The notes: generated by a model not told the origin, from the sequence alone. 64,000 nucleotides of DNA from Nemertoderma westbladi (GCA_032718475.1 JAUCBJ010001185.1:10315-74314); one strand, 5' to 3'; shown: positions 1-64,000, counted from the stretch's first letter. Program-made: numbers and translations.

Positions 1-1100
1 TAAGGGAAGGTCTGGAGGTAAGGAAGGACGGGGTGGGGAATGGAAGTAAAGGAAGGAAGTTTGGTGAGGGAAGGTCGGGGGTGGGGGTGGAAGTAAGGGA
101 AAGAAGTTTGGTGAGGGAAGGTCGGGGGTGGGGGTGGAAGTAAGGGAAGGTCTGGAGGTGAAGGAAGGGTGGGGTGGGGAATGGAAGTAAAGGAAGGAAG
201 TTTGGTGAGGGAAGAACGTGGGGGTGGGGGTGGAAGTAAGGGAAGGAAGTTTGGTGAGGGAAGGTCGGGGGTGGGGGTGGAAGTAAGGGAAGGTCTGGAG
301 GTGAAGGAAGGGTGGGGTGGGGAATGGAAGTAAAGGAAGGAAGTTTGGTGAGGGAAGAACGGGGGTGGGGGTGGAAGTAAGGGAAGAGTCTGGAGGTAAG
401 GAAGGACGGGGTGGGGAATGGAAGTAAAGGAAGGAAGTTTGGTGAGGGAAGGTCGGGGGTGGGGGTGGGGGTGGAAGTAAAGGAAGGAAGTTTGGTGAGG
501 GAAGGTCGGGGGTGGGGGTGGAAGTAAGGGAAGGTCTGGAGGTGAAGGAAGGTCGGGGTGGGGAATGGAAGTAAAGGAAGGAAGTTTGGTGAGGGAAGAA
601 CGGGGGTGGGGGTGGAAGTAAGGGAAGGTCTGGAGGTGAAGGAAGGGTGGGGTGAGGGAATGGAAGTAAAGGAAGGAAGTTTGGTGAGGGAAGAACGGGG
701 GTGGGGGTGGAAGTAAGGGAAAGAAGTTAGGTGAGGGAAGGTCGGGGGTGGGCGTGGGGGTGGGGGTGGAAGTAAAGGAAGGAAGTTTGGTGAGGGAAGG
801 TTGGGGGTGGAAGTAAAGGAAGGTCTGGAGGTGAAGGAAGGGCGGGGTGGAGAATGGAAGTAAAGGAAGAAAGTTTGGTGAGGGAAGATCGGGGGTGGGG
901 GTGGAAGTAAGGGAAGGTCTGGAGGTATAGGAAGGACGGGGTGGATAATGGAAGTAAAGGAAGGAAGTTTGGTGAGGGAAGAACGGGGGTGGGGATGGGA
1001 GTAAGGGAAGGTCTGGAGGTGAAGGAAGGGTGGGGTGAGGGAATGGAAGTAAAGGTTGGAAGTTTGGTGAGTGAAGGTCGGGGTGGGGGAATGGAAGTTA
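1..1100. repeat. G/A-rich complex minisatellite
   Basis: Shuffled modules GGAAGTAAAGGAAGGAAGTTTGGTGAGGGAAG, GGTCGGGGGTGGGGGTGGAAGTAAGGGAAGG and TCTGGAGGTGAAGGAAGG. Very few C on the + strand. Runs off the window start. Confidence 0.95.
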
Positions 1101-1129
1101 ACCCAAAACCACTGGGGGGGGGGGGGGGG

Positions 1130-1960
1130 AATCGGCCCCTTCCTAGTTTTTATTTGCTGTATCTATGGAACCATATTATGTACATGCCCAATTTTTGACG
1201 AAAATTGGCCAAATATAATGGCGCATCTTTCACAAAAAACGGCGTTGCAATTAGATTTTTACTTTCGATGTGGGTGCTAACTCAAAATTTGGTCCCCAGC
1301 AGAATTTTTTTAGAAATTTTCTAATTTTACAAGGTAATTTGTGTTTTCGTAATTATTCATGTTGGGGCTTTTTTATTGATTCTGATTCGAATGGAGCACT
1401 CTTCTACTCTATAAGTATGTAAGGGCAGTGGTACGTCATTTTTGGTGCACCAAAATTAGGGCGTGGAACTATTTAAAATTTTCAAAATTACGATATTCAG
1501 AAAATACTAAATCGTTTTCATTTCAACCCATTTTTATAGATTCTCTGGACCGCTGAATCGATTGAAAGTAATATTGAAGCCTCAAGTCTTAGTGGTACGT
1601 CATTAACCAAAATTAGGGCGTGGTACTTTTTCAAAATTAGAAGTAAGTGCCACTCCCTAATTATGGTGCACGAAAAATGTCGAACCACTAAGTCTTCAGG
1701 CTTCTATGTTAATTTCAATCGATTCAGCAGTACAGAAAACCTATAAAAATGCGTTGAAATCAAAACTTGGGGACATTTTACCGAATATCGTATTTTTCCA
1801 AAATTTGAAATGTCATGCTCACTTCTTAGGTGCACGAAAAATAGCATCAAGTGCAATTTTTGAAAATGGAATATAATCAAATTCGATTCAGCGTCGTGAA
1901 AAACCTACTAAAGCTACCCAACAATGCCACACTATTTTACATACTTATATTAGATTTTAC
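1130..1960. mobile_element. Degenerate non-autonomous DNA element with internal inverted repeats
   Basis: Inverted segments such as GCTGAATCGATTGAAA (about 1552) vs TTTCAATCGATTCAGC (about 1713), and CCAAAATTAGGGCGTGG present twice. Ends not resolved. Confidence 0.4.
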
Positions 1961-2767
1961 CTGGAAAGGTATTTTCACTTTGAAACTTTTCCAATTCCTG
2001 TGAGTTTACAACACTTTTTCGTTCGCATGTTTTTTCAACTTTGCCGTGTTTTGGTTCGCAGCCTTTGTACCTTAAATTACAGGTGTAGTTGAAGTCCCAA
2101 TTGAATAACTTAATCGTAGTAAAATTATTATTAGAACTCTACAACAAGTTATTGTAATTATAAATTATTATTACACGTTATCGTAATACACGTTATACTG
2201 TGTACTATACACGTAATACACGTTATACACGCATCACAACGTTTTCTTGAAATGACTGCATTAATAGGTAGATAATATTCATTAATAGATATCATTAAGA
2301 GATCATTACTAGATAGTAATTACAACCTACTAATTAAAGAAGCCTCATTATCTCCCGCCACCGACCCAAAATGTTCAGGGAACCTCATTCCTTTTACTAT
2401 TGTTTTAGTAACTACACGTAGGTGGTTCTATCTATTATATGTATTCATTTTTCTGCTGTTGTATACACAGTATGCCCCAATCAATAAAAAAAATCCGACC
2501 TAGAGACACATATAAAGTTAAATTCACAATTTTCCTATCAGCATTATTGAATGTTAACTTTTAAAACATAATTTAAACCTACCACCCAAATCGTTTCGTT
2601 TTTATTGGATAATTTAATTATCCTACTATAAGCTACAAGGTGCAGTAACACGGTTGGTTATGGTTTTTAAGTCAGCGTAGAGAAACCTCTAGTATTCACT
2701 CCGTTGTTGTTGTTGTTGGTGTGTTGTTGTTAGTTTCTCGTTAAGTTTTGGTATTAAGGATTGATAC

Positions 2768-2850
2768 GGCCCCAGTGGCTCAGTTGGCAGAGCGTGGGTC
2801 TTGGAATCTCTAGGTACCGAGTTCAATCCCCCATTCCGATGAATGGTTTT
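2768..2850 (+). ncRNA. tRNA-derived Pol III/SINE-like head (pseudo-tRNA)
   Basis: A box TGGCTCAGTTGG, B box GAGTTCAATCC, T6 run downstream. Acceptor and T stems pair poorly, so it is not called a functional tRNA. Confidence 0.65.
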
Positions 2851-2861
2851 TTGTTGTAAGA

Positions 2862-5800
2862 TTGGTAGTAAGCCTATTCATGGAGACAGTTCATGCGTTA
2901 GTAGACGCGGACCTTTGGTAGTAAGCCTATTCATGGAGACAGTTCATGCGTTAGTAGACACGGGCCTTTGGTAGTAAGCCTATTCATGGAGACAGTTCAT
3001 GCGTTAGTAGACGCGGACCTTTGGTAGTAAGCCATTCAAGGAGACAGTTCATGCGTTAGTAGACGCGGACCTTTGGTAGTAAGCCATTCAAGGAGACAGT
3101 TCATGCGTTAGTAGACGCGGACCTTTGGTAGTAAAGCCATTCAAGGAGACAGTTCATGCGTTAGTAGACGCGGACCTTTGTTAGTAAGCCATTCAAGGAG
3201 ACAGTTCATGCGTTAGTAGACGCGGACCTTTGGTAGTAAAGCCATTCAAGGAGACAGTTCATGCGTTAGTAGACGCGGACCTTTGGTAGTAAGCCATTCA
3301 AGGAGACAGTTCATGCGTTAGTAGACGCGGACCTTTGTTAGTAAGCCATTCATGGAGACAGTTCATGCGTTAGTAGACGCGGACCTTTGGTAGTAAGCCA
3401 TTCAAGGAGACAGTTCATGCGTTAGTAGACGCGGACCTTTGGTAGTAAAGCCATTCAAGGAGACAGTTCATGCGTTAGTAGACGCGGACCTTTGGTAGTA
3501 AAGCCATTCAAGGAGACAGTTCATGCGTTAGTAGACGCGGACCTTTGGTAGTAAGCCATTCATGGAGACAGTTCATGCGTTAGTAGACGCGGACCTTTGG
3601 TAGTAAGCCATTCAAGGAGACAGTTCATGCGTTAGTAGACGCGGACCTTTGGTAGTAAAGCCATTCAAGGAGACAGTTCATGCGTTAGTAGACGCGGACC
3701 TTTGGTAGTAAAGCCATTCAAGGAGACAGTTCATGCGTTAGTAGACGCGGACCTTTGGTAGTAAGCCATTCATGGAGACAGTTCATGCGTTAGTAGACGC
3801 GGACCTTTGGTAGTAAGCCATTCAAGGAGACAGTTCATGCGTTAGTAGACGCGGACCTTTGGTAGTAAAGCCATTCAAGGAGACAGTTCATGCGTTAGTA
3901 GACGCGGACCTTTGGTAGTAAAGCCATTCAAGGAGACAGTTCATGCGTTAGTAGACGCGGACCTTTGGTAGTAAGCCATTCATGGAGACAGTTCATGCGT
4001 TAGTAGACGCGGACCTTTGGTAGTAAGCCATTCAAGGAGACAGTTCATGCGTTAGTAGACGCGGACCTTTGGTAGTAAAGCCATTCAAGGAGACAGTTCA
4101 TGCGTTAGTAGACGCGGACCTTTGGTAGTAAAGCCATTCAAGGAGACAGTTCATGCGTTAGTAGACGCGGACCTTTGGTAGTAAGCCATTCATGGAGACA
4201 GTTCATGCGTTAGTAGACGCGGACCTTTGGTAGTAAAGCCATTCAAGGAGACAGTTCATGCGTTAGCAGACGCGGACCTTTGGTAGTAAAGCTATTCAAG
4301 GAGACAGTTCATGCGTTAGTAGACGCGGACCTTTGGTAGTAAAGCCATTCAATGAGACAGTTCATGCGTTAGTAGACGCGGACCTTTGGTAGTAAAGCCA
4401 TTCAAGGAGACAGTTCATGCGTTAGTAGACGCGGACCTTTGGTAGTAAAGCCATTCAAGGAGACAGTTCATGCGTTAGTAGACGCGGACCTTTGGTAGTA
4501 AAGCCATTCAAGGAGACAGTTCATGCGTTAGTAGACGCGGACCTTTGGTAGTAAAGCCATTCAAGGAGACAGTTCATGCGTTAGTAGACGCGGACCTTTG
4601 GTAGTAAAGCCATTCAAGGAGACAGTTCATGCGTTAGTAGACGCGGACCTTTGGTAGTAAAGCCATTCAAGGAGACAGTTCATGCGTTAGTAGACGCGGA
4701 CCTTTGGTAGTAAAGCCATTCAAGGAGACAGTTCATGCGTTAGTAGACGCGGACCTTTGGTAGTAAGCCATTCAAGGAGACAGTTCATGCGTTAGTAGAC
4801 GCGGACCTTTGGTAGTAAAGCCATTCAAGGAGACAGTTCATGCGTTAGTAGACGCGGACCTTTGGTAGTAAAGCCATTCAAGGAGACAGTTCATGCGTTA
4901 GTAGACGCGGACCTTTGGTAGTAAAGCCATTCAAGGAGACAGTTCATGCGTTAGTAGACGCGGACCTTTGGTAGTAAAGCCATTCAAGGAGACAGTTCAT
5001 GCGTTAGTAGACGCGGACCTTTGGTAGTAAAGCCATTCAAGGAGACAGTTCATGCGTTAGTAGACGCGGACCTTTGGTAGTAAAGCCATTCAAGGAGACA
5101 GTTCATGCGTTAGTAGACGCGGACCTTTGGTAGTAAAGCCATTCAAGGAGACAGTTCATGCGTTAGTAGACGCGGACCTTTGGTAGTAAAGCCATTCAAG
5201 GAGACAGTTCATGCGTTAGTAGACGCGGACCTTTGGTAGTAAAGCCATTCAAGGAGACAGTTCATGCGTTAGTAGACGCGGACCTTTGGTAGTAAAGCCA
5301 TTCAAGGAGACAGTTCATGCGTTAGTAGACGCGGACCTTTGGTAGTAAAGCCATTCAAGGAGACAGTTCATGCGTTAGTAGACGCGGACCTTTGGTAGTA
5401 AGCCATTCAAGGAGACAGTTCATGCGTTAGTAGACGCGGACCTTTGGTAGTAAAGCCATTCAAGGAGACAGTTCATGCGTTAGTAGACGCGGACCTTTGG
5501 TAGTAAAGCCATTCAAGGAGACAGTTCATGCGTTAGTAGACGCGGACCTTTGTTAGTAAGCCATTCATGGAGACAGTTCATGCGTTAGTAGACGCGGACC
5601 TTTGGTAGTAAGCCATTCAAGGAGACAGTTCATGCGTTAGTAGACGCGGACCTTTGGTAGTAAAGCCATTCAAGGAGACAGTTCATGCGTTAGTAGACGC
5701 GGACCTTTGGTAGTAAAGCCATTCAAGGAGACAGTTCATGCGTTAGTAGACGCGGACCTTTGGTAGTAAGCCATTCAAGGAGACAGTTCATGCGTTAGTA

Positions 5801-7970
5801 GACGCGGACCTTTGGTAGTAAGCCATTCAAGGAGACAGTTCATGCGTTAGTAGACGCGGACCTTTGGTAGTAAAGCCATTCAAGGAGACAGTTCATGCGT
5901 TAGTAGACGCGGACCTTTGGTAGTAAAGCCATTCAAGGAGACAGTTCATGCGTTAGTAGACGCGGACCTTTGGTAGTAAGCCATTCATGGAGACAGTTCA
6001 TGCGTTAGTAGACGCGGACCTTTGGTAGTAAGCCATTCAAGGAGACAGTTCATGCGTTAGTAGACGCGGACCTTTGGTAGTAAAGCCATTCAAGGAGACA
6101 GTTCATGCGTTAGTAGACGCGGACCTTTGGTAGTAAAGCCATTCAAGGAGACAGTTCATGCGTTAGTAGACGCGGACCTTTGGTAGTAAGCCATTCATGG
6201 AGACAGTTCATGCGTTAGTAGACGCGGACCTTTGGTAGTAAAGCCATTCAAGGAGACAGTTCATGCGTTAGTAGAGGCGGACCTTTGGTAGTAAAGCCAT
6301 TCAAGGAGACAGTTCATGCGTTAGTAGACGCGGACCTTTGGTAGTAAAGCCATTCAAGGAGACAGTTCATGCGTTAGTAGACGCGGACCTTTGGTAGTAA
6401 AGCCATTCAAGGAGACAGTTCATGCGTTAGTAGACGCGGACCTTTGGTAGTAAAGCCATTCAAGGAGACAGTTCATGCGTTAGTAGACGCGGACCTTTGG
6501 TAGTAAAGCCATTCAAGGAGACAGTTCATGCGTTAGTAGACGCGGACCTTTGGTAGTAAAGCCATTCAAGGAGACAGTTCATGCGTTAGTAGACGCGGAC
6601 CTTTGGTAGTAAGCCATTCAAGGAGACAGTTCATGCGTTAGAAGACGCGGACCTTTGGTAGTAAAGCCATTCAAGGAGACAGTTCATGCGTTAGTAGACG
6701 CGGACCTTTGGTAGTAAAGCCATTCAAGGAGACAGTTCATGCGTTAGTAGACGCGGACCTTTGGTAGTAAGCCATTCAAGGAGACAGTTCATGCGTTAGT
6801 AGACGCGGACCTTTGGTAGTAAAGCCATTCAAGGAGACAGTTCATGCGTTAGTAGACGCGGACCTTTGGTAGTAAAGCCATTCAAGGAGACAGTTCATGC
6901 GTTAGTAGACGCGGACCTTTGGTAGTAAGCCATTCAAGGAGACAGTTCATGAGCTAGTAGACGCGGACCTTTGGTAGTAAAGCCATTCAAGGAGACAGTT
7001 CATGCGTTAGTAGACGCGGACCTTTGGTAGTAAAGCCATTCAAGGAGACAGTTCATGCGTTAGTAGACGCGGACCTTTGGTAGTAAGCCATTCAAGGAGA
7101 CAGTTCATGCGTTAGTAGACGCGGACCTTTGGTAGTAAAGCCATTCAAGGAGACAGTTCATGCGTTAGTAGACGCGGACCTTTGGTAGTAAAGCCATTCA
7201 AGGAGACAGTTCATGCGTTAGTAGACGCGGACCTTTGGTAGTAAGCCATTCAAGGAGACAGTTCATGAGTTAGTAGACGCGGACCTTTGGTAGTAAAGCC
7301 ATTCAAGGAGACAGTTCATGCGTTAGTAGACGCGGACCTTTGGTAGTAAAGCCATTCATGGAGACAGTTCATGCGTTAGTAGACGCGGACCTTTGGTAGT
7401 AAGCCATTCAAGGAGACAGTTCATGCGTTAGTAGACGCGGACATTTGGTAGTAAGCCATTCAAGGAGACAGTTCATGCGCTAGTAGACGCGGACCTTTGG
7501 TAGTAAAGCCATTCAAGGAGACAGTTCATGCGTTAGTAGACGCGGACCTTTGGTAGTAAAGCCATTCAAGGAGACAGTTCATGCGTTAGTAGACGCGGAC
7601 CTTTGGTAGTAAAGCCATTCAAGGAGACAGTTCATGCGTTAGTAGACGCGGACCTTTGGTAGTAAGCCATTCAAGGAGACAGTTCATGCGTTAGTAGACG
7701 CGGACCTTTGGTAGTAAAGCCATTCAAGGAGACAGTTCATGCGTTAGTAGACGCGGACCTTTGGTAGTAAAGCCATTCAAGGAGACAGTTCATGCGTTAG
7801 TAGACGCGGACCTTTGGTAGTAAGCCATTCAAGGAGACAGTTCATGCGTTAGTAGACGCGGACCTTTGGTAGTAAGCCATTCAAGGAGACAGTTCATGCG
7901 CTAGTAGATGCGGACCTTTGGTAGTAAGCCATTCAAGGAGACAGTTCATGCGCTAGTAGACGCGGACATT
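2862..7970. repeat. 52-53 bp tandem satellite, roughly 97 copies
   Basis: Unit GGACCTTTGGTAGTA(A)AGCCATTCA(A/T)GGAGACAGTTCATGCGTTAGTAGACGC, highly homogeneous, no unique spacers. Confidence 0.98.
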
Positions 7971-9439
7971 TGCGCGATTTCGCGCTTGTTCTATTAGATA
8001 GGACTGATAATAGATCTGTTGCAACAAAGAGTTAAACGAGCTAGATGTACTAGAGCATAATATAGATTTACTAAAACATGTTAAATGCTAAATATAATTA
8101 ATAATTACCACTATAATTACTGTTCTAGAATAAATAATGCGAAATCGACAGAATAAACCTACAGTAGATCGTAGATTTGATATAACTAATTACATCATTG
8201 TGTGCAAAGTAGCATTTTGCAGCGTTAGAATTCCCAGAATAATGTAACAAAATACATATTGTCCTCATTATTGTCCGCGAATGTGGAAATTAAGTATTCA
8301 TTGTCCGTACAGTAGTTTTGCGGACAAAAAAATGGATATTTTAAAGAAAATGGCTTTATTTTCTTTATAAACACTCGCATGTATAATTGATCTCGCTCGC
8401 TACAGCTCGCTCGGCAAATTATACAACTCGGGTGTCATGGAAATAATGCGATATATTATTTTCGAAGAAAGATATATTGAGAAAAGTTGTTTAATGAAGC
8501 TGACACACCCGATGTAAATAATATAAATCAAAAAAGTTATTAGCCAGTACCGGTAACAGTTTTTATTAATATCACAGTAAAAAATAGAATTTATTAGCAT
8601 ATAGTAAAATAATTAACACAGTAAAATACTTTATTAAATTAAAATACAGTATATAAAAAAACCCAATGGAATTCGCCCTAATGGCCTTTCAGCGGAAAAA
8701 ATTTAAAATGGCATTAAAATTACTGTGTATAAGAGTTATATAAGATAAGAGGATCCTATTCTAATATATATGTAAGTAGCTATAGTTCCATTGTTTGAAA
8801 TGTTACTGGCTAATAAACTTTTGCCGAAGTAATAAATAGCTAATATTTTCCCTCCCTAGGCGATATATAATAGGCCTATCCTTTGGTGGCCGACGCTGAT
8901 GCACAGTGGAAACTGCACAACCGGAAGAAAATCATGATTCACTAAAATATAGATCATTTATATAGATCAATAACCACTTACATTTTTATGATAGATGTTT
9001 GTGACATAGCCAATGCAACCATTATATGACTAGACATCGTCACCATATATTTTTAACGGTTAATCTACAACGCTCCAATTTATATTCCAGAATATATTAC
9101 AGTACTGTTCCTTTGGTTTTAAAATAAGTACTCCAATTATTATTTAGAAAAAATAACACAAAATTCTGAGGAATAAGGCACATTTTTTTCACTTCTTATT
9201 TTAATAAATAAAAATTAAAAATACAATTTAGGCATGCATGTACAGTAACATGTTTCAATTTTGGTGTAGTGTTCACCCTTGGGACTTAGTGTGGCACCCT
9301 TCCTGCCTTATAGATAAGAGCCAAGAGAGAGGAGCATGGGAGGGAATAAATTATCTCCGCGGATATTGCGCCGGCTAGGTTCCTCCGCGGCATAATAAAT
9401 AAAACTAAATCCTTTTCATTGCATTCACATAACGACATA

Positions 9440-9650
9440 TCACCGAAGGTAGTGAGTTCGGGGTGTTTCGTTTAAGCTGCATGAATAGACTAGCCAGGGC
9501 GTATCTCTGCATTAATGCATCCTTAACTGGTAGATGAATAGCAGTATCCTCTGGGGAGTATAGTTCTGGGTGGACCACACTGGAAATAAGTCGTACCTGC
9601 AATAAATCCCTCGTCTGCCGCATGAAGATAATTACGCATTTTTTTTGGCT
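9440..9650 (+). mobile_element. SINE-like dispersed repeat fragment (related copy at about 49090-49320)
   Basis: Shares TCCTCTGGGG..GTA.AGTTCTGGG.GGACCACACTGGAAATAA.TCGT and a T-rich end with 49213-49320. Confidence 0.55.
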
Positions 9651-11685
9651 ACACGTCAGTATTCCATTACTTAGGGGAAAAAGTAGAGCATTTTTTTCAC
9701 TATTATCAAGGCATTAATTAGTTTAAAGAGATTTTGTATTGTTAAATAAATAAATCTAAATTTCGGCAAATAAAATGAAGCTGGTACAATTTTTTATGGA
9801 AAAATATATATTTTCCCCTTTTTTTAAATATTAAAGCTTTTTTTTAAATGTCCCATTTTTTATTATTATTATTATTAGGGCAATTGTTTACTCATTTGAC
9901 CCTTTTTTATAATGTACCGCTAACGGTTCTACCGCTCTTTTGTATTTAGTAAATGCGCCATTGCATTGATAGTGTAGCACTACCTACTGTATATAGATAG
10001 TACGATAGTAGTGTGATATAGGACTATTGCTTATACAGAAAGGCCAATAGTTTATTATGTTTTGATTAGAAAAGCCCGTCTCCGTAACCTATGCTCATTT
10101 TCCACAATGGTAACAATATCGTTTATAATTTTAGATAGAAAAGCCCACCCATGTAACCTGATCATTTCCCTCAATTGGTAGGTAACAACAACGTCTATTG
10201 TTTTGGTTAGAAAAGCTCGCCTCGGCATCCTGCTTCTTTGGTTTGAGTTAATAGCTTAATATCCTTTACTGTATGAATCACAGTCTGTATGTAGTTGCAG
10301 CATTATACAGTCTTTAATAAATTTAAAAAAAGGGTACAAAAAGAGCAATATAGAGGCCATAAAAGTAATTTCGAAAAGTAAGTGCTAAAATGAGTAAGAA
10401 TGGGGGAAAATATGAGAGAAAATGAGTGACAAAAATTAACTGTTGTTGCTTGAACAACTATGAATAAGAACTAAGAAGATTGTATGTTCTTGGGTTGGAT
10501 TGGTTCCTCAATAACTAGCGTATCAGCTGTTCCAATGAATATTGGATTCCTATTCGCTAATTAATCACGTGGAGTTTGAATCGAAAGTATTCGCACATGA
10601 CAATCTGTATGATGCCATGCTAATCTACCGGGGTGACTTCGAAGGACGAACGTCAAGTTCAATTGTTGTAATTTCTGCATTTCCAAATACAGAAATAGTT
10701 CTGTAGTTACCGTTAGGCATATAAGGCTTCTTGCCTCTTTCCCTGGACCGACTGGCTGACTGGACGCCGACAGACTTAAAACTTCAGTCTGCCTGTAGCT
10801 CAGGAGCTGTGTACAGGTGTAGTGCTGTAGCTGATTACAACCTAACAGCCTAACCAGCTAACTTAGGACCGTTTCGGTATAGATCGGTACCGGTCTGCCG
10901 GTACAGCGGTAAGTGCTCTGAGCAGTCTGGCAGCGGTGGGGTGGCAGGGCAGTGTGCAGCCCGTAGGTCATAGGCAGATAGGTAGGGGCCTATGTAGGTA
11001 GGTATGTGTACCGCAGTACCGCGGTACCGTACCACCAGAGCACCATGCAGGCCATGCTGCCATGGAAATATTTCAGTCTGACAGTTATTACTGTAGCTGA
11101 TTAGGCCTGTACGTACACGCTTAGACGCTGCCCGGAGCGGCAGCCCGCATGGGGATTGCATTGGCTTGGCACTCGCAATCGCCACATCCATCAGTCTGTC
11201 AGTCCATCCAGCCCCATCAGCCCATGCCTGCATGCTGCCATCTGGCTGTCTGGCCATGTCATTGCTGATTGCTGGCGCTGCATTGGCTGATTGGTCTGTT
11301 CTCTGGCAGTCTGGTTCTTGGTGGTGCTATGCTAACTTCTGTCTGACAGTCTGATGTATGGCCGCCCGGTCAGGTAGCCCTACTCAGCTACTGCTGTAAC
11401 CTAACGCTGCTACCGGTACCGGCAGCGGCAGTGGCAGACCGGTCTAAGTAGAGTAGGTAGGCCTAATACAGTAATACAGACATTCCAGCATTCTGCAGTT
11501 CTGCTCATTTCTCAGTTTCTTGTCAGTTTGTCTGTTCAGCTGTTATCTCAGTAGGGCCTATCTGGCTATTAGCCTACCTACGGCTACGGCTGTACGGTGT
11601 TGAACTGTCACACTGTCTTAAATTTGACTGAAGTCTGAACTGCTGAACTTCTTTGAAATACTAAAATAGGCCTACCGGTACCCGT

Positions 11686-12865
11686 ATTCGAGATATCTGG
11701 GATAGAAGATACTGGCTTCGATATATCGCGATATCAGTAAAGGCAGAAAGGAGATGAAGTTTGGGGTTTGCATTCAAATTCAAATTCACAAAATTTTAAT
11801 TGAGGAGGTATTTTTTATGATTATTGGACCTACTGATCAGTTTATAAGGCAACTTCAAGTCTCCGGAATGAAGACGGGACTCAAATAAGCGACTCTGCGG
11901 TCTTTGCGTGATTACACGGCAGCACGGAATAGACTTATCGGTCATCGATCTGAGATCTTCAAAATGTATAATCTCCAGTTCTAGTGGTCGTACGACAGTA
12001 CGAAGTTCATTTTGGGCTCATTCGAAAGCTCTTTTCTCAGAGACCAAAGTTACCATTTGGTTAGGCAAACTCTTGAACGCAAACTCTTGAGCAATCATAA
12101 CTTGAACAAAATTTGCAAGGCATATTTTACCCAAATTCATGTTATGTTGCTTCACAAACATTTTATCTTAAATCAAATGGTAACTTTGTTATCTAAGAAA
12201 AGAGCTTTCGAATGAGCCTAAAACGAACTTCGTACGACCACTAGAAGTGGAGATTATACTTTTTGAAGATCTCCGATGACCGATAAGTCTATTCCGTGTA
12301 ATCACGCAAAGACCGCAGAGTCGCTTATTCGAGTCCCGTCTTCATTCTGGAGACTTGAAGTTGTCTTATAAACTGACAAGTGGGTCCAATAATCATAAAA
12401 AAATACCTTCTTAATTAAAATTTTGTGCTCTTTCTCGTGGAGACATCCAATTGGCACCACTCTGCCACTGAGCACAGAAATTTGCAGAAATTGAATGCAA
12501 ACCCCAAACTTCATCGCCTTTACCCAGTTACCGATAAGTAGGTCCAATAATCATAAAAAAATACCTTCTTAATTAAAATTTTGTGCTCTTTCCGTGGAGA
12601 CATCCAATTGGCACCACTCTGCCACTGAGCACAGAAATTTGCAGAAATTGAATACAAACCCCAAACTTCATCGCCTTTACCGATATCGCGATATATTCTG
12701 ATATTGGAGCCAGTATCTTCTATCCCGAATATCTCGAAAACTAAGCAAGATATGGCAGGGGAAACGGTTTCCATATTTGGATTCAGCATGAAATTCTGCA
12801 TCAGATAGGATATGTTTCAAAAATTCGTCTTTTTGGTTAGAAAATGCGCTACCCCCCCCCCTTAA
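11686..12865. mobile_element. Foldback MITE, possibly Kolobok-like
   Basis: About 11686-12045 is inverted relative to about 12200-12737. Internal tandem duplication at about 12375-12680. Right end ...GCGCTACCCCCCCCCC-TTAA fits Kolobok TTAA/RR termini. Left terminus missing. Confidence 0.6.
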
Positions 12866-13919
12866 GGACACAGGGATAGGCCTAACTGCCTTGCCTAATG
12901 ATGCAGATATCTATAGACCTATTTTCCAGGTTGCAAATGAGGTGCAAATCCAAATGCAAAAATATTACATAATTGTCAATATTACAGCACCGTAGGCCTA
13001 TATTAGGCCTACCGCTATGGCGCTACCGGTGTAGCAGAGAATTTCCACCCCCTAAAAATTCACCCCCCGGTAGTGTACTTTCTTTTCACCCCCTGGTCCT
13101 GGTTTGAATTCACTAGGGTATTTTAACCGGGGGTGAAACAACTCTCAGGCTCAGCTGATTTTTTAGTGAAATGTAACCCTGACTGAACCTCCTTCAGTCT
13201 GTCAGTGTATTCTTACCCCTATGCCTGCATGCTGCCGTGATATTTTAAATTTTAATATAATTTAAATTCGATATAACAGTATAAGAATTGGGATATTATG
13301 TTATATATCTCTGTATCTGTATGTCAGTATGTGTTATATATAAAATTAAAGCTAATTTTTGAGGTGAATATACACTTTTCCAGGTGAATATACGATGCCA
13401 GGTTACAGTTCATTTTTGCTATTTATTTTTTTTGTACTTCCAAAACGTACCCAATGTATCATTGTTAAAACGTGCCCAGTATTTGGGTACGTTTTTGTTT
13501 GGGTACGTTTTAACCAGGGTACGTTTTCACTTGTTCCCGTTAAATTTGCTTCTGTGATTATTCAGTTTTATTCGCTGAAGGTTTTTATTTCCGTATATTA
13601 ACTCTAGAACATTGCAATATTGTATGTATATAGATAGCTGTATTGTATTTTTTAGTAGGATCCGTCTGTCTGTGGTTGCAATATAATGGCTCTCTCTGTG
13701 GGATTCGTGTTTTACAAATGGCCCCTTTTACAATTACGCTTCTCACACAATGCGTTGTGATTTTTGCACCCCATTTGCAGCCTTTGGTACTCGTAGTGCA
13801 GTGAAGAACTGGCATCAATGTACTGTTTATTGACTAATTAACCTCAGTTTTGTATCGCTTGCATAATAAGATAATACAGTTTTTTCTTTTCTCCTTTTTA
13901 ATAAATATTAATTATAACA

Positions 13920-14690
13920 ATGACGGCTCCTCCAGCGAAGATGTCAAAAACTGACAACGGTCCCTCAGTAGATACTGGCCACATTATCGACGGGTCTGGG
14001 GACCACGAAACACACGACGCCATCGAGCAGATAGACGCTGTCCAGAACGAAATAGACAAGCTAAACGAACGGGCTTCAGAGGAAATACTCGCCGTCGAAC
14101 AGAAATACAACAAAGAACGGCAACCCCTGTTCGAAAAGCGCGCGGAAATTATCGACAAAATACCGAACTTTTGGGTGACATCTTTTGTCAACCATCCTGT
14201 CTTCACGGACTTTCTCCACGAGGAAGACACAGAAGCTTTGCAATATCTCACCAAATTGGACGTGAAAGAATTCGAGGACGTGAAATCAGGTTATAAAATA
14301 TCGTTCGTCTTCAAAGCGAATCCTTTCTTCGAGGAATCAGTGCTGGAGAAATCGTTCCATCTCAACGAGATCGGGGAGCCCACATCCAAGTCGACGACGA
14401 TTACCTGGAAGTCGGGGAAGGATCTAACGAAAGCGTCGAGTAACGCGAAGGCCGGAAGGAAGAGGCCGGTGGAAGAGCCGGAGAGCTTCTTCTGTTGGTT
14501 CGACGATAACAGCGAGGCGGCAGCTGACGAACTAGGGGAGGTTATCAAGGACGACATCTGGCCCAACCCCCTGCAATACTACCTACAGGGCGAGGGTGAT
14601 GAGTTAGACGACGACGAAGCTCTCGATGAGATAGAGGAGGAAGAGGAAGATGAAGAGCCCGATGAGGAAGATGAAGGAGAGGAAGGTTAG
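13920..14690 (+). CDS. SET: Protein SET / TAF-I (NAP-family histone chaperone, I2PP2A), intronless CDS
   Basis: 256 aa with [81 protein letters not shown] and an acidic tail, all SET hallmarks. Confidence 0.97.
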
Positions 14691-16249
14691 AAGTTTCTAG
14701 TTGAGAATGTTGACGAGAGACATGAGGAAAGGTCCACCTAACCTAGTTGGGATCCTAACTGGAGACTAACGCGTCGCTAAACTTCATCCGAAACTCGTTG
14801 ATTCAACCGCGATGTGGTCGCCGTTTTATATTTAGGATATTTTGCCCTCGATCTCAGACAATGTTGTATTGTTGTACAAACGTGATCATCTGTTTAACAA
14901 GTAGGTAAACTCTTCACTCTTTCGTAATGTAATTCTTATATTGTCAATGTTTGTGATATTTTTGGAGATTTATTTACAGACTGGTTTATTAATAACTAAT
15001 ATTATGATTAGTTAATTGTGCGATATAAATATGGAGGAGTCCTTATTGTTCTATAACAGCAGTTCGGGATTTACTTACAGTTATTGTACAACCAGATTCG
15101 ATTAGCTGTTTATTCTTATTTTATGTCATGTAATTTTGGGCTAATCGTTAAATATCAAAGTTATGTAAATCAGACTATATTTTATATATTATGGCGAACA
15201 GAAAGAACGCTACTAATAATGGGGGGGGGGGGGGGGGGGGGGGCAGCATCAGAGGTAAAGCTGCTACTTAATTTCGAGTTTTTGTGAAGAGAAAACAATC
15301 CGAGTTCGAACAGTTAGGGGAGTTAAAAAAGTATATCACACACTATGGGGGGGGGGGGGGGGGGGGGGTCAAAAACCGGCTTATAAACCCGGCAATAAAA
15401 TGACTTTCCATTGCAGCTAGTGTTTTCGTTGGTAGCTAGACTTTCAAAAAAATACAGAAATAATCATTTAAGCATTACTTACTACACATTGGGTCCCAAT
15501 TAATTTGACCAATTTGTTTCATATAAAAAGGCTTTTATCATGAGGTTTTTTTTCTAGCACAGATATTTGAACTTCTGACTTAGTATCTTATTTTTTTTCC
15601 AAAAAATGTTAATAAGAAATATTTATCAAAATTGAGGAGATACCGTAGCTAATTTAAGTTTGGGATGGGAAGGACCGCAATAAAATAAAAATCCCGATCC
15701 CGAAAATTGTGGATCCCGATCCCGTTGCAAACTTCCTACTATAAAAACATCTACTAATCTTCTAAAACATACACCAATACCAAAAAAAGCATTAAAAAAA
15801 CTATAAAAAAGGACTGGAGAAAATAATGGCAGACGGTGTCGCCGGGGCCAAGTACGGCCCTTTTGTTTTATGAGAGCCAGCTACTGTTTTCGTTGGTAGT
15901 TAGTGTTTCGTTCCAAAAATTATATCTAATTTTACTCGCGATATTTTTACTCGCAATATTTTTGAACTCGCGATATTATCGATATTTTTATATATAACCC
16001 TTATTCAGTGTGGATGCGAAGCTGCTGGTTCCGAAATTGCGGGATGCATGACACTTAATAAGGTACCGGTACTGAAATGTTGAAGCAATACCACCTCCGG
16101 GTCAGTTGTTGGCACAGTATACTTGGCTTGATGTTATTAATTAAAGGATTCAAGGTAAGAATGAATACACGAAGTGGGGTATTCGCGCAGCACGTGACAA
16201 AAAGTGTCTTATGTTAAGTGTCAACTCGAAAGAATTATAAGTAAAGTTT

Positions 16250-16910
16250 AAGTAGATGTCCCCTAATTAATTTACCACCAGAGGTAGACTGGGTAACTAC
16301 AGCCGATTTAAGACCCCGCAATATCTCAGTCTGAGGTCTAGTGCCATGTGTCAATCAGGAAGAAAGGATTATAAACAATATGACGTAATGGCTGAAGGTT
16401 TTCATTTCAGATATTTCTATAATGTTTCTATTTCCCCAGCGGTAGACTGGAAAACTGCCGAGGGATTACTGTCTAACACAAAGACGCAGCCTGTTGATGG
16501 TCTACGGTCTAGCATGTAGGGGCCTACTGTATAAGTTTGCCAAATGTCAGCATAAACGGATAACAAATAACGAAATAATTCACTTTCAGACCTTTAAGCG
16601 GCAAACTGTAGAAGTATAGATGGAGTAGACCTACCGTCCCACAAAGAAGCTCCCAGTTTTCTACATAGTACCGGCACATATATGCCAAGTTTCAGCTTAG
16701 ACGAATTAAAGTCACGCAAATGGGAGAAGGTTTTAACTTTCAGACATTTCGCCCTCTAGCGGCAGACTGGATAACTGCAGATGAATCAACTCCATCAAAA
16801 GACGCAGCACGTGGTCTGGTACATATACAGTATCCCAAGATTCAGTTTAAACAGATTTCGTTGATGCTCCCTGTTCACTGTGGCTCGCCCCACAAAGACC
16901 ATAATGTATT
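16250..16910 (-). mobile_element. Degenerate HINE-like repeat (related to 21185-21470)
   Basis: TGGCTCGCCCCACA (16881) is the reverse complement of TGTGGGGCGAGCCA (about 21187). CGCCCTCTAGCGGCAGACTGG mirrors CCAGTCTGCCACTAGATGGCG. Internal repeated GGTAGACTGG modules. Confidence 0.5.
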
Positions 16911-17074
16911 GTAACAAGACAAGTCAGATTTTATATAGTCATAGATACATAGCAATGCATAAAAGCAGTTTACCGCAGTACAAATCGTCTGGCAGTTTAC
17001 ACTGGACTAAGTCTATCACCACTTATACTGTAGGCCTACCGGTATATCGACTGACTAAATATCGTTCATAAACA

Positions 17075-18240
17075 AGAAAATAATTATTATTTATTACAAT
17101 GGAAAAAAGTAGACCTTTTTTTTCACTATTCTCGAGGCATTTTATTTACCGAGCGTCAGCGAGTTTAATAAAGGATCGAGAGAATATTGATAAAAATGTT
17201 CTACGTTTTTTTCCGATGTAATAGGTCTACGTAATTTTATTCTTAAATTGGCACTTTTTGTTGCTTAATTCTTTAGTTAAACTTACAGCGGTATACTGTA
17301 GTGGTACAAAATAAATTGAACTATAGTATTTTACTATATTGCTATTATATATTATTTTACTATTACTAAATTATTGTACTCTTCAACTCCTGATGCTGCC
17401 CTACTCAATGTTAAATAATTTAGTGTTCTCGAATATTTATTACGTAACTAGAGACCGCTTAACAACATAAACCAATATTGGATATTGAGTTCCGTTTTGG
17501 TTTTGGAGTACCGGTACGCCGCGCAGACACTAAATTTGCCATACCTTTTGAGTCAGTGCATGGATTTTGCTCAAATTACGTGCAAACCCTTTCTACGTCA
17601 ATGCTGTTTGAACACATTTAATAAAATTTAAGAAATTCCACCATAAAAAATTTTTATTTTCCTTTTTTCGACGGGAAAAAAAGTAAAATCAATGCAATCA
17701 TATAGGTTACTTTTTTCCCTAGGGAAAAAGTTCAACTTTTTCTCCCGATTTTGGTGTAAATTCGAGCGAAAAAGTAACAATCTAAGAATAAAAAAATGAT
17801 TTTCATAAAAAATGAAAAAATAATTATTTATTACATGGGGATAAAAGTTGAACTTTTTTTCACTATTCTCGAGGCATTTTATTTACCAAGCGTCATCGAA
17901 AGTAAATAAAGGGTCGAGAGAATATTGAAAAAAATCAGTTTTTCTACGTTTTTTTCCCCATGTAATACGTAATTTTATTCTTAAATTGGTACTTTTTGTT
18001 GCTCAATTCTTTAATAAAAGATAGAGCGATTCCATAGTTACTGCAATTCAAATTATTATACTCTTCAACTCCTGATGCTGCCTTACTCAATGTTAAATAA
18101 TTTAGTGTTCTTGAATATTTATTACGTAACTGGAGAGCCGCTCAACAACATAAACCAATATTGGATATTGAGTTCCATTTTGGAGTTCGTCTTGCAGACA
18201 CTAAAGTTGCAATATAATAACTTCTGAGTGGATGCATGGA
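17075..18240. mobile_element. Two adjacent copies of an unclassified AT-rich dispersed repeat with internal inverted symmetry
   Basis: AATAATTATTATTTATTAC...TTTTTTTCACTATTCTCGAGGCATTTTATTTACC at about 17080 and 17819. Related pieces at about 9690, 21850-22140 (inverted) and 22235-22435. Confidence 0.7.
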
Positions 18241-18769
18241 TTTGATGATTTTTTGCGATTTATTTCACAATGCCGCCTTTATCATCCAAATGTCTCGTTA
18301 AATTCCGAAGATCTGATCTGATCAGATATGGATGCTAAAACAATTAATTATAAAGTTCATAATATAATTTTTATATATTTTATGATAAAATAATATTTTT
18401 TAAGAGTGTACTAAATGTATAATGTATGCCATTCATTGGCTTACATCAGTAGCTTATGGTGGTATATTAAGTAAAATAAGGTAAATAATGTAAGATCTCG
18501 GGAAATATAAATATGCGGAGTTTTGAGTTTACGAATGGCAGACTTTACAGTAATAAACGTCCGTATTAACCACGCGCTTTATCCACCAAAGTATTAAGAA
18601 ATAACATATCTTTCATATTTATTAACTAGGGACCACAGGTATTACTGTCACAAGTCAGACCTGATATGAATCTGTGTTGATTGATTGAGTGATTAATCGA
18701 AACTGATGAATAACGAATTTCCTAATTTCTTCAAACCATAGGTACTGTAGATACCCTAAATATAAGGTC

Positions 18770-18980
18770 ATTTTCAGACTAAGAGGGTCAGGGGTTTAGC
18801 AACTGGGCGCTTTGATTGGCTAATGCTGAACAGTCACTCGCAAATTTTCCGATTAAGAGGGTCAGGGGTTTAGCAACTGGGCGCTCTGATTGGCTAATAT
18901 TGAACGGTCACTCGCAAATTTTCAGACTAAGAGGGTCAGGGGTCTAGCAACTGTGTGCTCTGATTGGCTAATACTGAACC
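18770..18980. repeat. 74-bp tandem repeat x3, each with a reverse CCAAT box
   Basis: AAGAGGGTCAGGGG at 18781, 18855 and 18929. Each unit contains TGATTGGCTAAT. Confidence 0.9.
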
Positions 18981-21184
18981 TCATTAAAACTCATTCTCAT
19001 TCTCAAACTCATCCCTCATTTAAAACGACATTTTTAAATTATCCCTATGAACATGCCACCATAGTCTCTAAACTCTGGGAGGGTGGAGATTACGCGCGGG
19101 GGAGGGGGTGGGGGGTGGTTGGGTGGTCTAGAAATCGGATGCTTTTTTATTATTGGCTAATACTGAACTTTGTCGCTAATGCAATCCAAAATGCAATTTT
19201 TGAATTCTCATAAGGAACATCCCACCCCATAACACTTTGTTAGGGTTTATATAGAGATATAACTAATTTTATAAAAGTTTTTTCGCAAAGATAATTGTGA
19301 ATTTAGCAACCTATTTTACTTTAATATGTAATTTATTTTTTCCCATGAAGTTTAGTTATTACAGGAATAACAGTCACATATTTTTACAACACCTGCAGTT
19401 CAGCCTACAGTCAGACAGTGTGATGTAGATGCAATTGGGCATCCTTAGCGCCGTATAGTGGTGTGTGGTGTATCTAGTTCCGTATATTGGAACGCCTAGT
19501 TACAACAAATCCCATGGCCATGGCAACACATAGTAACCGCGAAAAACAATGCACCTACTGTCGACTGCACAGCACAGTGCACGGTATGTACATTTCAACG
19601 TACAAGTACTGAAGTAACCCATAGTCTGACAGACTGACAGAGTCAATTTTAGAATTTGTAGGTACCGGTTACCAGTAGGCCTACCTATGTAATACCTACT
19701 TTACAGTGCTACTATGTACTCAGTACTACAGTAGGTCGATGCCTGGATGCGGGTATGTCAGTATGTGCTATAAAATGCCATGCTATAGTATAAATTCATA
19801 AGTATTTTTGTACTGCTACGGCTACCGGTACCTGGCTAAGTTATCCTGTTGTTATCATCAGATCATATCAGGTCAGGGCCAGGGGTCAGGCAGACTTCAG
19901 GACCACTGAACGTGAACAGTACAGCAGTCCCCCATCCCATAATACGGTACCGGTAATACTGACATAGGCCTAGAACTGTAGAATGAATAGAAATTCAGGA
20001 TACCACGTATAAATGTAAATGTAATAATATAGGCCTATAAAATAAAAAATAAAGTACAGCAATAACTGTAGTTTAACATTAGGCCTAGTCAGTGTAATAA
20101 AATATAGTAAAATTGAGTAAGATTGGCACAATATTACGAAGCTCATATTTATTTACGTATAATATAGTAAAATACAGATTTGCATAGGCCTAATCAATAT
20201 TATATTATAACAAGCTTTTTATGATGTCGATAATTGCACAATTGGTACCGGTAGCAGGTAGGCTTATTACTGTATTATCTGATGGTTTATTAATTTCTCA
20301 ACATGTTCACACTAGGCTGCTACTACTTTAGATCTTATTACGGAACTAATTCATCGATTCGGGGATATACCAGTATAATGCTGCTATAGTATATATCATA
20401 TACCGGTACTCATACACATAATTACACATTGCTGCATTTGATTCCGGTGCGACGAAAATTGGTAAAGAATACGCACTAGGCTACCGATTTAAGATTGACT
20501 GGCGGCAGTTGGTCCATGGTCCACCATCACGCACATCTACACCTATTACTGTATTAACTTTGAAGTGCTGCGCAGTTCCGAAATGTAAGTACCGGTAGAT
20601 GAATACTGGAGTGAGATGCCTTGGTCAATATTTGGCAGTAGGGGACGCCATATCGACGCAAATCCGATCAATGTTAATTTATCAATTTAATTAAGGGAAA
20701 GGAGCCGATTACCGTTACAGTGACATGTTATTCTAACCAAAACAATAGCCGCAACCCGTAACTAAAGTCAATAGATAAATTTGCAAAATAATTGAAAATA
20801 AAAATGAAATTAATAATGAAATGAAATGAAAATAATAGAAAACAAATATAAATTTCCAAAATAACTAAGGTCGTTTCTAAAATCTAAATAGCATGTTAGT
20901 GAAGTACGTAGCTTGTATAGGGTGAAATAATAATTCATTATTCTAAAAAAATCTTGGATATTATGAATAACACATAAAAATTAAACGTTTAGAAGTGGCC
21001 ATCAAGACAATATTATAACTTGAATTCCAGAAAGCTATAGAACACAGTTCTAACATTCAAACGATTACGATGTTTGTAAATATATTCTGTAAATAGGTTA
21101 TCCGGGGGCAAGAAAGTTTTGGGTTTCGTTTCGTTATTTATTTGTAATTGTATTATTTACGTCATGATTATCAACGTACTCAGT

Positions 21185-21470
21185 AATGTGGGGCGAGCCA
21201 CAAATCCATACTTAGCATACTGGTGCAGTTATCTCAGACCATAGTTTGTCGGTTGGTTTGTCGGTATGTCTGTCGTGTAATGTTTGAAGGCCAATAACTC
21301 AGTCAATCTTTCACGAAAATAAACCAAACATCGGTAGGGCAACAAATATAGTCTGTCAAAAGTTGAAAATAAAATATGCGGTGAACTCCCAGTCTGCCAC
21401 TAGATGGCGAAATATGTTAAAGTGGAATCTAGCCCATTTCCGCGCCATTTTGGTCGGACTACCTTGAACG
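21185..21470 (+). mobile_element. HINE-like repeat fragment just upstream of the first MAGI coding exon
   Basis: GTCG/GTTG/GTCT microsatellite after the shared TGTGGGGCGAGCCA terminus; related to 16250-16910. Confidence 0.45.
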
Positions 21471-21538
21471 ACCCCCCTTTGTGTCTCTCCAGGTAGCGAC
21501 TCATACTGACCGCGTTATGCGAGTAAGTTGGACCACAG

Positions 21539-21736
21539 ATGGGCACTTATAACGATCAGCAGGAAGGAGAACCGAATGTGACGTCACACAACACCGAGGA
21601 CTGGGTGGACACGTTGCAGAATGTCCAAGTCCATCAGGTACTCGATGCGGACGGGAGACTCAACTTCGGGATCGAGGGTGGGGCTGACAACGCAGAGTTC
21701 CCTTACATCGGCGTTGTATTCTACAACGAGATCAAG
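21539..21736 (+). CDS. MAGI: MAGI-family protein, coding exon 1 (start of PDZ0)
   Basis: DW...DGRLNFGIEGGADNAEFPYIG resembles the MAGI PDZ0 N-terminus. Acceptor TCTCTCCAG ends at 21492. Donor AAG|GTGAGT at 21737, phase 0. Confidence 0.88.
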
Positions 21737-22825
21737 GTGAGTTCCCGGGGTAAACGGGAAGTTTTTATATAACCGCCAGTTAGGGAGTTATACAAAATCT
21801 TCATGTCAAATATTCCAATTAAATTTCGTACGAAAATTGAAAACCTTTTATTCTTCACAAAAGTTGTTTTATTCTTAATTGTTACTTTTTCGCTCGAATT
21901 TACCCCAAAATTTGGAGATAAAAAAAAGTAACCCATACGATTGCATTGATTTTACTTTTTTCCCCGTCGAAAAAGGTAAAATAAAATATTTTTGGTGGAA
22001 TTTCTTAAATGATCGCTGAAAGAGTAGAAAAGGTTTGCAAGTAATTTGAGTAAAATCCATTGACAAACTCTAAAGTTATTGCAACTTAAGTGTCTGCGAG
22101 GCGAACTCTAAAACGGAACTCAATACCCAATATTGGTTGATGTAGTTAAGCGGCTCATTAAGCGGCTCATTAAGCGGCTCATTAAGCGGCTCATTAAGCG
22201 GCTCATTAAGCGGTTAATTTCAAAGAGTAGAGAGAATAATTACGTGCAAACCTTTTATACTTCGATGTTCTTTCAAGTTTCAACACAAAAGTAAAATTGA
22301 AGAAATTCCACCAAAAATATTTTAATTTCTTTTTTTCGCCGGCCCTATGGGTAACGTTTTTCCCTATGCAAAAAGTGCTCCTTTTTCTCCCGATGTTGGG
22401 ATATATTCGAGTGAAAAAGTAACAATTTAAGATTAAAATATATTTGTATTCAGTGGCGTAAAGGATAATTTCTGTGGTACCGGTATATTTATTTATATCT
22501 TTATGCTACCGGTATATTATTAGATTGATTTTTCTAAATCACTAAACATATTTGGTGTTTGTGAAAACAATAAAAACTAACGAAAACAATAAGCGGTAGT
22601 CAATATAGCACATCGTCGTCAGCTGTTATTTGCGGCGATTGTCCCCCGTGGAGGATAGGGTTGGATATGTTCGTAAACAATTTCGTTAATTAATGAAAAT
22701 TTCAGCACAGAGTAACTGTATTGAATTGTATAAGTTGTATGTTTGAGTAATATTATGGCGATCATATTTAGGGAAACCCAAAGATGAACAGGTAAAAACA
22801 TCCAAATGGTAAAGATAAAACTAAC

Positions 22826-23701
22826 ACTACTACTACTATAATCGGCCTGCAGCATTGAAACTGCACATATTTTGTCACCACCACGCAATCCACAATTGGC
22901 AAGCCCAATGCAGCATGCATTAAGAATGCTATGCCGGCTTATCAACAAAGTTGTACCGCCACAACTCCCTATTCCCCATGACTTTCGCGAGATTATCCGC
23001 ATTTCCAAGGTCATTGTCCTTTTGGGGGCGTTTCACGAAAGTCATGGACTGTCCACCATGTTTATTTTCTCCATGGGGCTGCCAAAGCACAAGATTGTAC
23101 ACAGACTGGTCATCACGGCGAAAACAATGTCCTACAAAGCGGATGCGGCTTCGTTCTAGTGTCAAGTTTGGGGGAACCAATGGGACACCTCCAATGTTAT
23201 ATAGTGTCTGGTTAGAGATGTGTGCATTGTACTTGACACAGTGAACCCAGCGTAGCATTCTTGTGAATCTTCCATCCAGAGATTTGGTGTCCTCAGCAGT
23301 TAGAGCCCAGCATGGACTCCCGTAGAGGAGTACTGGAACTACTACTGCTCTAAATAATCGGACCTTAAGTTTCCGATTAATTCTATGTGACTTCCAAATC
23401 CTGGAAAGCCAATGCAATGCTGCCCATGCCTTTCCCTTACGTATTCGAAGGACCTCATCTGACTTCCGGATCCATGATCCCAGATAACAGAAGTCGTCCA
23501 CATGCTCAAGCATACCATCCTTTGAGCTTTTCATTTGCTCATCCGGTCAGAGATTTGCTGAGGACTTTCAAAGTTAACTGTCAAAATTTGTGTATTTTTG
23601 GAGATAACAAAAAGACGAACACAAGAAGCCGTTGGGCTCCTTCTAGTGATTCTGAGAGTACTCCTAAGTCATCAGCAAAGTTTAGATCAGCTAGGTACTT
23701 G
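22826..23701 (-). mobile_element. RTE-clade LINE (family A), 3' part, interrupted at 23701 by a TIR element
   Basis: RT C-terminal motifs FCYLGS, LLYGSPCW, GHCFRR; (TAG)n tail at about 22826-22838; similar to 31591-32440. Confidence 0.92.
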
Positions 23702-24924
23702 AGTAGTAATAGTATGCCACTCTCTGCGACAGTTAGACCAACTTCGCACCTTGGGTGTTAAGTAGGTCATTAATTAATTAAACAATTAATTAATTGGTCG
23801 ATTAAACAATTAATTAATTGTTTAATCAATCGATTTGTATCAAATAATGTTGCCAAAGGCAATTTAATATGATACAAATCAATCAGATAGGGATGCGCAA
23901 TGAATAAATTGTACTATAACAAACGAAATATACAACACAATAGGCACTGTACAATATAATATACAATACATTTGTATTATTTTTGTTGTACAGTAGGTAA
24001 AGGTAGAATTAAATATAAACATGCGAGCGGGGCCCAAAACATAAATTACCCTTTCAAGAAAATAAAGTGGGCCAGTTTGGCCCTGAGTCATCCCTCAATA
24101 ATCTGCGGCCGTTGGGCTCTTATTAGATGTGGTATGACTAACCCCACCATTGAGTTATACTGCATGTCAACGCGTGGGTGGGACTGCCTTGGTATGTTGC
24201 CTTGATAGCCTTTAGCTTCGTTATCATGTAAGATTGGAAACCTTCGGTTTGCATCTTACGCGCCAGCATCACCTCAATCGCACATAGGCCAACTACAACC
24301 ATTAATTACCGCACATACGAGCGCATATGTTAATTTAAACCTGCGCGCCTGATCGCACATAATTAAATAAAGCCCTCTTTTAATACATAAGTTATATACA
24401 GTTTATCTTCAATTTATTGAATTTGTTTTTATTTACAACCCTAATTGTTCTTCTGTATTATAATTTAAGTTTTATTATAACAAGCTATATCCTGTTAATC
24501 TTATTAATTTTATTTGTACTGAGGTTTTCGAAGGCGCTGTTTCCAATGGTCCTACTCTCAAAACGATCTAACCTACTGTATAATTAATTACTTAAGTCTG
24601 CGAGGTATGCGTAAGTAACAAATCTCGTTTACCAGTTTTCCTTAAAAAATATGAAGCTATATTGCTTAAGATTTCTGAGGGGCGAGCCATGAGGTAAGAT
24701 GTTTGAGACTTTTTTAGATATATTATTACTTAATTTTGACCCCCCAGTCGATATCTATTACAATATAGGCTATATCTTTTTGCGGAGTCACAGAGTAGTC
24801 TGAAGATCCGAGTCTGCTGCTAGAGGGTGAAATGTCTCAAAGTAAAAACCATACGGTAGCTATGAATTGGTTACTAGGCAATAATACTACATTTTGTATA
24901 GTTAGGTCTATTGCTGATCGAACG

Positions 24925-25008
24925 AAAACTGCCCTGGTCCATGTGAGGATTGAACCCACGACCTATTGGAGATGTGAATTCAAAGCAACCACTACACCAA
25001 GGTGGAAC
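24925..25008 (-). ncRNA. tRNA-like Pol III cassette in left TIR
   Basis: Reverse-complement copy of 27114-27197. Confidence 0.55.
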
Positions 25009-25079
25009 AGTAACGTTTGAATTTGTTCGTTAACGTTCGAATTTGTAAGACTCTGATTTAAGACCTGAGGCACTCCCCA

Positions 25080-25290
25080 CACCACACCACACCAAGCCAC
25101 AGCCACAGCCACAGCCACAACCACAGCCACAGCCACAACCACAGCCACAGCCACAGCCACAGCCACAGCCACAACCACAGCCACACCACACCACAGCCAC
25201 ACCACAGCCACAACCACAGCCACAGCCACAACCACAGCCACAGCCTCAGCCACACCACAGCCACAGCCACACCACACCACAGCCACCACT
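25080..25290. repeat. (CCACAG/CCACAA)n hexamer microsatellite
   Basis: Direct reading; inner edge of the left TIR. Confidence 0.95.
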
Positions 25291-25608
25291 TCTCCCCACA
25301 GGAGAATATTTGTTTATCTGTTGTCAAAATGTTTAACTAATTTGATGTTTTGGTTACTCATTCATTATGCATTTAAAATAGGATCAGACAGGACTGATCA
25401 TTTATAGTGGTTTATAATATATAATATATATTAGACCATTACACAAATTAAAATTACAAATACAATTACCCACCACCACACAAAACGACTCAGAACTCAG
25501 GATCAAGTTGACTTTATTTGTTTAATTAAGCATATTATTATGAAATTACATAATTAATACGACTAAATATAATAAATATTTCAAACATATACAATATTTC
25601 GGTTATAA

Positions 25609-26358
25609 TTAATGTCTCGCATTAACTGTACGACTGTTACTGTTCATAATCCTAGGTCGATATACAACAGTTGCTGGAGATATAACTTTTCCATTCCCTA
25701 CTCTGATTTTCTGTCCATTTTCATTGTCATTCTCCTCTGATGCTTCCTCACTGTCATCGCTACTCTCCTCTGATTCTTCCTCACTGTCATCGCTACTCTC
25801 CTCCGATTCATCCCCATCACTCTCATTTCCATCATTATCACTCTCCTTATGCGAATGTTTCTGCATTTCATTCAATTGTCTAATTATTTTCTGCAATTTA
25901 TTTTTATTTCCTAATACATGTCTTAATATCTCCTCATTATCTGAGTCATTATCCTCACCACTTTCATGTTCCTCGACTTCTTTCTCGCTCTCATTTTCTT
26001 CACCACCACTCTCATTTTCTTCTTTCTCTATCTCACTCTCCGTTTCATCATTCTCACTTTCCTCTGATTTATTCTCTTCCTCACTCTCATCGTCCTTTTC
26101 ACTATGTGGCTGTTTCTGTATATTCTTCAAAATATTCATGATTTTCTCGAATTTATGTTTCATCATTTGTTTAATCTCTAGAAAATCACTCTCAACTCTC
26201 TTTTTGTTTTCTTCTTCACTAAAAATATCATCATTATTTTTTAATTTCTTTGGTAATGGTTCCATTACACCTTCCTTTCTATGTATACTCATATGACGGG
26301 ATATACTGTCTCGTCTCATTTCTTTATTACAAACCAAACATCTTTCATAGCTAGGCAT
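25609..26358 (-). CDS. Element-borne ORF: N-terminal C2H2-like zinc finger, coiled segments, acidic Glu/Ser/Asp tracts
   Basis: 249-aa ATG-initiated intact ORF in AT-rich DNA; CLVC-x11-HMSIH; PLPKKLK NLS-like motif; TATAAAA on the minus strand at about 26500. Confidence 0.65.
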   Translation of the reverse strand: MPSYERCLVCNKEMRRDSISRHMSIHRKEGVMEPLPKKLKNNDDIFSEEENKKRVESDFLEIKQMMKHKFEKIMNILKNIQKQPHSEKDDESEEENKSEESENDETESEIEKEENESGGEENESEKEVEEHESGEDNDSDNEEILRHVLGNKNKLQKIIRQLNEMQKHSHKESDNDGNESDGDESEESSDDSEEESEESSDDSEEASEENDNENGQKIRVGNGKVISPATVVYRPRIMNSNSRTVNARH

Positions 26359-26607
26359 TATATAGCAATGTCAATTGATATTATGAATTTTCGCTGAATG
26401 ATTTTACAAAATTTTAAATAAATAAAACTTTTATGAAAATAAATAAAACTTTTAAAAATAAAAATTAGAGAATGAATGAGAATGCGGTGAATGGGGGCTT
26501 TTATAGAGGGAGGCTAGAATGGAGTTGTGAAAAAAGAATAATCTATTGTAAACCAGATGTTTCTTGAATTTTTCTCAGGCGTATTTAACAATAAAGTGGG
26601 TGAAGGT

Positions 26608-27040
26608 GAGGCTGTGGTTGTGGCTGTGGCTGTGGCTGTGGTTGTGGCTGTGGCTGTGGCTGTGGTTGTGGCTGTGGCTGTGGCTGTGGTTGTGGCTGTG
26701 GCTGTGGTTGTGGCTGTGGCTGTGGTTGTGGCTGTGGCTGTGGTTGTGGCTGTGGCTGTGGCTGTGGTTGTGGCTGTGGCTGTGGTTGTGGCTGTGGCTG
26801 TGGCTTGTGGCTGTGGTTGTGGCTGTGGCTGTGGCTGTGGCTGTGGTTGTGGCTGTGGCTGTGGCTGTGGTTGTGGCTGTGGCTGTGGCTGTGGCTGTGG
26901 TTGTGGCTGTGGTGTGGCTGTGGCTGTGGCTGTGGTTGTGGCTGTGGTTGTGGCTGTGGCTGTGGTTGTGGCTGTGGTTGTGGCTGTGGCTGTGGCTGTG
27001 GTCTGTGGCTGTGGTTGTGGCTGTGGTTGTGGCTGTGGCT
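26608..27040. repeat. (GGCTGT/GGTTGT)n hexamer microsatellite
   Basis: Inverted counterpart of 25080-25290, about twice as long. Confidence 0.95.
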
Positions 27041-27113
27041 TGTGGGGAGTGCCTCAGGTCTTAAATCAGAGTCTTACAAATTCGAACGTTAACGAACAAA
27101 TTCAAACGTTACT

Positions 27114-27197
27114 GTTCCACCTTGGTGTAGTGGTTGCTTTGAATTCACATCTCCAATAGGTCGTGGGTTCAATCCTCACATGGACCAGGGCAGTTTT
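27114..27197 (+). ncRNA. tRNA-like Pol III cassette in right TIR
   Basis: A box TGGTGTAGTGG, T-arm GTGGG-TTCAATC-CTCAC (B box), partial acceptor stem GTTCCAC/ATGGACC, TTTT terminator. D and anticodon arms are non-canonical. Confidence 0.55.
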
Positions 27198-28422
27198 CGT
27201 TCGATCAGCAATAGGCCTAACTATACAAAATGTAGTATTATTGCCTAGTAACCAATTCATAGCTACCGTATGGTTTTTACTTTGAGACATTTCACCCTCT
27301 AGCAGCAGACTCGGATCTTCAGACTACTCTGTGACTCCGCAAAAAGATATAGCCTATATTGTAATAGATATCGACTGGGGGGTCAAAATTAAGTAATAAT
27401 ATATCTAAAAAAGTCTCAAACATCTTACCTCATGGCTCGCCCCTCAGAAATCTTAAGCAATATAGCTTCATATTTTTTAAGGAAAACTGGTAAACGAGAT
27501 TTGTTACTTACGCATACCTCGCAGACTTAAGTAATTAATTATACAGTAGGTTAGATCGTTTTGAGAGTAGGACCATTGGAAACAGCGCCTTCGAAAACCT
27601 CAGTACAAATAAAATTAATAAGATTAACAGGATATAGCTTGTTATAATAAAACTTAAATTATAATACAGTAGAACAATTAGGGTTGTAAATAAAAACAAA
27701 TTCAATAAATTGAAGATAAACTGTATATAACTTATGTATTAAAAGAGGGCCTTATTTAATTATGTGCGATCAGGCGCGCAGGTTTAAATTAACATATGCG
27801 CTCGCATATGCGGTAATTAATGGTTGTAGTTGGCCTATGTGCGATTGAGGTGATGCTGGCGCGTAAGATGCAAACCGAAGGTTTCCAATCTTACATGATA
27901 ACGAAGCTGGAGGCTATCAAGGCAACATTCCAACGGCAGCCCCACCCACGCGTTGACATACAGTATAACTCAAGGTGGGATTAGTCATACCACATCTAAT
28001 AAGAGCCCAACGGCCGCAGATTATTGAGGGATGACTCAGGGCCAAACTGGCCCACTTTATTTTCTTGATGAGGGTAATTTATGTTTTGGGCCCCGCTCGC
28101 ATGTTTATATTTAATTCTACCTTTACCTACTGTATGGCAAAAATAATACAAATGTATTGTATATTGTATTGTACAGTGCCTATTGTGTTGTATATTTCGT
28201 TTGCTGTAGTACAATTTATTCATCTCGCGTCCCTATCTGATTGATTTGTATCAAATTAAATTGCCTTTGGCAACATTATTTGATACAAATCGATTGATTA
28301 AACAATTAATTAATTGTTTAATCGACCAATTAATTAATTGTTTAATTAATTAATGACCTACTTAACACCCAAGGTGCGAAGTTGGACTAAACTGTCGCAG
28401 AGAGTGGCATACTATTACTACT

Positions 28423-28896
28423 TACTTGGCAGGATTTCCTCGACTTCTGGAGCCAGGAGGAGGATTTCCATCACTCCATCATCATTATGATGATCTAAGG
28501 ACATGCGTAGAACATAGTCAATCACAATTATGAATAATAATGGTGCAAGTGTGTCTCCTTGGAGGACGCCCCATAACACTTCAAATGGTTCTGTGTCACC
28601 ATCAACAGTAGACACAAATGTTGTCGAACCATCGTATGGTGATATGATTGCTGCAATAATTTAATCAGGAATCCCATATAATGAAAGTATGCTGAACATA
28701 CGTGAGCGAGAGACTGAATCAAAGGCCTTGAAGAAGTCAACAAAGATAATAGCCAGATGCCTGTCTTTCTTTTTTGATAACTCTTCAATTATCCTTCTAA
28801 GTGCCAAAATGGGCTCCATGGTCCCACGACCTTTACGGAACCCATTCTGATTTCCACGGAGCAGTCTCTCAATGGGCTGATCCCTTATGCGATTTA
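28423..28896 (-). mobile_element. RTE-clade LINE (family A), upstream continuation of 22826-23701
   Basis: GVLQGDTLAP RT motif; collinear with about 32433-32903; frameshifted. Confidence 0.92.
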
Positions 28897-31075
28897 CTAC
28901 TACGACTAGGTCGAGCGAACTCGGACAGTGGAAATGAGATCCTTCCAGGCTTCCCGATTCTCCATAGTTGTCGCAATTTCGTTTCTCCCAAGATCAGTAT
29001 CCCTTTCAAGTTGATCTATATATGTTATGGCCGGCCGTCCACGACTACGCTTTCCATGAGTTGGTTGCCAGAAAAGTAGATCTGGTATGACCCCGTCTTT
29101 ACTTCGCCAGCAGTGCCCACTGAATCTTCATCTGCGTTCACGGAGGGTGGTTGATACAGGTGGTATTGTACCATAAAGCTCAGCGTTTGTCATGTGTTGT
29201 CTCCAGCTGATGTTTAGGGCTGCCCTTAGTAGTCTTGTGTACCAACCATGAATTCGTTGTTCAAGTGATTTAGTCAGTGTCCAGGTCTCACCCCTGTATA
29301 AAAATACACTTTCCACTGTGGCTCGAAAGAACTTAGTCTTCATGTGCCTGGAGAGATCTGATTTCCAGATGGTATCCATTTTTGATAGAGCTACCCAAGC
29401 CTTTGCTTTCCTAACTTCTATGTCCTTTTTGCTACTCTCTATCCATGATCCTAGGTACTGGAAGTCGTCAACCTTCCTTAGTTGATTATTATCAATGGTT
29501 GTCAAGTTTCCATCAACATTAAAAGTCATGAATTCGGTCTTGGTAGCATTTATATCCAACCTCCTTAGCAACCCTCTCCACTTTATTCAGTAGAAGCTGT
29601 GCATCTGCTAGCGTATTAGAGAGCAGGGCGATGTCATCCGCAAAGTCGGTGTCTGTGATTGTAGTTGCCGGATATCTACTACTTCTGCGTTCTTGAAGTG
29701 TGAATCCCAGATCTTCACCCTTTGTGGCCGTCATCATTGCGTAATCCAGTACAATTACAAATAGTAATGGTGCTAATGTCTCACCTTGCAGTACACCAGG
29801 ATTGAGATTGCAGGATTGAGAAAAACTCAGTTTCACCATCTGGTGAGAGTACCTGCGCTTCTGTGTCACAATATAACAATCCAATGCCAGCAACGATTAC
29901 TTCTGGTATTCCATAAGCTCTTAGGATTTCAAGCATTTTACCTCTATGGATGGAGTCGAATGCCTTCTTGAAGTCCACAAAAGTCATGACTGCGGGGAGA
30001 TTCTTTGACTTTTCCTTCAATCAGTCTCCGTAATGCAAGTATCTGAGCTAATGTTGATCTACTTGGTCGAAATCCGTTTTGGCTCTTACGCAGTAGTTTC
30101 TCTATGTGAGGCCTAATCCTATATACACCATGTCCCGTAATATAGTGTCATTTTCTGATGACACGGACCCCCCCCCCCCCCCCAGATTTTTCTACAAATC
30201 TTTATCATATTGCTTGAAATTTGAAACACAACTAGTTATGTTTCAAATTTCAAGCATTATGATAAAGATTTGTAGAAAAATCTGGGGGGGGGGGGGGGGG
30301 GGGTCCGTGTCATTAGAAAATGACACTCTATTACGGGACATGGTGTAGAATCATTTTATTGTATATTTTGGCAGCTACCACAAGCAGACAGATCCCACGA
30401 TAGTTTGTTGGTATGCCGAGGTCTCCTTTCTTGGGGATAGGCTTTAGTTGACCTTTAGTCCATATTGGTAGTGGCTTTTCCCCTTTTAACATCCGGTTGC
30501 AAACCGGATGTTATTTTCCATACCTCCGCTGGGATTTCATCTAATCCACTCGCTATATTATTGGACATGCATTTAATGCTTCTTTGGAGTTCGGCAGGTG
30601 TGAAGTCCCCTGTTTCTATAGGTAGTGTCTTGTCATGTATTTTCCTTGTAGGGCTGACCTCGATGCTTGGTGGCTGCCCAAGCAAGTTGCTGAAGTGATT
30701 TTTCCACTTCCCAACACGTTCTTCGGGACTATCGGCTTTGAGGCGCCCCTTTGCACAACTTTTCCGACCAGATACCTCATTTACAGTTTGCCAGGTAAGT
30801 CTTGATTGTTGCTGTATTCCTGTATGTGAGCAGTTGTGTAATTGCTTCAATTTTATCCTGTATGTACTTTTCCTGGCTGATGTTGTAGGCCAATTTAAGA
30901 TCGTCCTTAGCTTTCTCAACCTTGTTAATGTTTTCGGTTGTTCGGTTTTTATTTGTGGGCTATCTTAAGATCATCTCTCTTACAAGTAACCTCAGAGTTT
31001 TGCCACGGCACATACTGTTTTCGTTTGGGTTTCTGGGGGATATGCCTCTTAGCTGATTCCTTGTAGGCTTGGTAT
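28895..31075 (-). mobile_element. Second RTE-like LINE (family B), degenerate and 5'-truncated
   Basis: Frameshifted RT motifs FVDFKKAFDS, GVLQGETLAP, DFADD, FQYLGS, ASGLDEIPAEVWK; degenerate (TAG)n tail at about 28895-28908. Confidence 0.9.
30126..30345. mobile_element. 220-bp palindromic MITE with TA target duplication (Tc1/mariner-type) inside LINE B
   Basis: TA|CACCATGTCCCGTAAT...ATTACGGGACATGGTG|TA; nearly the whole element is self-complementary, including poly-C/poly-G arms. Confidence 0.9.
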
Positions 31076-31114
31076 ATTGAATCGGTGGACTGGTCTTCAT
31101 AGGGTATATCTTTT

Positions 31115-31300
31115 CGACCTACGCGTAGTTTGTTACTTCCATTCCTGTCATTTACCGGTAGGGCCAGACTTACTGCCTTTTTAACAACTACGCGTAGGTG
31201 TTTTAAAACTACGCGTAGTTATTTTGGAACTACGCGTAGGTATTTTCAAACTACGCGTAGGTGGTACGCGTAGCTACGCGTAGGTGCTACGCGTAGCAGT
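31115..31300. repeat. Cluster of eight TACGCGTA palindromes (seven as CTACGCGTAG)
   Basis: Copies at about 31119, 31188, 31209, 31230, 31251, then three close-packed copies to about 31297. Confidence 0.9.
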
Positions 31301-31540
31301 CCTGATAACAATGATTTTTCATTTCAGGTCCGGTAGGGTTGAGTTGTCAGGCAAGTATCGGTATATGTCAGGTATCTGATTATCAGACAAATGGAATAAC
31401 AGAATCGGAAGCTCATATCTATACATACATACAGCACTGGTAATAAATAATATTCGGCTCTTTCACATACAAAGGTGTAATATTATGGTTGTTTTTCAGA
31501 AGTGGAAAAAATGAGAAAGTGCGTCACCGGGGGTTGAACC

Positions 31541-31586
31541 AGCGCTATACGTACGTTTCGGCCTAACAGGCCTCATCAGTAGCTCT
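31541..31586 (-). ncRNA. Minimal type-I hammerhead ribozyme, intact core, inside a tRNA-like scaffold (about 31506-31595)
   Basis: Minus strand: AGAGCUA-CUGAUGA-GGCC(UGUUA)GGCC-GAAA-C-GUAC-GUA-UAGCGCU. All core nucleotides present; GUA cleavage triplet. Confidence 0.88.
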
Positions 31587-31590
31587 AACC

Positions 31591-33135
31591 ACTACTACTA
31601 CTACTAGGATCGGCATGCTGCATTGCAGCTGCATTTTTAAGAATGCTGTGCCGGCTTGTCAACAAAATTGCACCGCCACAACTCCCTATCACCCATGACA
31701 TTTGCTAGATCATCCGCATCTTTAAGGCCAGTGTCCTTTAAGATGCGTCTCAAGAAAGTCATGGGCTGTCCACCATGCTTATTCACTCCATGGGGCTGCC
31801 AAAGTACAAGATTATGCACTGGCTGGTCCTCACGGCGAAAGCAATGTCCTGCAAAGCGGAGGCGATTTTGTTCTAGTGTCAAGCTTGGGGGAACCAATGA
31901 GACACCTCCAATGTTATATAGTGTCTGGTTGGAGATGTGTGCATTGTACTTGACACAATGAACCCGGCGTAGCATTCTTGTGAATGTGCCATCCAGAGAT
32001 GTGGTGTCCTCAGCAGTTAGAGCCCAGCATGGACTCCCGTAGAGGAGTACTGGAACTACTGCTGCTCTAAATAATCGGACCTTAAGTTTCCGATTAATTC
32101 TCGGTGACTTCCAAATCCTGGAAAGCCTATTCAAGGCTGCCCATGCCTTTCCCTTACGTATTCGAAGGTCCTCACCTGACTTCCGGATCCATGATCCCAG
32201 GTAACAGAAGTCGTCCACATGCTCAAGCATACCATCCTTTGAGCTTATGCTCATCCGATCAGAGACTTGCTGAGGACTTTCAAAGTTAACTGTCAGAATT
32301 TTGGTCTTTCTGGAGTTAATAAAAAGACCAACACTAGAAGCAGCATGTTCTAATGAGCTGAGGAGCCGTTGGGCTCCCTCTAATGATTCTGAGAGTACTC
32401 CTAAGTCATCAGCAAAGTCTAGATCAGTTAGGTACTTGGCAGGATTTCCTCGACTTCTGGAGCCAGTAGGTGGAGTTATCATCACCCCATCATCATTATA
32501 ATGATCTAAGGACATGCGTAGAACATAGTCAACCACAATAATGAACAAGAATGGTGCAAGTGTGTCTCCTTGGAGGACGCCCCATAACACTTCAAATGGT
32601 TCTGTGTCACCGTCAACAGTAGACACAAATGTTGTCGAACCATCGTATACTGATCTGATTGCTGCAATAATTTCATCAGGAATCCCATATAATGAAAGTA
32701 TGCTGAACATACGTGAGCGAGAGACTGAATCAAAGGCCTTGAAGAAGTCAACAAAGATAACAGCCAGATGCCTGTCTTTCTTTTTTGATAACTCTTCAAT
32801 TATCCTTCTAAGTGCCAAAATGGGCTCCATGGTCCCACGACCTTTACGGAACCCATTCTGATTTCCACGGAGCAGTCTCTCAATGGGATCCCTGATGCGA
32901 TTTAATAGAATCCTATTGTATAGCTTTGCAGCAATCGAGATCAATGAGATTCCCCGAAAAGAACCATAGAGTGTTAGGTTGCCCTTCTTGGGAACTGGCA
33001 CCAACTTATTTGTTTTCATTTCTTGTGAGACTCTTGTCGTTCTGTACATGTCTACTATGATGGGATAAATGAGCTCCAAACACTCAGGTATTTTAAAGAC
33101 CTCAGGGGGGACACCATCAACTCTACTGGCACGCG
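31591..33135 (-). mobile_element. RTE-clade LINE (family A), 5'-truncated, uninterrupted RT ORF (31637-33169)
   Basis: 510-aa ORF with PVPKKG, FRGISL, NQNGFR, FVDFFKAFDS, GVLQGDTLAP, DFADD, YLGS; (TAG)5 tail; no endonuclease domain. Confidence 0.95.
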
Positions 33136-33174
33136 GCAGCCTGGACTTCAGCACAGGAGATATCGCCATTTGGA

Positions 33175-33390
33175 ATATCTGGGAGTATAGTTATAGACTC
33201 AGACATTTTTACTTCTATAAAGGAGACAACACATTACAAATGCCGAGCTTTATGGCACAATACCACCTGTATCAACCACCCTCCGTGAACGCAGATTAAG
33301 ATTCAGTGGGCATTGCTGGAGAAGTAAAGACTAGGTCATACAGTACCAACCAGATCTACTTTTCTGGCAACCAACACACTTTCTCCAACA
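33175..33390 (+). mobile_element. Fragment of LINE family B, opposite orientation
   Basis: GAGCTTTATGGCACAATACCACCTGTATCAACCACCCTCCGTGAACGCAGA matches the reverse complement of about 29130-29185. Confidence 0.8.
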
Positions 33391-33838
33391 GGTTGTGGAA
33401 TTTGCCTTAAAAACGGTTTTTAATTTTTTTTTTATTATTTTAATAATAAAACATTATTATCAGTATTTTTTCTTATTTCATCTTGAACAGATTTTTATCA
33501 TGATTCCTAATTTGAAAACCGTTTAGTAATATCTGTCTCACTTCTCGAGATATTTCTGTCTGTTCGTTTGAATGTCGGTCTGCCCGTCAGAATGTCTCCA
33601 AAACAATAGAAAGCATACTAGGCGTATCTGTCTCAAAAATTTCTGTTTTCTTGGTCCGCGACTTCATTTCTGATGCCAGTAATCAAATTTGGCCTCGTCG
33701 TTTCTGTCCGTATGCCTGTCAGTCTGTCCGGCAAAATATAACCGACAGCCTGAACGGCAAACAGACAATTTAATTTGGAAGTCATCAAATCTGAAAAAAA
33801 CTGAAACTCGAATTGATTTCTGCGATCAGGAAAACACA

Positions 33839-34914
33839 CGGCAGCTCCAAACCAAAACCCAGTAAGTACATTTTTTGACTTTTCGAGATAATCGCGTTTA
33901 AAGTTTTTGGACTTTAAACAGCTGGCATTTGGTTAAAATTTAATTTGATGAGTTATAATTTTGTGTCAGTTTGGGCCTACCTTTACAAATTGTGCATATA
34001 TATTAGTGCCAAAACTTTTTTTTTAAATTTATTCTTTACTTTTCATATAAATCGACTTACACGGTTTTGGTATGGTAGAAAAGAAAACAATTGTGATTTT
34101 TGATGCATCAATACCCAGTAACGTCATGATTCCCATTTCAAAATATAGTAACTAATTTGCCCACACCAAAACCCAGTAAACTAACATTTAACTTTTCCAA
34201 TCAGTTACCTTTCCCATGCCAAAACCAATTAACTGACAAGTCCCTTCGCCAAAACCCAGTAACTCTGACTTCCTTCGCCAACGGGTAGCGAAAACAAAGA
34301 GGCAACATTCTAGAATATAATATTCTTGAACATTTAATTATTTGTCTACGTCTGTTGCGTTGCCGGAGTTACTGGGTTTTGGTCTGGCATAGTATCTGCA
34401 TTCGGGAAATTCCACGTCAAAACCCAGTATCTCAAACTGCTGGAAACCCAGTAACTCTGTTTACTGGGTTTTGACGTGGTAAATCTGAAATTGACAATAT
34501 ACATACTGGGTTTTGACTTAGACAATTTGTCTTTCGGAAATGATACTCAATTTTGTTCAGAAAATACCATGTGAAAACTCAGTAAAGAATTTTGCTCGAA
34601 ACCCAGTAAGTGCAGTTACTGGGTTTTGGCGTAGGATCTTGGGATTTTTGAGCACATACTGGGTTTTGATGGAGTAACTTTTTCAAAATAACACCAGAAA
34701 GGATAAACAAAACCCAGTAACTAGCATTACTGTGTTTCGACGTGGTATTTGCTCTAAATTAGCTAATTAGTTAATTAATTAATTGTTAATACTGCGAAAT
34801 CAGTTAGTGCTATGGTTTCGAAACTGAGTCAGATGAATTCTACGCCCCCAAAAAAATCGAAAAAAATCGATTTCGAAAAAAATTGACATACTGGGTTTTG
34901 GTTTGGAGCTGCCG
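33839..34914. mobile_element. Non-autonomous TIR element with many AAACCCAGTA internal repeats
   Basis: TIR CGGCAGCTCCAAACCAAAACCCAGTA at both ends; CACA on both flanks (candidate 4-bp TSD); motif repeated more than 10 times in both orientations. Confidence 0.85.
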
Positions 34915-36051
34915 CACATACAGCTAAACTTTTAGCTAGATGGTGTGCCCTTTTCTTATATTTAACGACAGATTGTCGGATAGTCAGAAAGACCGACAGA
35001 CAGACAAACAGACTAATTAAACTATATTTCATTAAAAGTGAAAACTGACCTCAGGAATAAAATCAACGATCAGAAAAATCCCCTGAGCAAAAATCTTAGC
35101 ATGTCTTTGTGCTTTCTTGTTGCTAGATATTATATTGACAGACATTCTTACATATTAACAGACAGTTTTTGCGCGGGAAGGTTTAAACTTAACAATTATC
35201 ACGGAATGACATTTTTTCATTTTGAAATCACTACTCATCCGCCATTTTTCAATGAAAGCTAGTAAGTCTGCGCATGCGCAATAATAAAATTCGTGCAGTT
35301 TTTTAGTTTTACAATTACTTGTTAATCTGTTATATAACACCTTTTACGAAAAAAAAAATGCTTTTTGTAAATTATTTTGAAAAATAGCGGGTGTTTTATT
35401 GAGAAGTACGAAACAAAAATTATGCTCTAATTTCTCCACGTAATCGTGCTGATTAAAAAAACAGATAACAACTTCTGAAAATAATGCATAAATTTCAAAG
35501 GAGTAGCATTTTAAATCAAACATATAAATTTTGGCTCTGGCCGCAAGGGGCGTCAAAAATGAAATTTTTATTTATTTAATTAAATATTGCAATTCAATAT
35601 AGTCCAGTCCACCCAAAATGTATCTTACACTGTATTTCTACTGTAAATTGATGAAAATTTGCTCTTTAGCAGTATGCATTTCAAAATGGTGATATCCAAG
35701 CCAGTACACCCCCCCCCCCCCCCCCCTAAAATAATGCTGACTCTAATAGACTAATACACATAGTTGTGTAGCGCCTCTGGAAATCGCGGAAAATTTGCAA
35801 TTTTAATAATGTCATTTTTCGAAATTTCGAAGAAAATAGTCTAAATTCGAAATATGGCAAATGCGATATATTATTGATGTGACATGATCAACTTTAAGTA
35901 CCGGTATCCTTGGAACTGCGCTTAACGTTACGCAAATGTAACGTTAATGCTGTATGACTGAAATATGGTTAGTATTCACAAAATACTAAAAAACCTTCAG
36001 AAATACAATAGTAAATCAGAAATTTTAACACCCTTTTTTTGTAACTCAGGG

Positions 36052-36833
36052 ACACACGCAGTACCAGTGATGGTGAGCCCTGTTGGTACCACGCAGTGGA
36101 GAGTCGTGACCCACACGCAGTACCAGTGATAGTGAGCCCTGTTGGTACCACGCAGTGGAGAGTCGTGACCCACACGCAGTACCAGTGATGGTGAGCCCTG
36201 TTGGTACCACGCAGTGGAGAGTCGTGACCCACACGCAGTACCAGTGATGGTGAGCCCTGTTGGTACCACGCAGTGGAGAGTCGTGACCCACACGCAGTAC
36301 CAGTGATGGTGAGCCCTGTTGGTACCACGCAGTGGAGAGTTGTGACCCACACGCAGTACCAGTGATGGTGAGCACTGTTGGTACCACGCAGTGGAGAGTC
36401 GTGACCCACACGCAGTACCAGTGATGGTGAGCCCTGTTGGTACCACGCAGTGGAGAGTCGTGACCCACACGCAGTACCAGTGATGGTGAGCCATGTTGGT
36501 ACCACGCAGTGGAGAGTCGTGACCCACACGCAGTACCAGTTATGGTGGTGAGCCCTGTTGGTACCACGCAGTGGAGAGTCGTGACCCACACGCAGTACCA
36601 GTGATGGTGAGCCCTGTTGGTACCACGCAGTGGAGAGTCGTGACCCACACGCAGTACCAGTGATGGTGGTGAGCCCTGTTGGTACCACGCAGTGGAGAGT
36701 CGTGACCCACACGCAGTACCAGTGATGGTGAGCCCTGTTGGTACCACGCAGTGGAGAGTCGTGACCCACACGCAGTACCAGTGATGGTGAGCCCTGTTGG
36801 TACCACGCAGTGGAGAGTCGTGACCCACACGCA
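36052..36833. repeat. 59-bp tandem minisatellite, about 13 copies
   Basis: Unit GTACCAGTGATGGTGAGCCCTGTTGGTACCACGCAGTGGAGAGTCGTGACCCACACGCA. Confidence 0.97.
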
Positions 36834-37516
36834 ACCAAATCGAGAAAAGGCAAACGGCCGTGGTCCCTCTATATTAACTTGAGATTGTGGTAGAGAGCAT
36901 TGGCGTCGGTTGGGTTGTTACTGAAAACGTCATCGATGTACCTGTCCTAAAGTTAGGAAGTCATTTATCGACTAAAAATAACCAACAGGAAAACAACTCA
37001 AATATTCAGTTTCAACTAAATTAGGAATTATCACTAAGATATTTTAATTAACACTAAAATCTGTTAATTATCACTAAATAAGGGAAATAAGCAGCTTACA
37101 TTGACACGTTATTCTAACCAAAACAGTAACCGAAATTCAATATGAACAAGTTCTATTTTGGATGATAAAAAACATTTTATTGTTGCTTAATTAAATATAT
37201 TATATTGAAAAAACCTTAGAGACAATAAAATTACCGCGCTAAAGTTATAGTTAGATTCAGCAGAATGGATTAGGTCTATTTCTTCCTCCACTGCGTGCCT
37301 CGCCCCAGATTATCCGTAATCCCGGAAGTCTAAAGTAAACCGCAGAGTTTATTTACAGATATCGTCATAATTTTAATGTAAATATAATACCGACATAACT
37401 GCAGATCATAATTTCTATGATATTGTCTTAAACTCAGAAGTTTTTACTCTCGAATAACATTATTGGTAAATCCGGCAACACAAAATGTGAAATAAACTAA
37501 ATGATGAGTTGTTCGA

Positions 37517-39918
37517 TTAAGTTGACGCGGGTTGTACCATAACGACTGTTATTGGTTGCATCCTCACCGTATGGTGGTTGAACATGTGATGGAACTGTCT
37601 GGCCGCCCCGCTGGTGTGGAACGTAACCAAGGCCTTGCACTGTTCCCGCATAAGTTTCACGGCTTTGGGCTGGGCCACCGATTCGCACAGATCCCGTATA
37701 TCTTGGGAGGCGACGGCCTCCGCAAGGTTCTGGATTAATATCATGTTGGTGTCGGTGTTTAGGGGCACGGCTTTGAGTAAAACCTTTTTGGGAACTTTGG
37801 ACTTCTTTGCTGCGGGTTGCGTTGCTGGCGGCTGGGTTGGCGGCGCTTTCTTTGGAACATTAGCTAATGTTTGTGGAGATTTCGCGTCGTTAACGAGTAG
37901 AGCCTTGGAGGCCCGGCTAAGAATTAAACTCTGTCGCACCGAATCATTATCCGCTGCGAATCTCATCGCGCGCAGAGTCTTTTTGTCCAGCTGTTTTGGG
38001 TCGACAACCTTCTGCGGCTCGGTCGCCAACTGCTCACCAACAGGAGTCGACTCTCGATTTCTGCCACCCCGCCTGTTCGTCGCTTTCGATTTTGCACCGC
38101 CTTTGTAATCCGGGGCAGCAACTGCGTTGTTAATGGTTACCTTGGTCGGGGTAACGACGCGCTCATTTATCGGTTTGCTTTCGCTCGCACCCTTAATCTG
38201 ACTGGCCTGCTCCAATCTGCGTCTCTCCTTGCGCTTCTCTATTGCGACTCGCATCATGTTCTGCTCTTCCAGCTGCAGTTGGCGTATCTTCTCCGCCTCT
38301 GTGAGGGCCTGGGTTGGGGTTGCGCTGCGGGGGTTTCTGGTTTCTCCGGCGACGGGCGTTTCTCTCGCCTCCCAGGGCTCCTCTCCTTTCTCGGCCTATC
38401 GCTTTTCTTCTCGGTCGCCCCCCTGGGGGCCCCCCTGTCCCGGGGGCGGTCCCAGGCGGGTCGTCGTTGGCGCTGTCTGTCTCGTCGATCCCTGGGCGGC
38501 GGGGAGGGGGAATAATAGTTGCCCCATCGTCTTTTCTCCCTACTGCGACGTGCAGGTGGGGGCGACCAGTACCGATGCGGGGACGCCCCCCTGCTAGGGG
38601 GACTCCGCTCCCTCGCCCATCGCTCAGTTGGGAAAGGGGGCGCCGAGGGGGTGGATGTTGTCACGGAATCGGTGTAGCTGGGGGGTGGCCCGTACGACAT
38701 GGGGATGTCAGTGTCGGGAGGCGGCCGGGAGAAATCGATAGACGATGAGATGGGAGGGGGCGGCGGGGGGATCGACATGCCCCCCATATCCCCCGGGTCC
38801 CCGCACCCAGGAGGGGGGCCGCGGAAGTTAGGGTTGATGTGAATCCGAGGGGGCGGGAAGGTCCCCGGGGGTTGGGGGTGGTCCCTGGGGTCGGGGTGGA
38901 GGAACCCGTGGAACCGTGGTGGAGGGTGCATGGAGAGCAGCGACGGGAGCGGGGCGTCGTGGCGGAGCGGGGGATCGTGTCGGAACGGAGGAGGGACCAT
39001 GGGGGGCGGGACCAGAGACCGCGGGAGCTGTTGCTTCACCCCGGGGACCAATCGGATGGAAGGGTAGGGACACCGACTCGAGTAGCTCATAGGCCGGTTG
39101 TATCCGAGGCGTTTGTTTCTATCGAAGGAGCTAATGGATTTCTCGATCTCGGCGGTTACTGGCAGCCGATCTGGGATTCCCTTCTTCACATTGTTCGAGT
39201 TGGGCGCCCCGCCAATTCGCTCGTTTTTAAACCGCGAACTTCTCTTGAGATAGGCCTCGTCTTCATCGTCGTCTTCGCTTCCCTGAGACGTCGAGATACT
39301 CGGGGAGTTGAAGCTCGAACGGCTACTCTCATCCACTGGGGGTCGCTTGGGTGGACTGTCATCGTGTGTAGAGCTACTAATGGGCGCCTTAGTTATAGTT
39401 TGAGTTTTAGTTTCACTACTACTTTCACTTTTCCTTGGTGGTGGTGGATTGACTTCCGATATTGCAACTGACTTTAACTTCTTCGTTTGAGGTTTACCAT
39501 CCCACTCGTCCTTGGCACTATGAGCCAATGGCGCCACCACGGCTATATTACCCCGGTCATCTATGGCATCATTACCAGATTTAACAGGATCGCGATCGGG
39601 TTTTGGTAAACACCTCGGTTGGGGGGCAGTCCCTGACGGTCTCAGTGGACTAGAATCATCGAAAATATTATCGGGAACTTCAATGCTTAATAAGCTACAT
39701 TGACTCGGCTGAGAGTCCATGCTGACGTTAATATCGACTTTACTACTCTGACCCACATGATCCTCCGTGGATTTGGAGTTGTCGACAATTTCGTCCTCGC
39801 TTTCGTCATCTTCGTCGCTTCCAATCCCCAACAATTCATCTTCATCGATGCCGTCTAAATCGATATCATTGTCGCCATTGTCTGCGCGATCGTTCATTAA
39901 GTCATCTTCAGCAGACAT
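37517..39918 (-). CDS. RBM33: RBM33-like RNA-binding protein, apparently one coding exon, with one -1 frame change near 38330
   Basis: Acidic N-terminus (DIDLDGIDEDELLG), RFKNER, Pro-rich region with IHINPNFRG, coiled coil LEEQNMMRVAIEKRKERRR, C-terminal RRM-like domain (ILIQNL...ALVTF...FHHMFNH). Acceptor CAG|G-ATG before MSAEDD at 39918. Family assigned from recalled motifs. Confidence 0.78.
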
Positions 39919-41504
39919 CCTGTTTCTAAGTTTACAACCTTTAATCGAATCGTGGAATAGGTGCGTTTCACTGCCCGAGTTTGTAGAAGTAATCAGCCAC
40001 ACCCCTCCTAATGTACTATTGCTTTACTGATGATATAATTATATATATATAAACCGGAAATTAAAAATACGATTTAAACGATTCATTGAATGTATATCAC
40101 AAGAAAAATTTTACTTTATTCATGTACACTAAGTTATAATAACATTTCGAAAAAGCACATTTATTGAAAAATTAATTGTCCGAAAACAATAATTAAATTA
40201 AATATTTTATGGAGAATGAGTCAAAAAGCTATACCGGTACCGGCCAACTTAAATATACTACATCATGGTCTACATAATGTTAAATGGTCTGAAGAAATTT
40301 ATCGTAATGATACATATGCACATCAACATACAAGCAAAATTATAACTTAACACCGACTCGACAAGAGTGAACAATGATCACGTTATTAAAAATCGTGAAT
40401 GTTCATTGCAACCCCCCAACCCCACATATGTAAATAATGCAATAATGTTTTAACTCAATCCAGTTTGGGGCCTCTGATTTTTTCCCTTAGGCTACCATTG
40501 ATGTAGGCTGAGGCTACATACTTGATTCCATTTATGCTACCTCAACCCTGCGCCCGCAACCTCAAATCCAGGTATCAGGCCCAGGGCCATGTATGTAACA
40601 CAGGTCATACGCCATAAGGCAGTAAGGAAGGTAATGCTAATGTTAAGGTAATGAGGCCCCTAAACTGCTAAAAATATAATATTCACAATAACTGAATACT
40701 TTTAAAATACAACAACAAATAAATATGCAGGCATGTGCGTACATTATTGTCAGTAGCATATCACATGTTTATGTAATAATTGTCATTAAGGCAATTTATG
40801 TAAAATCAAAGAGCAAACTCATACAGAGTTAAATTTCTCTTTCAAAATAATAACAATTAGGTACCATGCGTAATATCTGTATACCGATTAGCAGGTGCCA
40901 GGTACAGAGGTATCGGTATATATATATACATTATACAGATATATATAATCTATATATATATATATATAAGTAAATGTTATCGTTATTGTTATTGATGATT
41001 TAATAGTTTAGGGCATAAGAACAGAATATAGGAAGAAGCTCAATACTTGTACTTATGGAAAACGTAGGCTACGCTGTACTGCTGTACACACCAAAATAAA
41101 GTTCAAACTGAAAGTAATTTATAGTAGTACCGGCTGACCGGTATAGCGGTGCGGTATATACCAGTGCGGTAAGTAGGCCCTATATATGTACATAGCGGTA
41201 TATAAGTAAGTATAGCCGTATAGCGAAGCGACCATATTTATAAAATAATGATAAAAACAAAAATTATGTTATCTGATTATGGATTATGGGGCCTATAATA
41301 TGTAATACAAATGCTAAAATGAAACACATAAAGACAATTGTCAGATTGTTGCTGGGCTAATTAAATACCCTGATACCCGGTACTGACTGACTGACAGACT
41401 GATAGCTAAAAATAAATAAAAAGGATTTCTAATAAAATTAGTTACCGGTACCTACCTACCGGTAAATACAACTGCGAACATGTTAAAACAATAGGCATTA
41501 AATG

Positions 41505-41850
41505 ACAGTCCATAAAATCACGAATATACACCAAAAATTATCTACAAAAGCAGATAAGTCTATAAAATCAAAAATCACTAATATTGTAATATAGGCCTAT
41601 ACTGCTATAGGCCTACTGATATATACATACACAAGTCTGCAAGTCCATAAAATCACGAATATACACCAAAAATTATCGACATAAGCAGATAAAGTCTATA
41701 AAATCACTAATATATAGGCCTACAGCAGTAACTGATAAATACATACACAAGCTGACAAGTCCATAAAATCACGAATATACGCCAAAAATTATCTACATAA
41801 GCAGATAAGTCTATAAACAGACAGACAGACAGATAAAATCACTAATAGGC
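41505..41850. repeat. About 120-135 bp imperfect tandem repeat x3
   Basis: AGTCCATAAAATCACGAATATAC.CCAAAAATTATC at about 41508, 41642 and 41758. Confidence 0.85.
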
Positions 41851-42927
41851 CTATATCAGTAGGCCTATATCAGTATATGATATATCTGTATACTGGTATA
41901 TCCGGTCTGCTGGTACTGATATATACATACATACACACACAGTACTGCAGTAAACGGTACCGGCTGACCGATAAAACGGGGGGGATGACTTCCATCGAGT
42001 ACCCGTAATTAAATTATAGGCCTATACCAGCCAGCCAGCAGACCGGTACCGGACCGGTACAGTATAACCAGATAACGGCATATATCGGTCCATTTAAAAT
42101 ATGTCAGTACAGCAGTACAGCAGTATGTTTTGAATGTTGATGTCGAGTCGATGTCGAATGAAGTAAGAAAAAAACAGAAACGAATGTGGTAAAAATAAGA
42201 TAAAATATATTGCATAACAAAAAACTGAAGAACTTATCGCACGCACAATGGACTCGACTCTTTATTTTATTAATTTAATTTACAATACCTGAATACCGGT
42301 ACCTCGATTCGGTCCATAATCTGTAGAAGTACCGGCACCCTAGGCCTATCAATCGACACGACATAGACTGATCAGCTGATTGTGGACCGGACCTCTATAC
42401 TACTGTACTACCTGACTTCTGGACTACAGTACTACTGCACTACTGTACTATACTCCAGTATGTCAGTATGTTCTCATTCCTGGAATAGGCTACAGCTATA
42501 CATTCAACATTTTAGACTGCTTTTGTTTCCGGCAGACAGTCACACTCTCCAGAAATTTACAATATAGGACTACAGGTGACAGGCAGACAGGCTGCTAGAT
42601 ATACCTCACTACTCTGCTACTGTTATCTGTTACCGCTACCGCTACCGGTACCGCAGTCAGTACCGTACTCGTACATCCTTATTTATGGGTTACCATAATA
42701 TACTAGTAGGCCTATACCGGTATAGTGTTGTAGCGTAGGCATACAGCAACGGCAGAGACAGTACAGCAGCGGATACATATGACCGAACGTAATCAGGATC
42801 GAATGTAACATAGTTAATAGTTATTACGTATCGAATGTAACCGCAATTATGTTACATTGGATCCTATAACTATGTTACATTCGATCTACAAAATTACTAA
42901 GCTCGCGAATGTAACATTGCCATTTAC

Positions 42928-43208
42928 AGATTTAAAGGAGCAAGTTACAGAGGCGTGTTGGGGGAACCAAAACAATAAACGAAAGTTAACACATGTTACA
43001 AGATTATGCAGGTTACTTTTATTTAAAGGCTGAAAGGAGCAGGTTACAGAGGCGTGTTGGGGGAACCAAAACAATAAACGAAAGTTAACACATGTTACAA
43101 GATTATGCAGGTTACTTTTATTTAAAGGAGCAGGTTACAGAGGCGTGTTGGGGGAACCAAAACAATAAGCGAAAGTTAACACATGTTACAAGATTATGCA
43201 GGTTACTT
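42928..43208. repeat. About 85-95 bp tandem repeat x3
   Basis: GTTACAGAGGCGTGTTGGGGGAACCAAAACAATAA repeated three times. Confidence 0.9.
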
Positions 43209-43360
43209 AATTGGGTCTTTGGTCATTGTTTTGTACTCACCAAACTCTGTAAATAAACGAAGTATTTCATCGGTTAACTCCTGAAATCAAAACACAACTG
43301 AAATAAATGTATGTTACATTCGGGCTTAGTAACTTGTTATCTAGTCGTAATCTAATCTTA

Positions 43361-43739
43361 ATGAAAAATCTGAAATTAATTGGCCACAATCTGCCACTGT
43401 ATGTATGTATTAAATAAGATAACACATGACTTTTTACAAGTTATGACACATACTGTTGAGTGCTGGCTGACCCATGCTGCTGTAGGGTGACAGACCGAAC
43501 GTAATCAGGGTCGAATGTAACATAGTTATAGGAACCATTGTAACATAATTGAGGTTACGTTCGATTTCCGAATAACTATGTTACATTCGATCCTGATTAC
43601 GTTCGGTCTGTCACCCTACAGCAGCATGGGTCAGCACTCAGCAGTATGTGTCATAACTTGTAAAAAGTCATGTGATATCTTATTTAATACATACATACAG
43701 TGGCTGATTGTGGCCAGATTAAGTTCAGATTTTTCATTG
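43361..43739. repeat. About 380-bp inverted repeat (arms about 170 bp)
   Basis: About 43361-43529 is the reverse complement of about 43572-43739 with few mismatches. Confidence 0.9.
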
Positions 43740-44045
43740 TCACCCGACCCGGGTGACAATTAATTTATATCACCCGGATGACAATTATTTATCACCCGGG
43801 TGACAATTAGTTATCACCCGGGTGATAATTATTTATCATCCTCGTGACAATTATTTATCACCCGACTAACATAATTATTTGTCACCCGGGTGACAAATGT
43901 TTTTCAGCACGCAGTGATCTTTATCCCTATGTTGTCATTATAATGGAAACATGTACCTTTTGTTAATTTCAAACAGTAAATTTATTACTAAAATATATAG
44001 AAGCAATAGTAATTGTCTTAACATTATCTTAACATCTTGGGCATC

Positions 44046-46801
44046 TGTGTAAAAGCTTTTGCGGATGTAACAAGCTATTTTTCTCCGCAATATACCGAGT
44101 AGGTATTTTAGCGGACATAACAAGCGATTTTGCCCGCTATGTCTGCATGTGTGCTTTAGCGGACATAAAAAGCCATTTTTCTCCGCAATAAGCTCAAATA
44201 CTCTAAACATCGGAACTCAGATGACGACATCTATCAGCTGTGTCCACGTGTAACTTTTTCTTTGTTCTTTGTTCGTTCTTTGTTCTGTCGACCAATCAGA
44301 GCGGTTTTCACTCTGTGTTGGACATTGTATACAGAAACTCACGCAATTCAGTCAGTGTGTATTTTCTATTAAGTATATTAGTGTGCGTGAATCTCCAATA
44401 TATAGTCAATAGCCAATAAAATTCATAAAATCATGTATAAAGAGGAATATTGACAATTAAAGAATTACTATTAAATAGCATCCCAGATCTGTATGCATGA
44501 GAATTACCCTAATTCTACTGCTAGCTTTCCATAATGTCACCATGGCAACAACCACGCTAGAATTAGAAGTGAGTTAAAAGAACAATAAAGGCTTGCCCCA
44601 TTGAATAGCATAAGGAATAAATAGCATACTGCTAGTATCCCAGGATACCCAATAATAACGTGGCATTCTGGAAGGCACTTGACTAACGGACAAATGGCCC
44701 GAATGTGTGCGGTTTGTGACAGTTGTGTGGAATTTGTGTGTTTATAGGTGAATGTTACTACTAAAGTGTGTTTACAGTAGCGAGTCGCAATTGTGAAAGT
44801 AGCCCTAACTCTCCAGTAAGAACCTGAAGTAAATCTAAGCCTTTGGGATGGACGGTGGAGTGACTCGCGCTGGTTGTTGTGGTCGTTGTGCAGCTACTAC
44901 GTTGGCGATAGGCACATCGGCGAAAGTACACCAGCGCTGAGGATCTTGCGCTGTCCGGGGGCCGAGAGGGGTAGGCAGCGACGCCCGCTAGCCTAATTAT
45001 AACTAATTATAATATTGATAAACTCATATAGCAGCTATGACTGAGTTGATAGAAGATGATCTTGGTATCAGGGAGAAATATACTCTACCGTTGCAAGCGT
45101 TTGTTGATAGCTTGATACACAGCGATGCTAGTCCAACTACTACGGAGGACGATGGTCGTTATATCGAACCGCCGATTTCCCAGGAGCAACTTACGCGTGA
45201 ATTGGACTATCGAAAATTCACTGCTCGCTATACGCATCGTAATGGTACGCATATGGACTTCTTAACTACTGGTCATCCTATCGATCTACACGATACGGAC
45301 GATGTCGACACTGAAAGGGAAATGGTACTATTTAAATATCCTACCCAGCGGAGTCGGAACGATAAACTGAAAATAGAATTTTAAACCGAAAATTCTATTC
45401 AAAATCGAATCGAAAGAGAAGACGTTAAAGAACCGGATAAACGCGGTAACTCCAACATATATTTGGAATTCTTGAGAGAAACATTGTAAAACCGAATAAA
45501 TATCACCCGCGTTTCCCCTACAAGACGTGCGTCTTTGGTATTATTGCGATGAATGCCCAAGACCCAACCAACAAACGGAAAGACATAAACATCCGTAGAG
45601 ACATTGCTTTAAACACGGTTTTACTCGCTATATTTGCGGGAGTTTCGAGCGAAGCTTGTTCGATGTATCACCTACGCTCATTCGATTCAAACGATCCTTA
45701 AATAAACCTATGATCAGAGTTCCGGAATACTCGGTCAGACCTCCTCATTCCCTAGTTAGACTTCAGACTCTTGATCCTAATAGTATCACGGATCCTCCCG
45801 AACTGTACTCACTGTTCAAAGATCTAGTGTTACCCGAACAGTTAGTCGGTGGCACTCCGGTTGTGGGCTCCCTAAATATTCGCCCATCTTACCTAGCCGG
45901 ATTGGGACGCGGACATCTAATATCGTCATTCAACCGTATCATCGTCCCGGTTTAACCCGATACAACCTATCACCAAGGCGGAGGAGAGAGTTGTACCAAA
46001 CGTGTTGGACACTATTCGTCAAAAGATCGGAAAAGGAACCTATAATTGTTTAGAGAAACGTAAATTGCAGCAGCAAGTCAAAGCGGTAAACGAATTAGCT
46101 TTATCTCAGTTCGATCAGGAAATCCAGAATCTCTAAGAAGATATCGAACTTGGACGACCCTATTCTCTGTAAGAGTTTTTGGACGAACGCATCCAACGAT
46201 AAGCGGAGGAAAATCAGCTCGAGGAGAAGCATATCGAAATGGACGAGACATCGACCATAACCCTAAACCTTCCGATGCAATTGTATTGCACCCTTTACCC
46301 AGGAGTTTTAGCCCTCCTAGTAAAGTGGCTCGCCCCAAAGAGAAAAGGACTCTTGCTAGCCTCAAAAAACTGCATAAACGCCGTCCGCGCAAGAAAGACT
46401 AACTGTTTAGAGTATTTTTATATTTTAGAAACTGTGATTTTGTATATTTTATAGACTCAAATCCCATTTTCTGGGAGCGGTGTGTAAAAGCTTTTGCGGA
46501 TGTAACAAGCTATTTTTCTCCGCAATATACTGAGTAGGTATTTTAGCGGACATAACATGCGATTTTGCCCGCTATGTCTGCATGTGTGCTTTAGCGGACA
46601 TAAAAAGCCATTTTTCTCCGCAATAAGCTCAAATACTCTAAACATCGGAACTCAGGTGACGACCTCTATCAGCTGTGTCCACGTGTAACTTTTTCTTTGT
46701 TCTTTGTTCGTTCTTTGTTCGGTCGACCAATCAGAGCGGTTTTCACTCTGTGTTGGACATTGTATACAGAAACTCACGCAATTCAGTCAGTGTGTATTTT
46801 C
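44046..46801. mobile_element. Unclassified segment bounded by about 320-bp direct repeats, with decayed ORFs inside
   Basis: About 44046-44366 and 46481-46801 are near-identical (TGTGTAAAAGCTTTTGCGG...CAGTGTGTATTTTC). Internal ORF fragments 45037-45384 and 45656-45955. No TSD or primer-binding site recognised. Confidence 0.5.
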
Positions 46802-47794
46802 CCTAAGCCCAGAACACCGGCTTTGGAATTATTCTGTGTTTCAGACTTTAGCCAAACATTAGTAGGCTTTGATCATAGAAACGTATAACTGTTATCAAAC
46901 TGGCAAACCAAAACATCATATTGTCATATTGTTACAAATCATATTGTCACCTACAAACACCGCATTATTTTACTGCTATTTACTGTCGGTTATTAATTGT
47001 ATCAGTTGATGGAATATTATTATATTTGGATAATATCGATAAATAATCATAAAACCCCAATCTTCTTGATATACTGAAGGTAAGAGACCGGTTACATATA
47101 GCAATTGCGATTTACATTATATTGGTTTTGGAGTGAATCTAATGCTATTTCATAGGCACTACATGTGTCGGTTGCTGTTCTCTTTATATGTGACTAAAAT
47201 TAGTGAAGGTCGGCAGATCGGTTTGCAGCATTGTGCGGTAGTGTGCATGATTGTGACAGATAACAAAGCATCTCCTAAAGCGCATTCTTTATACGTGAAT
47301 CAATAGCCATCCCGTTGTGTTTAGTGTAAGTCATAACTCTGTTTACATACTTAGAGCGCCACGTCCTAAAGGAACTGTTAATATTTCCCGAAAGTGAATA
47401 ATATTGGTCAGAGATTATATATATTAATGATCAATCGAATAATACAGTAGGCCTACATCGCAATAAGGTCAGAGCTTCCGAATCCATTCTCCCGGGTATA
47501 TCCAGCGGGTGAATGGTCGCGCATAGGCTGGCTTCGGCTAATGTAGTGTATCAAATACTCGTCATAGGCTAAAGTCGATTTATAACCTAGAAGACACCTA
47601 AATTTGGCAGGTTAAACTGCTAAAGTTCTGAAAGCGCGAACAATCTGGTTGGATAATACGATATTTTTGAGTGTCATATTCGTGATCAGCATCTCTGAAA
47701 TACCATAATGTCATAAAATCAGGTTGATTTGGTAATGATTTTTGATTATCAGATTTGTGCTACTTGTTTGTAATTTCAAATTAAAAAATTATCC

Positions 47795-49090
47795 CTAGTA
47801 ACATCAGTTCAGGAGGTCAGGTCCCCAGGTCCTGCTACCACTATGGCAGTATTGTGGTACTACCTGTAGCTGTCAGCCCAGTAGGGCAGGCCCGATAAGC
47901 ATAGCCTATTCATTATTTAGTTGATCAAGAGTGGGTTGGTTTAGCCCCGTCAACTAAATAAGTCATTGAGGGCTATAGCGCCTAGGGCACCATTGAAGGC
48001 AAAGGCTTGATACGCATCTGCATTAGAGATGATACACGCCCCGCCCTGTCTATACTGGATGCTCCTCTACCAGTGTTAGGTAACCTAACCCAGGAGGCAC
48101 ACTTGGTTCAGGGTGTAACAAACGGACCCCTACAGTCGGCAGCAGGGCTGTAGGCCATGGATAGGCGGAAGGTAATCATCAACCAACGGCTAGACATGCT
48201 GACAAGGTCGGCGGAAGGTAATCAACCAACGGCGACCTACTGCGAAGACGGTTGTAGGAGTTACGACCACAAGCGGTTTACTCCAGCAACTGAAAGATAT
48301 GAGTATGAGAACCCTCCAGGAGAAATACCGGCTCGGTCGTCGCCCGGGTCAACAAGGACCGCTTCCCTCAGTGGTACACCAGGCTGGGGTCGATAAATTG
48401 GCTACTGGAACAGAAGACAGAGAAGAAAGAAGAACCAACCTGTTGAAATGTAAAAATACACTAAAGATTGCTACAATGAACGCACGCACGCTGAAAGCAC
48501 ATACCAAACAGGGTGACATGGTCGCTCTGGTAATGGAATATAACATCGACATCATCTGCATCCAAGAACATCGGATTTGTCATGAAGACACTGCCATGAA
48601 GTACAATGTTAAGAAAGATAGGTTCAACACTGGGGACTCCCCTTGTATCTAAAAAGATATTTGTTTCTTAACAATGTACCGAAATCCCCTTAAGTCGGCG
48701 TGTCGTTCTATTAAAACATTTGATGAAGTACAATGACATTGGAAATGGATGGACGTTAGTAACAAGCTCAGCAGTAAGAAACTCGGCCAATGCATCAATT
48801 GGTGGAGTAGGAATTCTGCTAAGCCCATTTGCACTTAAGACCCTAAACAACATCGAATCTATAAATTCCAGGGTTATGATCGCAACATTTGATGGGTATC
48901 CCAAGGCAACAGTTATATGTTGCTACAGTCCAACCAATGCCTCAGAGCCAGAACAAGCAGTCAAGTTTTATGAAGAACTGACTGGACTTATAAAGGACAT
49001 TCCGAACCACAATGTTAAAGTCATTGCTGGTGACCTGAATGCGCAAATTGGCCCAGTAGACATCAAGGGTTACACCTATAACCTAGCTAC
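47795..49090 (+). mobile_element. 5' part of an RTE-like LINE: structured 5' UTR and APE endonuclease
   Basis: IATMNARTL, DIICIQEHR, GGVGILLS, CCYSPT, AGDLNAQIG; interrupted by a short insert; truncated at about 49090. Confidence 0.88.
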
Positions 49091-49320
49091 TTCGATCCCC
49101 CCCCCCCCCCCCCCCCGGGTGTTTCCATAGTTCCTTATATATCATGCATTTAAGGTTTATGATTCTCCGCTTAAGTTTCCCCATAAGTGGTAACTAAATG
49201 AGTACTGGGGTTTCCTCTGGGGTGTACAGTTCTGGGGGGGACCACACTGGAAATAAATCGTCAGACTTTGTGCGTAATCCCTGTCCTAACGGCCGAAGAA
49301 AATTTACTTTACTTTTTTTT
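49090..49320 (+). mobile_element. 5'-truncated SINE-like repeat
   Basis: B-box remnant TTCGATCC, body similar to about 9545-9650, (TTTAC)n/T tail. Confidence 0.55.
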
Positions 49321-49419
49321 TACCCGGGTGACAAATAATTGTAACCAGAGTGACAAATATGAAATATCTGAAATTAATTGGCCACACTCAGTGACACTAG
49401 TAATGCTAACTTGGTAACA

Positions 49420-50945
49420 GATGGGGAATGGTTTACTGTGGTACTGTGGACGATCACCAATGGCGGTGAATAGGCATTCCTTTAGGAAACAGAGTGGAAG
49501 GGTTTACTGTGGAAGATCACCCATGGTAGTGAACAGGCATTCCTTTAGGAAAAAGAGAGGAAGGGTGTACTGTGGAAGATCATCCATGGTGGTGAACAGG
49601 CATACCCTGGGGAAACAGAGTGGAATGGTTTACTGTGGAAGATCACCCATGGTGGTGAACAGGCATTCCTTTAGGAAACAGAGTAGAACGGTTTACTGTG
49701 GAAGATCACCCATGGTGGTGAACAGGCATACCCTGGGGAAACCGAGTGGAATGGTTTACTGTGGAAAATCACCCATGGTGGTGAACAGGCATTCCTTTAG
49801 GAAACAGAGTGGATTGGTTTACTGTGGAAGATCACCCATGGCGGTGAACAGGCAATCCTTTAGGACACAGAGTGGAACGGTTTACTGTGGAAGATCACCC
49901 ATGGTGGTGAACAGGTATACCCTGGGGTAACAGAGTGGAATGGTTTACTGTGGAAGATCACCCATGGTGGTGAACAGGCATTCATTTAGAAAACAGAGTT
50001 GAATGGTTTACTGTAGAAGATCACCCATGGTGATGAACAGGCATTCCTTTAGGAAACAGAGTGGATTGGTTTACTGTGGAAGATCACCCATGGCGGTGAA
50101 CAGGCAATCCTTTAGGACACAGAGTGGAAGGGTTTACTGTGGAAGATCACCCATGGTGATGAACAGGCATTCCTTTAGGAAACAGAGTGGAACGGTTTAC
50201 TGTGGAAGATCACCCATGGTGGTGAACAGGTATACCCTGGGGTAACAGAGTGGAATGGTTTACTGTGGAAGATCACCCATGTTGGTGAACAGGCATTTAT
50301 TTAGAAAACAGAGTTGTATGGTTTACTGTAGAAGATCACCCATGGTGATGAACAGGCATTCCTTTAGGAAACAGAGTGGATTGGTTTACTGTGGAAGATC
50401 ACCCATGTGGTTGAGAACAGGCATTCCTATATGACACAGAGGAAGGGTTTAATGAGGACGATCACCCATGGTGGTGAACAGGCATTCCTGTAGGACACAG
50501 AGAGGAAGGGTTTACTGTGTAAGATCACCCATGGTGGTGAACAGGTATACCCTGGGGAAACAGAGTGGCATAGTTTACTGTGGAAGATCACCCATGGCGG
50601 TGAACAGGCATTCCTTTAGGACACAGAGTGGATTGGTTTACTGTGGAAGATCACCCATGGCGGTGAACAGGCATTCCTTTAGGAAACAGAGTGGAAGGGT
50701 TTACTGTGAAAGATCACCCATGGCGGTGAACAGGTATTCCTGTAGGAAACTGAGTGGAAGGGTTTACTGTGGAAGATCATCCATAGTGGTGAACAGGCAT
50801 TCATTTAGGAAACAGAGTGGAAGGGTTTACTGTGGAAGTTCACCCATGGTGGTGAACAGGCATTCCTTTAGGAAACAGAGTGGAAGGGTTTACTGTGGAA
50901 GATCACCCATGGCGGTAAACCTGAACAGGCATTCCTTTAGGAGGC
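49420..50945. repeat. 63-bp tandem minisatellite, about 24 copies
   Basis: Unit about GTTTACTGTGGAAGATCACCCATGGTGGTGAACAGGCATTCCTTTAGGAAACAGAGTGGAAGG, with alternating variants. Confidence 0.96.
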
Positions 50946-53148
50946 CGGATGTTTGGTAAAAATACAAATACAACCAAACGACCGCTCGTTAAAGATTTTG
51001 GTTGAGCAAATAATTGCGTGAAAACTGTGTACTGTAGCTCTTCTTAGAACGTGTCGGTTTTGTTGATTAGAGTTGCGCATGTATTATTGTGAAATACAGG
51101 ACAAATTAAGGGTCGTGGTGGTCGTGGTATCTACGGCATATGTTTTTAAAAAAATTGGGAAAATTGTTAGAGCCATTTTTAATTTGATGATAATTTAATT
51201 ATCATCACGCATTTATTAACATAGATTCATAGCAGAGGTGATTAAAGACTGACGGCAAGTAGGGAGGGTTCAATTGTGATTGTGTCAATAATTCCCCGTT
51301 ATTGAATCTCAGTTATATTTAGCATTTATATTATGTCTGTCTCTTGTTGACGCTTAAAATCTTACGTCCAGCTTTATTTTATTTTCCAATCAATCCTCGA
51401 GGCATTAATGTTTTCATAGAATATTAACCAAGGAAGTGCCTTAATCTTTTATTTATGTTGCTTCTTTACTTTAACTAATAGCGACTGGCGCTTCTGTCTC
51501 ATCTAGGCCCATTTGTCCGTTACTTTAGACTTGCTTATCTTAGAAGAGCACCTGCTTACACTTATAGTTTATTAGACCCTGGAGACCACTGACTGTGCTG
51601 AATGCTTCGCAGACAAGCCTTCGTCTGCAAATCTCATTGGCCCGTTTCTTATCGCAGAATTTACTCCCTTTAAAAATTCTTACCCCGGGGTTTAAATACC
51701 ATTTATCTGATAAATATTTTTATTTCTTGGTAATTAGTTATTAAAATGTAAATTAATTCGTATTTCCTAATATTATCTTAATTTCATTGCGCAAAAACTA
51801 TACTAAGTTAACATATTTTATTAAAGATGTTTAATACAGGGTACTTAGTGGCTGACCATTATTGTTGTAATCAATGTCTGCAGGGGCAACCACCTCCTTA
51901 TCAACCCTATTATCACTTTCCCCCTCCAACTCAGTGTGAACCTGGGATATACTGCTGCCCATCTAATCAACAGTTCAACCAACTCGACACTCCTTTCTCG
52001 CCTATTGTAGGTTTACTTATACTTAGCGAATTACAGTAAGAGTGAGGTCAAGTTAATAATTGAGGCATGGAGGTCGTAACCTATAACAAATTACAATAGC
52101 TTTGTTATACGCACAACCTTAGAGAAACCCCAAATACAAAATATGGAACAATTGGCCCTGCAGTAATTTTCCTAATTGATAGCAATTCGACAGAAATTAA
52201 TAATAATAATAATAATAATATATTTATAAGGCGCCTTTTAAGGGTAATGAAATAAGGCGCGCACACAACACAATTCGGCATTGTACACCATTAAAAGCAG
52301 ACTATATAAAATTATGGAAGGAACTATTAAAAAACTGTAATGCACAGTAGTCTGTAATAAAATTAAACTAATACAAGCCAAACAAAAGCTACAACTAACA
52401 GGGATACACCTATTTACTGTATGGAAATTGGCACTTTTCAGCGTTATGACCCAAGTTTATTTATATACCGAGTGAGCGCAGCGAGGGAGGGAGGTTTACA
52501 TAATATCCAAGGGTCTTTAACGCTGAATAGTTCCATTTTCATTCAATGATGTACGTAATTTTGTTTCAGGATGTCCACTTAAATTATTGTAATGGTTGGT
52601 GATATGAACCCCGTTACTGTGGAGAGGACTACCCATGTTTTCCTTGAGTCGTTTTTTCCTGATTTTTTCATCACATCTCTAGAATAAATTACATAACAGA
52701 GGCAGGGGAGACTTAACGTAATTCCTATCTTGACAATTAATATACAAAACGCAAAACAATAAACGATAATTACACAATGCGATAATTAATAGCGCTCATG
52801 TTGACATGTTACATGAACAGGTTGCTACTCTCGAAATCAGCTGTTATTTGCGTCTATTTTTCATAAAGTCATAAAGAGTGTTCAATAATTTTGATTGGTG
52901 CATGAAGTGCCCCATAATCCACCAATTAAACAACCTAACTTGATATGATTATTTAACTTGAACACAATCAAAATATATTCCTATCAAGGGGAAAATCGAC
53001 TCGAATAACAGCTGATTACTCCCGCAAATGAAACTGTACCCTGTTCTACACAGCCAAGTACATAAAAATGTAACTGTAACTATTAATTCTCGTTTCTATC
53101 GGGTTGGTTATAAACTGCCGCTACAACCTGTTCATTTCCCTATTATAG

Positions 53149-53296
53149 ATTACCCAAGGATCTCTAAACTTCCATGATGTGCTTCTGGAGGTAAATGGAA
53201 ACAAAGTTGCGGGTTGTTGTCAGCGTGACGTCATAAGATTAATCCAACACACATGTGTGGACGGATCACCCGCTAAGCTTCTCACAGCACAAACTG
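53149..53296 (+). CDS. MAGI: MAGI coding exon 2 (PDZ0 C-terminal part)
   Basis: TATAG| ITQGSLNFHDVLLEVNGNKVAGCCQRDVIRLIQH...TAQT G |GTGAGC; phase 0 in, phase 1 out. Confidence 0.9.
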
Positions 53297-53574
53297 GTGA
53301 GCCATTTTGTTATTATTATATTCGTTTTAATTTACTAATGCCTGCCTGCCTACATGGTTTCCTGTTAATTTTTGGCTGTGTGTCGATGACGGACTATACT
53401 ATGCCCCTATTTGGTTTGTGTTCAGTTTGGCCTTATACATTTATTATAGGCATAAGTAAGTTGGCTTTACCGAAAATAACTTTTATTTGGCGCAATTGTA
53501 GGACTATGATGCGACCAAACACATTTTAACCGGGTAGTCGCGTAATTTATATAATGAAGTTAATATCTCTCCAA

Positions 53575-53682
53575 ACCACGTCCGGGGTTTCGATCTTACT
53601 GGGTCTCATCAGCGTGGTGTCGGATTCGAACTTGGGACCTCGAGGTGGCAGCCGAGGCAGCAACCTCAAGGCCACAGGTTCT
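53575..53682 (-). ncRNA. tRNA-derived head followed by a degenerate minimal type-I hammerhead
   Basis: Minus strand: A-box-like TGGCCTTGAGG, CTGCCAC loop, B box GTTCGAATCC, then ACCACG-CTGATGA-GACC(CAGTAA)GATC-GAAA-CCCCGGA-CGTGGT. The triplet reads GGA instead of GUH. Confidence 0.72.
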
Positions 53683-54104
53683 TGAGATATTGAGTATTAA
53701 TTTCAAAGCCAGCAGCCATTTTATTAGCCCCTGATATTTATTTATCATAGTAACAAGGTGTTGATTGTCATGCAGTGTTATCGAGGTGTTTGTTTATAGG
53801 AACTGTTCTAGGGGTTTTAATCTCGAATGATTAGTTTATTTTAGAGACAATAACTTAATGTTTTTATTGGCGCATTTGTAGTACTAATCCATCCAATCAC
53901 TAATCCCTAATCCCATCCCTAATCCCCTCACATGGGTACATTTTAATCGAGTAGTGCAAACATTTAGGAATCGCGTATATTATTTTTTAATAACAAACAC
54001 TTCAATAACATAGCTTATTAAACCAAACCAAACCAAACACCTTGTTACTATCAGTTTGGTCTTGCGTTATTAACATCCAACGACCATCTATCTCTTCAGT
54101 ATAA

Positions 54105-54275
54105 TCTACATGCTGCATTGCAGCTGAATTGAGATTACCCTGCCTTCAACAGATAATTTGTACTGCCTAACATTGAATCCACAATCTTCATGCTGAAATG
54201 CAGCTTGCATAAGTAAGAATGCTGTGTGGGCTTATCGTCAAAATTGCGCCGCCACAACTCCCTATCCCGATTGAC
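54105..54275 (-). mobile_element. Short 3' remnants of LINE family A
   Basis: TAAGAATGCTGTG...CAAAATTGCGCCGCCACAACTCCCTATC matches about 31638-31690; CATGCTGCATTGCAGCTG matches about 31614. Confidence 0.7.
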
Positions 54276-54821
54276 AGGCTCTTGACCTACACGGACGGGT
54301 TGTGGTATCCATATTTTAGAGCTACCGGTACTATAAAATCCCAACTCAATAAACCATATTTTTATCACAAATTCAAAAAAATTAAAGTATTATTTCAGTT
54401 AACCAATTAATAGCCTAGATACTGAAGCGCGCCAAAGTTAGTTCCACCCACTAATGTTCCGATCAATAATATTGTAGTTGTTGCATCTGTTTACAACGTG
54501 TTCCTTCATGTACCTGCGACCATATCGGTTCGGTATAGGTGGTGTGAATCTATTATTAGTTACAGTATGTCTCATAATAAAGATAAACAGGTTGTTTTTA
54601 TCATCTTTTAATAAATTATTGAATAGAGTTGCTCTGTGTCGGTTAGTAGAGGACTTGTCTATCAGTGTACACTACACTGAACTTATTAAGGCTGTTGGTC
54701 CCTTCACCCACACAGAATGAACTCGTAATGTGTGCCCTTCAAAATAGGTATAGCTTGTTAATTCTTCAAGGGTGGTCTCATAATGGGCGAGTAATTTGCT
54801 GGAGGGTTGTTTATGTTTAAT

Positions 54822-55644
<823 letters not shown>

Positions 55645-55786
55645 TAGTTGTCTGTTTCTTATTGCGATTCGTCGAAGGTCGAACCTAATAAATATATCGC
55701 TATACTTTATATACTATTTACATAATTACAAAAAATGTTACTTTCTTTTTGTGAAAGTTATTTTACTGTCTAACACTTACCTGCAG

Positions 55787-55906
55787 GTACAACGAGAGAA
55801 CCGAGAAACGATGAGACCCCGGGAATGGACTACTGCTTTATTTCAAAAAATAAATTCCTGCAGATGGAAGCTTCTGGACAACTACTGGAGTCGGGAGAAT
55901 ATGATG
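55787..55906 (+). CDS. MAGI: MAGI coding exon 4 (guanylate-kinase-like domain)
   Basis: CTGCAG| (C)TTREPRNDETPGMDYCFISKNKFLQMEASGQLLESGEYD(G) |GTAGGT. Confidence 0.95.
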
Positions 55907-58900
55907 GTAGGTGGTCCTCTGTACAACTAAGTAACGAGAGTATGATGGTAGGTGGTCTTCTGTACAACTAAGTAACGAGAGTATGATGGTAGGTGGTCCT
56001 CTGTACAACTAAGTAACGAGAGTATGATGGTAGGTGGTCCTCTGTACAACTAAGTAACGAGAGTATGATGGTAGGTGGTCCTCTGTACAACTAAGTAACT
56101 AGAGTATGATGGTAGGTGGTCCTCTGTACAACTAAGTAACTAGAGTATGATGGTAGGTGGTCCTCTGTACAACTAAGTAACTAGAGTATGATGGTAGGTG
56201 GTCCTCTGTACAACTAAGTAACGAGAGTATGATGGTAGGTGGTCCTCTGTACAACTAAGTAACTAGAGTATGATGGTAGGTGGTCCTCTGTACAACTAAG
56301 TAACTAGAGTATGATGGTAGGTGGTCCTCTGTACAACTAAGTAACTAGAGTATGATGGTAGGTGGTCCTCTGTACAACTAAGTAACTAGAGTATGATGGT
56401 AGGTGGTCCTCTGTACAACTAAGTAACTAGAGTATGATGGTAGGTGGTCCTCTGTACAACTAAGTAACTAGAGTATGATGGTAGGTGGTCCTCTGTACAA
56501 CTAAGTAACGAGAGTATGATGGTAGGTGGTCCTCTGTACAACTAAGTAACTAGAGTATGATGGTAGGTGGTCCTCTGTACAACTAAGTAACTAGAGTATG
56601 ATGGTAGGTGGTCCTCTGTACAACTAAGTAACTAGAGTATGATGGTAGGTGGTCCTCTGTACAACTAAGTAACGAGAGTATGATGGTAAGTGGTCCTCTG
56701 TACAACTAAGTAACGAGAGTATGATGGTAGGTGGTCCTCTGTACAACTAAGTAACGGGATTATGATGGTAAGTGGTCCTCTGTACAACTAAGTAACGAGA
56801 GTATGATGGTAGGTGGTCCTCTGTACAACTAAGTAACGGGATTATGATGGTAAGTGGTCCTCTGTACAACTAAGTAACGAGAGTATGATGGTAGGTGGTC
56901 CTCTGTACAACTAAGTAACTAGAGTATGATGGTAGGTGGTCCTCTGTACAACTAAGTAACTAGAGTATGATGGTAGGTGGTCCTCTGTACAACTAAGTAA
57001 CTAGAGTATGATGGTAGGTGGTCCTCTGTACAACTAAGTAACTAGAGTATGATGGTAGGTGGTCCTCTGTACAACTAAGTAACTAGAGTATGATGGTAGG
57101 TGGTCCTCTGTACAACTAAGTAACGAGAGTATGATGGTAGGTGGTCCTCTGTACAACTAAGTAACTAGAGTATGATGATAGGTGGTCCTCTGTACAACTA
57201 AGTAACGAGAGTATGATGGTAGGTGGTCCTCTGTACAACTAAGTAACGGGATTATGATGGTAAGTGGTCCTCTGTACAACTAAGTAACGAGAGTATGATG
57301 GTAGGTGGTCCTCTGTACAACTAAGTAACGAGAGTATGATGGTAGGTGGTCCTCTGTACAACTAAGTAACGAGAGTATGATGGTAGGTGGTCCTCTGTAC
57401 AACTAAGTAACGAGAGTATGATGGTAGGTGGTCCTCTGTACAACTAAGTAACGAGAGTATGACGGTAGGTGGTCCTCTGTACAACTAAAGAACGAGAGTA
57501 TGATGGTAGGTGGTCCTCTGTACAACTAAGTAACGAGAGTATGATGGTAGGTGGTCCTCTGTACAACTAAGTAACGAGAGTATGATGGTAAGTGGTCCTC
57601 TGTACAACTAAGTAACGAGAGTATGATGGTAGGTGGTCCTCTGTACAACTAAGTAACGGGATTATGATGGTAAGTGGTCCTCTGTACAACTAAGTAACGA
57701 GAGTATGATGGTAGGTGGTCCTCTGTACAACTAAGTAACGGGATTATGATGGTAAGTGGTCCTCTGTACAACTAAGTAACGAGAGTATGATGGTAGGTGG
57801 TCCTCTGTACAACTAAGTAACGAGAGTATGATGGTAAGTGGTCCTCTGTACAACTAAGTAACGAGAGTATGATGGTAGGTGGTCCTCTGTACAACTAAGT
57901 AACGGGATTATGATGGTAAGTGGTCCTCTGTACAACTAAGTAACGAGAGTATGATGGTAGGTGGTCCTCTGTACAACTAAGTAACGGGATTATGATGGTA
58001 AGTGGTCCTCTGTACAACTAAGTAACGAGAGTATGATGGTAGGTGGTCCTCTGTACAACTAAGTAACGAGAGTATGATGGTAAGTGGTCCTCTGTACAAC
58101 TAACTAACGAGAGTATGATGGTAGGTGGTCCTCTGTACAACTAAGTAACGAGAGTATGATGGTAGGTGGTCCTCTGTACAACTAAGTAACGGGATTATGA
58201 TGGTAAGTGGTCCTCTGTACAACTAAGTAACGAGATTATAATGGTAGGTGGTCCTCTGTACAACTAAGTAACGAGAGTATGATGGTAGGTGGTCCTCTGT
58301 ACAACTAAGTAACGGGATTATGATGGTAGGTGGTCCTCTGTACAACTAAGTAACGGGATTATGATGGTAAGTGGTCCTCTGTACAACTAAGTAACGAGAT
58401 TATGATGGTAAGTGGTCCTCTGTACAACTAAGTAACGAGAGTATGATGGTAGGTGGTCCTCTGTACAACTAAGTAACGGGATTATGATGGTAAGTGGTCC
58501 TCTGTACAACTAAGTAACGAGATTATAATGGTAGGTGGTCCTCTGTACAACTAAGTAACGAGAGTATGATGGTAGGTGGTCCTCTGTACAACTAAGTAAC
58601 GAGATTATGATGGTAAGTGGTCCTCTGTACAACTAAGTAACGGGATTATGATGGTAAGTGGTCCTCTGTACAACTAAGTAACGGGATTATGATGGTAGGT
58701 GGTCCTCTGTACAACTAAGTAACGAGAGTATGATGGTAGGTGGTCCTCTGTACAACTAAGTAATGAGAGTATGATGGTAAGTGGTCCTCTGTACAACTAA
58801 GTAACGAGAGTATGATGGTAGGTGGTCCTCTGTACAACTAAGTAACGAGAGTATGATGGTAAGTGGTCCTCTGTACAACTAAGTAACGAGAGTATGATGG

Positions 58901-61086
58901 TAAGTGGTCCTCTGTACAACTAAGTAACGAGAGTATGATGGTAGGTGGTCCTCTGTACAACTAAGTAATGAGAGTATGATGGTAGGTGGTCCTCTGTACA
59001 ACTAAGTAACGAGAGTATGATGGTAGGTGGTCCTCTGTACAACTAAGTAACGGGATTATGATGGTAAGTGGTCCTCTGTACAACTAAGTAACGGGATTAT
59101 GATGGTAAGTGGTCCTCTGTACAACTAAGTAACGGGATTATGATGGTAAGTGGTCCTCTGTACAACTAAGTAACGGGATTATGATGGTAGGTGGTCCTCT
59201 GTACAACTAAGTAACGAGAGTATGATGGTAGGTGGTCCTCTGTACAACTAAGTAACGGGATTATGATGGTAAGTGGTCCTCTGTACAACTAAGTAACGAG
59301 AGTATGATGGTAAGTGGTCCTCTGTACAACTAAGTAACGAGAGTATAATGGTAGGTGGTCCTCTGTACAACTAAGTAACGAGAGTATGATGGTAGGTGGT
59401 CCTCTGTACAACTAAGTAACGAGATTATGATGGTAGGTGGTCCTCTGTACAACTAAGTAACGAGAGTATAATGGTAGGTGGTCCTCTGTACAACTAAGTA
59501 ACGAGAGTATGATGGTAGGTGGTCCTCTGTACAACTAAGTAACGAGAGTATGATGGTAGGTGGTCCTCTGTACAACTAAGTAACGAGAGTATAATGGTAG
59601 GTGGTCCTCTGTACAACTAAGTAACGAGAGTATAATGGTAGGTGGTCCTCTGTACAACTAAGTAACGAGAGTATGATGGTAGGTGGTCCTCTGTACAACT
59701 AAGTAACGAGAGTATGATGGTAGGTGGTCCTCTGTACAACTAAGTAATGAGAGTATGATGGTAAGTGGTCCTCTGTACAACTAAGTAACGAGAGTATGAT
59801 GGTAGGTGGTCCTCTGTACAACTAAGTAACGAGAGTATGATGGTAAGTGGTCCTCTGTACAACTAAGTAACGAGAGTATGATGGTAAGTGGTCCTCTGTA
59901 CAACTAAGTAACGAGAGTATGATGGTAGGTGGTCCTCTGTACAACTAAGTAATGAGAGTATGATGGTAGGTGGTCCTCTGTACAACTAAGTAACGAGAGT
60001 ATGATGGTAGGTGGTCCTCTGTACAACTAAGTAACGGGATTATGATGGTAAGTGGTCCTCTGTACAACTAAGTAACGGGATTATGATGGTAAGTGGTCCT
60101 CTGTACAACTAAGTAACGGGATTATGATGGTAAGTGGTCCTCTGTACAACTAAGTAACGGGATTATGATGGTAGGTGGTCCTCTGTACAACTAAGTAACG
60201 AGAGTATGATGGTAGGTGGTCCTCTGTACAACTAAGTAACGGGATTATGATGGTAAGTGGTCCTCTGTACAACTAAGTAACGAGAGTATGATGGTAAGTG
60301 GTCCTCTGTACAACTAAGTAACGAGAGTATAATGGTAGGTGGTCCTCTGTACAACTAAGTAACGAGAGTATGATGGTAGGTGGTCCTCTGTACAACTAAG
60401 TAACGAGATTATGATGGTAGGTGGTCCTCTGTACAACTAAGTAACGAGAGTATAATGGTAGGTGGTCCTCTGTACAACTAAGTAACGAGAGTATGATGGT
60501 AGGTGGTCCTCTGTACAACTAAGTAACGAGAGTATGATGGTAGGTGGTCCTCTGTACAACTAAGTAACGAGAGTATAATGGTAGGTGGTCCTCTGTACAA
60601 CTAAGTAACGAGAGTATAATGGTAGGTGGTCCTCTGTACAACTAAGTAACGGGATTATGATGGTAGGTGGTCCTCTGTACAACTAAGTAACGGGATTATG
60701 ATGGTAAGTGGTCCTCTGTACAACTAAGTAACGAGAGTATGATGGTAAGTGGTCCTCTGTACAACTAAGTAACGAGATTATGATGGTAAGTGGTCCTCTG
60801 TACAACTAAGTAACGGGATTATGATGGTAAGTGGTCCTCTGTACAACTAAGTAACGGGATTATGATGGTAGGTGGTCCTCTGTACAACTAAGTAACGAGA
60901 GTATGGTGGTAGGTGGTCCTCTGTACAACTAAGTAACGGGATTATGATGGTAAGTGGTCCTCTGTACAACTAAGTAACGAGAGTATGATGGTAGGTGGTC
61001 TTCTGTACAACTAAGTAACGAGAGTATGATGGTAGGTGGTCCTCTGTACAACTAAGTAACGAGAGTATGATGGTAGGTGGTCCTCT
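55895..61086. repeat. 41-bp tandem satellite, about 126 copies, filling a MAGI intron
   Basis: Unit GAGAGTATGATGGTA(G/A)GTGGTCCTCTGTACAACTAAGTAAC; begins across the exon 4 donor. Confidence 0.98.
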
Positions 61087-61115
61087 AATCGCATCCAAAT
61101 AATTGCGCCATTTAG

Positions 61116-61311
61116 GTAACTATTACGGAACTCCAATGCCACCACGTGAATCCCCTGTGACGTCATTGGAATCTAGTCCCTCGCATCCCGCTGTTACCAA
61201 GGACAACCAGGTTCATCCAATGGAAAATGACTCAGTAGACAAACCGTTGGAACCTTTACCGGATAACTGGGAGGTGGCCTACACTGATAATGGGGATCGT
61301 TATTTTATAGA
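61116..61311 (+). CDS. MAGI: MAGI coding exon 5 (end of GuK-like domain, start of WW1); gene continues beyond the window
   Basis: TTTAG| (G)NYYGTPMPP...LEPLPDNWEVAYTDNGDRYFI(D) |GTAAGT. Confidence 0.95.
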
Positions 61312-61352
61312 GTAAGTTTTATGTTGCACGTGCTGCGCGAAGGCCCACGAAC

Positions 61353-64000
61353 TAGGTATACCGTGGGGGTTAGTGGTAGGTCTAGGTATGGGGTTAGTGG
61401 TAGGTTTAGGTATACCGTGGGGGTTAGTGGTGGGTCTAGGTATGGGGTTAGTGGTAGGTTTAGGTATGGGGTTAGTGGTAGGTTTAGGTATACCGTGGGG
61501 GTTAGTTGTGGGTCTATGTATACCGTGGGGGTTAGTGGTGGGTCTAGGTATGGGGTTAGTGGTAGGTTTAGGTATACCGTGGGGGTTAGTGGTGGGTCTA
61601 GGTATGGGGTTAGTGGTAGGTTTAGGTATGGGGTTAGTGGTAGGTTTAGGTATACCGTGGGGTTTAGTGGTGGGTCTATGTATACCGTGGGGGTTAGTGG
61701 TGGGTCTAGGTATACCGTGGGGGTTAGTGGTAGGTCTAGGTATGGGGTTAGTGGTAGGTTTAGGTATACCGTGTTGGGGTTAGTGGTAGGTTTAGGTATA
61801 CCGTGGGGGTTAGTGGTAGGTCTAGGTATGGGGTTAGTGGTAGGTTTAGGTATACCGTGGGGGTTAGTGGTAGGTTTAGGTATGGGGTTAGTGGTAGGTC
61901 TAGGTATACCGTGGGGGTTAGTGGTAGGTCTAGGTATGGGGTTAGTGGTAGGTCTAGGTATGGGGTTAGTGGTAGGTTTAGGTATACCGTGGGGGTTAGT
62001 GGTAGGTCTAGGTATGGGGTTAGTGGTAGGTCTAGGTATAGGGTTAGTGGTAGGTTTAGGTATACCGTGGGGGTTAGTGGTAGGTCTAGGTATGGGGTTA
62101 GTGGTAGGTCTAGGTATGGGGTTAGTGGTAGGTTTAGGTATACCGTGGGGGTTAGTGGTAGGTTTAGGTATGGGGTTAGTGGTGGGTCTAGGTATACCGT
62201 GGGGGTTAGTGGTAGGTCTAGGTATGGGGTTAGTGGTAGGTTTAGGTATACCGTGGGGGTTAGTGGTAGGTTTAGGTATGGGGTTAGTGGTAGGTTTAGG
62301 TATACCGTGGGGGTTAGTGGTAGGTTTAGGTATGGGGTTAGTGGTGTGTCTATGTATACCGTGGGGGTTAGTGGTAGGTCTAGGTATGGGGTTAGTGGTA
62401 GGTTTAGGTATACCGTGGGGGTTAGTGGTGGGTCTAGGTATGGGGTTAGTGGTAGGTTTAGGTATGGGGTTAGTGGTAGGTTTAGGTATACCGTGGGGGT
62501 TAGTGGTAGGTCTAGGTATGGGGTTAGTGGTAGGTCTAGGTATGGGGTTAGTGGTAGGTCTAGGTATGGGGTTAGTGGTAGGTCTAGGTATGGGGTTAGT
62601 GGTAGGTTTAGGTATACCGTGGGGGTTAGTGGTAGGTCTAGGTATGGGGTTAGTGGTAGGTCTAGGTATGGGGTTAGTGGTAGGTTTAGGTATACCGTGG
62701 GGGTTAGTGGTAGGTCTAGGTATGGGGTTAGTGGTAGGTTTAGGTATACCGTGGGGGTTAGTGGTGGGTCTATGTATACCGTGGGGGTTAGTGGTGGGTC
62801 TAGGTATACCGTGGGGGTTAGTGGTAGTGGTAGGTTTAGGTATACCGTGGGGGTTAGTGGTAGGTTTAGGTATACCGTGGGGGTTAGTGGTGGGTCTAGG
62901 TATGGGGTTAGTGGTAGGTTTAGGTATACCGTGGGGGTTAGTGGTGGGTCTATGTATGGGGTTAGCGGTAGGTTTAGGTATACCGTGGGGGTTAGTGGTG
63001 GGTCTATGTATACCGTTGGGGTTAGTGGTGGGTCTAGGTATACCGTGGGGGTTAGTGGTATGTCTAGGTATGGGGTTAGTGGTAGGTTTAGGTATACCGT
63101 GGGGGTTAGTGGTAGGTTTAGGTATGGGGTTAGTGGTAGGTTTAGGTATACCGTGGGGGTTAGTGGTAGGTCTAGGTATGGGGTTAGTGGTAGGTTTAGG
63201 TATACCGTGGGGGTTAGTGGTAGGTTTAGGTATGGGGTTAGTGGTAGGTCTAGGTATACCGTGGGGGTTAGTGGTAGGTCTAGGTATGGGGTTTGTGGTA
63301 GGTCTAGGTATGGGGTTAGTGGTAGGTCTAGGTATGGGGTTAGTGGTAGGTTTAGGTATACCGTGGGGGTTAGTGGTAGGTCTAGGTATGGGGTTAGTGG
63401 TAGGTCTAGGTATGGGGTTAGTGGTAGGTTTAGGTATACCGTGGGGGTTAGTGGTAGGTCTAGGTATGGGGTTAGTGGTAGGTTTAGGTATACCGTGGGG
63501 GTTAGTGGTGGGTCTATGTATACCGTGGGGGTTAGTGGTGGGTCTAGGTATACCGTGGGGGTTAGTGGTAGGTCTAGGTATGGGGTTAGTGGTAGGTTTA
63601 GGTATACCGTGGGGGTTAGTGGTAGGTTTAGGTATACCGTGGGGGTTAGTGGTAGGTCTAGGTATGGGGTTAGTGGTAGGTTTAGGTATACCGTGGGGGT
63701 TAGTGGTGGGTCTATGTATACCGTGGGGGTTAGTGGTAGGTCTAGGTATGGGGTTAGTGGTAGGTTTAGGTATACCGTGGGGGTTAGTGGTAGGTTTAGG
63801 TATGGGGTTAGTGGTAGGTTTAGGTATACCGTGGGGGTTAGTGGTAGGTCTAGGTATGGGGTTAGTGGTAGGTTTAGGTATACCGTGGGGGTTAGTGGTG
63901 GGTCTAGGTATACCGTGGGGGTTAGTGGTAGGTCTAGGTATGGGGTTAGTGGTAGGTCTAGGTATGGGGTTAGTGGTAGGTTTAGGTATACCGTGGGGGT
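61353..64000. repeat. G-rich minisatellite of mixed 24- and 30-bp units
   Basis: TAGGTATGGGGTTAGTGGTAGGT(C/T) and TAGGTATACCGTGGGGGTTAGTGGTAGGT(C/T); runs off the window end. Confidence 0.97.

Follow-up and report, generated by a model that had tools for sequence, protein, structure and literature searches.

Features of the locus

The window, that is, the whole 64,000-nt (64-kb) stretch of DNA analysed here, is repeat-rich animal DNA. On its minus strand, a 5′-truncated LINE abuts a short, unrelated repeat, likewise 5′-truncated, that carries a hammerhead ribozyme among motifs resembling those of a tRNA-type RNA polymerase III (Pol III) promoter. Copies of the repeat family are also seen as contigs in X1, X3, X4 and X5, which are public sequencing runs of the source organism. 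The features of the locus are the following.

31592-33378, minus: unrelated 5′-truncated LINE with a reverse transcriptase domain (PF00078) and an inverted 5′ piece at 33222-33378
31592-31606, minus: (TAG)5 tail of the LINE
31476-31591, minus: 5′-truncated copy of a high-copy repeat, likely a solo LTR, recognised by contig pile-up; the whole unit is ~138 nt
31582-31591, minus: A-box or D-loop-like segment, 3′ part only, the 5′ part being present in other copies
31586-31580, minus: 5′ strand of hammerhead stem I, overlapping the D-stem-like segment (sequence and folding)
31579-31573, minus: hammerhead core CUGAUGA, free of variants at or above 1% in the lists for X1, X3 and X5
31572-31560, minus: stem II hairpin, 4-5 bp (pair probabilities 0.81-1.0)
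31559-31556, minus: GAAA, part of the 31559-31548 block (GAAA, palindromic helix III, GUA)
31556-31549, minus: 8-nt palindrome of helix III (descriptor and folding)
between 31548 and 31547, minus: predicted cut, following the GUA triplet (descriptor and folding)
31547-31541, minus: 3′ strand of stem I, which competes with an extended T-arm-like hairpin
31540-31530, minus: B-box-like motif GGTTCAACCCC, starting 7 nt downstream of the cut
31511-31506, minus: T6 run, a possible Pol III terminator, 36 nt past the cut
31476-31480, minus: LTR-like 3′ terminus of the family, TTACA (contig ends in X3 and X1)

The LINE is independent of the repeat, its 3′ end being carried with other flanks by 121 X1 and 99 X3 contigs. 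It is very abundant, with further copies in the window at 22826-23701, 28423-29204 and 54109-54268, and the inverted 5′ piece at 33222-33378 is a mark of twin priming. In the runs, LINE tails meet the hammerhead repeat at four different places (31517, 31548 and 31551 in other copies), and GTA/TAG micro-homology could lie behind the junctions at 31548 and 31551. In the window, the LINE has removed or replaced the first ~22 nt of the repeat copy. A preliminary description of the locus had remarked that the (TAG)n tail obscures the 5′ end, and (TAG)5 at 31606-31592 bears this out; its reading of TAGTGG as the A box is rejected, half of that motif being LINE tail, with TAG as the last unit of (TAG)5 and the repeat starting at 31591. 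The possibility that the ribozyme forms part of the LINE 3′ end is ruled out by other LINE copies, which are without a hammerhead.

Elsewhere in the window, another repeat immediately downstream of the element contains, at 31179-31297, a cluster of about ten copies of the palindrome CTACGCGTAG. A further tRNA-like segment with A and B boxes, ribozyme-free, is found at 24900-25020 (minus) and 27100-27210 (plus), its two occurrences being due to a 97% inverted duplication (23702-25286 and 26825-28422). An intronless frame of the SET/TAF-I (NAP) family, 261 codons long and possibly a retrocopy, occupies 13905-14690 (plus), with its best named relatives in marine invertebrates (brittle star, bivalves and annelids) at 63-65% identity, none of them close. 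GC-rich long frames at 37517-40023 (minus) give a weak match to the RNA-recognition motif (PF00076) and perhaps belong to a retroelement ORF1 or an RNA-binding gene.

Anatomy of the hammerhead

By its anatomy, the minus-strand motif is a genuine type I hammerhead, with CUGANGA, GAAA, UH, helices I-III and an open helix I. The complete core reported in the preliminary description is confirmed, with stem II, the 8-nt palindrome and GUA all in place and stem I paired at 6 of 7 positions in the window copy; a fully paired 7-bp version occurs in one X5 contig. A hammerhead descriptor matched once in the 64 kb (both strands) and in none of 100 Markov-1 random windows with the same dinucleotide make-up, and by chance a B box matching GGTTCRANNC should turn up 0.002 times within 60 nt. 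The Rfam and tRNA-gene searches to which the preliminary description had pointed were silent, the motif itself being found by the descriptor: in the 64-kb window, where the repeat copy is truncated, Rfam gave no match at the gathering score (below threshold, Hammerhead_3 alone, at 14.8 bits, E 3.5), and ARAGORN and Rfam both returned 0 tRNAs. No second copy of the hammerhead repeat was found inside the window.

The motif matches the form typical of animal retrozymes, a canonical type I hammerhead with a short palindromic helix III. Penelope minimal hammerheads have an extra base before stem II, a helix II of 7-8 bp and a helix I of 4-5 bp (PMC4209133); the window motif shows neither the extra base (between positions 9 and 10.1) nor the long helix II nor the short helix I. 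Some Penelope hammerhead variants do carry a small palindromic helix III (PMC4209133).

A high-copy repeat family with promoter-like boxes

Contigs matching 31440-31597 number 711 in X3 and 48 in X5, and X1 shows the same pattern; runs X7 and X8, the latter guessed to be RNA, gave 0 contigs, an absence to which no weight attaches. Summed contig depth is taken here neither as copy number nor as proof of 5′ truncation. The hammerhead is not a stand-alone gene but part of a high-copy mobile repeat. The window copy begins at 31591 and lacks its first ~22 nt. Past this position, 29 X1 and 24 X3 contigs carry a leader of their own, ~22 nt of which is common, and the consensus of which is the same in X1 and X3 over 24 letters. 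The leader supplies TGGC, followed by a short spacer and TGG at 31591-31589, hence an A-box-like TGGC...TGG. Because other copies provide the upstream TGGC, the order A box, hammerhead, B box, T6 is supported, at the sequence level, for the repeat family as a whole. Thus, the placement of the ribozyme between A- and B-box-like motifs, as originally proposed, stands by virtue of these 29 X1 and 24 X3 contigs, the A box being incomplete in the window copy; the B-box-like segment and the T6 run are indeed found downstream of the hammerhead, and other copies, far from lacking an A box, carry TGGC...TGG.

The remainder of the tRNA likeness is weaker. The preliminary description saw a tRNA-like unit with an acceptor-like ACGCA end, terminating at T6. 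There is no cloverleaf and no conserved acceptor stem, the positions able to pair with the leader being the most variable part of the family. ACGCA is rejected as an acceptor end, as it is private to the window copy: position 31520 reads G (ACGCG) in 97% (X1), 98% (X3) and 89% (X5) of contig depth. Most copies retain T6, which is interrupted in one multi-copy X5 contig and intact in a cyclic X4 contig described below, and the repeat runs ~30 nt beyond it, to 31476.

These observations bear on the possibility that the unit is a stand-alone short Pol III RNA, SINE-like or a host gene, serving for self-cutting into tRNA-half-like pieces. The A box, B box and T6 do stand in the right order for an RNA of ~100 nt, and a 7-nt leader segment pairs by eye at 6 of 7 positions with 31519-31513. 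Against this, there is no tRNA call, the would-be acceptor positions are precisely the most variable ones, and the family extends a further 30 nt beyond T6, its end there being fixed and without a simple-repeat tail; furthermore, it bears no likeness to the 3′ end of the neighbouring LINE, and a 341-nt cycle exists (see below). We consider this explanation very improbable, and it makes better sense to see any tRNA-half-like pieces as incidental to a retroelement's promoter and ribozyme than as what these are for.

A 65-nt tandem unit present in X3 and X5, which come from two studies, contains the A-box-like motif and the hammerhead without the B box (31543-31588); it represents a minimal ribozyme satellite that originated from this family. 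A search of the window for a displaced 5′ piece of the repeat gave 13 matches at up to 3 mismatches, with 13.1 expected. Pattern scans detected no member of the family in metagenomes (0 of 26 loci), viral contigs (0 of 7, 0 of 0 and 0 of 15) or prokaryote genomes (0 of 0 and 0 of 2).

Termini of the repeat and a 341-nt cycle

The 3′ end of the family is fixed. In X3, 98 of 252 partly matching contigs depart from the window copy at 31476, 31495, 31498 or 31506 and, where a consensus is given, go on to an end equivalent to 31476, followed by unlike AT-rich flanks, as is also seen in 56 X1 contigs; ends are given for about half of the partly matching X3 contigs, and variable 5′ truncation could hide among the others. 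At the opposite end, the leader contains TGTCA 22 letters beyond 31591 (TGT occurs at a frequency of 0.018 of positions). The 5′ end is deduced from a 30-letter consensus with agreement of 0.60-0.66, and the loose-end agreement values, under three assumed flank values, correspond to 17-28 shared leader letters and not to an open-ended leader. Thus delimited, the family appears to start with TGT and to end with ACA, forming a TG...CA unit of ~138 nt.

One X4 contig (371 nt, depth 5.5) starts at 31551, runs to 31471, continues through 223 other letters and returns via 31591 to 31522. Because its ends overlap by 30 nt, it amounts to a 341-nt cycle composed of the 138-nt unit and about 203 nt, the letters between being unread; the corresponding full element would measure 479 bp (138 + ~203 + 138). 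Such a cycle would be equally expected from an LTR-internal-LTR arrangement, tandem arrays or an RNA circle. Since the LINE-to-element depth ratio in X4, a run guessed to be RNA, is DNA-like (67 to 5.5, and about 10 to 1 in X1), we take the cycle as an arrangement of the element rather than as circular RNA. The match in X4 overshoots the supposed LTR end by 5 nt, for which chance is the only explanation we can offer. No convincing target duplication was found in the window around the LINE plus the repeat, the copy there being without its 5′ end.

We tentatively favour, at somewhat short of an even chance, the view that the repeat is a solo LTR of a Helenus-type miniature LTR retrotransposon that replicates like a plant LTR retrozyme. 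The fixed 3′ end, the TGT start in the leader, the order of the boxes, the 341-nt cycle and the occurrence of the hammerhead above chance all speak for it. On the other side, no primer-binding site (PBS), polypurine tract (PPT) or target duplication was seen. Against it also stand the 65-nt tandem and four X5 contigs, one of depth 90, that begin within 3 nt of the cut (three contigs behind 31549 and one behind 31550, with the depth-90 contig stopping at 31548); no such cut-site cluster is seen among the X3 contigs listed.

The principal alternative is a non-LTR retrozyme or a Penelope-like 3′ end with an acquired tRNA-type promoter. Under this scenario, Pol III would transcribe the 341-nt unit, the RNA would be cut and closed into a circle, and a Penelope reverse transcriptase would copy it, with many short 3′-end copies left behind; TG...CA would have arisen by chance. 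A canonical type I hammerhead whose helix III is short and palindromic is the form found in animal retrozymes (PMC4209133), the 341-nt unit lies inside the 170-400 nt retrozyme range (PMC7229834), and hammerheads reside near Penelope 3′ ends, the cut here being 72 nt from the fixed end; X5 copies starting at the cut site, the 65-nt tandem unit in two studies, the AT-rich flanks and the X4 match 5 nt beyond the supposed LTR end fit as well. However, the copies share a 5′ boundary that lies upstream of 31591 by ~22 nt and of the cut by 66 nt, which is not expected of target-primed copies, TGT and ACA lie at the two ends, the motif is without the Penelope minimal-hammerhead traits, and no Penelope protein was found in the 7 long ORFs scanned of 28. 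As to the tandem arrangement of non-LTR retrozymes (150-450 bp), the 341-nt cycle occurs in one run, and most contigs exit the unit into unlike flanks. On balance, we regard this alternative as possible, if on the unlikely side.

Predicted folding and sequence variation

For the isolated 46-nt motif, the minimum-energy fold is a double-hammerhead dimer, at -31.0 kcal/mol versus -10.0 per monomer. In an 86-nt RNA, a B-box hairpin fold (-21.4), which pairs the 3′ strand of stem I with the B-box arm, is favoured over the hammerhead fold (-12.1), and the probability of stem I falls below 0.001. When the RNA is grown from its 5′ end, the stem I probability is 0.75 at 54 nt, 0.64 at 57 nt and at most 0.05 from 60 nt, and among dimers the hammerhead form ranks first at 56 nt and not at 62, 86 or 116 nt. 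Thus, dimerisation through the palindrome, as initially envisaged, is predicted for the isolated motif and is no longer the best dimer at 62 nt or more. These runs used the truncated window copy, the stem I mismatch of which is absent from at least one X5 contig. Folding of the whole unit is no better than that of shuffles (z -0.31). The predictions can mean that the ribozyme forms briefly and then passes into an off state useful for a circle or, else, that it cuts rarely.

Variants at or above 1% in X1, X3 and X5 number 0 in the core, four in the motif and 10-11 in the 30-nt tail after the B box. The two commonest motif variants keep the pairing as G-U, the common one in stem II changing G-C to G-U, and in a CpG the essential G is unchanged, with its partner C changed in 26-32% of the depth. 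The variant counts represent few independent events, and variants near contig ends fall outside the lists. The conservation of the core lends weak support to an active ribozyme.

A passenger role for the hammerhead should be considered at this point: it might have landed in a variable region between the boxes of a Helenus-type LTR, where the B-box hairpin would keep it off while the element uses ordinary strand transfer. The stem I probability below 0.001 in the 86-nt RNA is consistent with such a role, and a between-box cut could destroy the terminal redundancy needed by normal LTR replication. Moreover, most Helenus LTRs are ribozyme-free: among 10 CTGANGA places in the supplement of PMC10886601, a file in which line breaks can hide motifs, there are two hammerheads, none of them between the boxes. 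A passenger is at odds, however, with a complete core without a listed variant while 10-11 tail positions vary, and with common variants that keep G-U and a CpG the G of which is constant, few as the events are; in addition, folding predicts a stem I when the transcript has reached 54-57 nt (0.75 and 0.64). We therefore judge this account unlikely.

Relationship to known elements

Helenus (TRIMp3; Kojima 2024, PMC10886601) comprises elements of 311-1263 bp with box A of the form TRGCY..YGG and box B GGTTC, to which the boxes of the window family conform. Helenus elements are further characterised by two LTRs flanking an internal part that bears a PBS and a PPT and, in animals, by a target site duplication of 4 bp. 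The likeness extends to a short TG...CA repeat with an A box, a B box and a T-rich tract, tRNA likeness confined to the boxes, many solo copies and an inferred 479-bp element inside the Helenus size range (PMC10886601). In the supplement of that paper, animal Helenus LTRs of 104-200 nt show by eye TGT, A box, B box, T-rich tract and ACA in the same order as in the window family, and T runs after the B box are common. By contrast, the window family has a hammerhead between the boxes, with 41 nt from the D-stem-like C to the B box versus 27 in a standard tRNA. In the main text of PMC10886601, hammerheads appear in a reference only. Inspection of its supplement by eye shows an unremarked type III hammerhead, situated downstream of box B, in two gall wasp LTRs, Helenus-2_SyJa-LTR and Helenus-2_SyUm-LTR; ribozyme and Helenus modules do meet, as in these two LTRs. 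The wasp hammerheads have a 7-bp stem I and mutually complementary loops 1 and 2 (by eye), and are themselves candidate animal LTR retrozymes.

With plant LTR retrozymes (Cervera et al. 2016, PMC4918200), the family would share a ribozyme in each LTR, solo LTRs and a cycle of cutting, circularisation and reverse transcription by Gypsy machinery. It differs in being animal, in its type I hammerhead (mostly type III in plants), in an LTR of ~138 rather than ~330 bp, and in the tRNA-type promoter (PMC4918200). Published LTR retrozymes are from plants and have type III hammerheads, whereas type I with a palindromic helix III goes with non-LTR retrozymes and Penelope (PMC4209133; bioRxiv 10.64898/2026.07.22.740005). 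Animal non-LTR retrozymes, elements of 170-400 nt thought to depend on Penelope, resemble the window family in the type I hammerhead with palindromic helix III, in a unit size compatible with 341 nt and in tandem derivatives (PMC7229834; bioRxiv 10.64898/2026.07.22.740005). They are described in the accessible text of these sources without LTR features, unlike the LTR-like ends seen here, and that of PMC7229834 mentions no Pol III, A box or B box.

The Schistosoma Sm-alpha and Sj-alpha repeats combine a tRNA-derived Pol III promoter with a type I hammerhead in a high-copy animal repeat (PMC6765202, PMC2770079, PMC4918200). In Sm-alpha, the hammerhead follows the promoter (PMC6765202 Fig. 6G), and there is a full tRNA (PMC4918200), whereas here the ribozyme lies between the boxes; with the B box 7 nt downstream of the cut, the layout in which the whole promoter is upstream of the hammerhead does not apply. 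A literature search, outside of which most subscription papers and bioRxiv supplements lay, found no description of a hammerhead located between the A and B boxes, nor of any LTR retrozyme in animals. Sm-alpha has a promoter followed by a ribozyme, Helenus a promoter with no ribozyme described, and plant retrozymes a ribozyme in their LTRs; the between-boxes layout was not found described.

A proposed replication cycle

Returning to the reading of the repeat as a Helenus-type LTR with a retrozyme-like cycle, we infer five steps. First, the DNA boxes would recruit Pol III, with transcription starting near the 5′ end of the LTR. Second, the ribozyme would fold co-transcriptionally or as a palindrome dimer and cut after GUA, until the finished B-box hairpin captured the 3′ strand of stem I and rendered it inactive. 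Third, T6 would stop most transcripts, giving an RNA of ~100 nt that is cut into pieces of ~60 and ~40 nt; such short RNAs from many solo LTRs could act in trans as dimer partners. Fourth, a read-through RNA of a full element, cut in both LTRs, would release a 341-nt monomer with 5′-OH and 2′,3′-cyclic phosphate termini, and RtcB would circularise it, as it does with axolotl and mussel retrozyme monomers in vitro (PMC7229834). Fifth, a Gypsy-type reverse transcriptase and integrase would copy the circle into LTR-internal-LTR or solo-LTR DNA. The derivation of full and solo LTRs from a copied circle is the model for plant retrozymes (PMC4918200 Fig. 8 legend), and a Gypsy partnership is described for animal Helenus (PMC10886601). 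Because both boxes sit in every LTR, each new copy would regain the whole promoter despite the cut in the RNA. A real difficulty for this cycle is T6, which would end most Pol III transcripts before the internal part.

Independent occurrence of the layout

A scan for a hammerhead core combined with GGTTCRA yielded 33 loci, 10 of them with a stem II of at least 4 bp; four loci among the 33 additionally show a full B box and, upstream, an A-box-like motif. All four come from a single metagenome and represent a single repeat: their sequences are identical as far as a shared 3′ end and unlike beyond it. Each has an A-box-like motif, then a hammerhead core resembling type III, then a B box.

L006:27-124, plus: ribozyme-between-boxes repeat
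L008:26-123, plus: ribozyme-between-boxes repeat
L014:29-126, plus: ribozyme-between-boxes repeat
L018:29-126, plus: ribozyme-between-boxes repeat

In Rfam, this repeat matches Hammerhead_3 (27.6 bits, E 0.011), its cleavage triplet being ambiguous, GUU by reading and GUA in the Rfam alignment. By eye, the flank of L008 resembles an intron-split WD40 gene, so that a fungal host is probable. The repeat is unrelated in sequence to the window element. Separately, L019, L021, L022, L028, L032, L033, L037 and L048, which are prokaryotic or viral contigs, contain hammerhead-like cores with a good stem II and without tRNA-type boxes.

Implications

Taken at its broadest, the finding would be an LTR retrozyme of an animal that brings along a Pol III promoter of its own. 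In it, the ribozyme would stand in for the anticodon arm of the tRNA-derived LTR, the tRNA-like arms would serve as an off-switch in the finished or circular RNA, and short Pol III RNAs from solo LTRs would license cleavage in trans through palindrome dimers. The between-boxes design would then have arisen independently in the probably fungal repeat and, with hammerheads also lying in the wasp Helenus LTRs, ribozyme-bearing Pol III mini-retrotransposons would recur across eukaryotes. This comprehensive view is speculative, and we hold it to be rather doubtful as a whole.

Current work divides retrozymes into plant LTR elements with type III hammerheads and animal non-LTR elements with type I hammerheads (bioRxiv 10.64898/2026.07.22.740005). 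Should the family prove to be a non-LTR retrozyme, it would still present a promoter layout for which no description was found; if it is an LTR element, it would break this divide. Furthermore, reviews leave open which polymerase transcribes retrozymes (PMC7761336) and how animal circles escape re-cutting (PMC7229834). With a promoter, a ribozyme, a predicted off-switch and a terminator in a 138-nt unit, one small construct could address both of these questions.
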